Virus record (IMG/VR): IMGVR_UViG_3300045988_047070
Source: a virus
Reading direction: 5' to 3' (one strand)
DNA: 64,000 nt
Shown here: in pieces, positions 1 to 64,000 of the stretch
How positions within the stretch are numbered: the stretch's first letter is position 1
Layout: every line of letters begins with the position of its first letter
Notes under the pieces: generated by a model
Seen by the model: the letters and a program-made list of their open reading frames with translations, nothing else
Told to the model about the DNA's origin: nothing
The model's database searches: none
Made by a program: the position numbers and the translations under genes

Positions 1-82
1 TTTATTATACTACTATATACTAACCTACAAGTATGTGTAGTAACGTTACAGTATTCATTTTTGTTCTATTGTTTACTCTAGA

Positions 83-256
83 TTAATGATTTTTCTTAGG
101 TCTTAATAGATGATTTTTATTAAAAACACATGGTAAATAACAGTGTTTACAGCCATTATCTTCTACAGTTCTATCACATTCCCTAGCCTTCTGCTTAGAG
201 AAAAACCACCTAACAACCCATACTGGTAGCTTATAAAGATCAAAATTTTTTAACAT
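83..256 (-). CDS. small Cys-rich hypothetical protein (57 aa, below ORF-track cutoff)
   Basis: Hand translation of the minus strand gives ATG at 256-254, MLKNFDLYKLPVWVV...NGCKHCYLPC...KKNH, and a stop at 85-83. It continues the minus-strand run 753 to 279. Confidence 0.3.
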   Translation of the reverse strand: MLKNFDLYKLPVWVVRWFFSKQKARECDRTVEDNGCKHCYLPCVFNKNHLLRPKKNH

Positions 257-278
257 TATTTATGATTATTTAACATAT

Positions 279-470
279 CTACGAGAGTTTCGTAGACAAT
301 TCATTAACTTGTTGCCTTAATTCATTTACAAATTTAGCAGCTCCTTTAGGTCCTGTATACCCTAAATCTGGTATTTTATACATATGATCTCCAATACTAT
401 GTATACCATACACATTATTATCTTTACTTAAGATAGTTTCTACCTCTTTAACTGTTAATTCTTTTAACAT
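279..470 (-). CDS. hypothetical protein (63 aa)
   Basis: ORF track. It lies 13 nt downstream of the 484..753 ORF on the same strand. Confidence 0.5.
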   Translation of the reverse strand: MLKELTVKEVETILSKDNNVYGIHSIGDHMYKIPDLGYTGPKGAAKFVNELRQQVNELSTKLS

Positions 471-483
471 AATTTAACTATTT

Positions 484-753
484 TTAACTTATCTTATAAC
501 CCAAAAGTGTTAATAATTCATAAAATTTGTTAATATCCCTGAAGTAAAGTGAATATGAAATCATCATATGAGCCATACCTTCCTCCATAGGATTCATTAA
601 TCTCAGATCTGATACTTTCAAAGCTTTAGTACCATCAGCACAATCCCATTCACTTACTCTAGCTCTTAATAGCTCAAAATCACTAAACTCGTAGTAAAGC
701 TGGTTGTCTCTGATTTCAAACCCTTTATCTTTTAATTCTTGTTCAAATATCAT
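484..753 (-). CDS. hypothetical protein (89 aa)
   Basis: ORF track. It is the first gene of a short minus-strand unit diverging from the plus-strand early genes at about 754-1054. Confidence 0.55.
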   Translation of the reverse strand: MIFEQELKDKGFEIRDNQLYYEFSDFELLRARVSEWDCADGTKALKVSDLRLMNPMEEGMAHMMISYSLYFRDINKFYELLTLLGYKIS

Positions 754-1054
754 AATATTAAGTTTTTAATGATAACGTATATAAGGGGGTATTGTTATAA
801 AAATTTTATAAAATAAAAAATTAGGGGATATAATTGTGAATGTAGAGAGTAGTATATATATTGTATTATATAGATTTGAGTGTAGAAACTAGTATATACA
901 AACACCCCTCCCCCATCATGCATCAAGGAAACACCCCCGGTACTTATGCATCAAATCAATTTATCTATCAGCTGATTGTGATTAATCAAGCAGTTACAAC
1001 GGAAGGCGGTTGTAATGTAGAACTACTGCTGAGGGGCAGACAGCCGAGACGACT

Positions 1055-1462
1055 ATGAAGTGTGCAATCATGAGTCTAGAAGCTAAGCAAGCAGAGAACG
1101 GTAATTGGTACGTGAACATCCTAGCACAGCCGGAAGGTGATCCGTTTGCTGAGGAGTTGAAGTATCGTATGTGGTGTAGCGAAACACTAGCTAACAAGCT
1201 AGCTGCCAACGCACCTGAGACTATCGAACTCCAGAAGGTACGTGTAGAGGTTACTCCGTACCAGAAGGTATCTGAGGACGGTTCAATCTCAGAGAACGTA
1301 TTCACCAGTCTGTCTGTTGTATGCAGGCAGTTCAAGGGAGAGTACGTGGATGAGCCACAAGCGATGGCAGACAAGCTACGCAGGAATCTGCTGCGTGATG
1401 GGCTTATCGTAGAGGTAGACGTAGACCCGTACGAGGGAGCTACAGGTGATCTACCAAACTAA
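1055..1462 (+). CDS. early protein, paralog of 2633..3250 (function unknown)
   Basis: ORF track. MKCAIMSLEAKQAENGNWY...YRMW..E...KLAANAPETIELQKVRVEV aligns by eye with MKCIIIGHEFAEANTGNLY...YVMF..E...ALEARFPKEIYLQEIRMQT. The region is visibly more GC-rich than its neighbours. The antisense ORF 994..1374 is judged spurious. Confidence 0.7.
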   Translation: MKCAIMSLEAKQAENGNWYVNILAQPEGDPFAEELKYRMWCSETLANKLAANAPETIELQKVRVEVTPYQKVSEDGSISENVFTSLSVVCRQFKGEYVDEPQAMADKLRRNLLRDGLIVEVDVDPYEGATGDLPN

Positions 1463-1464
1463 AG

Positions 1465-1491
1465 GGGAAGAGCTTCGGCTCTTTCCTTTTT
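1465..1491 (+). terminator. rho-independent terminator after 1055..1462
   Basis: GGGAAGAGC-TTCG-GCTCTTTCC forms 9 bp including one G-U pair. It is followed by TTTTT at 1487-1491. Confidence 0.65.
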
Positions 1492-1500
1492 AATCCAATC

Positions 1501-1553
1501 ATGCACCAAGTTTATTTCCCTCTTAGTCGATTGTGAAGGTATATTGTATTTAT
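1501..1553 (+). repeat. ATGCACCAAGT box, copy 1 (about 53-nt conserved intergenic element)
   Basis: ATGCACCAAGTTTATTTCCCTCTTAGTCGATTGTGAAGGTATA aligns with copy 2 at 2388-2440. Both copies start about 10 nt after a terminator hairpin. Confidence 0.5.
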
Positions 1554-2074
1554 ATTTTCATACTTATGTTTAACCCAATAGTTGTAGGCGTATATACTTT
1601 AAACCTTCAACATTATGGTAACTAGAACATATTCCGTTGCCGGGGTAAGACTCCTCGTAAGCCAGCGGTTGTGGAGTGCTACGGCCACGTAATCAACAGG
1701 GCAAAACCAGGCTCATTTGAGCATTAATCTAAAAAACTCAATAACTTTCCAAGACATTGAGGACACCAGTTTCTTACAAATAGGTTTAGGACTATCCTTG
1801 TAAATACTTAGCTACTACAACATTGATTTCTAGAATCATAACGCCAGAGTAGAGAACCCCTATTTGTAAGTTTTAGGTGTAAAATGCATATTATCTATTT
1901 TAACAAAAGAAGCCATAGCTTACTATAGATAATGTTGTCAGTGCAACACTCTATAGCGGAAAAGTATATTAAACATATATGCTATGCCACGCTTCGGTAC
2001 TTTGTTATGTTGGTTCAGCAATGTAACATCACTGAAAGTTACTGTTGTGTGTAATATTAACGGGAGCCAACCCA

Positions 2075-2135
2075 ACCATGTAGTGATACTGTATCAAAGA
2101 ACTGAAAAAATACAGGAAGGCTATCACTACATGGT
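2075..2135 (+). other. long perfect hairpin in the 5' region of ORF 2170
   Basis: ACCATGTAGTGATA (2075-2088) pairs perfectly with TATCACTACATGGT (2122-2135), giving 14 bp. An inner CTGTAT/ATACAG helix lies within it. Confidence 0.6.
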
Positions 2136-2169
2136 CTAATTTGATTATTAATCAATAAAATTATATATT

Positions 2170-2361
2170 ATGATAGCAGTAGTAAAGTGCTATAAGCACA
2201 ACATAAAACCATTAGTAGTAGAGGTATTTGAAGGTCATGATGAACAAACACAGAAGGATGCTAAAGAGTTAGCAGCTATCCTAAGTAGGAAGAATAAATG
2301 TGAGTATAAAGTACTCATTGATCTTTCTTGTGTTGCTGTTATACACGATTCAAAGGAGTAG
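2170..2361 (+). CDS. hypothetical protein (63 aa)
   Basis: ORF track. A palindromic terminator-like hairpin overlaps its stop codon. Confidence 0.45.
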   Translation: MIAVVKCYKHNIKPLVVEVFEGHDEQTQKDAKELAAILSRKNKCEYKVLIDLSCVAVIHDSKE

Positions 2362-2383
2362 GCTATAGCCTATTTTCCTTTCT
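2359..2383 (+). terminator. terminator-like palindrome plus T-rich tract
   Basis: TAGGCTATAGCCTA palindrome is followed by TTTTCCTTTC. Confidence 0.4.
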
Positions 2384-2387
2384 TACA

Positions 2388-2440
2388 ATGCACCAAGTCA
2401 AATTTCCCTTCTAGCATATTGTGAGGAGTATAGGATACTG
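2388..2440 (+). repeat. ATGCACCAAGT box, copy 2
   Basis: ATGCACCAAGTCAAATTTCCCTTCTAGCATATTGTGAGGAGTATA aligns with copy 1 at 1501-1553. Confidence 0.5.
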
Positions 2441-2632
2441 CTGTGATTTATGTGTATGTAATTGATAAGAGAGTATTTGTAAGTTTGAGAATAGTTTACT
2501 CTTTTTTCAGTCTGCCCTTTAATCACATTGCTTATAGCTGCCTTTACGCATACATATAATATATAGCGTATCCTACTCTTTGCATAAACAATCAAACAAT
2601 TAAATAATCAAACAATTAAGGAGGACAAACAA

Positions 2633-3250
2633 ATGAAATGTATTATTATTGGACACGAATTCGCAGAGGCAAACACAGGTAACTTGTATTGTAAACTAGA
2701 AGTAAGACCTGCAAATGATGAGTGGGCTGCATCTTTCAACTATGTAATGTTTATTACAGAGGCAATGAAAGAAGCCTTAGAAGCTAGATTTCCTAAAGAA
2801 ATATATCTGCAAGAAATACGTATGCAAACACCTGAGCCATTTAACAGAGTATGGGCTACAGATGGTAACAATCACATGCAAGGTGAAATAGTCTGCAACG
2901 CTAAAGGCGATCCTATCGTATTTAATGACATCAAAGTCGTAATACGTACATTACCTGATGGCACACCTGCTAGAGGTGAAGATGCTGAGAAGCTACTAGA
3001 ATCTAGCTGGCGTAGAGGTATTGAAAATGGTACTATCTTACCAATTGGTGAAGGTACAGATGTACCAGATAACAATATTGGACAAACTGTAGGAGGAGCA
3101 GATGCATTTGCGGGAGCACAATCAGCTGGAGATCCAGAGAGTCTAGAGACATCTCAACCAGATCCACTACCTACAGGTAACGTTGTAGTGCCGGGTAACC
3201 GACCACAACGACCACAGCAACAAGCTGGAATCAGAGTACCTAGAGTATAA
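2633..3250 (+). CDS. early protein, paralog of 1055..1462 with a Gly/Pro/Gln-rich C-terminal extension
   Basis: ORF track. A strong AAGGAGG lies 9 nt upstream of the ATG. The N-terminal 130 aa align with 1055..1462. Confidence 0.75.
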   Translation: MKCIIIGHEFAEANTGNLYCKLEVRPANDEWAASFNYVMFITEAMKEALEARFPKEIYLQEIRMQTPEPFNRVWATDGNNHMQGEIVCNAKGDPIVFNDIKVVIRTLPDGTPARGEDAEKLLESSWRRGIENGTILPIGEGTDVPDNNIGQTVGGADAFAGAQSAGDPESLETSQPDPLPTGNVVVPGNRPQRPQQQAGIRVPRV

Positions 3251-3285
3251 CAGGGATTTGCCGGGTAACCGGCAGACCTGTTTTA
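3251..3285 (+). terminator. rho-independent terminator after 2633..3250
   Basis: TGCCGG-GTAA-CCGGCA is nested in CAGG...CCTG and followed by TTTT at 3281-3284. Confidence 0.6.
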
Positions 3286-3320
3286 ACAAAAACTCCCGAA
3301 CATCTGCATATGATGTTTTG

Positions 3321-3357
3321 GGTTAATTAACATTATTAACTTTTAAAAACATTCATC
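3321..3357 (+). promoter_or_regulatory. conserved leader, copy 1 (TTAACATTATTAACTTTTAAA core)
   Basis: GGTTAATTAACATTATTAACTTTTAAAAACATTCATC is nearly identical to 6711-6748. Both lie directly upstream of small membrane-protein ORFs. Confidence 0.45.
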
Positions 3358-3531
3358 ATGGAAGGAAAAGATGAAAACAAGCCAAAGATTGTGTATTTTA
3401 TTCTAGCTGTGTTTATTCATGCTAATGTGTTTCTACCATTCCTATCTGAAAAGACAGGAGTGCATGGAGCGTTCATATTGTGTGATATAATACTTGCTAT
3501 TATAGTATATAATCTAATGGCTCGGAATTAG
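3358..3531 (+). CDS. small hydrophobic protein (57 aa, below ORF-track cutoff)
   Basis: Hand translation gives MEGKDENKPKIVYFILAVFIHANVFLPFLSEKTGVHGAFILCDIILAIIVYNLMARN with a stop at 3529-3531. A terminator hairpin follows. Confidence 0.45.
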   Translation: MEGKDENKPKIVYFILAVFIHANVFLPFLSEKTGVHGAFILCDIILAIIVYNLMARN

Positions 3532-3543
3532 GGAGTTAGGGGT

Positions 3544-3565
3544 GGGTGAAAACTCACCCCTTTTA
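3544..3565 (+). terminator. rho-independent terminator
   Basis: GGGTGA-AAAC-TCACCC is followed by CTTTT. Confidence 0.5.
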
Positions 3566-3589
3566 TATTATCAAACAAAAATCAATACA

Positions 3590-4039
3590 ATGAAGATTCT
3601 ATTTAACTTTAAAAAATCTAGTTGTAAACTTAACTGGATAGGAATATTGAAAGTAGTTTTTGGGTTCAACTTAAAGAAAGCTAAAGCTATTGTGGACTAT
3701 GGAAGTTATACATATATTGTAAATGACTTAAAGAACCCTATAGATATGCAACAGTACTTTATTGATCTTCTTATTAGGATAAATTCTGCATGTATATCCA
3801 GTCTAGACGCAGATCAAAGAAAGGATGAACTTAAGAAGGTAATATCCCTTCCTATATATGACGAAGATGTATCTAGCACTACTCCGGCAGTACAAACAAT
3901 AAATGTACAAGATTTGGATATTGTAAAGGTGGGCTCAGTATATATCCTTACTCAGGAAAGATATGAGAAGCTTTTAAAAGCTGAACAAACATTGTCAAAG
4001 ATAGAAACAGTACTTTACAAATGGAAGAACAATGAATAA
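3590..4039 (+). CDS. hypothetical protein
   Basis: ORF track (3542..4039). I prefer the ATG at 3590 (MKILFNFKK...) because the GTG-extended version overlaps the terminator hairpin. Confidence 0.6.
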   Translation: MKILFNFKKSSCKLNWIGILKVVFGFNLKKAKAIVDYGSYTYIVNDLKNPIDMQQYFIDLLIRINSACISSLDADQRKDELKKVISLPIYDEDVSSTTPAVQTINVQDLDIVKVGSVYILTQERYEKLLKAEQTLSKIETVLYKWKNNE

Positions 4040-4244
4040 AAGAAGACAATATCACAAATCAAATTGTGATTCTATAGTTAGAGCAACCGTAACAGATGCA
4101 CTAGGACGTAAAGTTATCCTAGTTGGAAAGCACGCTTTCGAATGGTCTATTATACTTGAAAAAGAAGGAAGATTAGTAATAACTACTTTTCCTAATAGAG
4201 AACAAGCAGTAGATACATTTAACAAAAAGTACAGGAATAAATGA
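4032..4244 (+). CDS. hypothetical protein (70 aa)
   Basis: ORF track. It overlaps the upstream gene by 8 nt, which suggests coupling. Confidence 0.55.
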   Translation: MNKRRQYHKSNCDSIVRATVTDALGRKVILVGKHAFEWSIILEKEGRLVITTFPNREQAVDTFNKKYRNK

Positions 4245-4393
4245 TATGTGTACGTATCCAGTGTATGAAGTGATACACAACTTTCTTATCTAATTTAATA
4301 TTCTTTTGGCATAATTTCCTCAGCTAATTATTGCGAGTAAAAGTAATTAGTTCGCTACTATCTCATACTAATAGTGAGGGAAAGTATGTGGTA

Positions 4394-4472
4394 ATTCTGT
4401 GTAGTTTAAGTGTCTAACACATGGTAGAATCCCCTGCTAAGGGCGAATGCAGGTTCGAATCCTGCCACAGAA
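4394..4472 (+). tRNA. tRNA-like gene, anticodon unresolved (a CTGCTAA loop would read GCU/Ser)
   Basis: The acceptor TTCTGTG/CACAGAA forms 7 bp, and the T arm is GCAGG-TTCGAAT-CCTGC. A D-like arm GTTTAAGTGTCTAAC is present. The central 30 nt contain CCC-CTGCTAA-GGG but do not fold canonically by hand. Confidence 0.55.
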
Positions 4473-4754
4473 ACATTAAAAATTCATTGATGGTTTTATA
4501 GAGAGTTTAAGATTCTCCATTTTAATTTAACACAGCTACTATATACCTATTGTGAAATACGTATATAGTTTCCCTAGAGTAAAAGCAACCTCATCGTAGC
4601 TAACAACAATACTTCATGCGCGTTTGGTTAATATACAAAGTTAGCGGGTTCTAGGGTCTAGTAGGTTTAAATTGTCAGACTGAACGAATGTCATGACTAC
4701 CGAAGCTAATAGCTTTTAAAAACAGTAAATATTAACAATAAAAATATCAAATTT

Positions 4755-4919
4755 ATGAAAAAAGAAATCAAAAAAGCACAAGAAGCAGTATGGTATAATA
4801 CTGACTGCAAGTTATTAACTAAAGAAGAGTACGAAGAGCTATGCAGATACAAAGCGTTATACTTAGACTTAAAAGGTTCCTTAGAAGGAATCGTAAAAGA
4901 TTTCAAGCAAAGCGCATAA
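4755..4919 (+). CDS. small charged helical protein (54 aa, below ORF-track cutoff)
   Basis: Hand translation gives MKKEIKKAQEAVWYNTDCKLLTKEEYEELCRYKALYLDLKGSLEGIVKDFKQSA with a stop at 4917-4919. It competes with the track ORFs 4841..5152 (+) and 4706..4906 (-). Confidence 0.4.
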   Translation: MKKEIKKAQEAVWYNTDCKLLTKEEYEELCRYKALYLDLKGSLEGIVKDFKQSA

Positions 4920-5051
4920 TACTTGAACTTTTAGAAGGAATTGGTTGGGCTATATGGTTATTGATATTACTCATATTATCATGTGGGGATACATTAATCT
5001 ATCTCTTATATTTAGCGATATCTGTACCAATATTCATTCAAAAAATAAAGT

Positions 5052-5432
5052 ATGACTGTAGAAGCAATGATCGTAACTTGTGTAATAGTATGCATAATAC
5101 TGTTACTACGGAAAAGGAGGAAAGAGAAGATAAGGGCACAGATACTAAATGATCTATACATTATTGATAGAGATTGTCGTATTATCAAAGGCAATATCAT
5201 TAATAGTGATTTTATTGGTATTCTAACTAATCTAGCATTTTTAAGAGATTCACTAAAGAAGGAATCATTAAATGATGTGATACCTAAAAGTTTGTTAACG
5301 GATATACAAGTTCTATTAAATACGAACGAAGAGGAGATTAGTTTAGAAGATTTTAGGACAAATGTAGTCAGAATGATTAACGTTGTTCTAATAAGGTTAC
5401 AAGGTATCTATAAACTTATAATCTACTCTTAA
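5052..5432 (+). CDS. N-terminally membrane-anchored hypothetical protein
   Basis: ORF track. A hydrophobic segment MIVTCVIVCIILLL is followed by RKRRKEK. Confidence 0.6.
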   Translation: MTVEAMIVTCVIVCIILLLRKRRKEKIRAQILNDLYIIDRDCRIIKGNIINSDFIGILTNLAFLRDSLKKESLNDVIPKSLLTDIQVLLNTNEEEISLEDFRTNVVRMINVVLIRLQGIYKLIIYS

Positions 5433-5433
5433 T

Positions 5434-5823
5434 ATGGATAGAAGTCTTCCTCATTTCTTACAAAGAATCGGATACCATCCTTACGAAATAAGTCCAAAGG
5501 ATAGGATGTTTTTTTCATTAAAAGATCCTGAATTTGTGTCAGCGTATGGACCAGTATTTGTCGAATGGTTCCCAAAGTATCTAGGACCATCTGTTCCTAT
5601 ATTAGAGGTTAACAGAAGTCGTAATATTATATGGGGATTACACGAAGCGGATCACCATCCGTGCCTAATTTACCCTAGACCAAATATCTTGATAGAAGGT
5701 GTATCAGAAGAATACAAAATTACAAATAAATATTCTGATACAATGATGGATAGAATAACTGCAAAGTATTCTCCTGAAGAGATATTTAGAGCGATTAGGA
5801 GTAATTTAATACTAATACTATAA
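5434..5823 (+). CDS. hypothetical protein (129 aa)
   Basis: ORF track. It starts 2 nt after the upstream stop. Confidence 0.65.
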   Translation: MDRSLPHFLQRIGYHPYEISPKDRMFFSLKDPEFVSAYGPVFVEWFPKYLGPSVPILEVNRSRNIIWGLHEADHHPCLIYPRPNILIEGVSEEYKITNKYSDTMMDRITAKYSPEEIFRAIRSNLILIL

Positions 5824-6048
5824 ATTTAAATCTGTTAAATTTATTTTATTCAGTAACAGTAAGAAAGTAGTTCAATTTCTATGGGTTACATAGAGAAAAG
5901 GTAGAATAGTTTACAACGAATGGTACATATTTTATTTAATAAGCTTGCCTATAAAATAATATGGAACTCTATTAGATAGGTCTTTTGATCTCTATCTAGG
6001 CAGCTCTTGAAACTTAAATAAAAAATGTAGAGTAGATGTAAAAAGATA

Positions 6049-6065
6049 TTAAGTTCGAATCTTAA
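6049..6065 (+). other. isolated tRNA T-arm-like hairpin
   Basis: TTAAG-TTCGAAT-CTTAA. No 5' acceptor partner was found at tRNA distance. Confidence 0.35.
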
Positions 6066-6099
6066 TCTTTCTTATTTTTTAACTAAAAACAATATCACA

Positions 6100-6450
6100 A
6101 TGATTAGACTAATTATCAAAAAAGGTAATGCATGGTTAAGTGTATTTACTTTAGCACAGATCTTTACAAAATATTTGAAACTAACTCGCTATGATGCTTT
6201 AAAGCTTGCATATGCGACACTACATCAGGATGTCGTTGTCCAGAGTAGTACAAATGCAGGTCTATATTATCTTCATGTAGATTTACATCGAAAGAAGTTT
6301 AATGCTGAAATCAATGACGTTCATGATTTAGCAGCACAATTAGACCTATTGAAATACGCTCCTTTTCAATGTGGAATGCATACAAGAGGAGGAAAAGTGT
6401 TATGGAAAAGTAACCCAAAAGATGACATCTATAAGGAAATAAGAACATAG
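6100..6450 (+). CDS. hypothetical protein (116 aa)
   Basis: ORF track. AACTAAAAA lies at 6081-6089, 11 nt upstream of the ATG. Confidence 0.65.
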   Translation: MIRLIIKKGNAWLSVFTLAQIFTKYLKLTRYDALKLAYATLHQDVVVQSSTNAGLYYLHVDLHRKKFNAEINDVHDLAAQLDLLKYAPFQCGMHTRGGKVLWKSNPKDDIYKEIRT

Positions 6451-6710
6451 TTGAATGTGTACTTTTCAAAGAACAACTACCTAAATACCGCTGTGAAGCT
6501 CTATTTAGTAAAAGACCTATGAAAAGTGAGTTGTCAATCCAGCGTATACTAAGTAGTAGGTCTTTTTAAAAGACTATTCTTAATTATAAGTATATGGAAA
6601 ACTACGGTTATTATTCTAAAGAAATTAATGAAGACTGTTTTGTAGTATACTATTTTAGTAGACAAGCCAGATCTGTCATTTATCAAACAAGCTCTTTATT
6701 AGGAGCCTTG

Positions 6711-6748
6711 AGTTAACTAACATTATTAACTTTTAAACATTCAATCAA
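6711..6748 (+). promoter_or_regulatory. conserved leader, copy 2
   Basis: AGTTAACTAACATTATTAACTTTTAAACATTCAATCAA matches 3321-3357. Confidence 0.45.
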
Positions 6749-7249
6749 ATGAGTGAGAAAGGAGATGGCACCGTAGGTGGTGTCTGGAAGGGAGTAGTAT
6801 TAGTGCTGCTCACAATTGTTACACTATTACTTTTATGTATTGTGTATCAAGGGCTAAAAGGAGAGAATCCTCTTACGAAAGTAAAGGAATCTGTTGGTTT
6901 TAGCACTGAAACTGAGGTAGCAATACCTACAGTTCAAGAGAGACTAAACGAGTTCAATGCTGAAGTAGAAGATACTAAGGCATATGATACTTATCTCTCA
7001 TTGCCTGTAGTAATAGTAGAAGGAATCCTAAATAAATTAGGGCCTGATGCAGATTACAGAGCAATAGTTAACGAGTATTATACTAATAGATCCTATTGGA
7101 TTAGTACTCAAGTGTCGAATCAAATTAAACCTGTATTAACTGGTCCTGATGCAAAGAATGTTGAAAGGGTTGAGGTGAAAACAGTTTTAAAAGAAGAAAC
7201 ACCGCCAGGGAATGAAGTCTCTCTTACTCCAGCTGATTCTATAAAGTAG
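6749..7249 (+). CDS. single-pass membrane protein, function unknown
   Basis: ORF track. The hydrophobic segment is VVLVLLTIVTLLLLCIVY. Confidence 0.65.
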   Translation: MSEKGDGTVGGVWKGVVLVLLTIVTLLLLCIVYQGLKGENPLTKVKESVGFSTETEVAIPTVQERLNEFNAEVEDTKAYDTYLSLPVVIVEGILNKLGPDADYRAIVNEYYTNRSYWISTQVSNQIKPVLTGPDAKNVERVEVKTVLKEETPPGNEVSLTPADSIK

Positions 7250-7700
7250 AATTCTTTTTGGTTCAGGAGTATACTTTTTATATGCATTGCCTGTGAAGGT
7301 AGTGCATATTTTTACTATTAGATCATCAGAAAATGACAAGCATGTGGGGCGTAAGTAGTATTTTTATGCAGGAGAAGAAGAATGGCAATTGTTCTAATTA
7401 GTACTGATAATTGCAAATACTATGATCGTGCGGACGTTAAAATCATGCCGTTAATAAGAATTGTACTGGCAATACAATTCTGCTACAACGTAAAATATGT
7501 TATATAGCCGATTATAAGAAGTTTTATGTAAGAGTTTTTTAATATTTATTTTGCAAGCATAAAACTTTACGATGACACTTGTTATTAGTTGCTCATAGTA
7601 CAATATGAGTTGTTGTTAATCAACAATCGTTCAATCAAAACCCTCTCCGTAGTTGTACATACGGAGACGTCATCAAATTGTTTAACTAAAAATTATCAAA

Positions 7701-8129
7701 ATGAACAGTAAGATTAATGGAGTAGCAGTTGTAATATTGCCTCCAGGACTTTCTAAAGAGGAAGTTCAAGTGCTATTTTCTAGCATATTGAGTAAGTTAG
7801 AAACTATTAATCCTGAGTACAAACAAAATGGAGGATTTCTAACTATCTTAGAGCCTAACGACCTGTTTAGAGTCGTAAATCCTGTTAATGCTGAAATAGC
7901 AACATTAGCAGACAATTTGGTAGTTGAATTCGGTGAACCTACAGATCCTGTGCATTTTGCGACAAAGTTCGTATGTGCTTACTATGGTCCTAAAGACTTA
8001 GTAAACCATGACGTTGTTACAACAATTGCATCGATCAAAGAAGGTTCCCCAGAATGGGCTTACTTCGAAAGGAGAAAGCTAAAGTTCCTTATTTTTCAAT
8101 GTCGCAACATTTTGCAGAATACTTTATGA
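7701..8129 (+). CDS. hypothetical protein (142 aa)
   Basis: ORF track. AACTAAAAA lies at 7684-7692. Confidence 0.65.
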   Translation: MNSKINGVAVVILPPGLSKEEVQVLFSSILSKLETINPEYKQNGGFLTILEPNDLFRVVNPVNAEIATLADNLVVEFGEPTDPVHFATKFVCAYYGPKDLVNHDVVTTIASIKEGSPEWAYFERRKLKFLIFQCRNILQNTL

Positions 8130-8248
8130 GCAAGACAAAGAAAGATTCTAAGGATTCAAAGGCTATGCGGAAATACACTCCGCATAAGCCTAAGATGACT
8201 CCTTATAAAAGAGAGTCTAAAGCACAGAGATTTCGCGAGGATAGCTAG
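8126..8248 (+). CDS. small basic protein (40 aa), ATGA-coupled
   Basis: It is in the frame of track ORF 8054..8248. The ATG at 8126 overlaps the TGA of the upstream gene. The product is MSKTKKDSKDSKAMRKYTPHKPKMTPYKRESKAQRFREDS. Confidence 0.4.
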   Translation: MSKTKKDSKDSKAMRKYTPHKPKMTPYKRESKAQRFREDS

Positions 8249-8504
8249 TTACCGCCAGTTACTAGTCCTCAAGTCTATAATTCTTAAATTGTTAAGATAT
8301 GGTGGTCATTCCCCTAAAGCATGTTAAACCTAACGCCCTAAGCCCATAAACGGTATGTGAAGATGCATACTACGGGATTGTGTACTTGTACAAATGATAA
8401 TCTCACAGGAGGTTATTAATTATAAGAAGGAGAAGAGGTTCCCTCTGAATAAGAAATAGGAATAAGAGGGCATGCTTATTATTTGAAACTAACACAATTG
8501 GGAT

Positions 8505-8807
8505 ATGGAAAAAACAAAAGTAAAACAAGTAATTAGAGAGGCATTAGCTAGAGAACCAGCTATAGAATGGTATCTTAAAAGTAAGAAAATATACGGTCGC
8601 TATATATCTTTGCTAGCAGATGTTATACTCACACATAAAAGAGTTTTAGTATGGAATGAAAGTATGTGTGAACGTACTATTAAGAATATAATAACAGGAT
8701 CTAGTCCTTTATATATTCCAATGTCATTTCAATATAGGGAACGTATAAGAATTATCTCTAATCATGCATTGAATAGAGATACAATCCTAGAACTTTATCA
8801 AAATTAA
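8505..8807 (+). CDS. hypothetical protein (100 aa)
   Basis: ORF track. Confidence 0.6.
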   Translation: MEKTKVKQVIREALAREPAIEWYLKSKKIYGRYISLLADVILTHKRVLVWNESMCERTIKNIITGSSPLYIPMSFQYRERIRIISNHALNRDTILELYQN

Positions 8808-8840
8808 TTATTAATATCAAAAAAAAAAAAACAAAAGAAA

Positions 8841-9263
8841 ATGGAAACTAAAGACATTATCACAGAAATCACCGAAGGTAGAAAAGTAAGCGAAGACATT
8901 ATCAAAGCTGCAAATGAGGACATCTTAAAAGGGCGAGAGGAGAATCTCAAACAAGAGATGATCAATACTCTACAGAATTCTGAGTACAAGATCGGTTACT
9001 CAAAATTGAGACTGAAAAGAGCTCGAGCATTTGAAGAGATAGAGAAAGAACGTCTGACAAAAGTAGGCGAGAATATGAATCGTTTAAAAGCCGGTGGTAT
9101 CACTCCAGAGGATTGGGAAAAAGAGGATGAGAAGATTGAGAAAGAAGCATCTGATAAACTGCTTGAAAAGAAAGCAGAGTTCAGCGGCTACTTGAAGCAA
9201 TTGAATCGTATCTATAACGATTGTAGCTGGAGTGTTTTGAGAGATAGCTTCGACCGCTATTAA
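8841..9263 (+). CDS. charged, coiled-coil-like hypothetical protein
   Basis: ORF track. The sequence is K/E-rich and heptad-like. Confidence 0.6.
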   Translation: METKDIITEITEGRKVSEDIIKAANEDILKGREENLKQEMINTLQNSEYKIGYSKLRLKRARAFEEIEKERLTKVGENMNRLKAGGITPEDWEKEDEKIEKEASDKLLEKKAEFSGYLKQLNRIYNDCSWSVLRDSFDRY

Positions 9264-9603
9264 TCAGCAATTCCGCTCTGAAGAGCTATAAGCCGAAAAG
9301 AGTAGTGGGATATGAATATAGTAGTATTTCACAACGCAAGAGATATACTTGCATTGCTTAAGATCCTTTGAGACAAAAGCAGGAAGGCGAAATTAGCATC
9401 AAGACTAAAGAGTACGAGATCCATTGAGACAGCTAGTCCTACGTACTCATATTCATTATTTTTCAGGTTTAATTAGTAGAGAGCTATAAGCCAATAATAG
9501 TTTAGTACAGTAGTAATGCCGATCATATAAGTCTCATCGTAGCGTTGGAGTCCATTTCAGTATTAAATGATTTATTACTACTAAAGGAACCAAAAATTAG
9601 GGT

Positions 9604-9635
9604 GTAAGGAGAGAGATCTCCTTACATTCACTAAA
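9604..9635 (+). other. hairpin plus ACATTCACTAAA box, copy 1
   Basis: GTAAGGAG-AGAGAT-CTCCTTAC forms 8 bp. The 12-mer ACATTCACTAAA at 9624-9635 is identical to 12492-12503. Confidence 0.45.
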
Positions 9636-9847
9636 TATTCACGATATAAGAACTGTGTCGTGTCTTATTAGGTTTATTGGAAACTATTAGGACGAGGGTT
9701 CGATTAAGATGGTCGAGTTTAAATTGGGTGAATTCAGGGAACGCTAAACAAAAATGCTCAGAAATGACATTTTTGCATGCCAATCCTGAGCTAAGCATGT
9801 AGTACACTACATGAAAGTGCAGAGACTACTGGAGAACTAAAGTGTTC

Positions 9848-10372
9848 TTAATTACCAGCTAGAGCGCCCAACCCTTCATTAGAAGGTGAAGAGATAGTCC
9901 AAGATTCACGAAACTTTTTAAGTTTCTCCTCAGAAATGAGGTTCCTATGAACCATTCTGTGGCAATTAGGACATAAAGTTATTAAGTTTGTAATTTCATT
10001 TTTACCACCGTTAGATACAGGTATAATATGATGAACATCACAAGAAGCTTTATTCCAACCGCATATTGCACAAGGTTGTAATAATAGAAAATTGTAAAAT
10101 GATCTAGTAATAGCATTATTAGATTTCATTCTTTTACGATAATCTTTTAATTTACAAGCATTCGTACAATACTTTGCTTTGGAAGATTGCGCTTCAAATT
10201 CCTGTTCACATACAATACATTTACATTTGTATTTCTTTCTATGTAAATTTCTGTATTTAGCAGCACATGAAAGTGAACAAAATTTTGCATTTCCTCTGTT
10301 TACCTCTCGTAAATCAGCTTGGAATTCATTATTACAACATAAACATTCTTTTTTCATACAACCATAACGCAT
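9848..10372 (-). CDS. HNH homing endonuclease, free-standing, antisense to the surrounding genes
   Basis: The HNH core is CDVHHIIPVSNGGKNEITNLITLCPNCHRMVH. The N-terminal part carries multiple CxxC pairs. Confidence 0.85.
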   Translation of the reverse strand: MRYGCMKKECLCCNNEFQADLREVNRGNAKFCSLSCAAKYRNLHRKKYKCKCIVCEQEFEAQSSKAKYCTNACKLKDYRKRMKSNNAITRSFYNFLLLQPCAICGWNKASCDVHHIIPVSNGGKNEITNLITLCPNCHRMVHRNLISEEKLKKFRESWTISSPSNEGLGALAGN

Positions 10373-10645
10373 ATGGAGATAGAATGTTCTAATAACTTAA
10401 AAGAATCTGTCCCTCCAGCTCCACGCTCATAAGAGCTACAAGGGCAAAACAAAACTAGGGTTTTTGATCGTGTTAACCGTGCGCCAAGTTTTTAAATTTT
10501 AGAACGGTTAAAAGGGGCTGCATGGTTTTGACTAGTAGTGAAAGGTAAAATAGGTTCATTGTGTGTTTAAATGGCAATAATTTTGTCACAGACTATACTC
10601 AACTAGCAGTTGCGTAAAGTCACGTGCTAACTACGAAAGTGAGGG

Positions 10646-10711
10646 ATATCTATAGTTTAACGGTAGAACACTGATTATTCAGTAGTGTAGGTTCGAATCC
10701 TACTAGATAAC
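10646..10711 (+). tRNA. tRNA-like element with truncated anticodon arm (66 nt)
   Basis: My fold is ATATCTA-TA-GTTT-AACGGTA-GAAC-ACTGA-TTAT-TCAGT-AGT-GTAGG-TTCGAAT-CCTAC-TAGATAA-C. The acceptor has 6 bp plus an A1/A72 mismatch. The D loop has GG. The middle arm is only 14 nt with a 4-nt loop. Confidence 0.55.
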
Positions 10712-10731
10712 ATAAACTAAAAACAGTATGG

Positions 10732-11046
10732 ATGGCAAGAGTTAGTTTTTCAGGCTATGTAGCCTATGTTAGTGAGAATCTTCCTGAATCTTGGAAAAGA
10801 GTTGGGGAGAATCATGGAGTACTTAATCAGCTGATAAGTGCAGTTGCTAAGTATTGTTACGAACACCTTTTGACAGGTCGAGAGTTAGTTATGCATTTGA
10901 AAGAGAATACACTAATTGACGCTGCAGACTTCGAAGAAGAGCCTCAAGGGATAGATTGGTGGGTAGATTTAAGTCTAGAAGCCAATATGCTAGAATCACA
11001 TGGTTGTATTCCTACATTTGCAGAAGATGATAAGAGTACCAAGTAA
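10732..11046 (+). CDS. hypothetical protein (104 aa)
   Basis: ORF track. AACTAAAAA lies at 10715-10723. Confidence 0.65.
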   Translation: MARVSFSGYVAYVSENLPESWKRVGENHGVLNQLISAVAKYCYEHLLTGRELVMHLKENTLIDAADFEEEPQGIDWWVDLSLEANMLESHGCIPTFAEDDKSTK

Positions 11047-11446
11047 AGTAAAGTATGATCTATTTAACGTATCTTCATTTACTCAGGAATTTATATGTGC
11101 CGGAGTAAGAGATAATGTTGTTGGAATGTATAACTTTCTCAAAGAGAAAGGAGTACAGGTAAAAGACAAACAAGCTGATGATCTTAGAATTAGCAGTAGA
11201 AAAAGTATTGTGTTACTTTGCACTAACTCTAACTCTAGTAACCCATTTGGAATAATCCAATTGAAGGACTGGGGTTGGTGGAACTTCTATCATAATAAGC
11301 ATAATCGTAGTAGTAAACCATTGTACTATACGTATAACTTACCATCACAATGGCATGAAATGCTTAGGGATGGCTGTATATGGAAGGAAATGGAAGTATT
11401 TGATAAACCAGAAACGTATGAGGGTAGGAAAACGTATTTATTTTGA
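11000..11446 (+). CDS. hypothetical protein (start uncertain, 11000 or 11027)
   Basis: ORF track. It overlaps the upstream gene. Confidence 0.55.
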   Translation: MVVFLHLQKMIRVPSKVKYDLFNVSSFTQEFICAGVRDNVVGMYNFLKEKGVQVKDKQADDLRISSRKSIVLLCTNSNSSNPFGIIQLKDWGWWNFYHNKHNRSSKPLYYTYNLPSQWHEMLRDGCIWKEMEVFDKPETYEGRKTYLF

Positions 11447-11618
11447 AAGTCCCCAAGAGAGGAAAGAGTTCTTAGCATTGCTAAGAGATGCACAAGATGT
11501 TACAGAGATAGCAACAATCATTGCTAAAACTTACAAAAAAGATCTAATAGAGGCAATGGATATTGCTCGAGTGTATAACGAATTTATTAGGAAGGAAAAT
11601 GAAAACGTTGACAACTAG
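11355..11618 (+). CDS. hypothetical protein (start uncertain, possibly 11418)
   Basis: ORF track. It overlaps 11000..11446 by 92 nt if the first ATG is used. Confidence 0.45.
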   Translation: MKCLGMAVYGRKWKYLINQKRMRVGKRIYFESPQERKEFLALLRDAQDVTEIATIIAKTYKKDLIEAMDIARVYNEFIRKENENVDN

Positions 11619-12024
11619 TGGAACTTATTTAGTAACAATCAGTGGACAAGAGTACATAGCAGTAGTAATAGGAAGCGCACCTATGCTACAGGTTGCAAGA
11701 GTGTTAAACTTAACAAAGTTCATTGATACTGGAGAGTTAGAAATCAGTACAGAAGCAAGAACTGTATTAACTGAGAAACCGTGCGAATTTAACTTCAGAC
11801 AGATCGACTTGAACATCATCAGTCCGATGCAGGAAGTAGTACAGATACCGAAGTTACCCTACACACCTAAACAGTACAAAAAATGGTTATCATTATGTGG
11901 TGATTTAGATCGTGAAAAGTTACTTACAGATATCATGCTAACAAACCCTAGCATCAGTTACGGTGAAGCTCAAACAATCATTGATCAGTTATGGAGAGAC
12001 AAAAGGAACATAGTCTCACAGTAA
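11599..12024 (+). CDS. hypothetical protein
   Basis: ORF track (11563..12024). I prefer the ATG at 11599 (MKTLTTSG...), which is preceded by AGGAAGGAAA. Confidence 0.6.
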   Translation: MKTLTTSGTYLVTISGQEYIAVVIGSAPMLQVARVLNLTKFIDTGELEISTEARTVLTEKPCEFNFRQIDLNIISPMQEVVQIPKLPYTPKQYKKWLSLCGDLDREKLLTDIMLTNPSISYGEAQTIIDQLWRDKRNIVSQ

Positions 12025-12467
12025 ATTATACAGATCTGTGTGATTATCTAAACGACCGTCTAGTCTTACCCTATCTACCTAAAGTAGGAGAAGACTGGAA
12101 TTTATTTGGTCCAGTCATATCACAGACATATGGACCAGACGGAGTATTCCCTAAGCAATATAATGATAAAGAATTACTAAAATGGATACAACACAGAATC
12201 CAAGTAAGGACATTATTATTATTTGTACAAAGGAAACTCTTTACACACCTTGCCATGTTACACAATACAAGGGCAACGGATGCAGTTCAGATGCGTATTT
12301 TCGTATCTATGCTGAACAAGTTAGGACTACCTAGAATTTATGCTGATGAAATATTTGATAATGTACATCTGCAGTATGACATTAGGAAACCTGTTTTCGA
12401 AGATTATTATCTTATGAAAATATTAGGTTTACCTTTTTGTTTTGAATCTAGGCCTTGTCCTTTTTAA
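11991..12467 (+). CDS. hypothetical protein (158 aa)
   Basis: ORF track. It has a 34-nt overlap with the upstream gene. Confidence 0.6.
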   Translation: MERQKEHSLTVNYTDLCDYLNDRLVLPYLPKVGEDWNLFGPVISQTYGPDGVFPKQYNDKELLKWIQHRIQVRTLLLFVQRKLFTHLAMLHNTRATDAVQMRIFVSMLNKLGLPRIYADEIFDNVHLQYDIRKPVFEDYYLMKILGLPFCFESRPCPF

Positions 12468-12470
12468 GGT

Positions 12471-12503
12471 GTTAGGGGTTCGACTCCCCTAACATTCACT
12501 AAA
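12471..12503 (+). other. T-arm-like hairpin plus ACATTCACTAAA box, copy 2
   Basis: GTTAGGGG-TTCGACT-CCCCTAAC has a TTCGAnT-type loop. It is followed by ACATTCACTAAA at 12492-12503. TGAATCT (12443-12449) could pair with ACATTCA as a mini acceptor stem. Confidence 0.45.
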
Positions 12504-12518
12504 CAAGTTAGTTTGATT

Positions 12519-13082
12519 ATGAAGAGAGAAGATGAAGACCTTCTTATTCAGCAAGCTAAGCTTGGTAAGCAAGATGCTTTTACAGAGCTTTATGATCGGC
12601 ATCATAAGCTTATTCGATACATTATCTATGATATTGTAAAGAATGAAGATGTAGCAGATGACTTATTATCTGTTACCTTCACAAAAGCATTTAGTAGATT
12701 AGAATCTTATGTAAACCCTATTTCATTTGAAATGTGGTTAAAAACTATAGCAATTAACACTGCAATAGATTATATAAGATCTTCTAAGAATGAGAAACAG
12801 AATCATTATATAGATTCTGAGGACAATTACATTCAGTTAGATAGTAACGATCTCAGTCCTGAGGAAGTTATTATGAAACAGGAAACTGTTGAACAACTGA
12901 AAGTAGCTCTACATAAATTAAGATCTAAATATCGTAACATATTAGAATTACGATATTTCAAAGGCTTAAGTTATGAAGAACTTGCAACTGAGCTTGGCGT
13001 GCCAATAGGAACTGTAAAAAGTGACTTAAACAAAGCTAAGAAGAGATTGCGAGAATTCTTTGACAACATTAACAATAACTAA
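12519..13082 (+). CDS. ECF-type sigma-70 family RNA polymerase sigma factor
   Basis: The region 2-like stretch is QDAFTELYDRHHKLIRYIIYDIV...DDLLSVTFTKAF...WLKTIAINTAIDYIR. The region 4 HTH is ILELRYFKGLSYEELATELGVPIGTVKSDLNKAKKRL. The ATG at 12519 lies within the TTG-started track ORF. Confidence 0.85.
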   Translation: MKREDEDLLIQQAKLGKQDAFTELYDRHHKLIRYIIYDIVKNEDVADDLLSVTFTKAFSRLESYVNPISFEMWLKTIAINTAIDYIRSSKNEKQNHYIDSEDNYIQLDSNDLSPEEVIMKQETVEQLKVALHKLRSKYRNILELRYFKGLSYEELATELGVPIGTVKSDLNKAKKRLREFFDNINNN

Positions 13083-13098
13083 CAAATACTTACACATC

Positions 13099-13482
13099 AT
13101 GACAGAAGTTGCAATCATCGCAATTATAGTCATCTTAGCTGCAATCGTTATAGGGAAGGCCAACCATAGTAACGATTTAGTTTGGAGACTATTGTTCTGT
13201 TTTAGTGTTAGCGTATGTGTGTCTATAGGTTTCCTTTACATCTTTAGCAGCAAGCCAAAAGCAAAAGCAGCTAATGTTGAGGTAATTCGTAAGGCAGGAG
13301 ATTCTACTGACGCCCATGTAGTATGCTTCAACCAGATAGCAATGGCTGAAGTTACCGAACAGGATATTACAGGTCAGGAGTCATTATTATCAGAATGCCT
13401 TACATGGGCACCAGTGATGAACGTGTTACCATTGAATAGTTTAAACTATATAATGGAACACATTATCTTTGATGACTCATAG
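13099..13482 (+). CDS. two-TM membrane protein immediately downstream of the sigma gene (candidate anti-sigma or partner, speculative)
   Basis: It is in the frame of track ORF 13060..13482 with an ATG at 13099. Hydrophobic segments are VAIIAIIVILAAIVI and LLFCFSVSVCVSIGFLYIF. The partner role is suggested by position only. Confidence 0.5.
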   Translation: MTEVAIIAIIVILAAIVIGKANHSNDLVWRLLFCFSVSVCVSIGFLYIFSSKPKAKAANVEVIRKAGDSTDAHVVCFNQIAMAEVTEQDITGQESLLSECLTWAPVMNVLPLNSLNYIMEHIIFDDS

Positions 13483-13579
13483 ATAGCGATAACACTAACA
13501 AAAACAGACAAACGAGAGAATTAGGTACGTTCGTACCAAGTAATTAACATTTAAACACAATCTTTAAAACATTATCAAA

Positions 13580-15046
13580 ATGGCAAAGAATAAAGCAAAG
13601 AAAGGAGCTACTGCTCCGAAAGTAGAGACAAAGGCAGCTGAGGAAGTAAAAGTACAAGCTGCTGTAGAAACTAAAGTAGAGGATAAGGCACCGAAGAAGC
13701 CTGCACCTCAACCTGATGTACAGCCGAAAGCTGACACAAAGGAACAAAAGAAACCTGATCCGACACCTGCTGCTGCACCTGCAGAAGGAGCAACAGGCGA
13801 TCAACCAGCTGTAGTTCAACCAGAAGAGGTTAATAACGCAGCTATGCCTACGCAAGCAGAGATGTCGGCCGAGGTATTCAAAAATGCAGAATTACAGTCT
13901 ATTCTCGGTAGTATTTCTCTTACTCCGGAAAGTACTATGGACGCTAACCACATGGTGTTGTTAACTCACGTAGCTACTGAACGGTTCAAAGGGAAAGATC
14001 CGAAGAATCCTGTAGTAATAGCAGCTAACGAGATGGTTGATGACCTTACTTGTTACTGTATTGCTGTAGCTGGTATTAACATGGCAATTAACGGCAAGAA
14101 ACTAGGTATGTCCGTACCTGTTAACGCCTTAGGAGCTTATGTACGAGCTATGGGATACTTTGGCATTGCATTACCGGCAGAGAAGGCTGTTCCGGATCCT
14201 AACAAGCCTGATCAGCTCCTAATTCCGTTTGAAGGAGCATCTCCTGAGACTGTTGAGACAGTTAAAGAAGAGATCAAGATGCAAAGAGGCACTAAGCCTA
14301 CCATGGATCCAGCTTTGTGGAAGAGCGATGAGGACGCTAAGAAAGCGCTTCTCTATATCCTGAGTGACACATTGTCTAAGGATAATCGTTTCTTAGTATC
14401 TACCTCTAAGTTACGTATGTACAAGATGCTGTCTGCAGAGAACAAGGAAGAGAAGGCTATGTGGGAATCAGCATCCAATGCAACCATATTTGACAATCTT
14501 TTGTCAATTCTTGGTACAGCTAAGTCTACGTTCTTGAATGCAATTGGAGGACAAATTTATTCGTCCGCCGCTACACAGAAGAATCCGATTAAGAGTCATT
14601 TAACTCTTAAGCGTAACTTCCCGCAGTTATCTGACGAAGATGCAGCTGAGATCATTAAGATCATAGTAAAGCACAAAGCAGCACAGAATAATCCTAATGA
14701 GCCGCTAGAGAATAACATCGCTTGGAACGGCTTGAAAGACGGTAAACGTGAAGACTGCTTACTGTATCCTACTAAGACAACGGATGTAGACAAGGAGATT
14801 ATGGGACGTCTCCAGAATGTCTATGCAGAACGTTTAGGTAGTCCAGCAGAAGCTGGTTATAACCTCCGTGCCACTAACTTAATTGTTACTATCATGAACT
14901 TGTATAAGACTTCTGGACAAATTGCGCAACTTGTCGAGCAGAATTATACGGCTGAGGTAAACAAGGCATTAGAGGCAACGTCTGGTAAAACTGCTCCGCA
15001 AGAGGAGAAAAAAGACGAGAAGGAGGCAGAGAAACCGAAAAAATAA
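13580..15046 (+). CDS. 488-aa protein with K/A/P/E-rich low-complexity termini, function unknown
   Basis: ORF track. The first roughly 85 aa are KKGATAPKVETKAAEEVKVQ...KKPAPQPDVQPKADTKEQKKPDPTPAAAP. The C-terminus is QEEKKDEKEAEKPKK. Confidence 0.7.
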   Translation: MAKNKAKKGATAPKVETKAAEEVKVQAAVETKVEDKAPKKPAPQPDVQPKADTKEQKKPDPTPAAAPAEGATGDQPAVVQPEEVNNAAMPTQAEMSAEVFKNAELQSILGSISLTPESTMDANHMVLLTHVATERFKGKDPKNPVVIAANEMVDDLTCYCIAVAGINMAINGKKLGMSVPVNALGAYVRAMGYFGIALPAEKAVPDPNKPDQLLIPFEGASPETVETVKEEIKMQRGTKPTMDPALWKSDEDAKKALLYILSDTLSKDNRFLVSTSKLRMYKMLSAENKEEKAMWESASNATIFDNLLSILGTAKSTFLNAIGGQIYSSAATQKNPIKSHLTLKRNFPQLSDEDAAEIIKIIVKHKAAQNNPNEPLENNIAWNGLKDGKREDCLLYPTKTTDVDKEIMGRLQNVYAERLGSPAEAGYNLRATNLIVTIMNLYKTSGQIAQLVEQNYTAEVNKALEATSGKTAPQEEKKDEKEAEKPKK

Positions 15047-15052
15047 TCAATC

Positions 15053-15442
15053 ATGAATCGGTTAACTGATTTCCTTTGGTGTGCATTATTTTCGTTTATA
15101 GCGATTATAACTGTCATCAAATTGAGCCCAAATGAGGCTAAAGCAGAGCAAAAAATGCCCGAGCTTACAATTCCAAAATTCAATCCTGTAGGTCAGTTTG
15201 ACCTACAGATTGATTTAAACAAGGGAACCGCAAACGTCACAAGCAGTAACGGAATAGGTAAAGCCAACGTAACAGTAAATCATCCTACGGAGGTAATTGA
15301 GGTTCCAAGTAAACCAATTATTAAAAAGGAGGTAAAGTATGAAACAAAAACTGAATATTTGGAGAAAGTAGTACTATTTTCTTTACCAGTACCTACATTT
15401 CACGTACCAAGTGTTCAGATTCCTAAAAGCGTAGAGAGATGA
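15053..15442 (+). CDS. signal-anchor or secreted hypothetical protein
   Basis: ORF track. The N-terminal hydrophobic segment is FLWCALFSFIAIITVI. Confidence 0.6.
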   Translation: MNRLTDFLWCALFSFIAIITVIKLSPNEAKAEQKMPELTIPKFNPVGQFDLQIDLNKGTANVTSSNGIGKANVTVNHPTEVIEVPSKPIIKKEVKYETKTEYLEKVVLFSLPVPTFHVPSVQIPKSVER

Positions 15443-15534
15443 AAGCAAAAAATAGTACATTGGATAAATTAGCATTTGTAGGCTTAATTATCTTCTTTAT
15501 AATGTGTTTATTCTTTGCATGGTGTATAACATAA
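15439..15534 (+). CDS. 31-aa membrane micro-protein, ATGA-coupled
   Basis: Hand translation gives MKAKNSTLDKLAFVGLIIFFIMCLFFAWCIT. The ATG overlaps the TGA of 15053..15442. Confidence 0.35.
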   Translation: MKAKNSTLDKLAFVGLIIFFIMCLFFAWCIT

Positions 15535-25085: not shown

Positions 25086-25655
25086 ATGATATTAGAACTA
25101 GATACAGAACTGCTCAGTAAAATTGAGCATTTGACTATTAATCAGCTAGTATTTTTAAATCTTGTATTAGGCAATAATCAAGCTAATATCAAAGATGTCC
25201 TGTCACTTATCAGTCTGGTGAACGAGACAGAAATACAAGATTTAATTGATCAAGGCTACATAGAAAAAAAGGTTTCAGACAAAGCAGTAGTTTATCTTCC
25301 GACTGAAACTCTAACATCGCTTATCGAAAGAAAAGTTACGATGTTTGATGAATTCTATGAAGCATATCCACAGGTTGTCATTAGACCGGACGGTACAAAG
25401 AGCTTCTTACGAGCCAATAAAAACAATTGTAGAAAGCGTTATAACGCTATCGTAGGCAAGAGTAGAGCAGCTCACGAACATTTGATGGAGTGTTTAAAAT
25501 TCCAGCAGAATGAATTAACAATGACCGGTCGTATGGGTTATATGAAAACAATGTGGAAATGGCTTACCCAATGTGAATGGGAAGCACTTGACGAGCAAAT
25601 GAAATGTAGTGTTGAACAAAATGAACAAACATCTTATGGAACAACACTTATATAA
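25086..25655 (+). CDS. hypothetical protein upstream of the helicase (possible loader or organizer, by position only)
   Basis: ORF track. It overlaps the start of the helicase ORF. Confidence 0.55.
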   Translation: MILELDTELLSKIEHLTINQLVFLNLVLGNNQANIKDVLSLISLVNETEIQDLIDQGYIEKKVSDKAVVYLPTETLTSLIERKVTMFDEFYEAYPQVVIRPDGTKSFLRANKNNCRKRYNAIVGKSRAAHEHLMECLKFQQNELTMTGRMGYMKTMWKWLTQCEWEALDEQMKCSVEQNEQTSYGTTLI

Positions 25656-26592
25656 ACCATTACCATTCAAACATATATCTGAAGTAACAGAAGAAGCTTT
25701 AGAGTATATTGACATGCGTAGAAAACATGAAATTGAACCACTTAGAACAAGGTGGAAGAAATTCAATAGATTGTGTAATGGTGGCATAGAACAAGGTTGC
25801 ATCTATACAATAGTAGGTGCCTCTGGATCAGGTAAGTCCTCATTTGCAAATATGTTAGAAACTGATTTAATTAGTCTAAATCCTAATAAGAATGTTATAG
25901 TATTATCTTTTTCATTTGAAATGTTATCAAGTAGACAAGTAGGTCGAAAAATAAGCAGTTCAATGCGAAAGACTACTGCAGAATTATATAGTTCTGAATT
26001 TGATCTTCGTGATGAAGAATTTCAGAAGATACAGGAAGAAGCACAACAAATTGCTAAATTTCCTATCTACTATGTAGATTCTGCAGCTACAGTTGATCAG
26101 ATTAAGGATACGATACAGTATTTTCAAGACACTCTTGCTAAAGATAAATGGCTAGTAGTAATGCTAGATCATACACTGCTAGTAAGAGGTAGAAGTGATG
26201 AAAGTGCTTTAAATATTATTAGAGATTTACAGAACTGTTTTATAAATGCAAAAAAAGTAGGTTGCACAAGTATAATTCAGCTCTCACAAATGAACAGGAA
26301 TATTGAATCTCCTGATCGAATTAATAACCCAACATGTCATTATCCAATGCGTAGTGACATTTCTTCCGCTGATGCTATCTTTCAAGGAAGTGATGTTGTA
26401 CTTGTAATCGCCCGTCCAGAAACGTTAGGCTTTGCAGTGTACGGACCTCATCGACTCCCAGTACAAAACAAGATATATCTCCATATTCTAAAGAATAGGG
26501 AAGGACAATTAGCAATTCTTGATTTCGAAAATGATCTAGCACACAACAATATTATCGAAATTGAAAGAGGCATGGAACTAAACCCTACTTAG
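25609..26592 (+). CDS. DnaB-like replicative helicase (RecA-type C-terminal domain)
   Basis: Walker A is VGASGSGKSSFANML and Walker B is VVMLDHTLLV. A DnaB-like IIQLSQMNRN motif is present. The start is uncertain between 25609 and 25636. Confidence 0.8.
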   Translation: MLNKMNKHLMEQHLYKPLPFKHISEVTEEALEYIDMRRKHEIEPLRTRWKKFNRLCNGGIEQGCIYTIVGASGSGKSSFANMLETDLISLNPNKNVIVLSFSFEMLSSRQVGRKISSSMRKTTAELYSSEFDLRDEEFQKIQEEAQQIAKFPIYYVDSAATVDQIKDTIQYFQDTLAKDKWLVVMLDHTLLVRGRSDESALNIIRDLQNCFINAKKVGCTSIIQLSQMNRNIESPDRINNPTCHYPMRSDISSADAIFQGSDVVLVIARPETLGFAVYGPHRLPVQNKIYLHILKNREGQLAILDFENDLAHNNIIEIERGMELNPT

Positions 26593-26615
26593 TTCACAAT
26601 TAAAAAAAGACTGAT

Positions 26616-27125
26616 ATGAAAGATTATATATTCTCTTTTGGTAAATCCAACAACAATTCTTCTTACTTTGGAACAACAACAGGTAATAATTCTGTAAGTA
26701 GTTATACACAAAGCTTGTTTAATAAAGCAATGGGTTTAACTCCGTATTATCAGACTCCGTGTCGGAGTTCATATGATAGTTCGACTCCTTTTTATCTTCT
26801 TCCTTTTGCTGTAGAGAAGAAAAAGAGTCCGTTGTTCGATAGTAACTATCGCTATAAGAAGATTCAGCGTGATCTTGACGTATATGAAGCTTGGAAGAAC
26901 GCTGTAAATCGAATGAATGCATATCGTAATTATTATGGTAATGATAGTTATGAAGCATTGATTAACGGTATTCCGGCTAATTTCTTTAGCGATTTTGTAC
27001 AGATTGGAGATACTGTTATTCCGTTTAATGCAAACCGTAGCTTTTTTAACAGTTTGACTTCGGAGAGAAAAACAACAATTCTTAGTGTATCTATTACTAT
27101 TATCGAAATTTTTGTGATCGAGTAA
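26616..27125 (+). CDS. hypothetical protein (169 aa)
   Basis: ORF track. Confidence 0.55.
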   Translation: MKDYIFSFGKSNNNSSYFGTTTGNNSVSSYTQSLFNKAMGLTPYYQTPCRSSYDSSTPFYLLPFAVEKKKSPLFDSNYRYKKIQRDLDVYEAWKNAVNRMNAYRNYYGNDSYEALINGIPANFFSDFVQIGDTVIPFNANRSFFNSLTSERKTTILSVSITIIEIFVIE

Positions 27126-27214
27126 TTTTTAAAAACAACATATACTTACTATTTTCAGTATTTACAAATCTTATCATATCGTATCAAATCACAGTAAGTT
27201 AATATCTATTCATT

Positions 27215-27958
27215 ATGATAGTATTACCTACTGAAAAAGTTAAAGCCAAAGTAAAGAATCCAAGATTCTTAATATTGTTTGGTAAACCAAAATCGGGCAA
27301 AACTACTATAGCAAGTCAATTAGATTCAAATTTGATTATTGACTTAGAGGGAGGAGCTGAGTTCTTAGATTCTCTCTGTGTTCAAGCTAGAAACGTAAAT
27401 GACTTAGGCGAAATTGCTGCGGCTATTCGTCAAAAGAATAAAGAATGTAATGGCTTCTTCTATAAGCATATAACTATTGATAATGCAACAAGATTAGAAG
27501 AAATAACGTTAAGTTATGCTCTAACTCTTTATCAACAGACTCCAATGGGTAAATCCTATAGAGGAGATGTTCGAATGTTGCCTAATGGCGCTGGATGGTT
27601 TTATATCAGACAGGCTGTTAGAAAAGTTATTGATATGTTTAGAGAGTTGTGTGAAGAATTTATTTTAGTAGGTCATACTAAAGATAAATTAGTCAATAAG
27701 GATGGTGAAGAACTATCTGAAATGCAGCTTGACCTTGCTGGAAGACTTAGTGATATTATCTGTGGAGAAGCAGATGCTATAGGCTATGTCTATAGAAAGA
27801 AAAACCAGACATTAATTTCGTTTCAGGGCGGAGAAAACAATATAGTAGAAGCGAGAGCGCCTCATCTTAGAGGCCAGAAAATTGTTATTGCTGAAAGTGA
27901 TAACGAAGGTAAGTTAGTTACCTATTGGGATAGAATTTATTTGCCTAATAATGATTAA
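27215..27958 (+). CDS. RecA-fold ATPase (Sak4/AAA_24-like)
   Basis: The N-terminal Walker A is FLILFGKPKSGKTT and the Walker B-like motif is FILVGHTKDK. Size and its position next to the SSB fit this call. Confidence 0.6.
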   Translation: MIVLPTEKVKAKVKNPRFLILFGKPKSGKTTIASQLDSNLIIDLEGGAEFLDSLCVQARNVNDLGEIAAAIRQKNKECNGFFYKHITIDNATRLEEITLSYALTLYQQTPMGKSYRGDVRMLPNGAGWFYIRQAVRKVIDMFRELCEEFILVGHTKDKLVNKDGEELSEMQLDLAGRLSDIICGEADAIGYVYRKKNQTLISFQGGENNIVEARAPHLRGQKIVIAESDNEGKLVTYWDRIYLPNND

Positions 27959-27969
27959 AATATACGTAT

Positions 27970-28605
27970 ATGTACAGTTCTAGCAGAGCAAAAAAGATTG
28001 TAAAAAACGATGTAGCATTTTTAAGTGCAGGTATTCATGATAATGTCCATTTAATTGGAGTTAGATATGAGACCTCAATTCAAGATAACAGTTTTATCGA
28101 ATTTAAGTTCGAAAAAGAAGGTAGGATTATGACTCACACTGAGTGGGAACCGAGAAAGAAAACAAGTTTCGGTGAGCTTACTCAGGATGAGTTTGAGTTA
28201 AAGTGTGATAAGCAATTTTCTCGTGTAAAGCAGATTTTAGAGTGTTTTTATGACGAGGATAAGTTGCAATTTGAAGGTGAAAGCTTCAAAGAGTATGCTA
28301 AATGGGTAGTAGGACTTTTGTCTGCAGATAATATTAAGGATAAAGCCTTAAGAGTAAAAGTTGTCTATAATGATAAAGGTTATACTACACTTCCGAAGTA
28401 TGCGAAATACACGTTTATCGAGCCTATGTCTACAGTAGATGCTGGTGAATCAATGATTACTAAGTTAGGAATTGATTTATTTGAAAAGCCTATTGTAGCT
28501 GATGTCGAGAAACAAAATGCTAATCCATTCCAAGTAGTAAATGGTACATTAGAAAGTGTTGATGTTACAACAAGTAACAATAGTGAGGATGATTTGCCTT
28601 TCTAA
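27970..28605 (+). CDS. single-stranded DNA-binding protein (SSB-like)
   Basis: The C-terminal acidic tip NNSEDDLPF resembles the DDDIPF tip of bacterial SSB. It lies within the replication and recombination module. Confidence 0.6.
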   Translation: MYSSSRAKKIVKNDVAFLSAGIHDNVHLIGVRYETSIQDNSFIEFKFEKEGRIMTHTEWEPRKKTSFGELTQDEFELKCDKQFSRVKQILECFYDEDKLQFEGESFKEYAKWVVGLLSADNIKDKALRVKVVYNDKGYTTLPKYAKYTFIEPMSTVDAGESMITKLGIDLFEKPIVADVEKQNANPFQVVNGTLESVDVTTSNNSEDDLPF

Positions 28606-28696
28606 AAAAGGTAGAACATTATATAACCAATTAAATTGGGGGGGGGGTAACAAAAGTTACTCTCCCTTTTTTATTAACCTCAAAAAGTAGTTTATT

Positions 28697-30016
28697 ATGT
28701 TAGATATTCAAGAGTTAGAATCAAAGTTAACAGATTTAAAATATTCAGTAAAAAATGGTAAGATTAGTGGTAATGCAAAAGGATATGATGACTTAGAACA
28801 TCCACTTCTGCAGATGATGCAACAGTTTGTTGAAAACGGTAAACAAACTGAGTGGGAAAAAATGTTCAAACAAGCATCTGAAAAGATGTTGAATGATGAA
28901 GGGTCTGAGTCTAACGGTAGCATCGGAGACAATCTTACTACTAAAACAAAGCCAAAAGATCTAGAGGTTGGTGATGAGTTTTTTGGTAGTATTACTACTA
29001 CTATTAAAGACGAAAAAGGTAAAAATAAACGTATAAAACCGATAGATTTTTGGAAAGTCATAGAGAAAGATACCAGTTTTGGAACTAAATACACTCTTAC
29101 AAACAATAAAGGAGAGAAGTTCAAAACATCTGCTTCTGGGATTACTATGCGTAAAGCTAGTGAGTTTCAGGATAAACTTCGTAAAGAACTTGAAAAACTT
29201 AAACAGAAGTTAGAGGAAGAAAAGAAACGTTTAGCTGAAGAAGCTAAATATGTTGATATATCCAAAATGGAACCAGAGGAACAATTGAAGAAGATTATTG
29301 AAGCTGGTATGCGAAACATTTGGATGGTAGGTCCTGCAGGATGTGGTAAATCTACTATGGCTCGCAATGTTGCAAATGAACTTAATATTCCGTATTTATG
29401 TATTTCTTGTGGTATTGGTACTTCTGCTACGGAATTCGTAGGGTATAAGTATCCTACTCGAGAATCTACTAAGTTTGCAGAATATTATGCTAAGCCATCT
29501 GTTATCTTGATTGATGAGATGACTGCATTAGACCCCGCAGTAGGTCAAGTATTAAATGCTGCTCTTGCTAACGGTGAGATTGAGACTACTACTGGTTTAG
29601 TATGTCGTCACCCCGAGTGTATCATCATTGCTACTTCTAATACGTTTGGCAATGGTGCGAGTCGACAGTATGTGGCTAATAATCAATTAGACGCATCTAC
29701 TATTGACCGATTCACCGGTGGCATTATAGAAGTTAACTATTCTGTAGATTACGAAAGTCAGTATGATACTGATGTAGTAAACTACGTATGGAAACTTCGT
29801 GAGATAATCAAAGAGTGTAATCTACGCCGAGTTGCATCTACGCGTATGATTCAGTCTGGACACCTTATGAAGAAGGCTTATTTTAAGAATTGGAAAGAAA
29901 TGTTGATTACTAACTGGACTGATTCTGAGAAAGAAATGGTCAATAAAGAGTTAGATTTTTCAACTCGTTTTCTACAAACATCTGAAACTAAATCCGAAAT
30001 TAAAAAGGCAGCGTGA
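28697..30016 (+). CDS. AAA ATPase (MoxR/AAA_5-like) with N-terminal charged coiled region
   Basis: Walker A is MVGPAGCGKST and Walker B is VILIDEMTAL. The sensor motif is IIATSNT. Confidence 0.7.
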   Translation: MLDIQELESKLTDLKYSVKNGKISGNAKGYDDLEHPLLQMMQQFVENGKQTEWEKMFKQASEKMLNDEGSESNGSIGDNLTTKTKPKDLEVGDEFFGSITTTIKDEKGKNKRIKPIDFWKVIEKDTSFGTKYTLTNNKGEKFKTSASGITMRKASEFQDKLRKELEKLKQKLEEEKKRLAEEAKYVDISKMEPEEQLKKIIEAGMRNIWMVGPAGCGKSTMARNVANELNIPYLCISCGIGTSATEFVGYKYPTRESTKFAEYYAKPSVILIDEMTALDPAVGQVLNAALANGEIETTTGLVCRHPECIIIATSNTFGNGASRQYVANNQLDASTIDRFTGGIIEVNYSVDYESQYDTDVVNYVWKLREIIKECNLRRVASTRMIQSGHLMKKAYFKNWKEMLITNWTDSEKEMVNKELDFSTRFLQTSETKSEIKKAA

Positions 30017-30017
30017 C

Positions 30018-30827
30018 ATGGGTAAAAAGCTGGAGACACATTTTGATAATCTCGATAAATTTTACACTGAGTGTGAAGTTCAAGAAGATACAGGTAGTCC
30101 TGATAAATATAAGGAGATTTCTAGAGTAGATGATCCTGAATGGGTAGGACTAACTAAAGAAGAGATTCAGAAGTCTAAATACTTTTATAAAGAAGGTTTA
30201 GATAAACTTGAGAAGTTAGATGAAAATCTTATATTTGGAGGATCAAAAACTAACTACAAGTATGATGAAAATGATGGAGACGATATGAATTACGATAGAT
30301 TTATCGAAGGATTACCGTCTCTTAGGAAAAGACAAAGAACTGGAGGAGATAAAAACGGAAAATTTATTAAACTACATGTAGGAATATGCGAAAGTTGTAT
30401 AGTATCTGCAAAAGATATGCTTTATAAGTCATATACTGCTTTAAAACTTGCAGATTATTTAGAATCTCAAGGTTATCGTGTGCAGATTTCAACATTTGCT
30501 GAAGTAGAATCGTTAGGTTATTACAAAGAAGAGCATATTGAGTATCTATTAGTAGAAGTAGTATTTAAGCGATTTGAAGACCCCTTAATATTACCTACTA
30601 TGCTTACATGTGTATCTCCTTGGTTTTTTAGATATCATATGTTCAGATTTTGGACTGCCAAATTTAAATGTGGTTGGGGGCTAGGTCATGTTCCTAGACA
30701 AACTAGGAAAAGTACTAAATCTGACATTTATATCTCTTCAGGAGAGTGCCTGTGCGAAGAAGGCGCTAAAGAAAAAATTGAAGAAATTAAAAAACTTTTT
30801 GACACTGATCATGGGGATGAGGAATAG
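30018..30827 (+). CDS. hypothetical protein, tightly coupled partner of the AAA ATPase
   Basis: ORF track. It starts 2 nt after the ATPase stop. Confidence 0.6.
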   Translation: MGKKLETHFDNLDKFYTECEVQEDTGSPDKYKEISRVDDPEWVGLTKEEIQKSKYFYKEGLDKLEKLDENLIFGGSKTNYKYDENDGDDMNYDRFIEGLPSLRKRQRTGGDKNGKFIKLHVGICESCIVSAKDMLYKSYTALKLADYLESQGYRVQISTFAEVESLGYYKEEHIEYLLVEVVFKRFEDPLILPTMLTCVSPWFFRYHMFRFWTAKFKCGWGLGHVPRQTRKSTKSDIYISSGECLCEEGAKEKIEEIKKLFDTDHGDEE

Positions 30828-30929
30828 GTATTATCGCACGTAAGTGGATGTACTGTCTGGTAAAGAAATACAAAGTCTGAAAAGGACGACAGAATACCTA
30901 GATTGGAGCTAGTTAATATATACTAGCAT

Positions 30930-30946
30930 GGGGGTTCGAATCCCCC
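30930..30946 (+). other. isolated tRNA T-arm-like hairpin
   Basis: GGGGG-TTCGAAT-CCCCC. No matching 5' acceptor strand for TCTCACA was found within 100 nt upstream. Confidence 0.4.
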
Positions 30947-30958
30947 TCTCACACAAAA

Positions 30959-31053
30959 AGAGAGTAAGCACATAATCCTAGTAGAGGATAAGCAGATGTG
31001 TGAATAGCCCGGTATTTTTTACCTAAGGAGAGGTGCAAGTCCTCTACTCTCAC
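30959..31053 (+). tRNA. long (95 nt) tRNA-like element, core not canonical
   Basis: The acceptor AGAGAGT/ACTCTCA has 6 bp plus an A1/A72 mismatch, with C73. The T-like arm is AGAGG-TGCAAGT-CCTCT. Internal helices are CACAT/ATGTG, ATCCT/AGGAT and GGTA/TACC. Confidence 0.35.
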
Positions 31054-31068
31054 TAAAATTGCTATATT

Positions 31069-32031
31069 ATGTACGACTCTAAGAGAATTAAAAAAGAGGA
31101 TCCTATTACTTTAGATTACATTCTATCTAGAGTAACAGAGTATGATATATATGCACGTTATATAGGGCAATTTAAAATAGGTTATATCTATAATAGTCCA
31201 TTTAGAGAAGATAAAAATCCTTCATTTGGGATATTTAGAAGTAGGAAAACAGGTAAACTGTTATTTAAAGATCACGGTAATGGTATTTGCGGTGATGTAA
31301 TTAGATTTGTGCAAGAATATACTGGCATAACTAATTATAATGAACTACTAAAGCAGATTGTGAAAGATCTGAATATAAAAAACAACACTGTTTTAAAGAG
31401 TACTAAAGCGTATGAAAAGTCTGAAGAAACCGTAATTGGAGTAGTAAGACAAGAATTCACTAATGTTGATAAAGAATTTTGGCAACAGTTTGGTATTACT
31501 CTAGATACATTAAAGAGATATAATGTAAGTAGTATTAAATACTATTTATGTGACGGAATCGTAAAAGGTATTTATAAAGATGAAAGTCCGATGTATGCAT
31601 ATAAGGTTTATGATAAATTTAAAATTTATAGGCCTTTAGCAGATAAATACACTAAATGGCGTAATAATCTTACTGAGTACGACATTCAAGGATTAGAACA
31701 ACTTCCTGAAAAGGGAGAATTATTGATTATAACTAAATCTCTCAAAGACGTAATGTGTTTAAGAGAAATGGGTTATGATGCAATATCTCCGTCATCAGAA
31801 AGTACATTTATTCCAGTTAATATCTTAGACATATTAAAGAAGCGTTTTAAGCGTATATTAGTATGTTTTGATAGAGATCCTGCAGGAGTCAAAAATATGC
31901 GTAAGATAAGCAAGAAAACAGGCTTAAATGGATTTTTAGTACATAAGAAATTCCAAAGTAAAGATATTAGTGATGCCGTTAAGAATAACGGCTTTGAAGT
32001 TATTAAAAACTGGTTAAATAAAACACTATGA
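31069..32031 (+). CDS. DnaG-type DNA primase (Toprim), degenerate zinc-ribbon
   Basis: SPFREDKNPSFGIF...FKDHGNGICGDVIRFV mirrors the DnaG motif CPFHxEKTPSF...CFGCGxxGD, but the Cys and His ligands are lost. The Toprim region is LIITKSLKDVM ... LVCFDRDPAG. Confidence 0.75.
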   Translation: MYDSKRIKKEDPITLDYILSRVTEYDIYARYIGQFKIGYIYNSPFREDKNPSFGIFRSRKTGKLLFKDHGNGICGDVIRFVQEYTGITNYNELLKQIVKDLNIKNNTVLKSTKAYEKSEETVIGVVRQEFTNVDKEFWQQFGITLDTLKRYNVSSIKYYLCDGIVKGIYKDESPMYAYKVYDKFKIYRPLADKYTKWRNNLTEYDIQGLEQLPEKGELLIITKSLKDVMCLREMGYDAISPSSESTFIPVNILDILKKRFKRILVCFDRDPAGVKNMRKISKKTGLNGFLVHKKFQSKDISDAVKNNGFEVIKNWLNKTL

Positions 32032-32312
32032 AAATATTAAAAAAGATTTGGAAAGGTATTCGATTCGGTATTGGTATATTATTTACTATTCCGTTTCTTA
32101 TTAGCCTTTTTTGTATGTATTTGTTTGGTATTACTGTGGCTATTTTTGACTATTCGATCATTAACAAAATTGCTGAAAAATTCAGCATAGTTAATGACAA
32201 AGTTGAAAATAAACGGAATACACAAATATTAGTAACTAAAAAAGAGTTAGAAGACTTAATTGCAGAACTTGAGAACCTAAAAAAGGAGGCACTTGATGAT
32301 CGAGCTGCTTAG
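32028..32312 (+). CDS. small membrane protein (94 aa)
   Basis: ORF track. The hydrophobic stretch is GIGILFTIPFLISLFCMYLFGITVAIF. It has a 4-nt overlap with the primase gene. Confidence 0.55.
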   Translation: MKILKKIWKGIRFGIGILFTIPFLISLFCMYLFGITVAIFDYSIINKIAEKFSIVNDKVENKRNTQILVTKKELEDLIAELENLKKEALDDRAA

Positions 32313-32425
32313 TACTACAATTACTGTTAATTTAGTGGCTTTAATATCCTTTATTGTTTTATGTTGTACTATTAGCAACATACTCAATCTTCTTTCGTTT
32401 AAGAAGTTGTTAAAACAAATTTTAG

Positions 32426-32830
32426 ATGAAAAAGAAAAAGAGTCTAAACAAGAAAGTGATAAATGCGACTCCAACGGTCTTTGATAATATTAAATTTCGA
32501 AGTAAGTTAGAAGTATATACATATAAAGCACTAAAAGAAAATAAACTGAAAGCTGAGTATGAACCTATAAAATTTGAATTAGTTCCCAGCTTTCAGTTTA
32601 AAGACAAAAAGATACGTCCTATGACATATACTCCAGATTTTGTAGGTAATAACTTTATAATTGAAGCAAAAGGTAGACCTAATGATGTCTTTCCTTATAA
32701 GTGGAAATTATTTCAGTACAACCTAGTTAAATCAGGTTTAGATGAACAGTATCATTTATTTATTGTTCATAATCATAAGGAAGTAGATGAATGTATTAAA
32801 CAAATAAAACAGTTAACTGATGGAAAATAA
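32426..32830 (+). CDS. PD-(D/E)xK nuclease, DUF1064-like (possible junction resolvase)
   Basis: The pattern is FDNIKFRSKLEVYTYKAL...YTPDF...IIEAKG...KWKLF. Confidence 0.6.
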   Translation: MKKKKSLNKKVINATPTVFDNIKFRSKLEVYTYKALKENKLKAEYEPIKFELVPSFQFKDKKIRPMTYTPDFVGNNFIIEAKGRPNDVFPYKWKLFQYNLVKSGLDEQYHLFIVHNHKEVDECIKQIKQLTDGK

Positions 32831-32913
32831 AAACGTATTAGAAGAATATGATCTGATTGTTGATCTAGGTCCAGTAAAGGACGAGGAAGAATCAGAAAAT
32901 GTAGAAGAATAAT

Positions 32914-33933
32914 ATGGATTTAAGTATACCTTACTATGATGACAATTCTCGTATATCTAATAGTAATTTAGGGCAATTCTTAAAGAAAGGTCCAAAATAT
33001 TTAAAAGATATGCTAGAAGGAAACGCTGAAGGTCTTAAAGCTAGTTATTTAGATAAAGGAACAATGATACACATGTATATTCTTCAACCTGAAGAATTTT
33101 GGGCACATTATCGAATACTAGATTTTGAAACTCCAAGTAGTAAACAACAACAATTATTTGCTGATAAACTAGTTGGTACTGTAGAAATTGATCCAGATTT
33201 AGCCCTTATAAAGGCTTATTCTGATGCCTATAGTACAAAAGGTAAGAGTGAAGAAAAAATACTCTTAGAAGCCAAGGAAATGGCTAAAAAGCTAGAAAAC
33301 TACATAGAGTATCTTAAGACTGAACGGCAAACTGAGTTGAAATCTATTTCATTTGCTGATCTGAATATGCTAAAAACTATTAAGCAGAACATTCAGAACC
33401 ACAAGAAAGCAAATGAATTATTATATAAACAACCGCAAACTTGCGAACAAAACAACGAGTTCCACATAAATTGGGAATTTCCAAAAGCTTACGAAAACTA
33501 TCATTTATCTTGTAAGTCTTTGTTAGACAGGCTAATGATAGATCACACTCTAAAGAAGATTACATTAGTAGATTTAAAAACTACTGCTGATGTATGGAAT
33601 TTTGAACATTCTATTGAAGAGTATGATTATAGAAGACAATTAGCTTACTATTGGTTAGCAATTCATTGGTACTTTAAGTACGAACTGAATATAGATATAG
33701 ATGAATATACAAAAGAAACCTATATCATTGCTATCCAAAGTAATAATGGATATGAAGTTAGAGTTATTAACTTTACTCCAGAATGTATAGAAGAAAGACT
33801 TACAATAATATCAGAAACTATCAGAAGAATATGCTGGCATAAACAAAACGATTTATGGGACCACTCTAGAGAGTATTACGATGGAGATGGATCAGAAGTG
33901 TATGATGGAAATGATAGTATCTCTGTTCTTTAA
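32914..33933 (+). CDS. RecB/Cas4-family PD-(D/E)xK exonuclease
   Basis: Motifs are GTMIHMYIL, LLDRLMID...ITLVDLKTT, and a QxxxY-type RRQLAYYWLA. Confidence 0.65.
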   Translation: MDLSIPYYDDNSRISNSNLGQFLKKGPKYLKDMLEGNAEGLKASYLDKGTMIHMYILQPEEFWAHYRILDFETPSSKQQQLFADKLVGTVEIDPDLALIKAYSDAYSTKGKSEEKILLEAKEMAKKLENYIEYLKTERQTELKSISFADLNMLKTIKQNIQNHKKANELLYKQPQTCEQNNEFHINWEFPKAYENYHLSCKSLLDRLMIDHTLKKITLVDLKTTADVWNFEHSIEEYDYRRQLAYYWLAIHWYFKYELNIDIDEYTKETYIIAIQSNNGYEVRVINFTPECIEERLTIISETIRRICWHKQNDLWDHSREYYDGDGSEVYDGNDSISVL

Positions 33934-34387
33934 TAAATGTTATTCTAATATTGTATTAAAGAAGTTATCTACCTATTTTATAAAAGAAAACCTGCACATA
34001 AGTTATGCAGGTTTATCATATACTGAATATATAAATTTGTGTAAATTATATAAACAGCATAATTTATATTTAGGTCACTATAGATATAAAGGAGATATAG
34101 ATTATCATACCATCTTCATATTTAAAATAAATCCGAAGCATGATAGACTAATATATACAATAAAGAATAGATATTATCATCTATTACCTCTTAAAGTAAA
34201 AGAGCACATTACTCAGTTTACTAATAAGAATGTATTTATTAGTTCAAGTGCTAGAATAAATGATAGTATTATGAAAGATGAAGTAACGTTAACAGTGAGA
34301 GAAGAACTATTTATAATGCAAATGGCTGAGCAACAAGACGTTCAAGAGCCAACATTGCTTGAAGATACAGATTGCCTTGGATTTTAG
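33881..34387 (+). CDS. hypothetical protein (start uncertain)
   Basis: ORF track. It is the last plus-strand gene before the convergence point. Confidence 0.45.
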   Translation: MEMDQKCMMEMIVSLFFNKCYSNIVLKKLSTYFIKENLHISYAGLSYTEYINLCKLYKQHNLYLGHYRYKGDIDYHTIFIFKINPKHDRLIYTIKNRYYHLLPLKVKEHITQFTNKNVFISSSARINDSIMKDEVTLTVREELFIMQMAEQQDVQEPTLLEDTDCLGF

Positions 34388-34408
34388 TATCCAAAACTTA
34401 ATTGTTTG

Positions 34409-34450
34409 AAAAAAGAAAGGGGTCGTTGTGAAACGATCCCTTTTTTGTTT
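34409..34450. terminator. bidirectional rho-independent terminator at the convergence of the early (+) and late (-) blocks
   Basis: GGGGTCGTT-GTGA-AACGATCCC forms 9 bp including one G-U pair. It is flanked by AAAAAAGAAA upstream and TTTTTTGTTT downstream. Confidence 0.75.
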
Positions 34451-37400
34451 ATCCAATACGATTTATCATATCATTTAGCTTCTCTCGTGGATTCTTCATA
34501 TTATAGTAGGCATTAAGTATTGGAATAACTTTAATAAAGTCTCTTTGCCATCCCTTTAATCCTTTATAAGCACCTCTTTCAATTTCTTCATATTTTCTAC
34601 TACTCAAATAAGATAACGGATTAATAACCCTATTAACATCTACAAATGTTTGAATCAATGGAGTAATAGAATTAAGAATATCGAATACATCCATTGCATT
34701 GTATCTAGAACCAGATTCTAATGAAATCTTCTTTAATTCTAATCGTAAGAATTGAGTAAACCAATAATCATCATCGTCTGCACCCATTCCAAATAGGTTA
34801 AATATAGTTAACCAGAAGAAATATGTGAATATTTGAGCATTAAATCTCCTAATATGTAAATCTATTTGTTTTTTTACATCTACATCAGGATATTGTTCTT
34901 GTAACTCTTTTAACTTTTCATCATTTCTTCCTGTAAGTACTCTCAATAGCTTAATAAGATTTCTATCAGAACCATATTTCCATCCGTAGAAATATGCTGA
35001 TGCTGTTCCCATCGATAACTCTTTTGTCTGGTAATTCCAGTACATTGGAGATATTGTATTTTCTATATTTTTTGGAATAAAAGCACGGAACATAAGTATA
35101 GTACTAAGGGCTGGTAATAAATGAACACCACTTTTATCTGCTTCCTCAACCATACCTTCTGCATGACTAGATATAGACCCTAACTTAGCAGTTATTTCTT
35201 CTTCTAACTCAGCAGTAACATATGGTGCATACTTGGGTTTTACTCTAAACCCATCTTTCATTTCATATGCGTTCCATAAATTATCTTTAGCGTTTCTATA
35301 TATAGCCTTACGCTCTTCTATAGACTTATTAAGAAAATGGTTATCTAGAAAATCGTTCTCAGAAATAAAATGTAATTGCCCATCTTCTAATCGAATTAAC
35401 TTATAGTTTAAATAAACTGAAACAGTAAATGCACTATTAGGTAAAAATGACATTAATTTAAAAGCAGAGTATGGTTCTGCAGCTCTAGTAATCATTCTAC
35501 CTATTCTCCATCTATTAGTATTAGATAAATCTTCCTCCTGATTAAAAGTAAGACCATTATATTCTAATGCACCTATCAATTTATTATTAGCTTGATTCTT
35601 ACCAAATTGACTAGCAACTTTCAAGCTAATTAATTCTTTTGTTAAAATACTATTTGCAATAGTGAAATCATGCATATTATAATGCTTACGAACAAAAGCA
35701 TCATTAGCATAAAAACTCCATGCAGCAACTCCACCAGATATTGCAGAACGTAAGTTCCAAGACAAACCAATATCTCTACCCCATCTTGAAAAATGCTCAA
35801 ATACTTTATCTAAAGAAATCTTATAACCTTTTAATGTTACTTCAGGTAATATATCTCGTCTACCATAAATATGATAACCTATGTAAGTATGAACTGCATC
35901 TGCTAATTTGCTGCTTGCAGCAGGCTTAGTAAAACCTTTTTGTCTAATAGAACCAGCATTAGTAATTAAACTGTCTAATAGATTTAATTGAGGGGCCACT
36001 TTCTTTTTATTCTCATAATTACAAGCCATTCTGTAATATTTAGTAATAGCTCCAATTAAATCATTAGTACCAGAAGCAGGATCAGTAAGCATAGTAGTAT
36101 ACATAGTAGGCATAATATTTATTTCTGTACCATTAGGCCTAGTTTCTACTTTTACTCCATGTATTTCATCATCTGGTTGAATACCAAATGCATTTATCAT
36201 ATAATTTCTTGTTCCTGTAATAAGCCCTCTATTACCCCAATAATTAAATATATTACCATTAATTTGTGGTAGCTTATAGTTATTTTTATAATTAGAGTGA
36301 GTAATTTTATCATTAGCTTCATTCATAACATCTAGAATAACATTTCTAAGATTAACTAAAGCAGGATCTCTCATTACAGCATTGTAAGCTTTTCTATTAT
36401 CGTATTCTTTAATAGATAATTTAGGTTGTTCTGTCTCTGGTATACTGTTATCATAGTTTTTATTATAGAACTTAGATTCTTCAGATGTCTCAGCCCAATT
36501 GCTATTTGGTACTCTATGCATGTACTGTTGACGTACTGGTATTACTTTGGTCATATAAGAAGCATAGTGTTTTACTCCTTTATCGTCTACCCATATATCG
36601 TCAGGTGATACAGCACTTTTACCTCCATTTTCTTTTGCTATATCACTAAGTTCAGATTTAAATAGTCTAACACTGCTAGCAGTTTTTTTAGTACGCTTCC
36701 TAACATTATACATTGCTATATCAAGCTCTTTAATTTTATCCTTAACAGCTTGAGGCATTCTAGTATAATCTGGTTCAAATTTATCAGTTCTATATAATCT
36801 TAATAGATTGTATCTAGCTTGATATAACCTATCATATATTTCACCATAATCTTTTTTATTTTGCCTAGATACTTTTTCTTTAAATTCATCTGTAAGTTCC
36901 CATCTAGTATTACGCTCTAACCAAGCACTATACAATGTATTGCTTCCATCTGGAGTATATCCTTCCATGTTTTTCATTCTTTCCATTTCTTCTAGGAAAG
37001 CATCCATATCCACTTTAGATTCTAAACCTTCTTGTAGTTTAGCATATGCTTCTGTAAGTTCAGCAGCTATCTGTGCTTCTACACTACCTTCTGGTTTTAA
37101 TTCTCCAGTAATAGGATCATAAGGATTTGCAAGATTCCGTTTCTTCTCTAATAACCTAATATATTTTTGATATTCATCTATTGGCATTCTTTCGAATCTA
37201 GGTTTATTAGTATTACTATCTCTGTATGGTTTTAATATATTATCTATCTCTAGGTTTACTTCAGATAGAGCCATATTAGCTTCCATACTTAGATTAGTAA
37301 AGATAGCATAAAACTCTGGTGTGTATTTTCTTTCACAATTCTCAGACTTCCAATCATTATAATCTTTTTGATATTGTATCCATAGAGAAGGATTAAGTTT

Positions 37401-39740
37401 AAGCTCATCAATACTGGCTAATTTATGATTCTTTAGCCAATCTTTTCTAAACTTATATTTATTATTTTGATATACACCATATTTACGATCTCTAATTAAA
37501 TATCCAGTCTTTTTACCATCTACATCCCTTTCAAATAAAAGGTTATGATCTCTTGTTTCTTTTGCTGCTTTATATAATTCAGCATACTTACGATAAACCT
37601 GTTTATGAGTCATAGAGTTAACATCCCCAATAACTTTTCTCAATAGTTTGATAACAAATTTAGGTGAGTTTACAGGAGTAGCAAAGAATCTATGATACCA
37701 ATTTAAATCACCATCAAAAGTAAGCCAGTTCATCAGAGCTCTATCTATATTAGGATCTTTAGCTTCTTCCATTTCAGTACGCAAGAACTTTTCTACTGTT
37801 CTTCTAACTGAGTTCCCATACATGTAACCAATGTTTTCTCTATCTATCATCTTTTTAGATGAGAATTCTCTAATCAATCCATCTACTACAGATAATATAT
37901 TATCAAATTCATTAGTACCTAATATATTTTCATAAATATTCCTATTAAATTCTGTATTTAGCTCATTATAAAGTTTACGTAAATTACTCTCATGTGGGTA
38001 TAAATACTCAGCACCAAAGTTATCTAAAGCAGTCCTTAGTTTAGTAAGTTCTTCAGTATCATTTGTTATCTGTGCAGTACTTATCTTTTCATCAATAGTT
38101 TTGATTACTCTTTCTGCTTCGTCCAGACTGTATATTACATTATCTACATACTCTAGACTACCATTAAGGAAATTAGTAATGTTATTGACACCTTCTACAT
38201 CTGTTATAGAATTCTGGATACTTCTAAGACTAGATAGTAATTTGTCATTACGTAAATTTTCGTTTCTATCAAATTTATCTTCTATAACATTGTACCTTAA
38301 AGAAGCCACACGGTTCTCTGCTGTTTTAACCATATCAGAGAATACAGATCTGAGTTTGATAGAAGCAATTTCTTCACGCTTACTGGCTGCTGGTAAAACA
38401 TCGGGTATATAATCATAAGAATCTTCTCTTTGCTCTAGAGTTTGATATGCATTAAATTCAATAACATTATCTACTATTTTATTAATTAGATCTTGATGAG
38501 TAGTATTTTTACCAAACAATCTCTTAAACCAATCAATAATCCTTTGAATTAATGTTTTTTCTCCTTTTGTAGCAGGGAAGTCAAACATATTGTGAATGAC
38601 CTCAGGATTAGAAAATAGCTCTGCAGCAAACTCATATACATTCTTACTAGCATGGTCATCATGCTTTTCTGCATACTCTTTTTGAATCTTTCTAAGTTCA
38701 TTCGCTGCTTCAGTATTTGAAGCTAACGAGTCTAGAGTAATAGCATGGGCTATTTCATGTAATAATACATTTTCTAATGAACCATATCTACTGAAATCAC
38801 CATTTCTATTTACTACAATCGCGTTAGATTTTCTGTCATATATAGCAGGTGTCCAGTAAGTAGCTTCAGGATACATTTCATTTAATGGTCTATCTATATA
38901 TTCAATAGATACTGGCTGCATATTTATTTTACTAGCAACATCATTGAGTACAGTAGCCATTTCAGAATCCATATTATCTAATAGTTCTTTACTATTACTA
39001 TAAGATTGCATAGATTCTAATTGACTTATATTTTCTGTGTTACTATCTGCTAGATATATGTTATTCTCCTGAGTAGAGAATGTACCTTGATTATCTATTG
39101 ATTTTACATTATTTGGATTATTTATAACATAAATATTTTGATTTAATTCTTGATTGTCATCAATACCGTGAAATATAGCAATATCTGCTTCTTCAGCTGC
39201 ACGATTTATAGTTGCAGTAAAACTTTCTCCTTGTTTTTTTAAATCGTCTTTTGTACCAGTTTTTTCAATTACAGTATTAGCTTTTAAAAATACAGGAAAT
39301 TTATATTCTCTATCTAAAACTGTGCCTTTTTTAGGATTTGCTGTACCAGTAAAGAATAAAGCTTTTTTCGTTCCGTTTTTGATTGTAGAAAAGTAGTTAT
39401 CAAATTCTATAGAAAACTCGTTTATAGGAGAATTGGCGTGATGATATACTACTAAAGGTTCACCATTTTCATCTACTACTTTGGATTCACCAAACCATTC
39501 TTTAAAACTCTTAGAATAAGTTCTAGCTTTAGCTTGAATAGCAGCTACTCTATCACCATTATAATGCTCTAAAAGGTCTGAAAAGAGCTTAGATGGCTCC
39601 CCATTGGGAGCCTTATCTATGCCATTACCATTGTTCTGCGACCATATATGATAAGCCGCTGCTTCACTAGTTGCATTTTTTAATTCTTCAAATTCTCTTG
39701 CAACTTCTTCATTTTTTAAATTAGGACAAATTATTTTCAT
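34449..39740 (-). CDS. giant virion-associated protein (1763 aa) with zincin metallopeptidase motif
   Basis: It is an uninterrupted 5.3-kb ORF. HEIAH lies at residue 328 (nt 38745-38759) in the context LENVLLHEIAHAITLD. It is adjacent to the RNAP-containing giant gene. Confidence 0.75.
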   Translation of the reverse strand: MKIICPNLKNEEVAREFEELKNATSEAAAYHIWSQNNGNGIDKAPNGEPSKLFSDLLEHYNGDRVAAIQAKARTYSKSFKEWFGESKVVDENGEPLVVYHHANSPINEFSIEFDNYFSTIKNGTKKALFFTGTANPKKGTVLDREYKFPVFLKANTVIEKTGTKDDLKKQGESFTATINRAAEEADIAIFHGIDDNQELNQNIYVINNPNNVKSIDNQGTFSTQENNIYLADSNTENISQLESMQSYSNSKELLDNMDSEMATVLNDVASKINMQPVSIEYIDRPLNEMYPEATYWTPAIYDRKSNAIVVNRNGDFSRYGSLENVLLHEIAHAITLDSLASNTEAANELRKIQKEYAEKHDDHASKNVYEFAAELFSNPEVIHNMFDFPATKGEKTLIQRIIDWFKRLFGKNTTHQDLINKIVDNVIEFNAYQTLEQREDSYDYIPDVLPAASKREEIASIKLRSVFSDMVKTAENRVASLRYNVIEDKFDRNENLRNDKLLSSLRSIQNSITDVEGVNNITNFLNGSLEYVDNVIYSLDEAERVIKTIDEKISTAQITNDTEELTKLRTALDNFGAEYLYPHESNLRKLYNELNTEFNRNIYENILGTNEFDNILSVVDGLIREFSSKKMIDRENIGYMYGNSVRRTVEKFLRTEMEEAKDPNIDRALMNWLTFDGDLNWYHRFFATPVNSPKFVIKLLRKVIGDVNSMTHKQVYRKYAELYKAAKETRDHNLLFERDVDGKKTGYLIRDRKYGVYQNNKYKFRKDWLKNHKLASIDELKLNPSLWIQYQKDYNDWKSENCERKYTPEFYAIFTNLSMEANMALSEVNLEIDNILKPYRDSNTNKPRFERMPIDEYQKYIRLLEKKRNLANPYDPITGELKPEGSVEAQIAAELTEAYAKLQEGLESKVDMDAFLEEMERMKNMEGYTPDGSNTLYSAWLERNTRWELTDEFKEKVSRQNKKDYGEIYDRLYQARYNLLRLYRTDKFEPDYTRMPQAVKDKIKELDIAMYNVRKRTKKTASSVRLFKSELSDIAKENGGKSAVSPDDIWVDDKGVKHYASYMTKVIPVRQQYMHRVPNSNWAETSEESKFYNKNYDNSIPETEQPKLSIKEYDNRKAYNAVMRDPALVNLRNVILDVMNEANDKITHSNYKNNYKLPQINGNIFNYWGNRGLITGTRNYMINAFGIQPDDEIHGVKVETRPNGTEINIMPTMYTTMLTDPASGTNDLIGAITKYYRMACNYENKKKVAPQLNLLDSLITNAGSIRQKGFTKPAASSKLADAVHTYIGYHIYGRRDILPEVTLKGYKISLDKVFEHFSRWGRDIGLSWNLRSAISGGVAAWSFYANDAFVRKHYNMHDFTIANSILTKELISLKVASQFGKNQANNKLIGALEYNGLTFNQEEDLSNTNRWRIGRMITRAAEPYSAFKLMSFLPNSAFTVSVYLNYKLIRLEDGQLHFISENDFLDNHFLNKSIEERKAIYRNAKDNLWNAYEMKDGFRVKPKYAPYVTAELEEEITAKLGSISSHAEGMVEEADKSGVHLLPALSTILMFRAFIPKNIENTISPMYWNYQTKELSMGTASAYFYGWKYGSDRNLIKLLRVLTGRNDEKLKELQEQYPDVDVKKQIDLHIRRFNAQIFTYFFWLTIFNLFGMGADDDDYWFTQFLRLELKKISLESGSRYNAMDVFDILNSITPLIQTFVDVNRVINPLSYLSSRKYEEIERGAYKGLKGWQRDFIKVIPILNAYYNMKNPREKLNDMINRIG

Positions 39741-39746
39741 ATATGA

Positions 39747-42700
39747 TTACTTTATACAATGATTCATTTCATCTGTAGGAAATTCATTCTCATTATTGAA
39801 TTCATTAGTCTGTTCAGTCTGTTCAGTCTGTTCATTTTCAGAAGTAGAAGGTTGTTCAATAGTGTTTTCTACCACTTCACCATTTTCATCCATACTAGTA
39901 TCTACTAATGGAGCTGAATCATTTTCAACAGTACTAAACATATAATCAATTGTATTTCTTGAATAAAATACTCCACTTAATGGTTTACCACTTACCTTAT
40001 TAGTTTGTGAATTAATTTTTGGTACAATCTCATTGTTAATAATATCTGGAATATCTTCTAAGAAGTTATTATCATATTTAGCAAATCTTGGAGCAACATT
40101 ATTACCCGGAATAATAGAGAATCTAGATATATATTTACTTCCAGTAGTATATGGAGATAAGTATTCAGATACAAACCCTTTACCACCTTGTCTAAATCCT
40201 TTCTTATTCACTAATATATATAATGGTTTATATGTTTTAGTTTTACCATTATCTTTAATAAATGTACCAACATATTTATATAGATTATATCCACCAGTAG
40301 CATTGTTATCTCTCATTTTAACATATGGATGGTACAATGGAACATCAGTATCATCTTTACAAACATATCTTCTAGAAGATCCTTTAATAGCTACAGGAAC
40401 TAATCTATTACCAACTTTTTCTCTATGAATATAGATACCTTTAGTATTTGTATTTATTACAGGAACCATGTTATTATCTTGCCAGTTATTACGATAGATT
40501 TCATCTACATCATCTGGAGTGAACAGATTAGAGAAATCATCTATATTTTTCTCTAAAGTTCTTACAGTTTCATAATAACCAAGTTCATCTAATACCCTAG
40601 TAGGTATAAAATCAAATAGAGAATTCAAGTGTTTAGTACCATGACCACTAAATACTGCATATCGAACTAAATCATAAGCTAAATCATGTAATTCTTGATT
40701 ATCACTATCTAATAATTCTTGCCAGTATTCTCTAATCTGTCTACTAGCATTAGAACTAATATCATCTGAATAATCTAAACGAACATAATCTATAGCTTTA
40801 CCTGTGGTATCAGTTACACCAGTAATACTATTAAGGAATAGATTACTAATTCTACCATTAGTGACGGAAATGATTGGATATTTACCACCTTTGGAAGCAG
40901 CATCAGAGATAATATCAGTTTTAATCCTATTAATTCTCTTAGCAATGGTATTAGGACCAATGAATAGGTCTCTCAGCTCTTTCATACTATTAATTAATGG
41001 ACTACTAGTACTATCATACAATGCATAAGCTCTCCAGTAAGAATCAATAGCATTAGTAAATGCTGTTACAGCTTGTTTATCTTTTACTTTGGAAAATCCA
41101 CTAGCATTAATAAGAGATCTAAATACCCTATAGTACTCATCAGAAGATTGTATATTAATTTTACCAAGTAAATCCAATGTGAACTTGATACTATTATCTA
41201 TCTTCTTTTGTAAGAATGTTTCCTTAAAGAATTTATTAATCATTTCTGATGTGAAATATGGACTAGTATAACAATCAGCAACATTCTGTAAGAAAGTTCT
41301 CATTTCAATAGAGTTCTTACCAAACTTCTTAGTATCTACTTGAGAAGCCTTTACAAGATCAGACATTGCCTGAGCCATAGGTTCTATTTCTTTGAATAAC
41401 TTATATACAAGTATTTGTCCATAGTAATAATCAAAATCTTTTTCTTTATCATTTGCTTTACGAAGAAGATTTTCTAAATAACCTAACTTTCCTTGTTCAG
41501 GAACCTCAAACAATACTTGATCTGTAACTTGTTCATTCTTAAGCAAGAGATCAAGATTTTCTTTATCCTCATTGGATTTAGCTAAACTCTTTGCTTTAGT
41601 AACAAATTTATCATATACTGCTTTTTCCTTCTCTTGGAATCTTCTATAGAATGGTTTAGTGTTATCTATGCCATAAACTCCCCTACTCTGTATATAATCA
41701 TTTGCAAGATCTTTCATGATCTCTTGTGAAACAAAATACATAGTATTCTTGCCAGCACCATTTCTTAATAAAAAGTTAGTAAGATTATAGGTAAATCCAT
41801 TTACATTTAGTTTGATGATATAGTTATCCTTAGCAACGTCAACGTGAGCACTAATCAATGCAGATAACCAGTCTAGAATATGAATATCATCTACACCACT
41901 TACTTTATGCAAGTTACCTATATTCGGTAAGTACTCTGGAGATTGCATTACTAATTCAACTAACTGACCTAATACATGATGCGGGTTATTTAATGCAAAT
42001 GGCCCAATACCACCTTTACTATCAGCAAAGTCTTGTTTTAAAGTATCTTGATATTCTTCTGTATACTCATATAAAGCAGCATCATTCTTTTTATCAGGGA
42101 AATACTTCTTTACAATACCGTTTTTCATGATGTTAACAGGAACATCCAATGGTCTAGTAGTATCGTGAGTATTCTTAGAATCAAGTAATGAAGCCATAAA
42201 TGTATCAATCAATAGGTTTTCTATAGCACCCTGAGATTGTTCATTCATTGACTTATTATAATCAAATTCTGTCTTAGAAGATATATAAGGATAAACTTTA
42301 TAGGTTGCGTCTGTAACATCATACACAACATTAGAATTCTTACTTTTAAGATAATCATTAACTAATGTTGCCATATTCTGCGTTGATCTTCTTGTAACAG
42401 GCTCACCGTCTTTAATAGCTAAGATTTCATCAGCATATTCATTAAATCCACTTAATGCTAATTCTTTTTCATCTTTAGTTGCTTCTCTTCCGGGTTTATT
42501 ACTTCTACGAGAAGTATAATTATATCTTGTTAAGAATAACTTATCAATATCAAAGTCAGAACCAGTTCTTGCAGTAAACTCATCTGGTAATATAATTATA
42601 TCTCCAGCTTGAGACATTACTACATCTTTAATAGTTAAAGCAGCGATAGAAGACATACCCTGAGTAGGTACACGATATGCCATTGCAGATGGTGAAGCAT

Positions 42701-45700
42701 TTGGACCAATTATATTGTTATCCATTAACCACTGCCTAGCTTGTAAGAATGACATATTTTCATATCCGGGGATTATGTGTTTCAATAGATTTATTGAAAT
42801 AACACACTCCATAGATCTATCATCTGCAATTAGTTTAAGTCTTTCACCATTATTGATTTGGTACTTAGAATATTGACCAGCTTCACTAGCTTTTACTTTA
42901 TCAATGGATTTTAAACCAAAGGAAGACATCTGTACGAATGTACCACCTGGTAGATTAATATCTACAGTTTCTTTGTTTACTGCGGATATAATCTTTGTGA
43001 CTAATTGCTTAGCTACAGGAGAAGCAGACAATGGAACTTTAAAATTACCAGTTTCATCAAGAGTAACTTGATCAATAATATCAGAATCCATATTAGATGA
43101 AATCATATCCCTTACTAATTTATCAGATATACCTTGCAGGTCTTTAAAAGAATATGTACCATCTTCATTCTTTTCAGCATGCAAATCCTTAAGAATTCTA
43201 TTGAGTCCTCTATCTGATAAATTATCAATAGCGTCCATTGCTAATTTAACTAGCTGTCTACCACTAACTTTCTTACCTTTTCTACCTGTAGTATCTTGGT
43301 CTACACCGCTACTAGAAGGAATAAAATAGTCTCCATCCAATCTAATATTTGAGAATACTGTCTTCATAGCCTGAGTAACCAACATACGCTTTTCAGCATC
43401 GTGGGCTTCAATAGGCATCTGATTAAGTAAGTTACCAAAATTCTGTTGTCTATATACAATAGGTTTAGAATAGGTTCCTTTATCATCCTTTTTGAATTCT
43501 TCTGTTATTTCATTTTGAGTAGCATCTGTATAGAAATCATACTCTTTGATATTACCTACTTTTACTGCGGATTTTGTAGTAAACATATCAATAGGATTAT
43601 TAACATCATTCATCCTATCATACAATACTCTTAAATCTCCAGTAGCTAGTACTTTAAATAACGGGAATATAGCCATCTTATTAAAGATAGGCATATTAAT
43701 GAATTCACCGGGTATTGGTTGTAGTATTTCATTACCAAAGTATACCATCTTTTTAGGAGATAATACAGCAGATAATGTATTTACATATTTTCTGATATCA
43801 CCTAAATCATCAGCATGCTGCTCTACATAATCAATAGCTTCTTCTACTTTAGGATCTAATAAACCTTGACTAGCTAAGATAGCTTTATACATAGTAGGTG
43901 AACAGTATACAGATGCATCGGCTTGGTTAATTGGAGTTTCTTCTTCATTAACCTCAATATTACCTTCTTTATTCATCTTAATATCACCATACAATGATAA
44001 GTCACGCTCTGTACTCTCTTTAGCTTTATCTTTGATACCTTGTGGTATACTCTCATTACTGAATAGATCACCAGATTCAAATACAGTATCAATGTATTCT
44101 TTGGTATATTTACCAGAGTTTTCCATTAATTCCCTTACATATGCATCATAGATTGCTTTGTATAACTCTTTTGGTTGATTAGTACGCAACTCAACATCTT
44201 TTAATCCAGCCACATTATATCTACCTTGTTTATACCTAGCAACTTTATTCATTAAATGGTTAGGATCAGAGAAGTCTGTTCTAGGTCTATCACCAGTTGA
44301 TAATGTACCAGCAAGACGTTTAGATACATCAGGATAATTCTTAAAGAATGCTACATCTTTATACAGGATTTTTTCTGTTTCAAACATTGACACAAAGTTA
44401 TTAACAGTAAATGTAGAAATAGCATCATAAATAGCTATATGGTTCCTATTTAGTTCATTTTCCTTTCCTGCTAATGTAGCAATATCATTAGATAATTTAT
44501 TAGCTCTGTCATTAATGGAACTTACAGGTAAGAATTTATTCTTATAATACCCATCAGTTGTTTTCTCAATTAGACCTAATCTTTGTATATAATCTAATTG
44601 TTTATCAACAAATACTCCTAATGTAGTATTTAGATCTTCTTTCAATTGAGCAGTATTATTAAAATAATCCATTAATTCTTTATCACTCATTGAATTAAAA
44701 GATATGTATTGTACATTACCATCTCCAGTATAATGATATACACCACGAGCAATTCTAAACTTACCTCCTTTACCGTTATCCTCACCTCTTTTACCAAAGT
44801 ACATGGTAGGTCTGTTGGAATCATCAATCTTATCTTCTGCTAATTTCATTCTACGATACTGTAGAATTGCATCATATTCACTTCTGTAGTATTTATAGAA
44901 TTGGTTTAATACATCATCAGAAAATCTCATTTCAACATAATCGTCAACAGGAGTAATGTTTAAAGTACGACCTTTAAACATTTTTAATCCTTGAATTGGC
45001 ATATATGTCTTTTTATCAGACATCGTAGGTAAGATAAGAATATCATTTTCAGAACATACAAATTTAGAAATAAATGTTTCTATTCTAGGAGCCGATTGAT
45101 AATCTGTACCAGTATTACCAGAATTATATTCTGTAATATTAAGTAAAGTACCTACAGTAAGCCTAGTATTAGGACTATTCTTTAATGTATTATAAACTAG
45201 TGAAGAAGAGTTAATAGGACATTTTAATAATCTACTAACATAATTTCTATCATTATTAAGCTTCTTAATTTCCAAAGTAAGATAATTATGCTTAGATAAC
45301 GGGTACACTGTAGTATTCTTAGGTCCTAATACTTTCTCCTCTAGATTATTGTTATTAAGCTGATAATGAACAATAGCTAAGTTTAATATACTGTTTTCCC
45401 CAGTAAACACACCATCAATAGATCTTTTAATCCTATCATTAGGTTTGTCTTTAACAGGCCTACGCAAAATTTCAGGAATTGCTTTAGCTAAACTACCATC
45501 TCTATTACTAGATAATAACTCTTTAGCTGCTTGTAGTATTGTAGGCTTATTAACTGAATTGACTGACGATACCTTATCTACAATGGCTTGATACAAAGTA
45601 TCAAAATTAATTGCAATACCAATCTTATTATATATATCTACATAGCTATATAAGACTGCATTGAAATCTTCATTGCTAGTAGATTCATTCATTCTAGCTA

Positions 45701-48700
45701 ACCTAGTATTTAATGTGTTGATATCATCTCTAATAGTCTTTAGTAACTCCATGTTAGGCTTACGATTACCTTCTGCATCAGTAATTACCATATTACTATT
45801 ATAGAAGTTTCTATTCCAATCTGCAACTAGTCTTTTACCATTACGTAGATTAACACTACCACCTAAGTTGGCTATGTATTGAATAGTATCTGTTCCAATA
45901 TTTTGGAATCCTACTGTAAGGAAGTTATGCCTATAACCAGTAATAGTTTGAAATATTTGAGTTTGAAGATTAGAATCCTTTACTGAGGATAACTTATTAT
46001 ACACTGAAGCATAGAATGGATCGGTTTTTGCTAATTGAGCAGATTTCCTGATTAATCCATCATAAGTATCTTCATCAAATAATTTATCTACAATTCTTCT
46101 CCAAGCTGTAAGGAATGGTGTTACTCTAGGTATACCAGTTTCAGCATTCATATCTCTTACATAACTATCTGTAGCTTTATCGTATACACGATCTTCAATA
46201 GAAGATAAGAAAAGTTTTACAGCAGGTCTAATATTATGTAATACAGATACTTCGTAGGAAGCTTTATCATATTTATCAAAGTTTTCCTTTTCAATTTCAC
46301 CACCATCTCTTTCCTCAGTTTCATCATATTCCTGTTCTTCTTTTACTTGTCTTAAGCTTAAAGAATCAAGATAGGACTTAATATCTTTTTGGAATACATC
46401 AAAGTGCTCATATAATTCATTAGCAGCTGCTCTTTGCTCTGGTGTAGCATTATCATCATATGATAAATCCTCAAGTAGATCACGCATATCTTGGTAATCA
46501 ATCTGTATTTTAGTAAGATCATCTACAAAAGATTGAGAACTTAATGATTGATTAATATAAGATATTGCAAAGAATTCTACAGCCTGATTATAGTTATCAA
46601 GAGATTTTATGTTTTGGAAAGTGTACCCATGTTGAGTAAAGTTTACCCTATTTCTATAAGCTTTCTCAAATCTATCTTTAGCTTCTTGGCTTACTGGGAT
46701 ATTAGCATACTTACCTTCATATATGCCTCTAAAGATTTTAGTAGGAGTAGTTCTACCAAATAAAGACATAATGAAGTCTCGTAGTTTTTCAAACCACTTA
46801 GTAATCCTATAAGACTTTCTTGGAGTCTTATACATCATATACCCTCTAAATTCTTCTGCTAACGCTTCTTCTACATATTTATCAGATGCATTCTTAAGAT
46901 TAGGATGAATTCTACGATACTCTTCATATACTTTGTTTCTTTCTTGATCTGATAGTAATAATAGAGATACTCTATGGTATGCTTCGTGAAATTCTACACC
47001 AGATGGATCACTATTATATAACGTAATACTATCTTTAGTCATATAAGATAAAGCTGTTGCGGGCATATCAGAAGATACAGCTGCATCAATTATATTAATC
47101 TCTGCATCTGTCATACCTAACTTTTGTTTCAAGAAGTTTTTAGCTTGCACCTTATTCAGTTTCTCCTTAGTAGTATATTTCTTATTAGGAGTGAAGTTTA
47201 TTTTAACTTCTTTTTGGCTACCACCCATACTAGATAAATCGCTAAATGATCTACGTCTTCTAGATGGTTTAGGCGCTTCAGATTTAGGAGCTTCTTCTAT
47301 TGCTGGAGTTGCTGTAGAATCAGGTATAGTTGTAGGCATATCCTGAGTCATACCATCTGCAATTACATATGGTCTTTCATATCTTCCTGCATTAAGATTA
47401 GATTTAATCATACCATTTCTTACCATCCAAGACAATAATGTATGATTCATATCTTCTCTAGTAAATACTATACCATCAAATAATTCCAATCTACCACCTG
47501 CCTTTTCAACACTACTGGCTAATCTACCAGAAAATAATAGATTCATTTTCATGTTAACTGCTAACTTATCATTCCCTTTTGAAGGAACCTTAAAAGGCAT
47601 AGAACCATTAGACAATAACCAATCTTCAAAGTGCTTTCTCTCTTGCTCTTTTTGTGCAATAGATAAACCAGCTAATGATACTTCATTAATACCATAGTGT
47701 AATACACCAAATTGCCCTTTATTATCTATATACAATTGTTTATTACGCAAATTAGCTTTTGCAGAATCACTAATGTCAGAGTCATTATTTACAGAAGTAG
47801 GTTCACCATAGTTTAAGAACATTTCAATAATATCAGATGCAATTAAATCTGTATTATTTATATTCTGTCCACCCTTAAATCCGCTTCTAAACACTATAGT
47901 AGAGATTGCCTCTGCTAATTTAGGATAAGAGTTGAATCTTGCTAAAGATAATTTTAATGGTAATGGTCTACCGGATAATCTTTTTTTACCATCAATAATA
48001 TAATACACACCACCAGAAGTAGTACCAATAAAACCAGTATTATCACCTTCTACGGTAAATATAGTACTTGTACCTCTAACACCAGTACTATATCCAAAGT
48101 TATTGATCTCTTCATCTAGATTACCACTAAACTGAAATACATCTTTAAATTGTTTATCATTTACTGGTATCTCTTGAGAAATAGTACCTTCAATAGCATT
48201 ATGCAGTAACAATCTAGTAGGAGTTACCTTTATTCTAGTATCTACCTTATTTAGTAAAGACCCATTTGAATCTTTCATTACAAACCTAGAGATAATTTCT
48301 TGTCTACGTTCCCGTAGTTTTCTTATCATCTCAGGATATTCTTCTGGAGTAAGATTACGAATATTATTCGGGCTTCGCATTGCAACCCAATACCTTTTAT
48401 TATTTTCAGTATTAGTAATTATTAATCCTACTCTGGCATAATCATAGGTATTAGGATCATTCCATTGTACTGTCTTCTTACGAATATTATCATAGTAAGG
48501 TGCTACAGAATATTCATAAGTAAGTTTATCTTGTTTAGTTTTAAACAGCTTAGGTAATTCAGAGTTAGGAGAGAATTGAATTCTAGCACCGCCTAATTCT
48601 ATAGTTTCACCAATATTAGCAGTAGGAGTATAATGGAAAGTATTTAAAATACCTAACTCACTATTCTCTGTGAATTCAGCTAATTCTGAATCACTAATAG

Positions 48701-64000: not shown

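What the first reader, a model, noticed from the sequence alone, without database searches (positions are those of the whole stretch)
10646..10711. A tRNA-like element has its anticodon arm replaced by a 5-bp, 4-nt-loop hairpin (twin at 21161..21228)
The hand fold gives a convincing acceptor stem (TATCTA/TAGATA), U8-A9, a D arm GTTT-AACGGTA-GAAC with the GG dinucleotide, and a textbook T arm GTAGG-TTCGAAT-CCTAC. Only 17 nt lie between the D and T arms, whereas a normal tRNA has 22-23. Those 17 nt form ACTGA-TTAT-TCAGT, so no 7-nt anticodon loop can be drawn. Position 1/72 is an A/A mismatch and position 73 is C. The element at 21161..21228 has the same architecture with a different sequence (TAACA-TTTT-TGTTA), which argues for a selected design rather than random decay. 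The element ends 21 nt before the ATG at 10732. Possible roles are RNase P/Z punctuation that defines mRNA ends, a CCA-adding or modification enzyme decoy, or an anti-defence mimic.
Basis: seen in the sequence. Interest (0 to 1): 0.85.

Follow-up and report, generated by a model that had tools for sequence, protein, structure and literature searches.

The report
Anticodon-less tRNA-like modules in crAss-like phage
A gut crAss-like phage carries several tRNA-shaped RNA elements between its early genes that keep the parts of a tRNA recognised by the host's tRNA-trimming enzymes but have lost the anticodon loop, so they most likely cut long phage transcripts into pieces rather than decode codons.

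Summary
Both 10646-10711 and 21161-21228 pass Rfam's tRNA threshold (46.9 and 54.1 bits). Each has a normal acceptor stem, D arm and T arm, but a 5-bp/4-nt-loop hairpin where the anticodon arm should be. No tool draws a canonical 7-nt loop.

The window is a Suoliviridae crAss-like phage, 95.5% identical to cr10_1. It holds more such elements: 4395-4473, a probable one at 22147-22224, and weaker T-arm modules before the sigma-factor and primase genes. All lie on the sense strand and between genes.

Element 1 sits 27 nt after the tag stop codon of a phage-encoded permuted tmRNA. At this same site, relatives range from a real tRNA-Ile(GAU), through truncated forms, to a 47-54-nt acceptor-plus-T-arm remnant. 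The acceptor and T arms always persist, with compensatory changes. The hairpin is the most variable part among strains.

Best reading (about 0.55, inferred, not shown): these are tRNA-derived processing signals for host RNase P, RNase Z and the CCA-adding enzyme. They would resemble plant-mitochondrial t-elements or mascRNA. Rival readings are a trans-acting decoy, a purely structural RNA element, and pseudogene decay.

I found no published description of such phage elements. I rate this a new variant of a known kind.

The parts
10646..10711 (+). Element 1, an anticodon-less tRNA-like element. Acceptor stem 10646-10652 with 10704-10710; U8-A9; D arm 10655-10669; substitute hairpin ACTGA-TTAT-TCAGT 10670-10683; T arm 10687-10703.
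   Evidence: Rfam tRNA 46.9 bits. The MFE structure is a cloverleaf. Own model R1 gives 91 bits. Covariation in 13 orthologues.
21161..21228 (+). Element 2, same architecture. Hairpin TAACA-TTTT-TGTTA 21186-21199; T arm 21204-21220. It starts 7 nt after the stop of ORF 20494-21153 and ends 44 nt before the ATG at 21273.
   Evidence: Rfam tRNA 54.1 bits. ARAGORN calls it tRNA-???(tt). The MFE structure is a cloverleaf. The orthologue in L040/L041 has GATTCT-TACG-AGACTC instead.
4395..4473 (+). Element 3. Perfect 7-bp acceptor stem, a D loop carrying an extra mini-hairpin (GTGT-CTA-ACAC), a CCCT-GCTA-AGGG hairpin in place of the anticodon arm, and T arm GCAGG-TTCGAAT-CCTGC.
   Evidence: Rfam tRNA 37.3 bits. 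R1 gives 39 bits. Fold z-score -2.7. Relaxed ARAGORN offers only a sub-threshold alternative without U33 or GG.
22147..22224 (+). Element 4 (probable). Acceptor GGAAGAG/CTCTTCC plus A; 4-bp T arm GCAG-TTCGATT-CTGC; non-canonical inner arms. It ends 19 nt before the DNA polymerase ATG at 22244.
   Evidence: Read from sequence. Four-way-junction MFE structure with z-score -2.5. Only a sub-threshold ARAGORN call with a 3/5 stem, A33 and U37. tRNA-like elements occupy the same pre-polymerase site in cr55_1, cr50_1, cr52_1 and cr4_1.
12444..12498 (+). Weak T-arm module before the sigma-factor gene (CCUU-UUU-AAGG hairpin plus AGGGG-TTCGACT-CCCCT). Possibly a further reduced relative.
   Evidence: R1 gives 12.7 bits. 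T-arm scan. Fold z-score -2.9. A T arm lies at the same place in cr50_1 (L045 15468).
30891..30950 (+). Weak module before the primase gene: a D-arm-like CTAG-ATTGGAG-CTAG and T arm GGGGG-TTCGAAT-CCCCC.
   Evidence: R1 gives 19.4 bits. T arms lie before the primase gene in cr55_1, cr50_1, cr52_1 and cr4_1, some with perfect 7-bp acceptor stems. The primase is identified.
9661..10618 (+). Context: a circularly permuted (two-piece) tmRNA gene. Its tag ORF (GNNFVTDYTQLAVA*) ends at 10618, 27 nt before element 1.
   Evidence: ARAGORN tmRNA* in cr10_1. Rfam tmRNA_permuted in relatives, each followed by the tRNA(-like) hit. Sequence.

Best explanation
The element belongs to a set of tRNA-derived modules built into the early and middle polycistronic transcripts of Suoliviridae crAss-like phages.

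Each module keeps what the host tRNA-maturation enzymes recognise: the acceptor stem stacked on the T arm, and usually the D/T-loop elbow with G18-G19. The anticodon loop, which those enzymes do not need, has been lost.

Proposed mechanism (inferred): host RNase P cuts at the 5' end of the module and RNase Z or trimming enzymes cut after position 73. For element 1, this would release the 3' end of the phage tmRNA coding piece and create a short, unstructured 5' leader for the downstream ORF. It would also free a tRNA-like RNA of about 65 nt that may receive CCA.

What is shown: the fold, its conservation and covariation, its placement, and its reductive evolution from a true tRNA.

What is inferred: cleavage by RNase P/Z, CCA addition, and the effect on gene expression.
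For: 1. The fold passes Rfam's tRNA threshold with a deleted anticodon loop, and no tool gives a 7-nt loop.

2. The pairs covary. In 13 orthologues, 93.8% of cells are paired, with a score of 0.412 against 0.157 in shuffles and at most 0.10 when slid. In 20 distinct sequences from several genera, 94.4% are paired and all 21 pairs change on both sides (this alignment was fitted to the model).

3. The same post-tmRNA site shows a graded series:
- a real tRNA-Ile(GAU) in L024 and a near-canonical one in cr4_1;
- loops of 3-6 nt in the window, cr10_1, the L017 group, cr55_1 and cr50_1;
- only an acceptor stem, a 14-20-nt linker and a T arm in L016/L021 and cr52_1.
cr52_1 keeps the same acceptor sequence (AGTAAGT) as cr4_1. 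The acceptor-T minihelix and an N73-C-A trailer are the parts that are always kept.

4. Among 17 near-identical strains the hairpin is about 6 times more diverse than the rest of the element (pi 0.131 against 0.022 and 0.024). The rest of the element is therefore the more constrained part.

5. Placement: T-arm hairpins number 8 on the sense strand, 1 on the antisense strand and 0.81 expected. In four other genomes they occur at the same sites before the sigma-factor, DNA polymerase and primase genes and after the tmRNA. Almost all lie on the strand of the early genes; the few on the other strand have A/U-rich stems and look like chance. No + strand terminator follows elements 1-3. Hatchet ribozymes and RAGATH RNAs fill neighbouring intergenic gaps.

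6. Established knowledge: RNase P, RNase Z and the CCA-adding enzyme accept acceptor/T-arm minihelices and do not need the anticodon arm. Plant mitochondrial t-elements define mRNA ends in this way (PMC1920247, abstract).
Against: There are no RNA-level data: no mapped ends, no detected 65-nt RNA and no cleavage assay.

The fold energies of elements 1 and 2 alone are unremarkable (z-scores -1.3).

The A1/A72 mismatch or 6-bp acceptor stem, the G at -1 and the absence of an encoded CCA are not ideal for bacterial RNase P.

Processing alone would not require loss of the anticodon loop, because a normal tRNA serves at the same site in L024.

Some sites (before the sigma-factor and primase genes in the window) lack a clear acceptor stem.

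The host and its RNases are not identified.
Confidence: 0.55

Rival explanations
1. Trans-acting tRNA mimic or decoy. The released anticodon-less RNA would bind and titrate a host factor that recognises tRNA shape. Candidates are a tRNA-targeting defence nuclease, modification enzymes, the CCA-adding enzyme, EF-Tu or SmpB. Lacking an anticodon loop, it would be immune to anticodon nucleases and inert in decoding.
For: The full L-shape determinants (G18-G19, a T-loop of sequence TTCGAAT, U8) are kept in elements 1-3. A pure cleavage signal would not strictly need them. The hairpin is the most polymorphic part among near-identical strains, which could reflect an arms race. There are several copies per genome. 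A tRNA-like-domain-only phage RNA has been proposed to titrate SmpB (PMC4131195). Similar truncated elements occur inside tRNA arrays of unrelated phages.
Against: At orthologous sites the D arm can be lost as well (L016/L021 and cr52_1). The element can also be an ordinary tRNA (L024). So the L-shape is not always kept. The hairpin polymorphisms are mostly pair-preserving (A-U to G.U) or lie in the loop, as expected from relaxed constraint. The tight, conserved placement just upstream of ORFs is not needed for a trans-acting RNA. No partner protein is evident nearby.
Confidence: 0.15
2. A purely structural cis element that needs no RNase P/Z. A compact tRNA fold would protect the upstream RNA from 3' exonucleases, insulate the downstream translation start from upstream structure, or pause or terminate the phage RNA polymerase.
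For: The elements end 19-44 nt before start codons and begin shortly after stop codons or the tmRNA. Bacteroidales translation initiation depends on unstructured leaders (my own knowledge). RAGATH-9, of unknown function, sits in the same kind of position, 24 nt before an ORF.
Against: Any stable hairpin would do this job. It does not explain why tRNA-specific features are conserved across genera: the T-loop sequence TTCGAAT, U8, G18-G19, a 7-bp acceptor stem stacked on the T arm, and the N73-CA trailer.
Confidence: 0.12
3. Decaying tRNA pseudogenes with no present function.
For: A true tRNA-Ile occupies the orthologous site in some relatives. The series of deletions looks like reductive decay. 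The hairpin region evolves fast. Some copies (element 4, and those before the sigma-factor and primase genes) are quite degenerate.
Against: The acceptor, D and T stems are maintained by compensatory changes across genera, with 21 of 21 pairs showing double changes. Independent lineages always delete the inner arms and never the acceptor or T arm. Position and strand are conserved in at least five genera. Phage genomes rarely keep neutral DNA. In general, only about 2% of phage tRNA-shaped elements are truncated.
Confidence: 0.1
4. An unusual decoding tRNA, for example one using doublet or other non-triplet decoding, or an anticodon loop restored by RNA editing.
For: ARAGORN reports two-base 'anticodons' for element 2 and, with relaxed settings, for element 1. 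The RefSeq records of relatives annotate orthologues as tRNA-Lys, tRNA-Ser and tRNA-Cys.
Against: Loop length varies (0, 3, 4, 5, 6 and 9 nt) among orthologues. A 4-nt loop cannot present an anticodon. There is no G3:U70 or other anticodon-independent identity set (sequence). There is no sign of stop-codon recoding in the window.
Confidence: 0.03

Closest known systems
Plant mitochondrial t-elements (tRNA-like elements that define mRNA 5' and 3' ends; Forner et al. 2007, PMC1920247) and the mitochondrial tRNA punctuation model
   Same: tRNA-shaped sequences without a decoding role lie between coding regions of polycistronic transcripts. The acceptor and T-arm part is kept. RNase P and RNase Z are expected to create the ends of the flanking RNAs.
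   Different: These elements are in a DNA phage of gut Bacteroidales, not an organelle. They show a graded series from a true tRNA to a minihelix at one orthologous site. They share the operon with Hatchet ribozymes, RAGATH RNAs and a tmRNA. Cleavage has not been shown here.
mascRNA/MALAT1 and MEN-beta tRNA-like 3' modules (Rfam mascRNA-menRNA)
   Same: A tRNA-like cloverleaf with a non-functional anticodon region lies directly downstream of a non-coding RNA. RNase P cleavage creates that RNA's 3' end, and the small RNA receives CCA. Element 1 stands in the same relation to the tmRNA coding piece.
   Different: Those modules are eukaryotic and nuclear, with no sequence relationship to these. 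Here the same module also precedes protein-coding genes. The window had no Rfam hit to that family.
Canonical phage-encoded tRNAs (RF00005)
   Same: Clear homology. The elements score above the tRNA gathering threshold, and a true tRNA-Ile(GAU) occupies the orthologous site in relatives. The same clade also encodes working tRNAs, such as the amber-suppressor tRNA(CUA) in cr52_1 and tRNA-Arg and tRNA-Leu in cr4_1.
   Different: No 7-nt anticodon loop, no U33 or purine 37, and 17-19 nt instead of 22-23 nt between the D and T arms. They cannot decode.
tmRNA tRNA-like domain, including the tRNA-like-domain-only RNA of mycobacteriophage DS6A (PMC4131195)
   Same: A tRNA-like RNA without an anticodon, encoded by a phage. 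Element 1 is physically next to a phage tmRNA.
   Different: Elements 1-3 have a real D stem and G18-G19 and lack G3:U70. The tmRNA's own tRNA-like domain is formed by other sequences: GGGGCUG at about 10513 pairing with CAGCUCC-A at 10416-10423.

Membership tests
Canonical decoding tRNA (Rfam RF00005) | Covariance-model score at or above the gathering threshold (29 bits) | tested here: met
   46.9, 54.1 and 37.3 bits for 10646, 21161 and 4395.
Canonical decoding tRNA (Rfam RF00005) | Acceptor stem, U8, D arm with G18-G19, and T arm with a T54-Psi55-C56-type loop (TTCGAAT) | tested here: met
   Sequence, own scanner and MFE cloverleaf. Element 1 has 6 of 7 acceptor pairs.
Canonical decoding tRNA (Rfam RF00005) | 5-bp anticodon stem closing a 7-nt loop with U33, a 3-nt anticodon and purine 37 | tested here: not met
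   4-nt loops TTAT, TTTT and GCTA. The Rfam alignment deletes loop positions. ARAGORN gives no call or 'tRNA-???' with a 2-base anticodon.
Canonical decoding tRNA (Rfam RF00005) | Aminoacylation and use on the ribosome | not testable with these tools
   No G3:U70 and no anticodon identity elements are visible. An experiment is needed.
tRNA-like processing elements (t-elements, mascRNA type) | tRNA-like fold lacking a functional anticodon but keeping the acceptor/T-arm minihelix | tested here: met
tRNA-like processing elements (t-elements, mascRNA type) | Embedded in a longer transcript at the border between functional RNAs, on the same strand, without a terminator of its own | tested here: met
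   Intergenic and on the sense strand. 27 nt after the tmRNA tag stop codon, and 20 and 44 nt before the ATGs. No + strand terminator follows. Co-transcription itself is inferred.
tRNA-like processing elements (t-elements, mascRNA type) | Cleavage by RNase P at the 5' end and RNase Z at the 3' end, with a small RNA product that may carry CCA | not testable with these tools
   Needs end mapping or in vitro cleavage.
tmRNA tRNA-like domain | G3:U70 alanine identity pair, no D stem, and pairing of the tmRNA 5' and 3' ends | tested here: not met
   The 3:70 pair is A:U in element 1, U:A in element 2 and C:G in element 3. A D stem is present. Rfam's permuted-tmRNA model ends at the tag stop codon, upstream of the element.
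tRNA pseudogene (neutral decay) | No selective maintenance of pairing or position | tested here: not met
   Compensatory changes in all helices. Position is conserved in at least 5 genera.

The most novel reading that the evidence does not exclude
The elements are not only cut sites. After release and CCA addition they would accumulate as a family of anticodon-less tRNA mimics that act in trans. They might soak up a host tRNA-directed defence nuclease or a tRNA-maturation or modification enzyme, or SmpB/EF-Tu in concert with the phage's own tmRNA. On this reading, the strain-level hypervariability of the substitute hairpin reflects an arms race.
Probability: 0.15. Interest if true: 0.85.

Novelty: new variant of a known kind. 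Interest (0 to 1): 0.62.

Why it matters
crAss-like phages are among the most abundant viruses of the human gut, and how they express their genes is poorly known.

If these modules are RNase P/Z punctuation marks, Suoliviridae early operons would be processed by a mix of self-cleaving ribozymes (Hatchet), unexplained RAGATH RNAs and host tRNA-processing enzymes. This would be an organelle-like strategy not yet described for a phage, as far as my searches show.

It would give a testable function to the RAGATH and Hatchet neighbourhood. It would explain how the 3' end of a two-piece phage tmRNA could be made. It would also flag misannotations in RefSeq (the 'tRNA-Lys', 'tRNA-Ser' and 'tRNA-Cys' genes of cr55_1 and cr50_1, and the tmRNA spans of cr10_1, cr50_1 and probably cr52_1, which extend over the tRNA-like element).

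The series from true tRNA to minihelix at one orthologous site is a natural experiment on the minimal substrate that tRNA-processing enzymes accept in vivo.

Tried and rejected
- Canonical tRNA. I tried ARAGORN at default and relaxed thresholds and with introns allowed, and Rfam at both gathering and E-value thresholds. None gives a 7-nt loop for elements 1 and 2.
- Split or intron-containing tRNA. The nearby group I intron interrupts the tmRNA T-loop, not this element.
- Part of the tmRNA. Rejected because the element has no G3:U70, has a D stem, and the Rfam tmRNA model ends upstream of it.
- Suppressor tRNA or recoding. Relaxed ARAGORN called element 4 'tRNA-Pyl(cta)', but that fold has a 3/5 stem, A33 and U37. 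Reading through TAG, TGA or TAA does not rescue any gene in the window.
- Independent gene with its own terminator. No + strand terminator follows the elements. The sigma-70-type promoter scan found fewer sites than in shuffles and does not suit Bacteroidales anyway.
- Ancestral isotype from the shared D-arm sequence. Uninformative: the same D arm occurs in phage tRNA-Gln, -Trp, -Asn and others.
- Literature. Nine full-text searches found no description of anticodon-less tRNA-like elements in phages. The library lacks many subscription papers, so this is not proof of novelty.
- PHROGs scans of the flanking ORFs gave no function for the genes next to elements 1 and 2.

Full report

Yes. The sequence at 10646-10711 is ATATCTA TA GTTT AACGGTA GAAC ACTGA TTAT TCAGT AGT GTAGG TTCGAAT CCTAC TAGATAA C. 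The sequence at 21161-21228 is AGTGTAA TA GTTT AATGGTA GAAC G TAACA TTTT TGTTA AAGT GAGAG TTCGAAT CTCTC TTACACA C.

Rfam's tRNA model (RF00005, gathering score 29) matches both over its full length, at 46.9 bits (E=7.3e-7) and 54.1 bits (E=7.5e-9). Both alignments show a deletion inside the anticodon loop.

ARAGORN at default settings finds only the second element and labels it 'tRNA-??? (tt)'. With thresholds lowered to 60-80% it gives element 1 only as 'tRNA-?(ta)', with a 6-nt loop and a distorted T arm.

My scanner looks for a T arm, an acceptor stem, U8 and a D arm containing GG. It measures 17 and 19 nt between the D and T stems. Among 398 unselected tRNA-shaped elements in 0.98 Mb of assorted phage contigs, the mode is 22-23 nt and only about 2% have 20 nt or fewer.

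**2. What the window is, and what else is there**

The window is a crAss-like phage of the family Suoliviridae. It is 95.5% identical to uncultured phage cr10_1 (Canhaevirus, NC_055875).

The region is the early/middle, replication-side operon. It encodes a sigma factor, a DNA polymerase, a primase and clamp-loader-like ATPases. It is dense in structured RNAs: a Hatchet ribozyme at 7322-7448, RAGATH-9 at 8302-8480, and a group I intron hit at 9637-9920.

A third Rfam tRNA hit at 4395-4473 (37.3 bits) has the same defect. A CCCT-GCTA-AGGG hairpin replaces the anticodon arm, and the D loop carries an extra mini-hairpin.

A fourth, more degenerate cloverleaf lies at 22147-22224. It has a perfect acceptor stem (GGAAGAG/CTCTTCC plus A), a 4-bp T arm and odd inner arms, and ends 19 nt before the DNA polymerase ATG.

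A model built from element-1 orthologues and run without filters gives only these strong hits. It also gives weak hits that bear T arms, at 12444-12498 (before the sigma-factor gene), 30891-30950 (before the primase gene) and 6040-6073.

T-arm hairpins (5 bp plus a TTCRANY loop) number 8 on the + strand and 1 on the - strand. Shuffles give a mean of 0.81 and a maximum of 4. ARAGORN finds no canonical tRNA in the window.

**3. Context of element 1: a phage tmRNA**

Directly upstream lies a circularly permuted (two-piece) tmRNA gene. In cr10_1, ARAGORN calls a permuted tmRNA with tag GNNFVTDYTQLAVA*. In relatives, Rfam's tmRNA_permuted model hits the equivalent locus, and each hit is followed within about 30 nt by the tRNA(-like) hit.

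In the window the parts are as follows:
- Tag ORF: 10574-10618.
- 5' end of the coding piece: GGGGCTGCATGGTTTTGAC, at about 10513.
- 3' end of the acceptor piece: CCCTCCAGCTCCA, at 10411-10423. The pairing GGGGCUG/CAGCUCC gives G3:U70.

So element 1 begins 27 nt after the tag stop codon, at the place where the 3' end of the coding piece must be made. It is not part of the tmRNA's tRNA-like domain: it has a D stem, lacks G3:U70, and the Rfam model ends before it.

**4. Comparative evidence**

*(a) Covariation.* Thirteen distinct orthologues of element 1 share the same geometry. On the full cloverleaf, 93.8% of cells are paired and 8 pairs change on both sides. The covariation score is 0.412, against 0.157 in shuffles (0 of 500 reach it) and at most 0.10 when partners are slid. 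The short hairpin has two pairs with double changes.

A broader alignment fitted to the model, with 20 distinct sequences from several genera, gives 94.4% paired. All 21 pairs change on both sides, and the score is 0.796 against 0.199. Because the alignment was fitted to the structure, it leans towards it.

*(b) The substitute arm differs between lineages at the same site:*

| Lineage | Sequence in place of the anticodon arm |
|---|---|
| window | ACTGA-TTAT-TCAGT |
| cr10_1 | loop TTGT instead of TTAT |
| a strain variant | GCTGG-TTAT-CCAGT |
| L017 group | ATGC-TTAT-GCAT |
| cr55_1 | CGTAAT-TTT-ATTACG (annotated 'tRNA-Lys') |
| cr50_1 | CTTGG-ATTTTA-CCAAG |

*(c) A graded series at the post-tmRNA site.*
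- L024 has a normal tRNA-Ile(GAU), and cr4_1 a near-canonical one.
- L016 and L021, whose sigma factors are 86-87% identical to the window's, keep only CTATCTAG, a 20-nt linker, a T arm and CTAGATAG.
- cr52_1 keeps AGTAAGT, a 14-nt linker, GGGG-TTCGAAT-CCCC and ACTTACT-A-CAA. This is the same acceptor sequence as in the full-size cr4_1 element.

What is never lost is the acceptor stem, the T arm and an N73-C-A trailer.

*(d) Other conserved sites.*
- Before the DNA polymerase gene: cr55_1 and L040 have a tRNA with a conserved 7-nt loop; cr50_1 has CAAGA-TTTT-TCTTG (annotated 'tRNA-Ser'); cr52_1 has a 58-nt element with no anticodon arm at all; cr4_1 has an 83-nt module.
- T arms also lie before the sigma-factor and primase genes in these genomes, on the strand of the early genes. 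The few T-arm hairpins on the other strand have A/U-rich stems and look like chance. Several of the sense-strand modules are closed by perfect 7-bp acceptor stems around inner domains of 66-124 nt.

*(e) Diversity among strains.* Among 17 near-identical strains, nucleotide diversity is 0.131 in the hairpin. It is 0.022 and 0.024 in the rest of the element, 0.049 in the downstream ORF and 0.066 in the tmRNA. The changes are mostly A-U to G.U or lie in the loop.

*(f) Terminators.* No + strand terminator follows elements 1-3.

*(g) The clade has ordinary tRNAs too.* cr52_1 carries an amber-suppressor tRNA(CUA) before the terminase gene, and cr4_1 carries tRNA-Arg and tRNA-Leu. The window shows no sign of stop-codon recoding.

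**5. How it most likely works**

The parts under selection are those that RNase P, RNase Z and the CCA-adding enzyme recognise, according to established biochemistry: the acceptor stem stacked on the T arm, helped by the D/T-loop elbow. The part needed only for decoding is free to shrink, vary or vanish.

The elements sit inside operons at borders: between tmRNA and ORF, between one ORF and the next, and just before the sigma-factor, polymerase and primase genes. Self-cleaving ribozymes fill similar gaps nearby.

The most economical reading is that these are tRNA-derived punctuation marks cut by host tRNA-processing enzymes. For element 1, cleavage would make the 3' end of the tmRNA coding piece and a short leader for ORF 10732-11046.

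This mechanism is inferred from anatomy and comparison. No cleavage is shown. I put it at about 0.55.

Rivals:
- A trans-acting decoy (0.15). It is favoured by retention of the full elbow and by the polymorphic hairpin. It is weakened by lineages that also lose the D arm and by the conserved cis placement.
- A purely structural stabiliser or insulator (0.12). It does not explain the tRNA-specific conserved features.
- Neutral pseudogene decay (0.10). It is contradicted by covariation and by the repeated, directional pattern of loss.
- An exotic decoding tRNA (0.03).

**6. Comparison with what is known**

Functionally, the closest systems are plant-mitochondrial t-elements and tRNA punctuation (PMC1920247), and the mascRNA module that forms the MALAT1 3' end (my own knowledge). 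By descent, the elements are phage tRNA genes that fail the defining anticodon-loop test, so they should not be filed as tRNAs.

Anticodon-truncated tRNA-like elements also turn up sporadically in unrelated IMG/VR phages:
- L076: CC-GTAA-GG, between ORFs.
- L111/L154: CCAGA-TTAT-TCTGG.
- L049 and L085: inside tRNA arrays.

In general they are rare, about 2%.

Nine full-text searches found no description of such phage elements. The library is incomplete.

**7. Verdict**

I classify it as a new variant of a known kind: tRNA-like processing modules, here in a phage and caught in the act of reduction from a true tRNA. Interest 0.62.

The main gap is RNA-level evidence. End mapping in infected cells or metatranscriptomes would settle it.

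Noticed in passing
window 9661-10618 (+): The phage encodes a circularly permuted (two-piece) tmRNA. Acceptor-piece T arm at about 9694, acceptor 3' strand CAGCTCC-A at 10416-10423, coding piece starting GGGGCTG at about 10513, tag ORF GNNFVTDYTQLAVA* at 10574-10618. Relatives hit Rfam tmRNA_permuted (RF04321).
   Followed up: partly
window 9705-10409 (+), HNH ORF 9848-10372 (-): A group I intron of about 705 nt, carrying an antisense HNH endonuclease ORF, splits the T-loop of the tmRNA acceptor piece (GAGGGTTCGAT | intron | TCCCTC). A U precedes the 5' splice site and a G ends the intron. cr10_1 has the intron-less allele. From memory, a group I intron in a tmRNA T-loop is known from Clostridium botulinum.
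   Followed up: partly
window 7322-7448 and 8302-8480 (+): A Hatchet ribozyme (102.7 bits) and RAGATH-9 RNA (94.8 bits) lie in neighbouring intergenic gaps. RAGATH-9 ends 24 nt before ORF 8505. Relatives carry up to three Hatchet copies plus RAGATH-7, -20 and -22 in the same early region. So much of the 'RAGATH' neighbourhood appears to be the early operons of Suoliviridae crAss-like phages.
   Followed up: partly
L021 3757-3878 within 3722-3992: The Rfam family RAGATH-7-assoc hits inside the permuted tmRNA locus of a relative. That motif may be part of the phage tmRNA gene, possibly its intervening segment, which holds a second T-arm-like hairpin AGAGG-TTCGACT-CCTCT in cr10_1 and cr50_1.
   Followed up: no
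window 22244-25027 (+): The DNA polymerase gene is split. The N-terminal part is 22244-23503, an endonuclease VII/HNH-like ORF is 23600-24220, and the C-terminal part is 24332-25027. This suggests an intron or a free-standing homing endonuclease insertion. Rfam called no intron there.
   Followed up: partly
window 10717 (insertion point right after element 1): 5 of 17 near-identical strains, including cr10_1, carry a cassette of about 280 nt (the small 'lipoprotein' ORF of cr10_1) inserted immediately 3' of the tRNA-like element. The element's 3' border is therefore a junction for gene gain and loss.
   Followed up: no
L043 44230-44300 (cr55_1) and L040/L041 4878-4948: The pre-polymerase 'tRNA-Val' has an initiator-like acceptor stem (AGCGGGA/TCCCGCA, with an A1.A72 mismatch) and an invariant loop UUCACGA (anticodon CAC, which reads GUG) on a covarying stem. 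It may be an unusual functional tRNA.
   Followed up: no
window 6040-6073 (+), within 5974-6072: An acceptor/T-arm-like minihelix (AAAGA..UUAAG-UUCGAAU-CUUAA-UCUUU) is followed by a run of T. Its T stem covaries among strains (TTAAG/CTTAA, CTAAG/CTTGG, CTAAG/CTTAG). It could be a terminator built from a T arm or a minimal tRNA-like module.
   Followed up: no
RefSeq records NC_055869 (33901-33971), NC_055868 (34414-34488, 50085-50164, tmRNA 39374-39869), NC_055875 (tmRNA 26352-26737), NC_055888 (tmRNA 81171-81551): There are likely misannotations. 'tRNA-Lys', 'tRNA-Cys' and 'tRNA-Ser' have loops of 3-5, 9 and 4 nt. The ARAGORN-derived tmRNA spans in cr10_1 and cr50_1 run over the downstream tRNA-like element, and the cr52_1 span probably does too.
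   Followed up: partly
IMG/VR loci L076 1419-1462, L049 (- strand), L085 (- strand), L092, L111/L154, L126, L055: Unrelated phage contigs also carry tRNA-shaped elements whose anticodon arm is reduced to a stem of 2-5 bp with a 3-4-nt loop, or to an 11-nt linker. Some stand alone between ORFs and some lie inside tRNA arrays.
   Followed up: partly
window 4409-4422; L017 80-173 and L019 353-444: Element 3 and similar elements in the L017 group carry an extra hairpin inside the D loop (GTGT-CTA-ACAC against ACACTAT-TA-TAGTGT, with different sequences but the same position). This gives a five-armed tRNA-like shape.
   Followed up: no

Follow-up and report, generated by a model that had tools for sequence, protein, structure and literature searches.

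On the evidence of its sequence, the 187-aa product encoded at positions 12519-13082 of a viral DNA stretch of 64,000 nucleotides (IMG/VR record IMGVR_UViG_3300045988_047070, in the following the window) is an intact sigma-70 factor of the ECF type (group 4), consisting of sigma2 and sigma4 only. New here is the coupling of the sigma gene, in 92 of 92 loci, with a single family of small proteins ending in DDS/DSS. The sigma factor is moreover a family-wide signature of the Suoliviridae, which is likewise new, as is the observation that Suoliviridae upstream regions lack the host -7 box and carry T[TA]ATTAAY and CATTATCAAA instead. We consider it rather probable that the protein is a functional ECF sigma which steers the host Bacteroidales RNAP core to Suoliviridae phage promoters. 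The following features were delineated in the window, with the supporting evidence in brackets.

12468..12502, plus strand: conserved hairpin with CACTAA behind it, at a distance of 16 nt from the sigma start codon (folding and locus comparison)
12519..13082, plus strand: ECF-type (group 4) sigma-70 family sigma factor by its database matches, 187 aa (Pfam, NCBIfam, PHROG and PDB)
13099..13482, plus strand: conserved small membrane protein, 127 aa, candidate sigma partner (adjacency, AlphaFold2, family alignment)
13541..13579, plus strand: TAATTAAC (13541-13548) ... CATTATCAAA (13570-13579), adjoining the ATG of the 488-aa gene (conservation, enrichment)
13580..15046, plus strand: syntenic 488-aa protein (next gene in the reference loci, AlphaFold2)
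15053..15442, plus strand: syntenic protein of 129 aa whose N-terminus is a hydrophobic anchor or signal (synteny)
39747..52547, minus strand: giant 4266-aa ORF with a virion RNA polymerase homologue (match to phi14:2 g066)

Identity and architecture of the sigma factor

The first-pass annotation had read sigma-70 regions 2 and 4.2, without regions 1 and 3, from this ORF and had taken the arrangement for an ECF architecture, in which Pfam, TIGR02937 and phrog_1740 agree. The HMM check that it had proposed gave values well over the cut-offs for both Pfam Sigma70_r2 (49.9 bits, cut-off 24, 2.7e-13, residues 24-90) and Sigma70_r4_2 (57.2 bits, cut-off 25.7, 1.3e-15, residues 126-177). Further matches were obtained with Pfam Sigma70_r4 (46.2 bits) and Sigma70_ECF (34.6 bits, cut-off 21.1), with NCBIfam TIGR02937 sigma70-ECF (116.8 bits, cut-off 42.9, 7e-34) and with phrog_1740, 'RNA polymerase sigma factor' (2.5e-29). 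Among solved structures the nearest relative is Bacillus subtilis SigW (5wuq, 5e-21), with an alignment spanning residues 10-179. All these HMM and structure-database scores are far above chance. No Pfam model of region 1 or region 3 matched at E<=0.1, and the linker between sigma2 and sigma4 is short, about 35 residues separating the r2 and r4 matches in a protein of 187 aa in total. This length refers to the ATG start; an alternative TTG two codons upstream would give 189 aa. As the ORF stays below all NCBIfam equivalog and subfamily cut-offs (SigY, SigW, Sig70_bacteroi1), no named ECF group can be assigned to it.

The sigma gene itself is no discovery. GenBank and RefSeq already label it 'RNA polymerase sigma(-W) factor', and the records of the reference phage cr10_1 carry the annotation. 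A literature search found no published analysis of a crAss-like phage sigma, only mention at the level of annotation; a mouse-virome paper names an RNAP sigma factor among Zeta-group functions.

In an alignment of 11 sigma sequences the columns D48, F54, K56, S69-F70, W73-L74, I83-D84, R87, K167 and L170 are invariant. These bear on the idea that the protein is a decoy or competitor, titrating host core RNAP or a host anti-sigma and shutting off the host without specific initiation. Shut-off by sigma competition is conceivable, and no target motif is proven. On the other hand, the residues of region 2.3/2.4 and of the 4.2 HTH type are conserved (W73, L74, D84, R87, K167, L170), and residues of such a DNA-recognition type would be unnecessary for a pure decoy. 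We regard this role as highly improbable.

Phage context, distribution and selection

The window is 98.5% identical to the crAss-like phage cr10_1 (NC_055875.1, Crassvirales/Suoliviridae). In the giant ORF, the translation of 39747-42746(-), 999 aa long, gives a match to phi14:2 g066, 'Catalytic RNA polymerase subunit' (26% identity, 8e-21). Both matches bear out the assignment of the DNA, made earlier from the letters alone, to a crAss-like phage with a virion RNAP. The Suoliviridae are the delta-group crAss-like phages, and the source is described as a gut phage.

Compared with the cr10_1 copy, the sigma gene shows 12 synonymous and no non-synonymous differences; it is under purifying selection. 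A search of a phage collection returned sigma homologues in all 22 Suoliviridae reference genomes matched and none in other Crassvirales families, and no cultured Suoliviridae isolate was among the matches. Neither crAss001 nor phi14:2 has an annotated sigma factor. In IMG/VR, 464 stretches encode a relative. Of the best 120 homologues in the database, many come from contigs of about 100 kb, and none of these 120 was seen in a bacterial genome context.

Promoter boxes and upstream motifs

Gene upstream regions were scanned by regular expression for the host -7 box, the Bacteroidota TAnnTTTG. It occurs in 0/88 Suoliviridae upstream regions and in 0/52 of cr10_1, in contrast to 8/26 in crAss001 and 7/38 in phi14:2, which together formed the sigma-less comparison. 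The same expression finds sites upstream of g070, g075, g108, g110, g092 and g093; middle promoters of the host RNAP have been mapped experimentally at the first four of these genes and the published motif lies at the last two (preprint 10.1101/2020.03.07.982082).

A search for shared -35/-10 motifs had also been suggested in the first-pass annotation. ECF sigmas recognise bipartite promoters (-35 'AAC', -10 'CGT'), which often lie ahead of their own operon. No such shared pair emerged: a regular-expression scan of the whole of cr10_1 for bipartite motifs (GGAAC...CGTC type; GAAC/AAC N15-18 CGT) gave scattered matches, none of them upstream of sigma. The sigma may have another specificity. Exact bipartite 5-mer pairs yielded nothing convincing as a shared promoter motif, and a scan for sigma70-type promoters showed no enrichment (77 against 77.1 expected). 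Pairs of the form AAAGA-N-GAGAC looked non-random and were dropped since they are scattered within coding sequence.

The missing ECF motif would fit a sigma acting mainly on the host genome, where it would switch a host ECF regulon (envelope, capsule, stress) for infection or persistence. Phage-encoded sigma factors that reprogram host development exist (PMC9429907), and the membrane partner recalls ECF modules responsive to envelope signals. Nevertheless, a pattern-based scan of GTDB genomes found no close bacterial homologue: most relatives, including the closest, belonged to crAss-like contigs about 100 kb long that had been mis-binned into MAGs, besides one weak homologue in Bernardetiaceae with an uninformative neighbour gene. 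Furthermore, in a lineage that looks strictly virulent the sigma is universal, keeps its synteny and lies beside replication genes, and the Suoliviridae, having no host-sigma promoter boxes, need another way to recruit polymerase. A role mainly on host genes is therefore improbable in our estimation.

Two other elements are enriched in the Suoliviridae upstream regions, each roughly 6-9-fold: T[TA]ATTAA[CT] in 21/88 and TATCAAA in 31/88. Counts for cr124_1 are noisy, given its fragmented ORFs. T[TA]ATTAAY sits 11-32 nt before start codons, and TATCAAA in most cases 0-3 nt from the ATG. Both genome arms show an enrichment of T[TA]ATTAAY ahead of genes, and 8/9 copies that are truly intergenic have sense orientation. 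As a -35 element T[TA]ATTAAY was rejected because it is too close to start codons, and its distance from CATTATCAAA varies, which disagrees with a -35/-10 pair. In the window, the combination TAATTAAC ... CATTATCAAA at 13541..13579 is a candidate phage-specific promoter plus leader. Almost all of the 12 reference loci retain it before the orthologous gene, and other plus-strand copies of the upstream element lie at 3333, 6723, 8808, 17869, 19214 and 28671.

Whether such elements serve the sigma factor has to be weighed against another reading, according to which T[TA]ATTAAY and CATTATCAAA are virion-RNAP promoters, translation or leader signals or sites of another regulator, and the true sigma promoters are few and escaped detection. 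We give this reading somewhat less than an even chance. ECF sigmas with an intact sigma4 normally require a -35 element, and the distances of the two motifs from the ATG, with their variable spacing, point in the same direction. Copies of T[TA]ATTAAY also precede genes upstream of sigma. Since the motif is mildly enriched in sigma-less phi14:2 and crAss001 too, and lies near start codons, a generic AT-rich leader is conceivable, as is a signal for the virion RNAP. Against this, TTATTAAC is strongly conserved between subfamilies at orthologous positions, and T[TA]ATTAAY has a sense-strand bias. In addition, early (virion-RNAP) transcripts of phi14:2 share no motif (10.1101/2020.03.07.982082), and there is a precedent in phiEco32 gp36, a phage sigma using essentially one AT-rich element of the -10 region, AATGTA at -11.5 (PMC12276001).

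The sigma operon and its small membrane protein

In the window the small ORF begins 16 nt past the sigma stop codon. Sigma is followed by a member of the same small-protein family at distances of -4 to +17 nt in 12/12 Suoliviridae reference loci and of -4 to +16 nt in 80/80 IMG/VR loci, which together span five subfamilies, and some junctions are 4-nt ATGA overlaps. Gaps this small suggest translational coupling, and co-expression of the sigma and the small membrane protein is probably obligatory. A search of database clusters found the family only beside the Suoliviridae sigma; its relatives fall into 96 clusters, most of which come from crAss-like contigs no longer than about 100 kb. Across the 96, no Pfam domain extends over the small protein; one entry of 94 aa matches Sigma70_r4_2 only. 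In the RefSeq records of cr10_1 and cr4_1 the small ORF is absent from the annotation.

The two hydrophobic segments noticed earlier in this ORF were recovered as uncharged runs at about residues 4-19 and 31-51, and AlphaFold2 places helices at 2-22 and 25-50 (pLDDT 70-80), followed by a tail of pLDDT about 40. The predicted layout comprises two N-terminal helices joined by a short basic loop, mostly of 4-11 aa, and an acidic, disordered tail, about 75 aa long, with a C-terminal DDS/DSS. Across the family the N-terminus has 0 K/R, the loop has a mean of +2.85 K/R and the tail a net charge of about -6.5. This pattern would favour a tail outside the cytoplasm, a cytoplasmic tail not being clearly indicated. 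In the lineage of the window the first part of the tail is rich in K (+5), which would suit a cytoplasmic location.

The first-pass annotation had called the position of the small ORF typical of anti-sigma factors, while seeing no obvious N-terminal anti-sigma domain. The latter was confirmed throughout: Pfam, NCBIfam, a PDB search with the family profile and AlphaFold2 all gave none. In particular, no anti-sigma family of Pfam or NCBIfam matched at E<=0.1 or 0.01, Pfam, PHROG and NCBIfam hold no family for the protein, and the profile search found no PDB relative. A canonical ASD is absent, the protein opening directly with its first hydrophobic helix at residue 2, and two helices with a disordered tail take the place of a single-pass TM segment with an extracytoplasmic sensor. 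As to position, the adjacency expected of an ECF anti-sigma is there, the protein being next to its sigma at every locus, whereas domain content, tail and charge pattern do not follow. An anti-sigma function is not supported by sequence or predicted structure, and what speaks for it is the tight gene coupling.

There is an even chance that the two-helix protein is an unrelated early or middle membrane protein which merely shares the operon, for example a superinfection-exclusion protein (like the two-TM T4 Imm), an envelope factor or a lysis-timing factor. This would agree with the lack of an anti-sigma domain and of any recognised relative, and with a predicted fold of just a helical hairpin and a disordered tail. 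It would also agree with the charge pattern, since a tail outside the cytoplasm could not reach sigma, and with the continuation of the operon into two more conserved proteins, one of them membrane-anchored. An unrelated protein is harder to reconcile with the invariable adjacency in 92 loci at such narrow gaps, with a family seen nowhere else, and with the K-rich start of the tail in the window lineage; moreover, non-canonical sigma regulators are known (SigY-YxlCDE, FlgM). Tentatively, and with considerable doubt, we take the small protein for a membrane partner of sigma, expressed together with it, whose task may be to regulate or localise sigma by means other than a canonical anti-sigma domain.

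The operon continues with the 488-aa gene, always the next gene after the small ORF in 12/12 reference loci, and an ORF of 122-139 aa with a hydrophobic N-terminus lies behind this gene of about 480 codons in 12/12 loci. The 488-aa protein has a K-, A- and E-rich disordered N-terminus and a helical C-terminal domain (AlphaFold2 pLDDT 80-95). Foldseek found no PDB match for its model and, in BFVD, crAss-like orthologues only; neither it nor the 129-aa protein has a Pfam, PHROG or NCBIfam family.

Upstream of sigma, the hairpin consists of an 11-bp stem (12468-12478 / 12486-12496) with a T-loop-like loop, TTCGACT (MFE -16.2 kcal/mol, z = -3.6). Hairpins of 10-13 bp with differing stem sequences occupy the same place in 10/12 reference loci, and ACTAA follows in 8. 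The 80 IMG/VR loci contain 17 distinct best-folding upstream segments, 15 of which form a strong hairpin, and ACTAA is present upstream of sigma in at least 63 of the 80. Hairpin and CACTAA are possibly a terminator or attenuator, an RNA-processing site or a promoter element for sigma.

Proposed transcription scheme

For the favoured role of the protein, a sigma on the host core, the following course can be envisaged. The sigma operon would be expressed first by the injected virion RNAP, or by read-through from the early region. The holoenzyme of sigma and host core would then transcribe most later genes, possibly from AT-rich T[TA]ATTAAY promoters 11-32 nt upstream of start codons, which would be mainly single-element promoters as for phiEco32 gp36. 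In sigma-less crAss-like phages the host primary sigma does the equivalent job. Redirection of host RNAP, which the first-pass annotation had envisaged, is plausible because the sigma is family-wide, coupled to the small protein and accompanied by the absence of the host -7 box. Its support is indirect, also from purifying selection, and the ECF-like motif is missing on the other side of the balance.

A more elaborate programme with three specificities, namely virion RNAP, phage ECF sigma on the host core and the small protein as an anti-sigma of a new class, is distinctly improbable as a whole. In such a programme the virion RNAP would start at structured elements and express the sigma operon, candidate sites being the covarying hairpin with CACTAA and the ATGCAYCAAG...ATTGTGA repeats at the arm start. 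The ECF sigma would take over host core RNAP at the single-element T[TA]ATTAAY promoters, and the small protein, with its helical-hairpin anchor, disordered acidic tail and invariant DDS-COOH, would tether or time sigma.

Significance

The switch from early transcription by the virion RNAP to later genes in crAss-like phages has so far been studied only in sigma-less members. A family-wide sigma together with missing host-type boxes suggests that the Suoliviridae solved this switch differently. Sigma, conserved partner and candidate promoters form a concrete system testable in heterologous Bacteroides and, potentially, an orthogonal sigma/promoter pair for Bacteroides engineering; the sigma is also a simple marker gene for Suoliviridae. 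The value is limited, since phages are well known to use sigma factors of their own, databases already annotate this gene, and its function is a prediction.

Comparison with known systems

Like B. subtilis SigW (5wuq), to which it aligns end to end, the phage sigma is a two-domain protein of sigma2 and sigma4 and about 190 aa. As in SigW-RsiW and other ECF pairs, a co-transcribed membrane-protein gene follows immediately. In anti-sigmas of the RsiW type the N-terminus is a cytoplasmic anti-sigma domain, a helical bundle of about 80 aa that often binds zinc (HxxxCxxC); one TM segment and an extracytoplasmic domain complete the protein. Unlike RsiW, the phage protein lacks a domain of this kind: it opens with a helical hairpin and closes with an acidic, disordered tail. 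Negative regulators without a canonical anti-sigma domain are found in B. subtilis SigY-YxlCDE, small membrane proteins encoded right after sigY, and FlgM is an intrinsically disordered anti-sigma that folds upon binding; no sequence similarity of the phage protein to either was detected.

In T4 (gp55) and SPO1 (gp28 and gp33-34), phage sigma-family proteins determine when the host core RNAP transcribes middle and late genes; T4 gp55 is without sigma4 and requires gp33 and the sliding clamp. Neither T4 nor SPO1 is known to pair its sigma with an injected virion RNAP or a dedicated membrane partner. A further parallel is phiEco32 gp36: this lytic phage likewise encodes a divergent sigma of its own, gp36, which takes the place of the host primary sigma on the host core (PMC12276001). 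One AT-rich element near -10 dominates the gp36 promoters, and gp79, another phage protein, modulates gp36 (PMC12276001). However, phiEco32 has no virion RNAP, and its early genes are made by host sigma70. Its gp79 is a soluble RNAP-binding factor, whereas the Suoliviridae small protein is a predicted membrane protein, and gp36 is described as a distant sigma homologue only (PMC12276001), whereas the Suoliviridae protein is a textbook ECF sigma by HMM. The Steigviridae phages phi14:2 and crAss001 share the genome plan and the giant virion RNAP with the window phage; they have no sigma and use TAnnTTTG at middle/late promoters, whereas the Suoliviridae lack this box and carry the sigma.

Identity and distribution of the sigma factor gene

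The 187-aa protein encoded at 12519-13082 (plus strand) had been described in the first-pass annotation as a sigma factor of ECF architecture, which was borne out. It scored above the curated cut-offs of the Pfam models Sigma70_ECF, Sigma70_r4 and, as proposed for checking, Sigma70_r2 and Sigma70_r4_2, and no match to the region 1 and region 3 models was obtained in the Pfam search. It reached 116.8 bits against NCBIfam TIGR02937 (cut-off 42.9), matched phrog_1740 in the PHROG search and aligned end to end with Bacillus subtilis SigW (PDB 5wuq; 5e-21). No named NCBIfam equivalog or subfamily was reached, with SigY, SigW and Sig70_bacteroi1 all staying under their cut-offs. Residues D48, F54, K56, S69-F70, W73-L74, I83-D84, R87, K167 and L170 are invariant over five Suoliviridae subfamilies and coincide with the ECF hallmark positions of regions 2.1-2.4 and 4.2. 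The region 11500-15500 is 98.5% identical to uncultured phage cr10_1 (NC_055875.1/MT774382.1), classified as Crassvirales, Suoliviridae, Boorivirinae, Canhaevirus hiberniae; 12 sigma codons differ between the two, all 12 synonymously. Because of these profile matches, invariant positions and exclusively synonymous differences, the ECF-type call is correct, far beyond chance. The gene is no discovery, since GenBank and RefSeq already label it 'RNA polymerase sigma(-W) factor'.

All 22 Suoliviridae reference genomes matched by tblastn (cr1, 4, 6, 7, 10, 50, 52, 53, 55, 56, 60, 109, 113, 114, 115, 118, 124, 125, 130, 131, 272 and 273) carry sigma, as does a Bohxovirus. There was no tblastn match in any other Crassvirales family, and sigma is therefore a signature gene of the Suoliviridae. 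No sigma factor is annotated in crAss001 and phi14:2, crAss-like phages of the Steigviridae. Among the best 120 database homologues, many come from contigs of ~100 kb, and 464 IMG/VR stretches encode a relative. In GTDB genomes, a pattern-based scan yielded virtually nothing but crAss-like contigs of ~100 kb, binned into unrelated MAGs. Contigs L102-L109 and L113-L114 of this set (82-102 kb) are near-complete crAss-like phage genomes, the MAGs being labelled Lachnospiraceae, Bacilli, Gastranaerophilaceae, Sphaerochaeta, Mollicutes and Segatella copri. Such placements look like binning artefacts; the Segatella-labelled cases may hint at the host.

A small protein gene coupled to sigma

13099-13482, plus strand: small ORF after sigma (4041-4418 in compared sequence L007; RefSeq annotation comparison)

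This 127-aa ORF begins after a gap of 16 nt from the sigma stop codon. In each of the 12 reference loci, which span the Boori-, Louti-, Beari-, Uncou- and Oafivirinae, an equivalent ORF (116-142 aa) begins at -4 to +17 nt from that codon, and 80 of 80 IMG/VR loci have a 122-129 aa ORF at -4 to +16 nt from it (51 distinct proteins). It is a genuine gene in close coupling with sigma. RefSeq has no annotation for it in cr10_1 or cr4_1; its cr118_1 entry is truncated, and the cr50_1 copy bears the label 'ATP synthase-like protein'.

In the databases the family falls into 96 clusters, most of them from crAss-like contigs with sizes reaching ~100 kb, and no Pfam domain covers the protein in any of them. 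In its members, a hydrophobic N-terminal helix leads through a short basic loop ([AG]R..K[SD].K) to a second helix, which contains glycine; the acidic tail that follows is poorly conserved, and the C-terminal D[DS]S hardly varies. AlphaFold2 (29 sequences) modelled helices at 2-22 and 25-50 (pLDDT 70-80) and a disordered tail (pLDDT ~40). This agrees with the earlier description of two hydrophobic segments without an anti-sigma domain, for which Pfam and NCBIfam gave no match; no solved structural relative was found either. Over 40 members, the N-terminus contains 0 K/R, the loop a mean of +2.85 K/R and the tail a net charge of ~-6.5, and by the positive-inside rule this composition would favour a loop-in, tail-out topology. 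In the window's own lineage, however, five K/R residues open the tail, counter to a clear assignment of this kind. The suggestion that the position is typical of anti-sigma factors gains from the tight coupling to sigma, but no anti-sigma domain accompanies it and position is the sole argument. The protein is a conserved, coupled membrane partner; an anti-sigma-like function for it is a tentative and rather doubtful reading.

Genomic context, hairpins and structured RNAs

Sigma is located in the plus-strand arm, ~11 kb past the divergence point, where small ORFs and non-coding RNAs precede it and replication genes follow directly. Structural genes occupy the other arm, together with an ORF of 4266 aa that in its C-terminal part matches the catalytic subunit of the phi14:2 virion RNAP, which confirms the assignment to crAss-like phages with such an enzyme. 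In 12 of 12 loci, sigma is followed by the small protein, a ~480-aa protein and a ~130-aa anchored protein, in this order. For the 488-aa protein, a helical C-terminal domain was modelled with confidence, and no structural relative was found beyond crAss-like phages.

The stop codon of the ORF preceding sigma is directly followed by an 11-bp hairpin (12468-12496), whose loop, TTCGACT, is T-loop-like. CACTAA comes next, and the sigma ATG 16 nt beyond it. Hairpins of 10-13 bp occupy the equivalent place in 10 of the 12 reference loci (z -2.5 to -5.6). Their stems differ in sequence, the loop classes are few (TTCGACT, ATTGGGTT, TTTGATCG and GAGA), and ACTAA follows eight of them. Among the 80 IMG/VR loci there were 17 distinct best-folding upstream segments, 15 with a strong hairpin. 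The pre-sigma hairpin may act in termination or attenuation (as a U-less element), in RNA processing or stability, or as a structured promoter.

Structured RNAs and repeats in the window
918-927, 946-955, 1501-1510 and 2388-2397, each extending ~36 nt, plus strand: ATGCAYCAAG...ATTTnCCT...ATTGTGA repeat, 3-4 copies
4395-4473, 10646-10711 and 21161-21228, plus strand: three tRNA-like genes (Rfam)
7322-7448, plus strand: Hatchet ribozyme (Rfam gathering-score match, 102.7 bits)
8302-8480, plus strand: RAGATH-9 RNA (Rfam gathering-score match, 94.8 bits)
9600-9634, plus strand: second copy of the hairpin with ACTAA (stem 13 bp, loop GAGA, z = -5.0), immediately ahead of the group I intron match
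9637-9920, plus strand: group I intron (Rfam gathering-score match, 65 bits)

The Hatchet, RAGATH-9 and intron matches all fall in a mostly non-coding segment ahead of the sigma operon. RefSeq places a 'tmRNA (SsrA)' at ~10048-10433 (plus strand; 5530-5915 in compared sequence L001) and, in many Suoliviridae, at the corresponding site. ARAGORN and the Rfam gathering search did not reproduce a tmRNA there, and the segment is probably another structured RNA. Only 21161-21228 among the tRNA-like genes is called by ARAGORN, with an abnormal anticodon loop ('tRNA-???'); suppressor tRNAs and recoding have been reported for delta-group crAss phages (PMC7886860). All ATGCAYCAAG...ATTGTGA copies are on the plus strand and fall within the arm's first 1.5 kb; terminator-like hairpins immediately precede two of them. 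The repeat may be an early promoter, perhaps of the virion RNAP, or a regulatory site.

Elements upstream of genes

The search for shared -35/-10 motifs, proposed with the first-pass annotation, was negative for the ECF type: the consensus AAC...CGT was not found and sigma70-type promoters were not enriched. More was learned from a comparison between phages. The Bacteroidota -7 box TAnnTTTG, sought within 60 nt of gene starts, was present in 7 of 38 upstream regions of phi14:2 and 8 of 26 of crAss001 (chance expectation ~1-1.6 in each phage). Among the phi14:2 regions are those of g070, g075, g108 and g110, where middle promoters have been mapped; g092 and g093, to which the motif search of the preprint assigned the motif, are also included (10.1101/2020.03.07.982082). 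The box was absent from all 52 upstream regions of cr10_1 and all 88 of the 12 Suoliviridae loci. In cr124_1 it was not enriched (5/113 vs 5.2 expected), a noisy figure given the fragmented ORFs. Standard-code ORF calling on this genome (L018 and L019) yields many short ORFs and hence 113 'upstream regions', which fits a report that stop codons are reassigned in late genes of the delta group (PMC7886860).

Two other elements were enriched in the Suoliviridae: T[TA]ATTAA[CT] in 21 of 88 upstream regions, mostly 11-32 nt before the ATG, and (CAT)TATCAAA in 31 of 88, mostly abutting it. Both are kept at orthologous positions, e.g. 13541-13579. In cr10_1, eight of nine truly intergenic TTATTAAC copies are in sense orientation, and copies occur in both arms.

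Elements in the window
3333, 6079, 6723, 7682, 8808, 13541, 17869, 19214 and 28671, plus strand: T[TA]ATTAAY / TTAACTAA, 11-31 nt before start codons
3318-3349 and 6708-6739, plus strand: extended repeat TTAAYTAACATTATTAACTTTTAAA

A terminator hairpin and its T-run often stand directly before these T[TA]ATTAAY / TTAACTAA copies, with (CAT)TATCAAA frequently abutting the ATG downstream of them. We only infer a dependence of T[TA]ATTAA[CT] on sigma, because the element lies near start codons, precedes genes on both sides of sigma and is mildly enriched in sigma-less phages, too. The lack of the host -7 box and the enrichment of these two elements fit Suoliviridae that do not rely on the host primary sigma factor.

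Discussion

Literature searches found no paper analysing the sigma or the small-protein gene. The initial observation stands, and its interpretation does so in part: the ECF sigma factor is upheld, and the anti-sigma role is argued from position alone. The protein is a bona fide phage ECF-type sigma factor; with moderate confidence, we consider it most likely to direct host core RNAP to phage promoters. Use of essentially one AT-rich element near -10 is a feature of the phage sigma factor gp36 of phiEco32 (PMC12276001) and provides a precedent for a possible use of T[TA]ATTAA[CT] by a phage sigma factor. Phage-encoded sigma factors are a known class, to which the Suoliviridae add a family-wide case whose partner is non-canonical.
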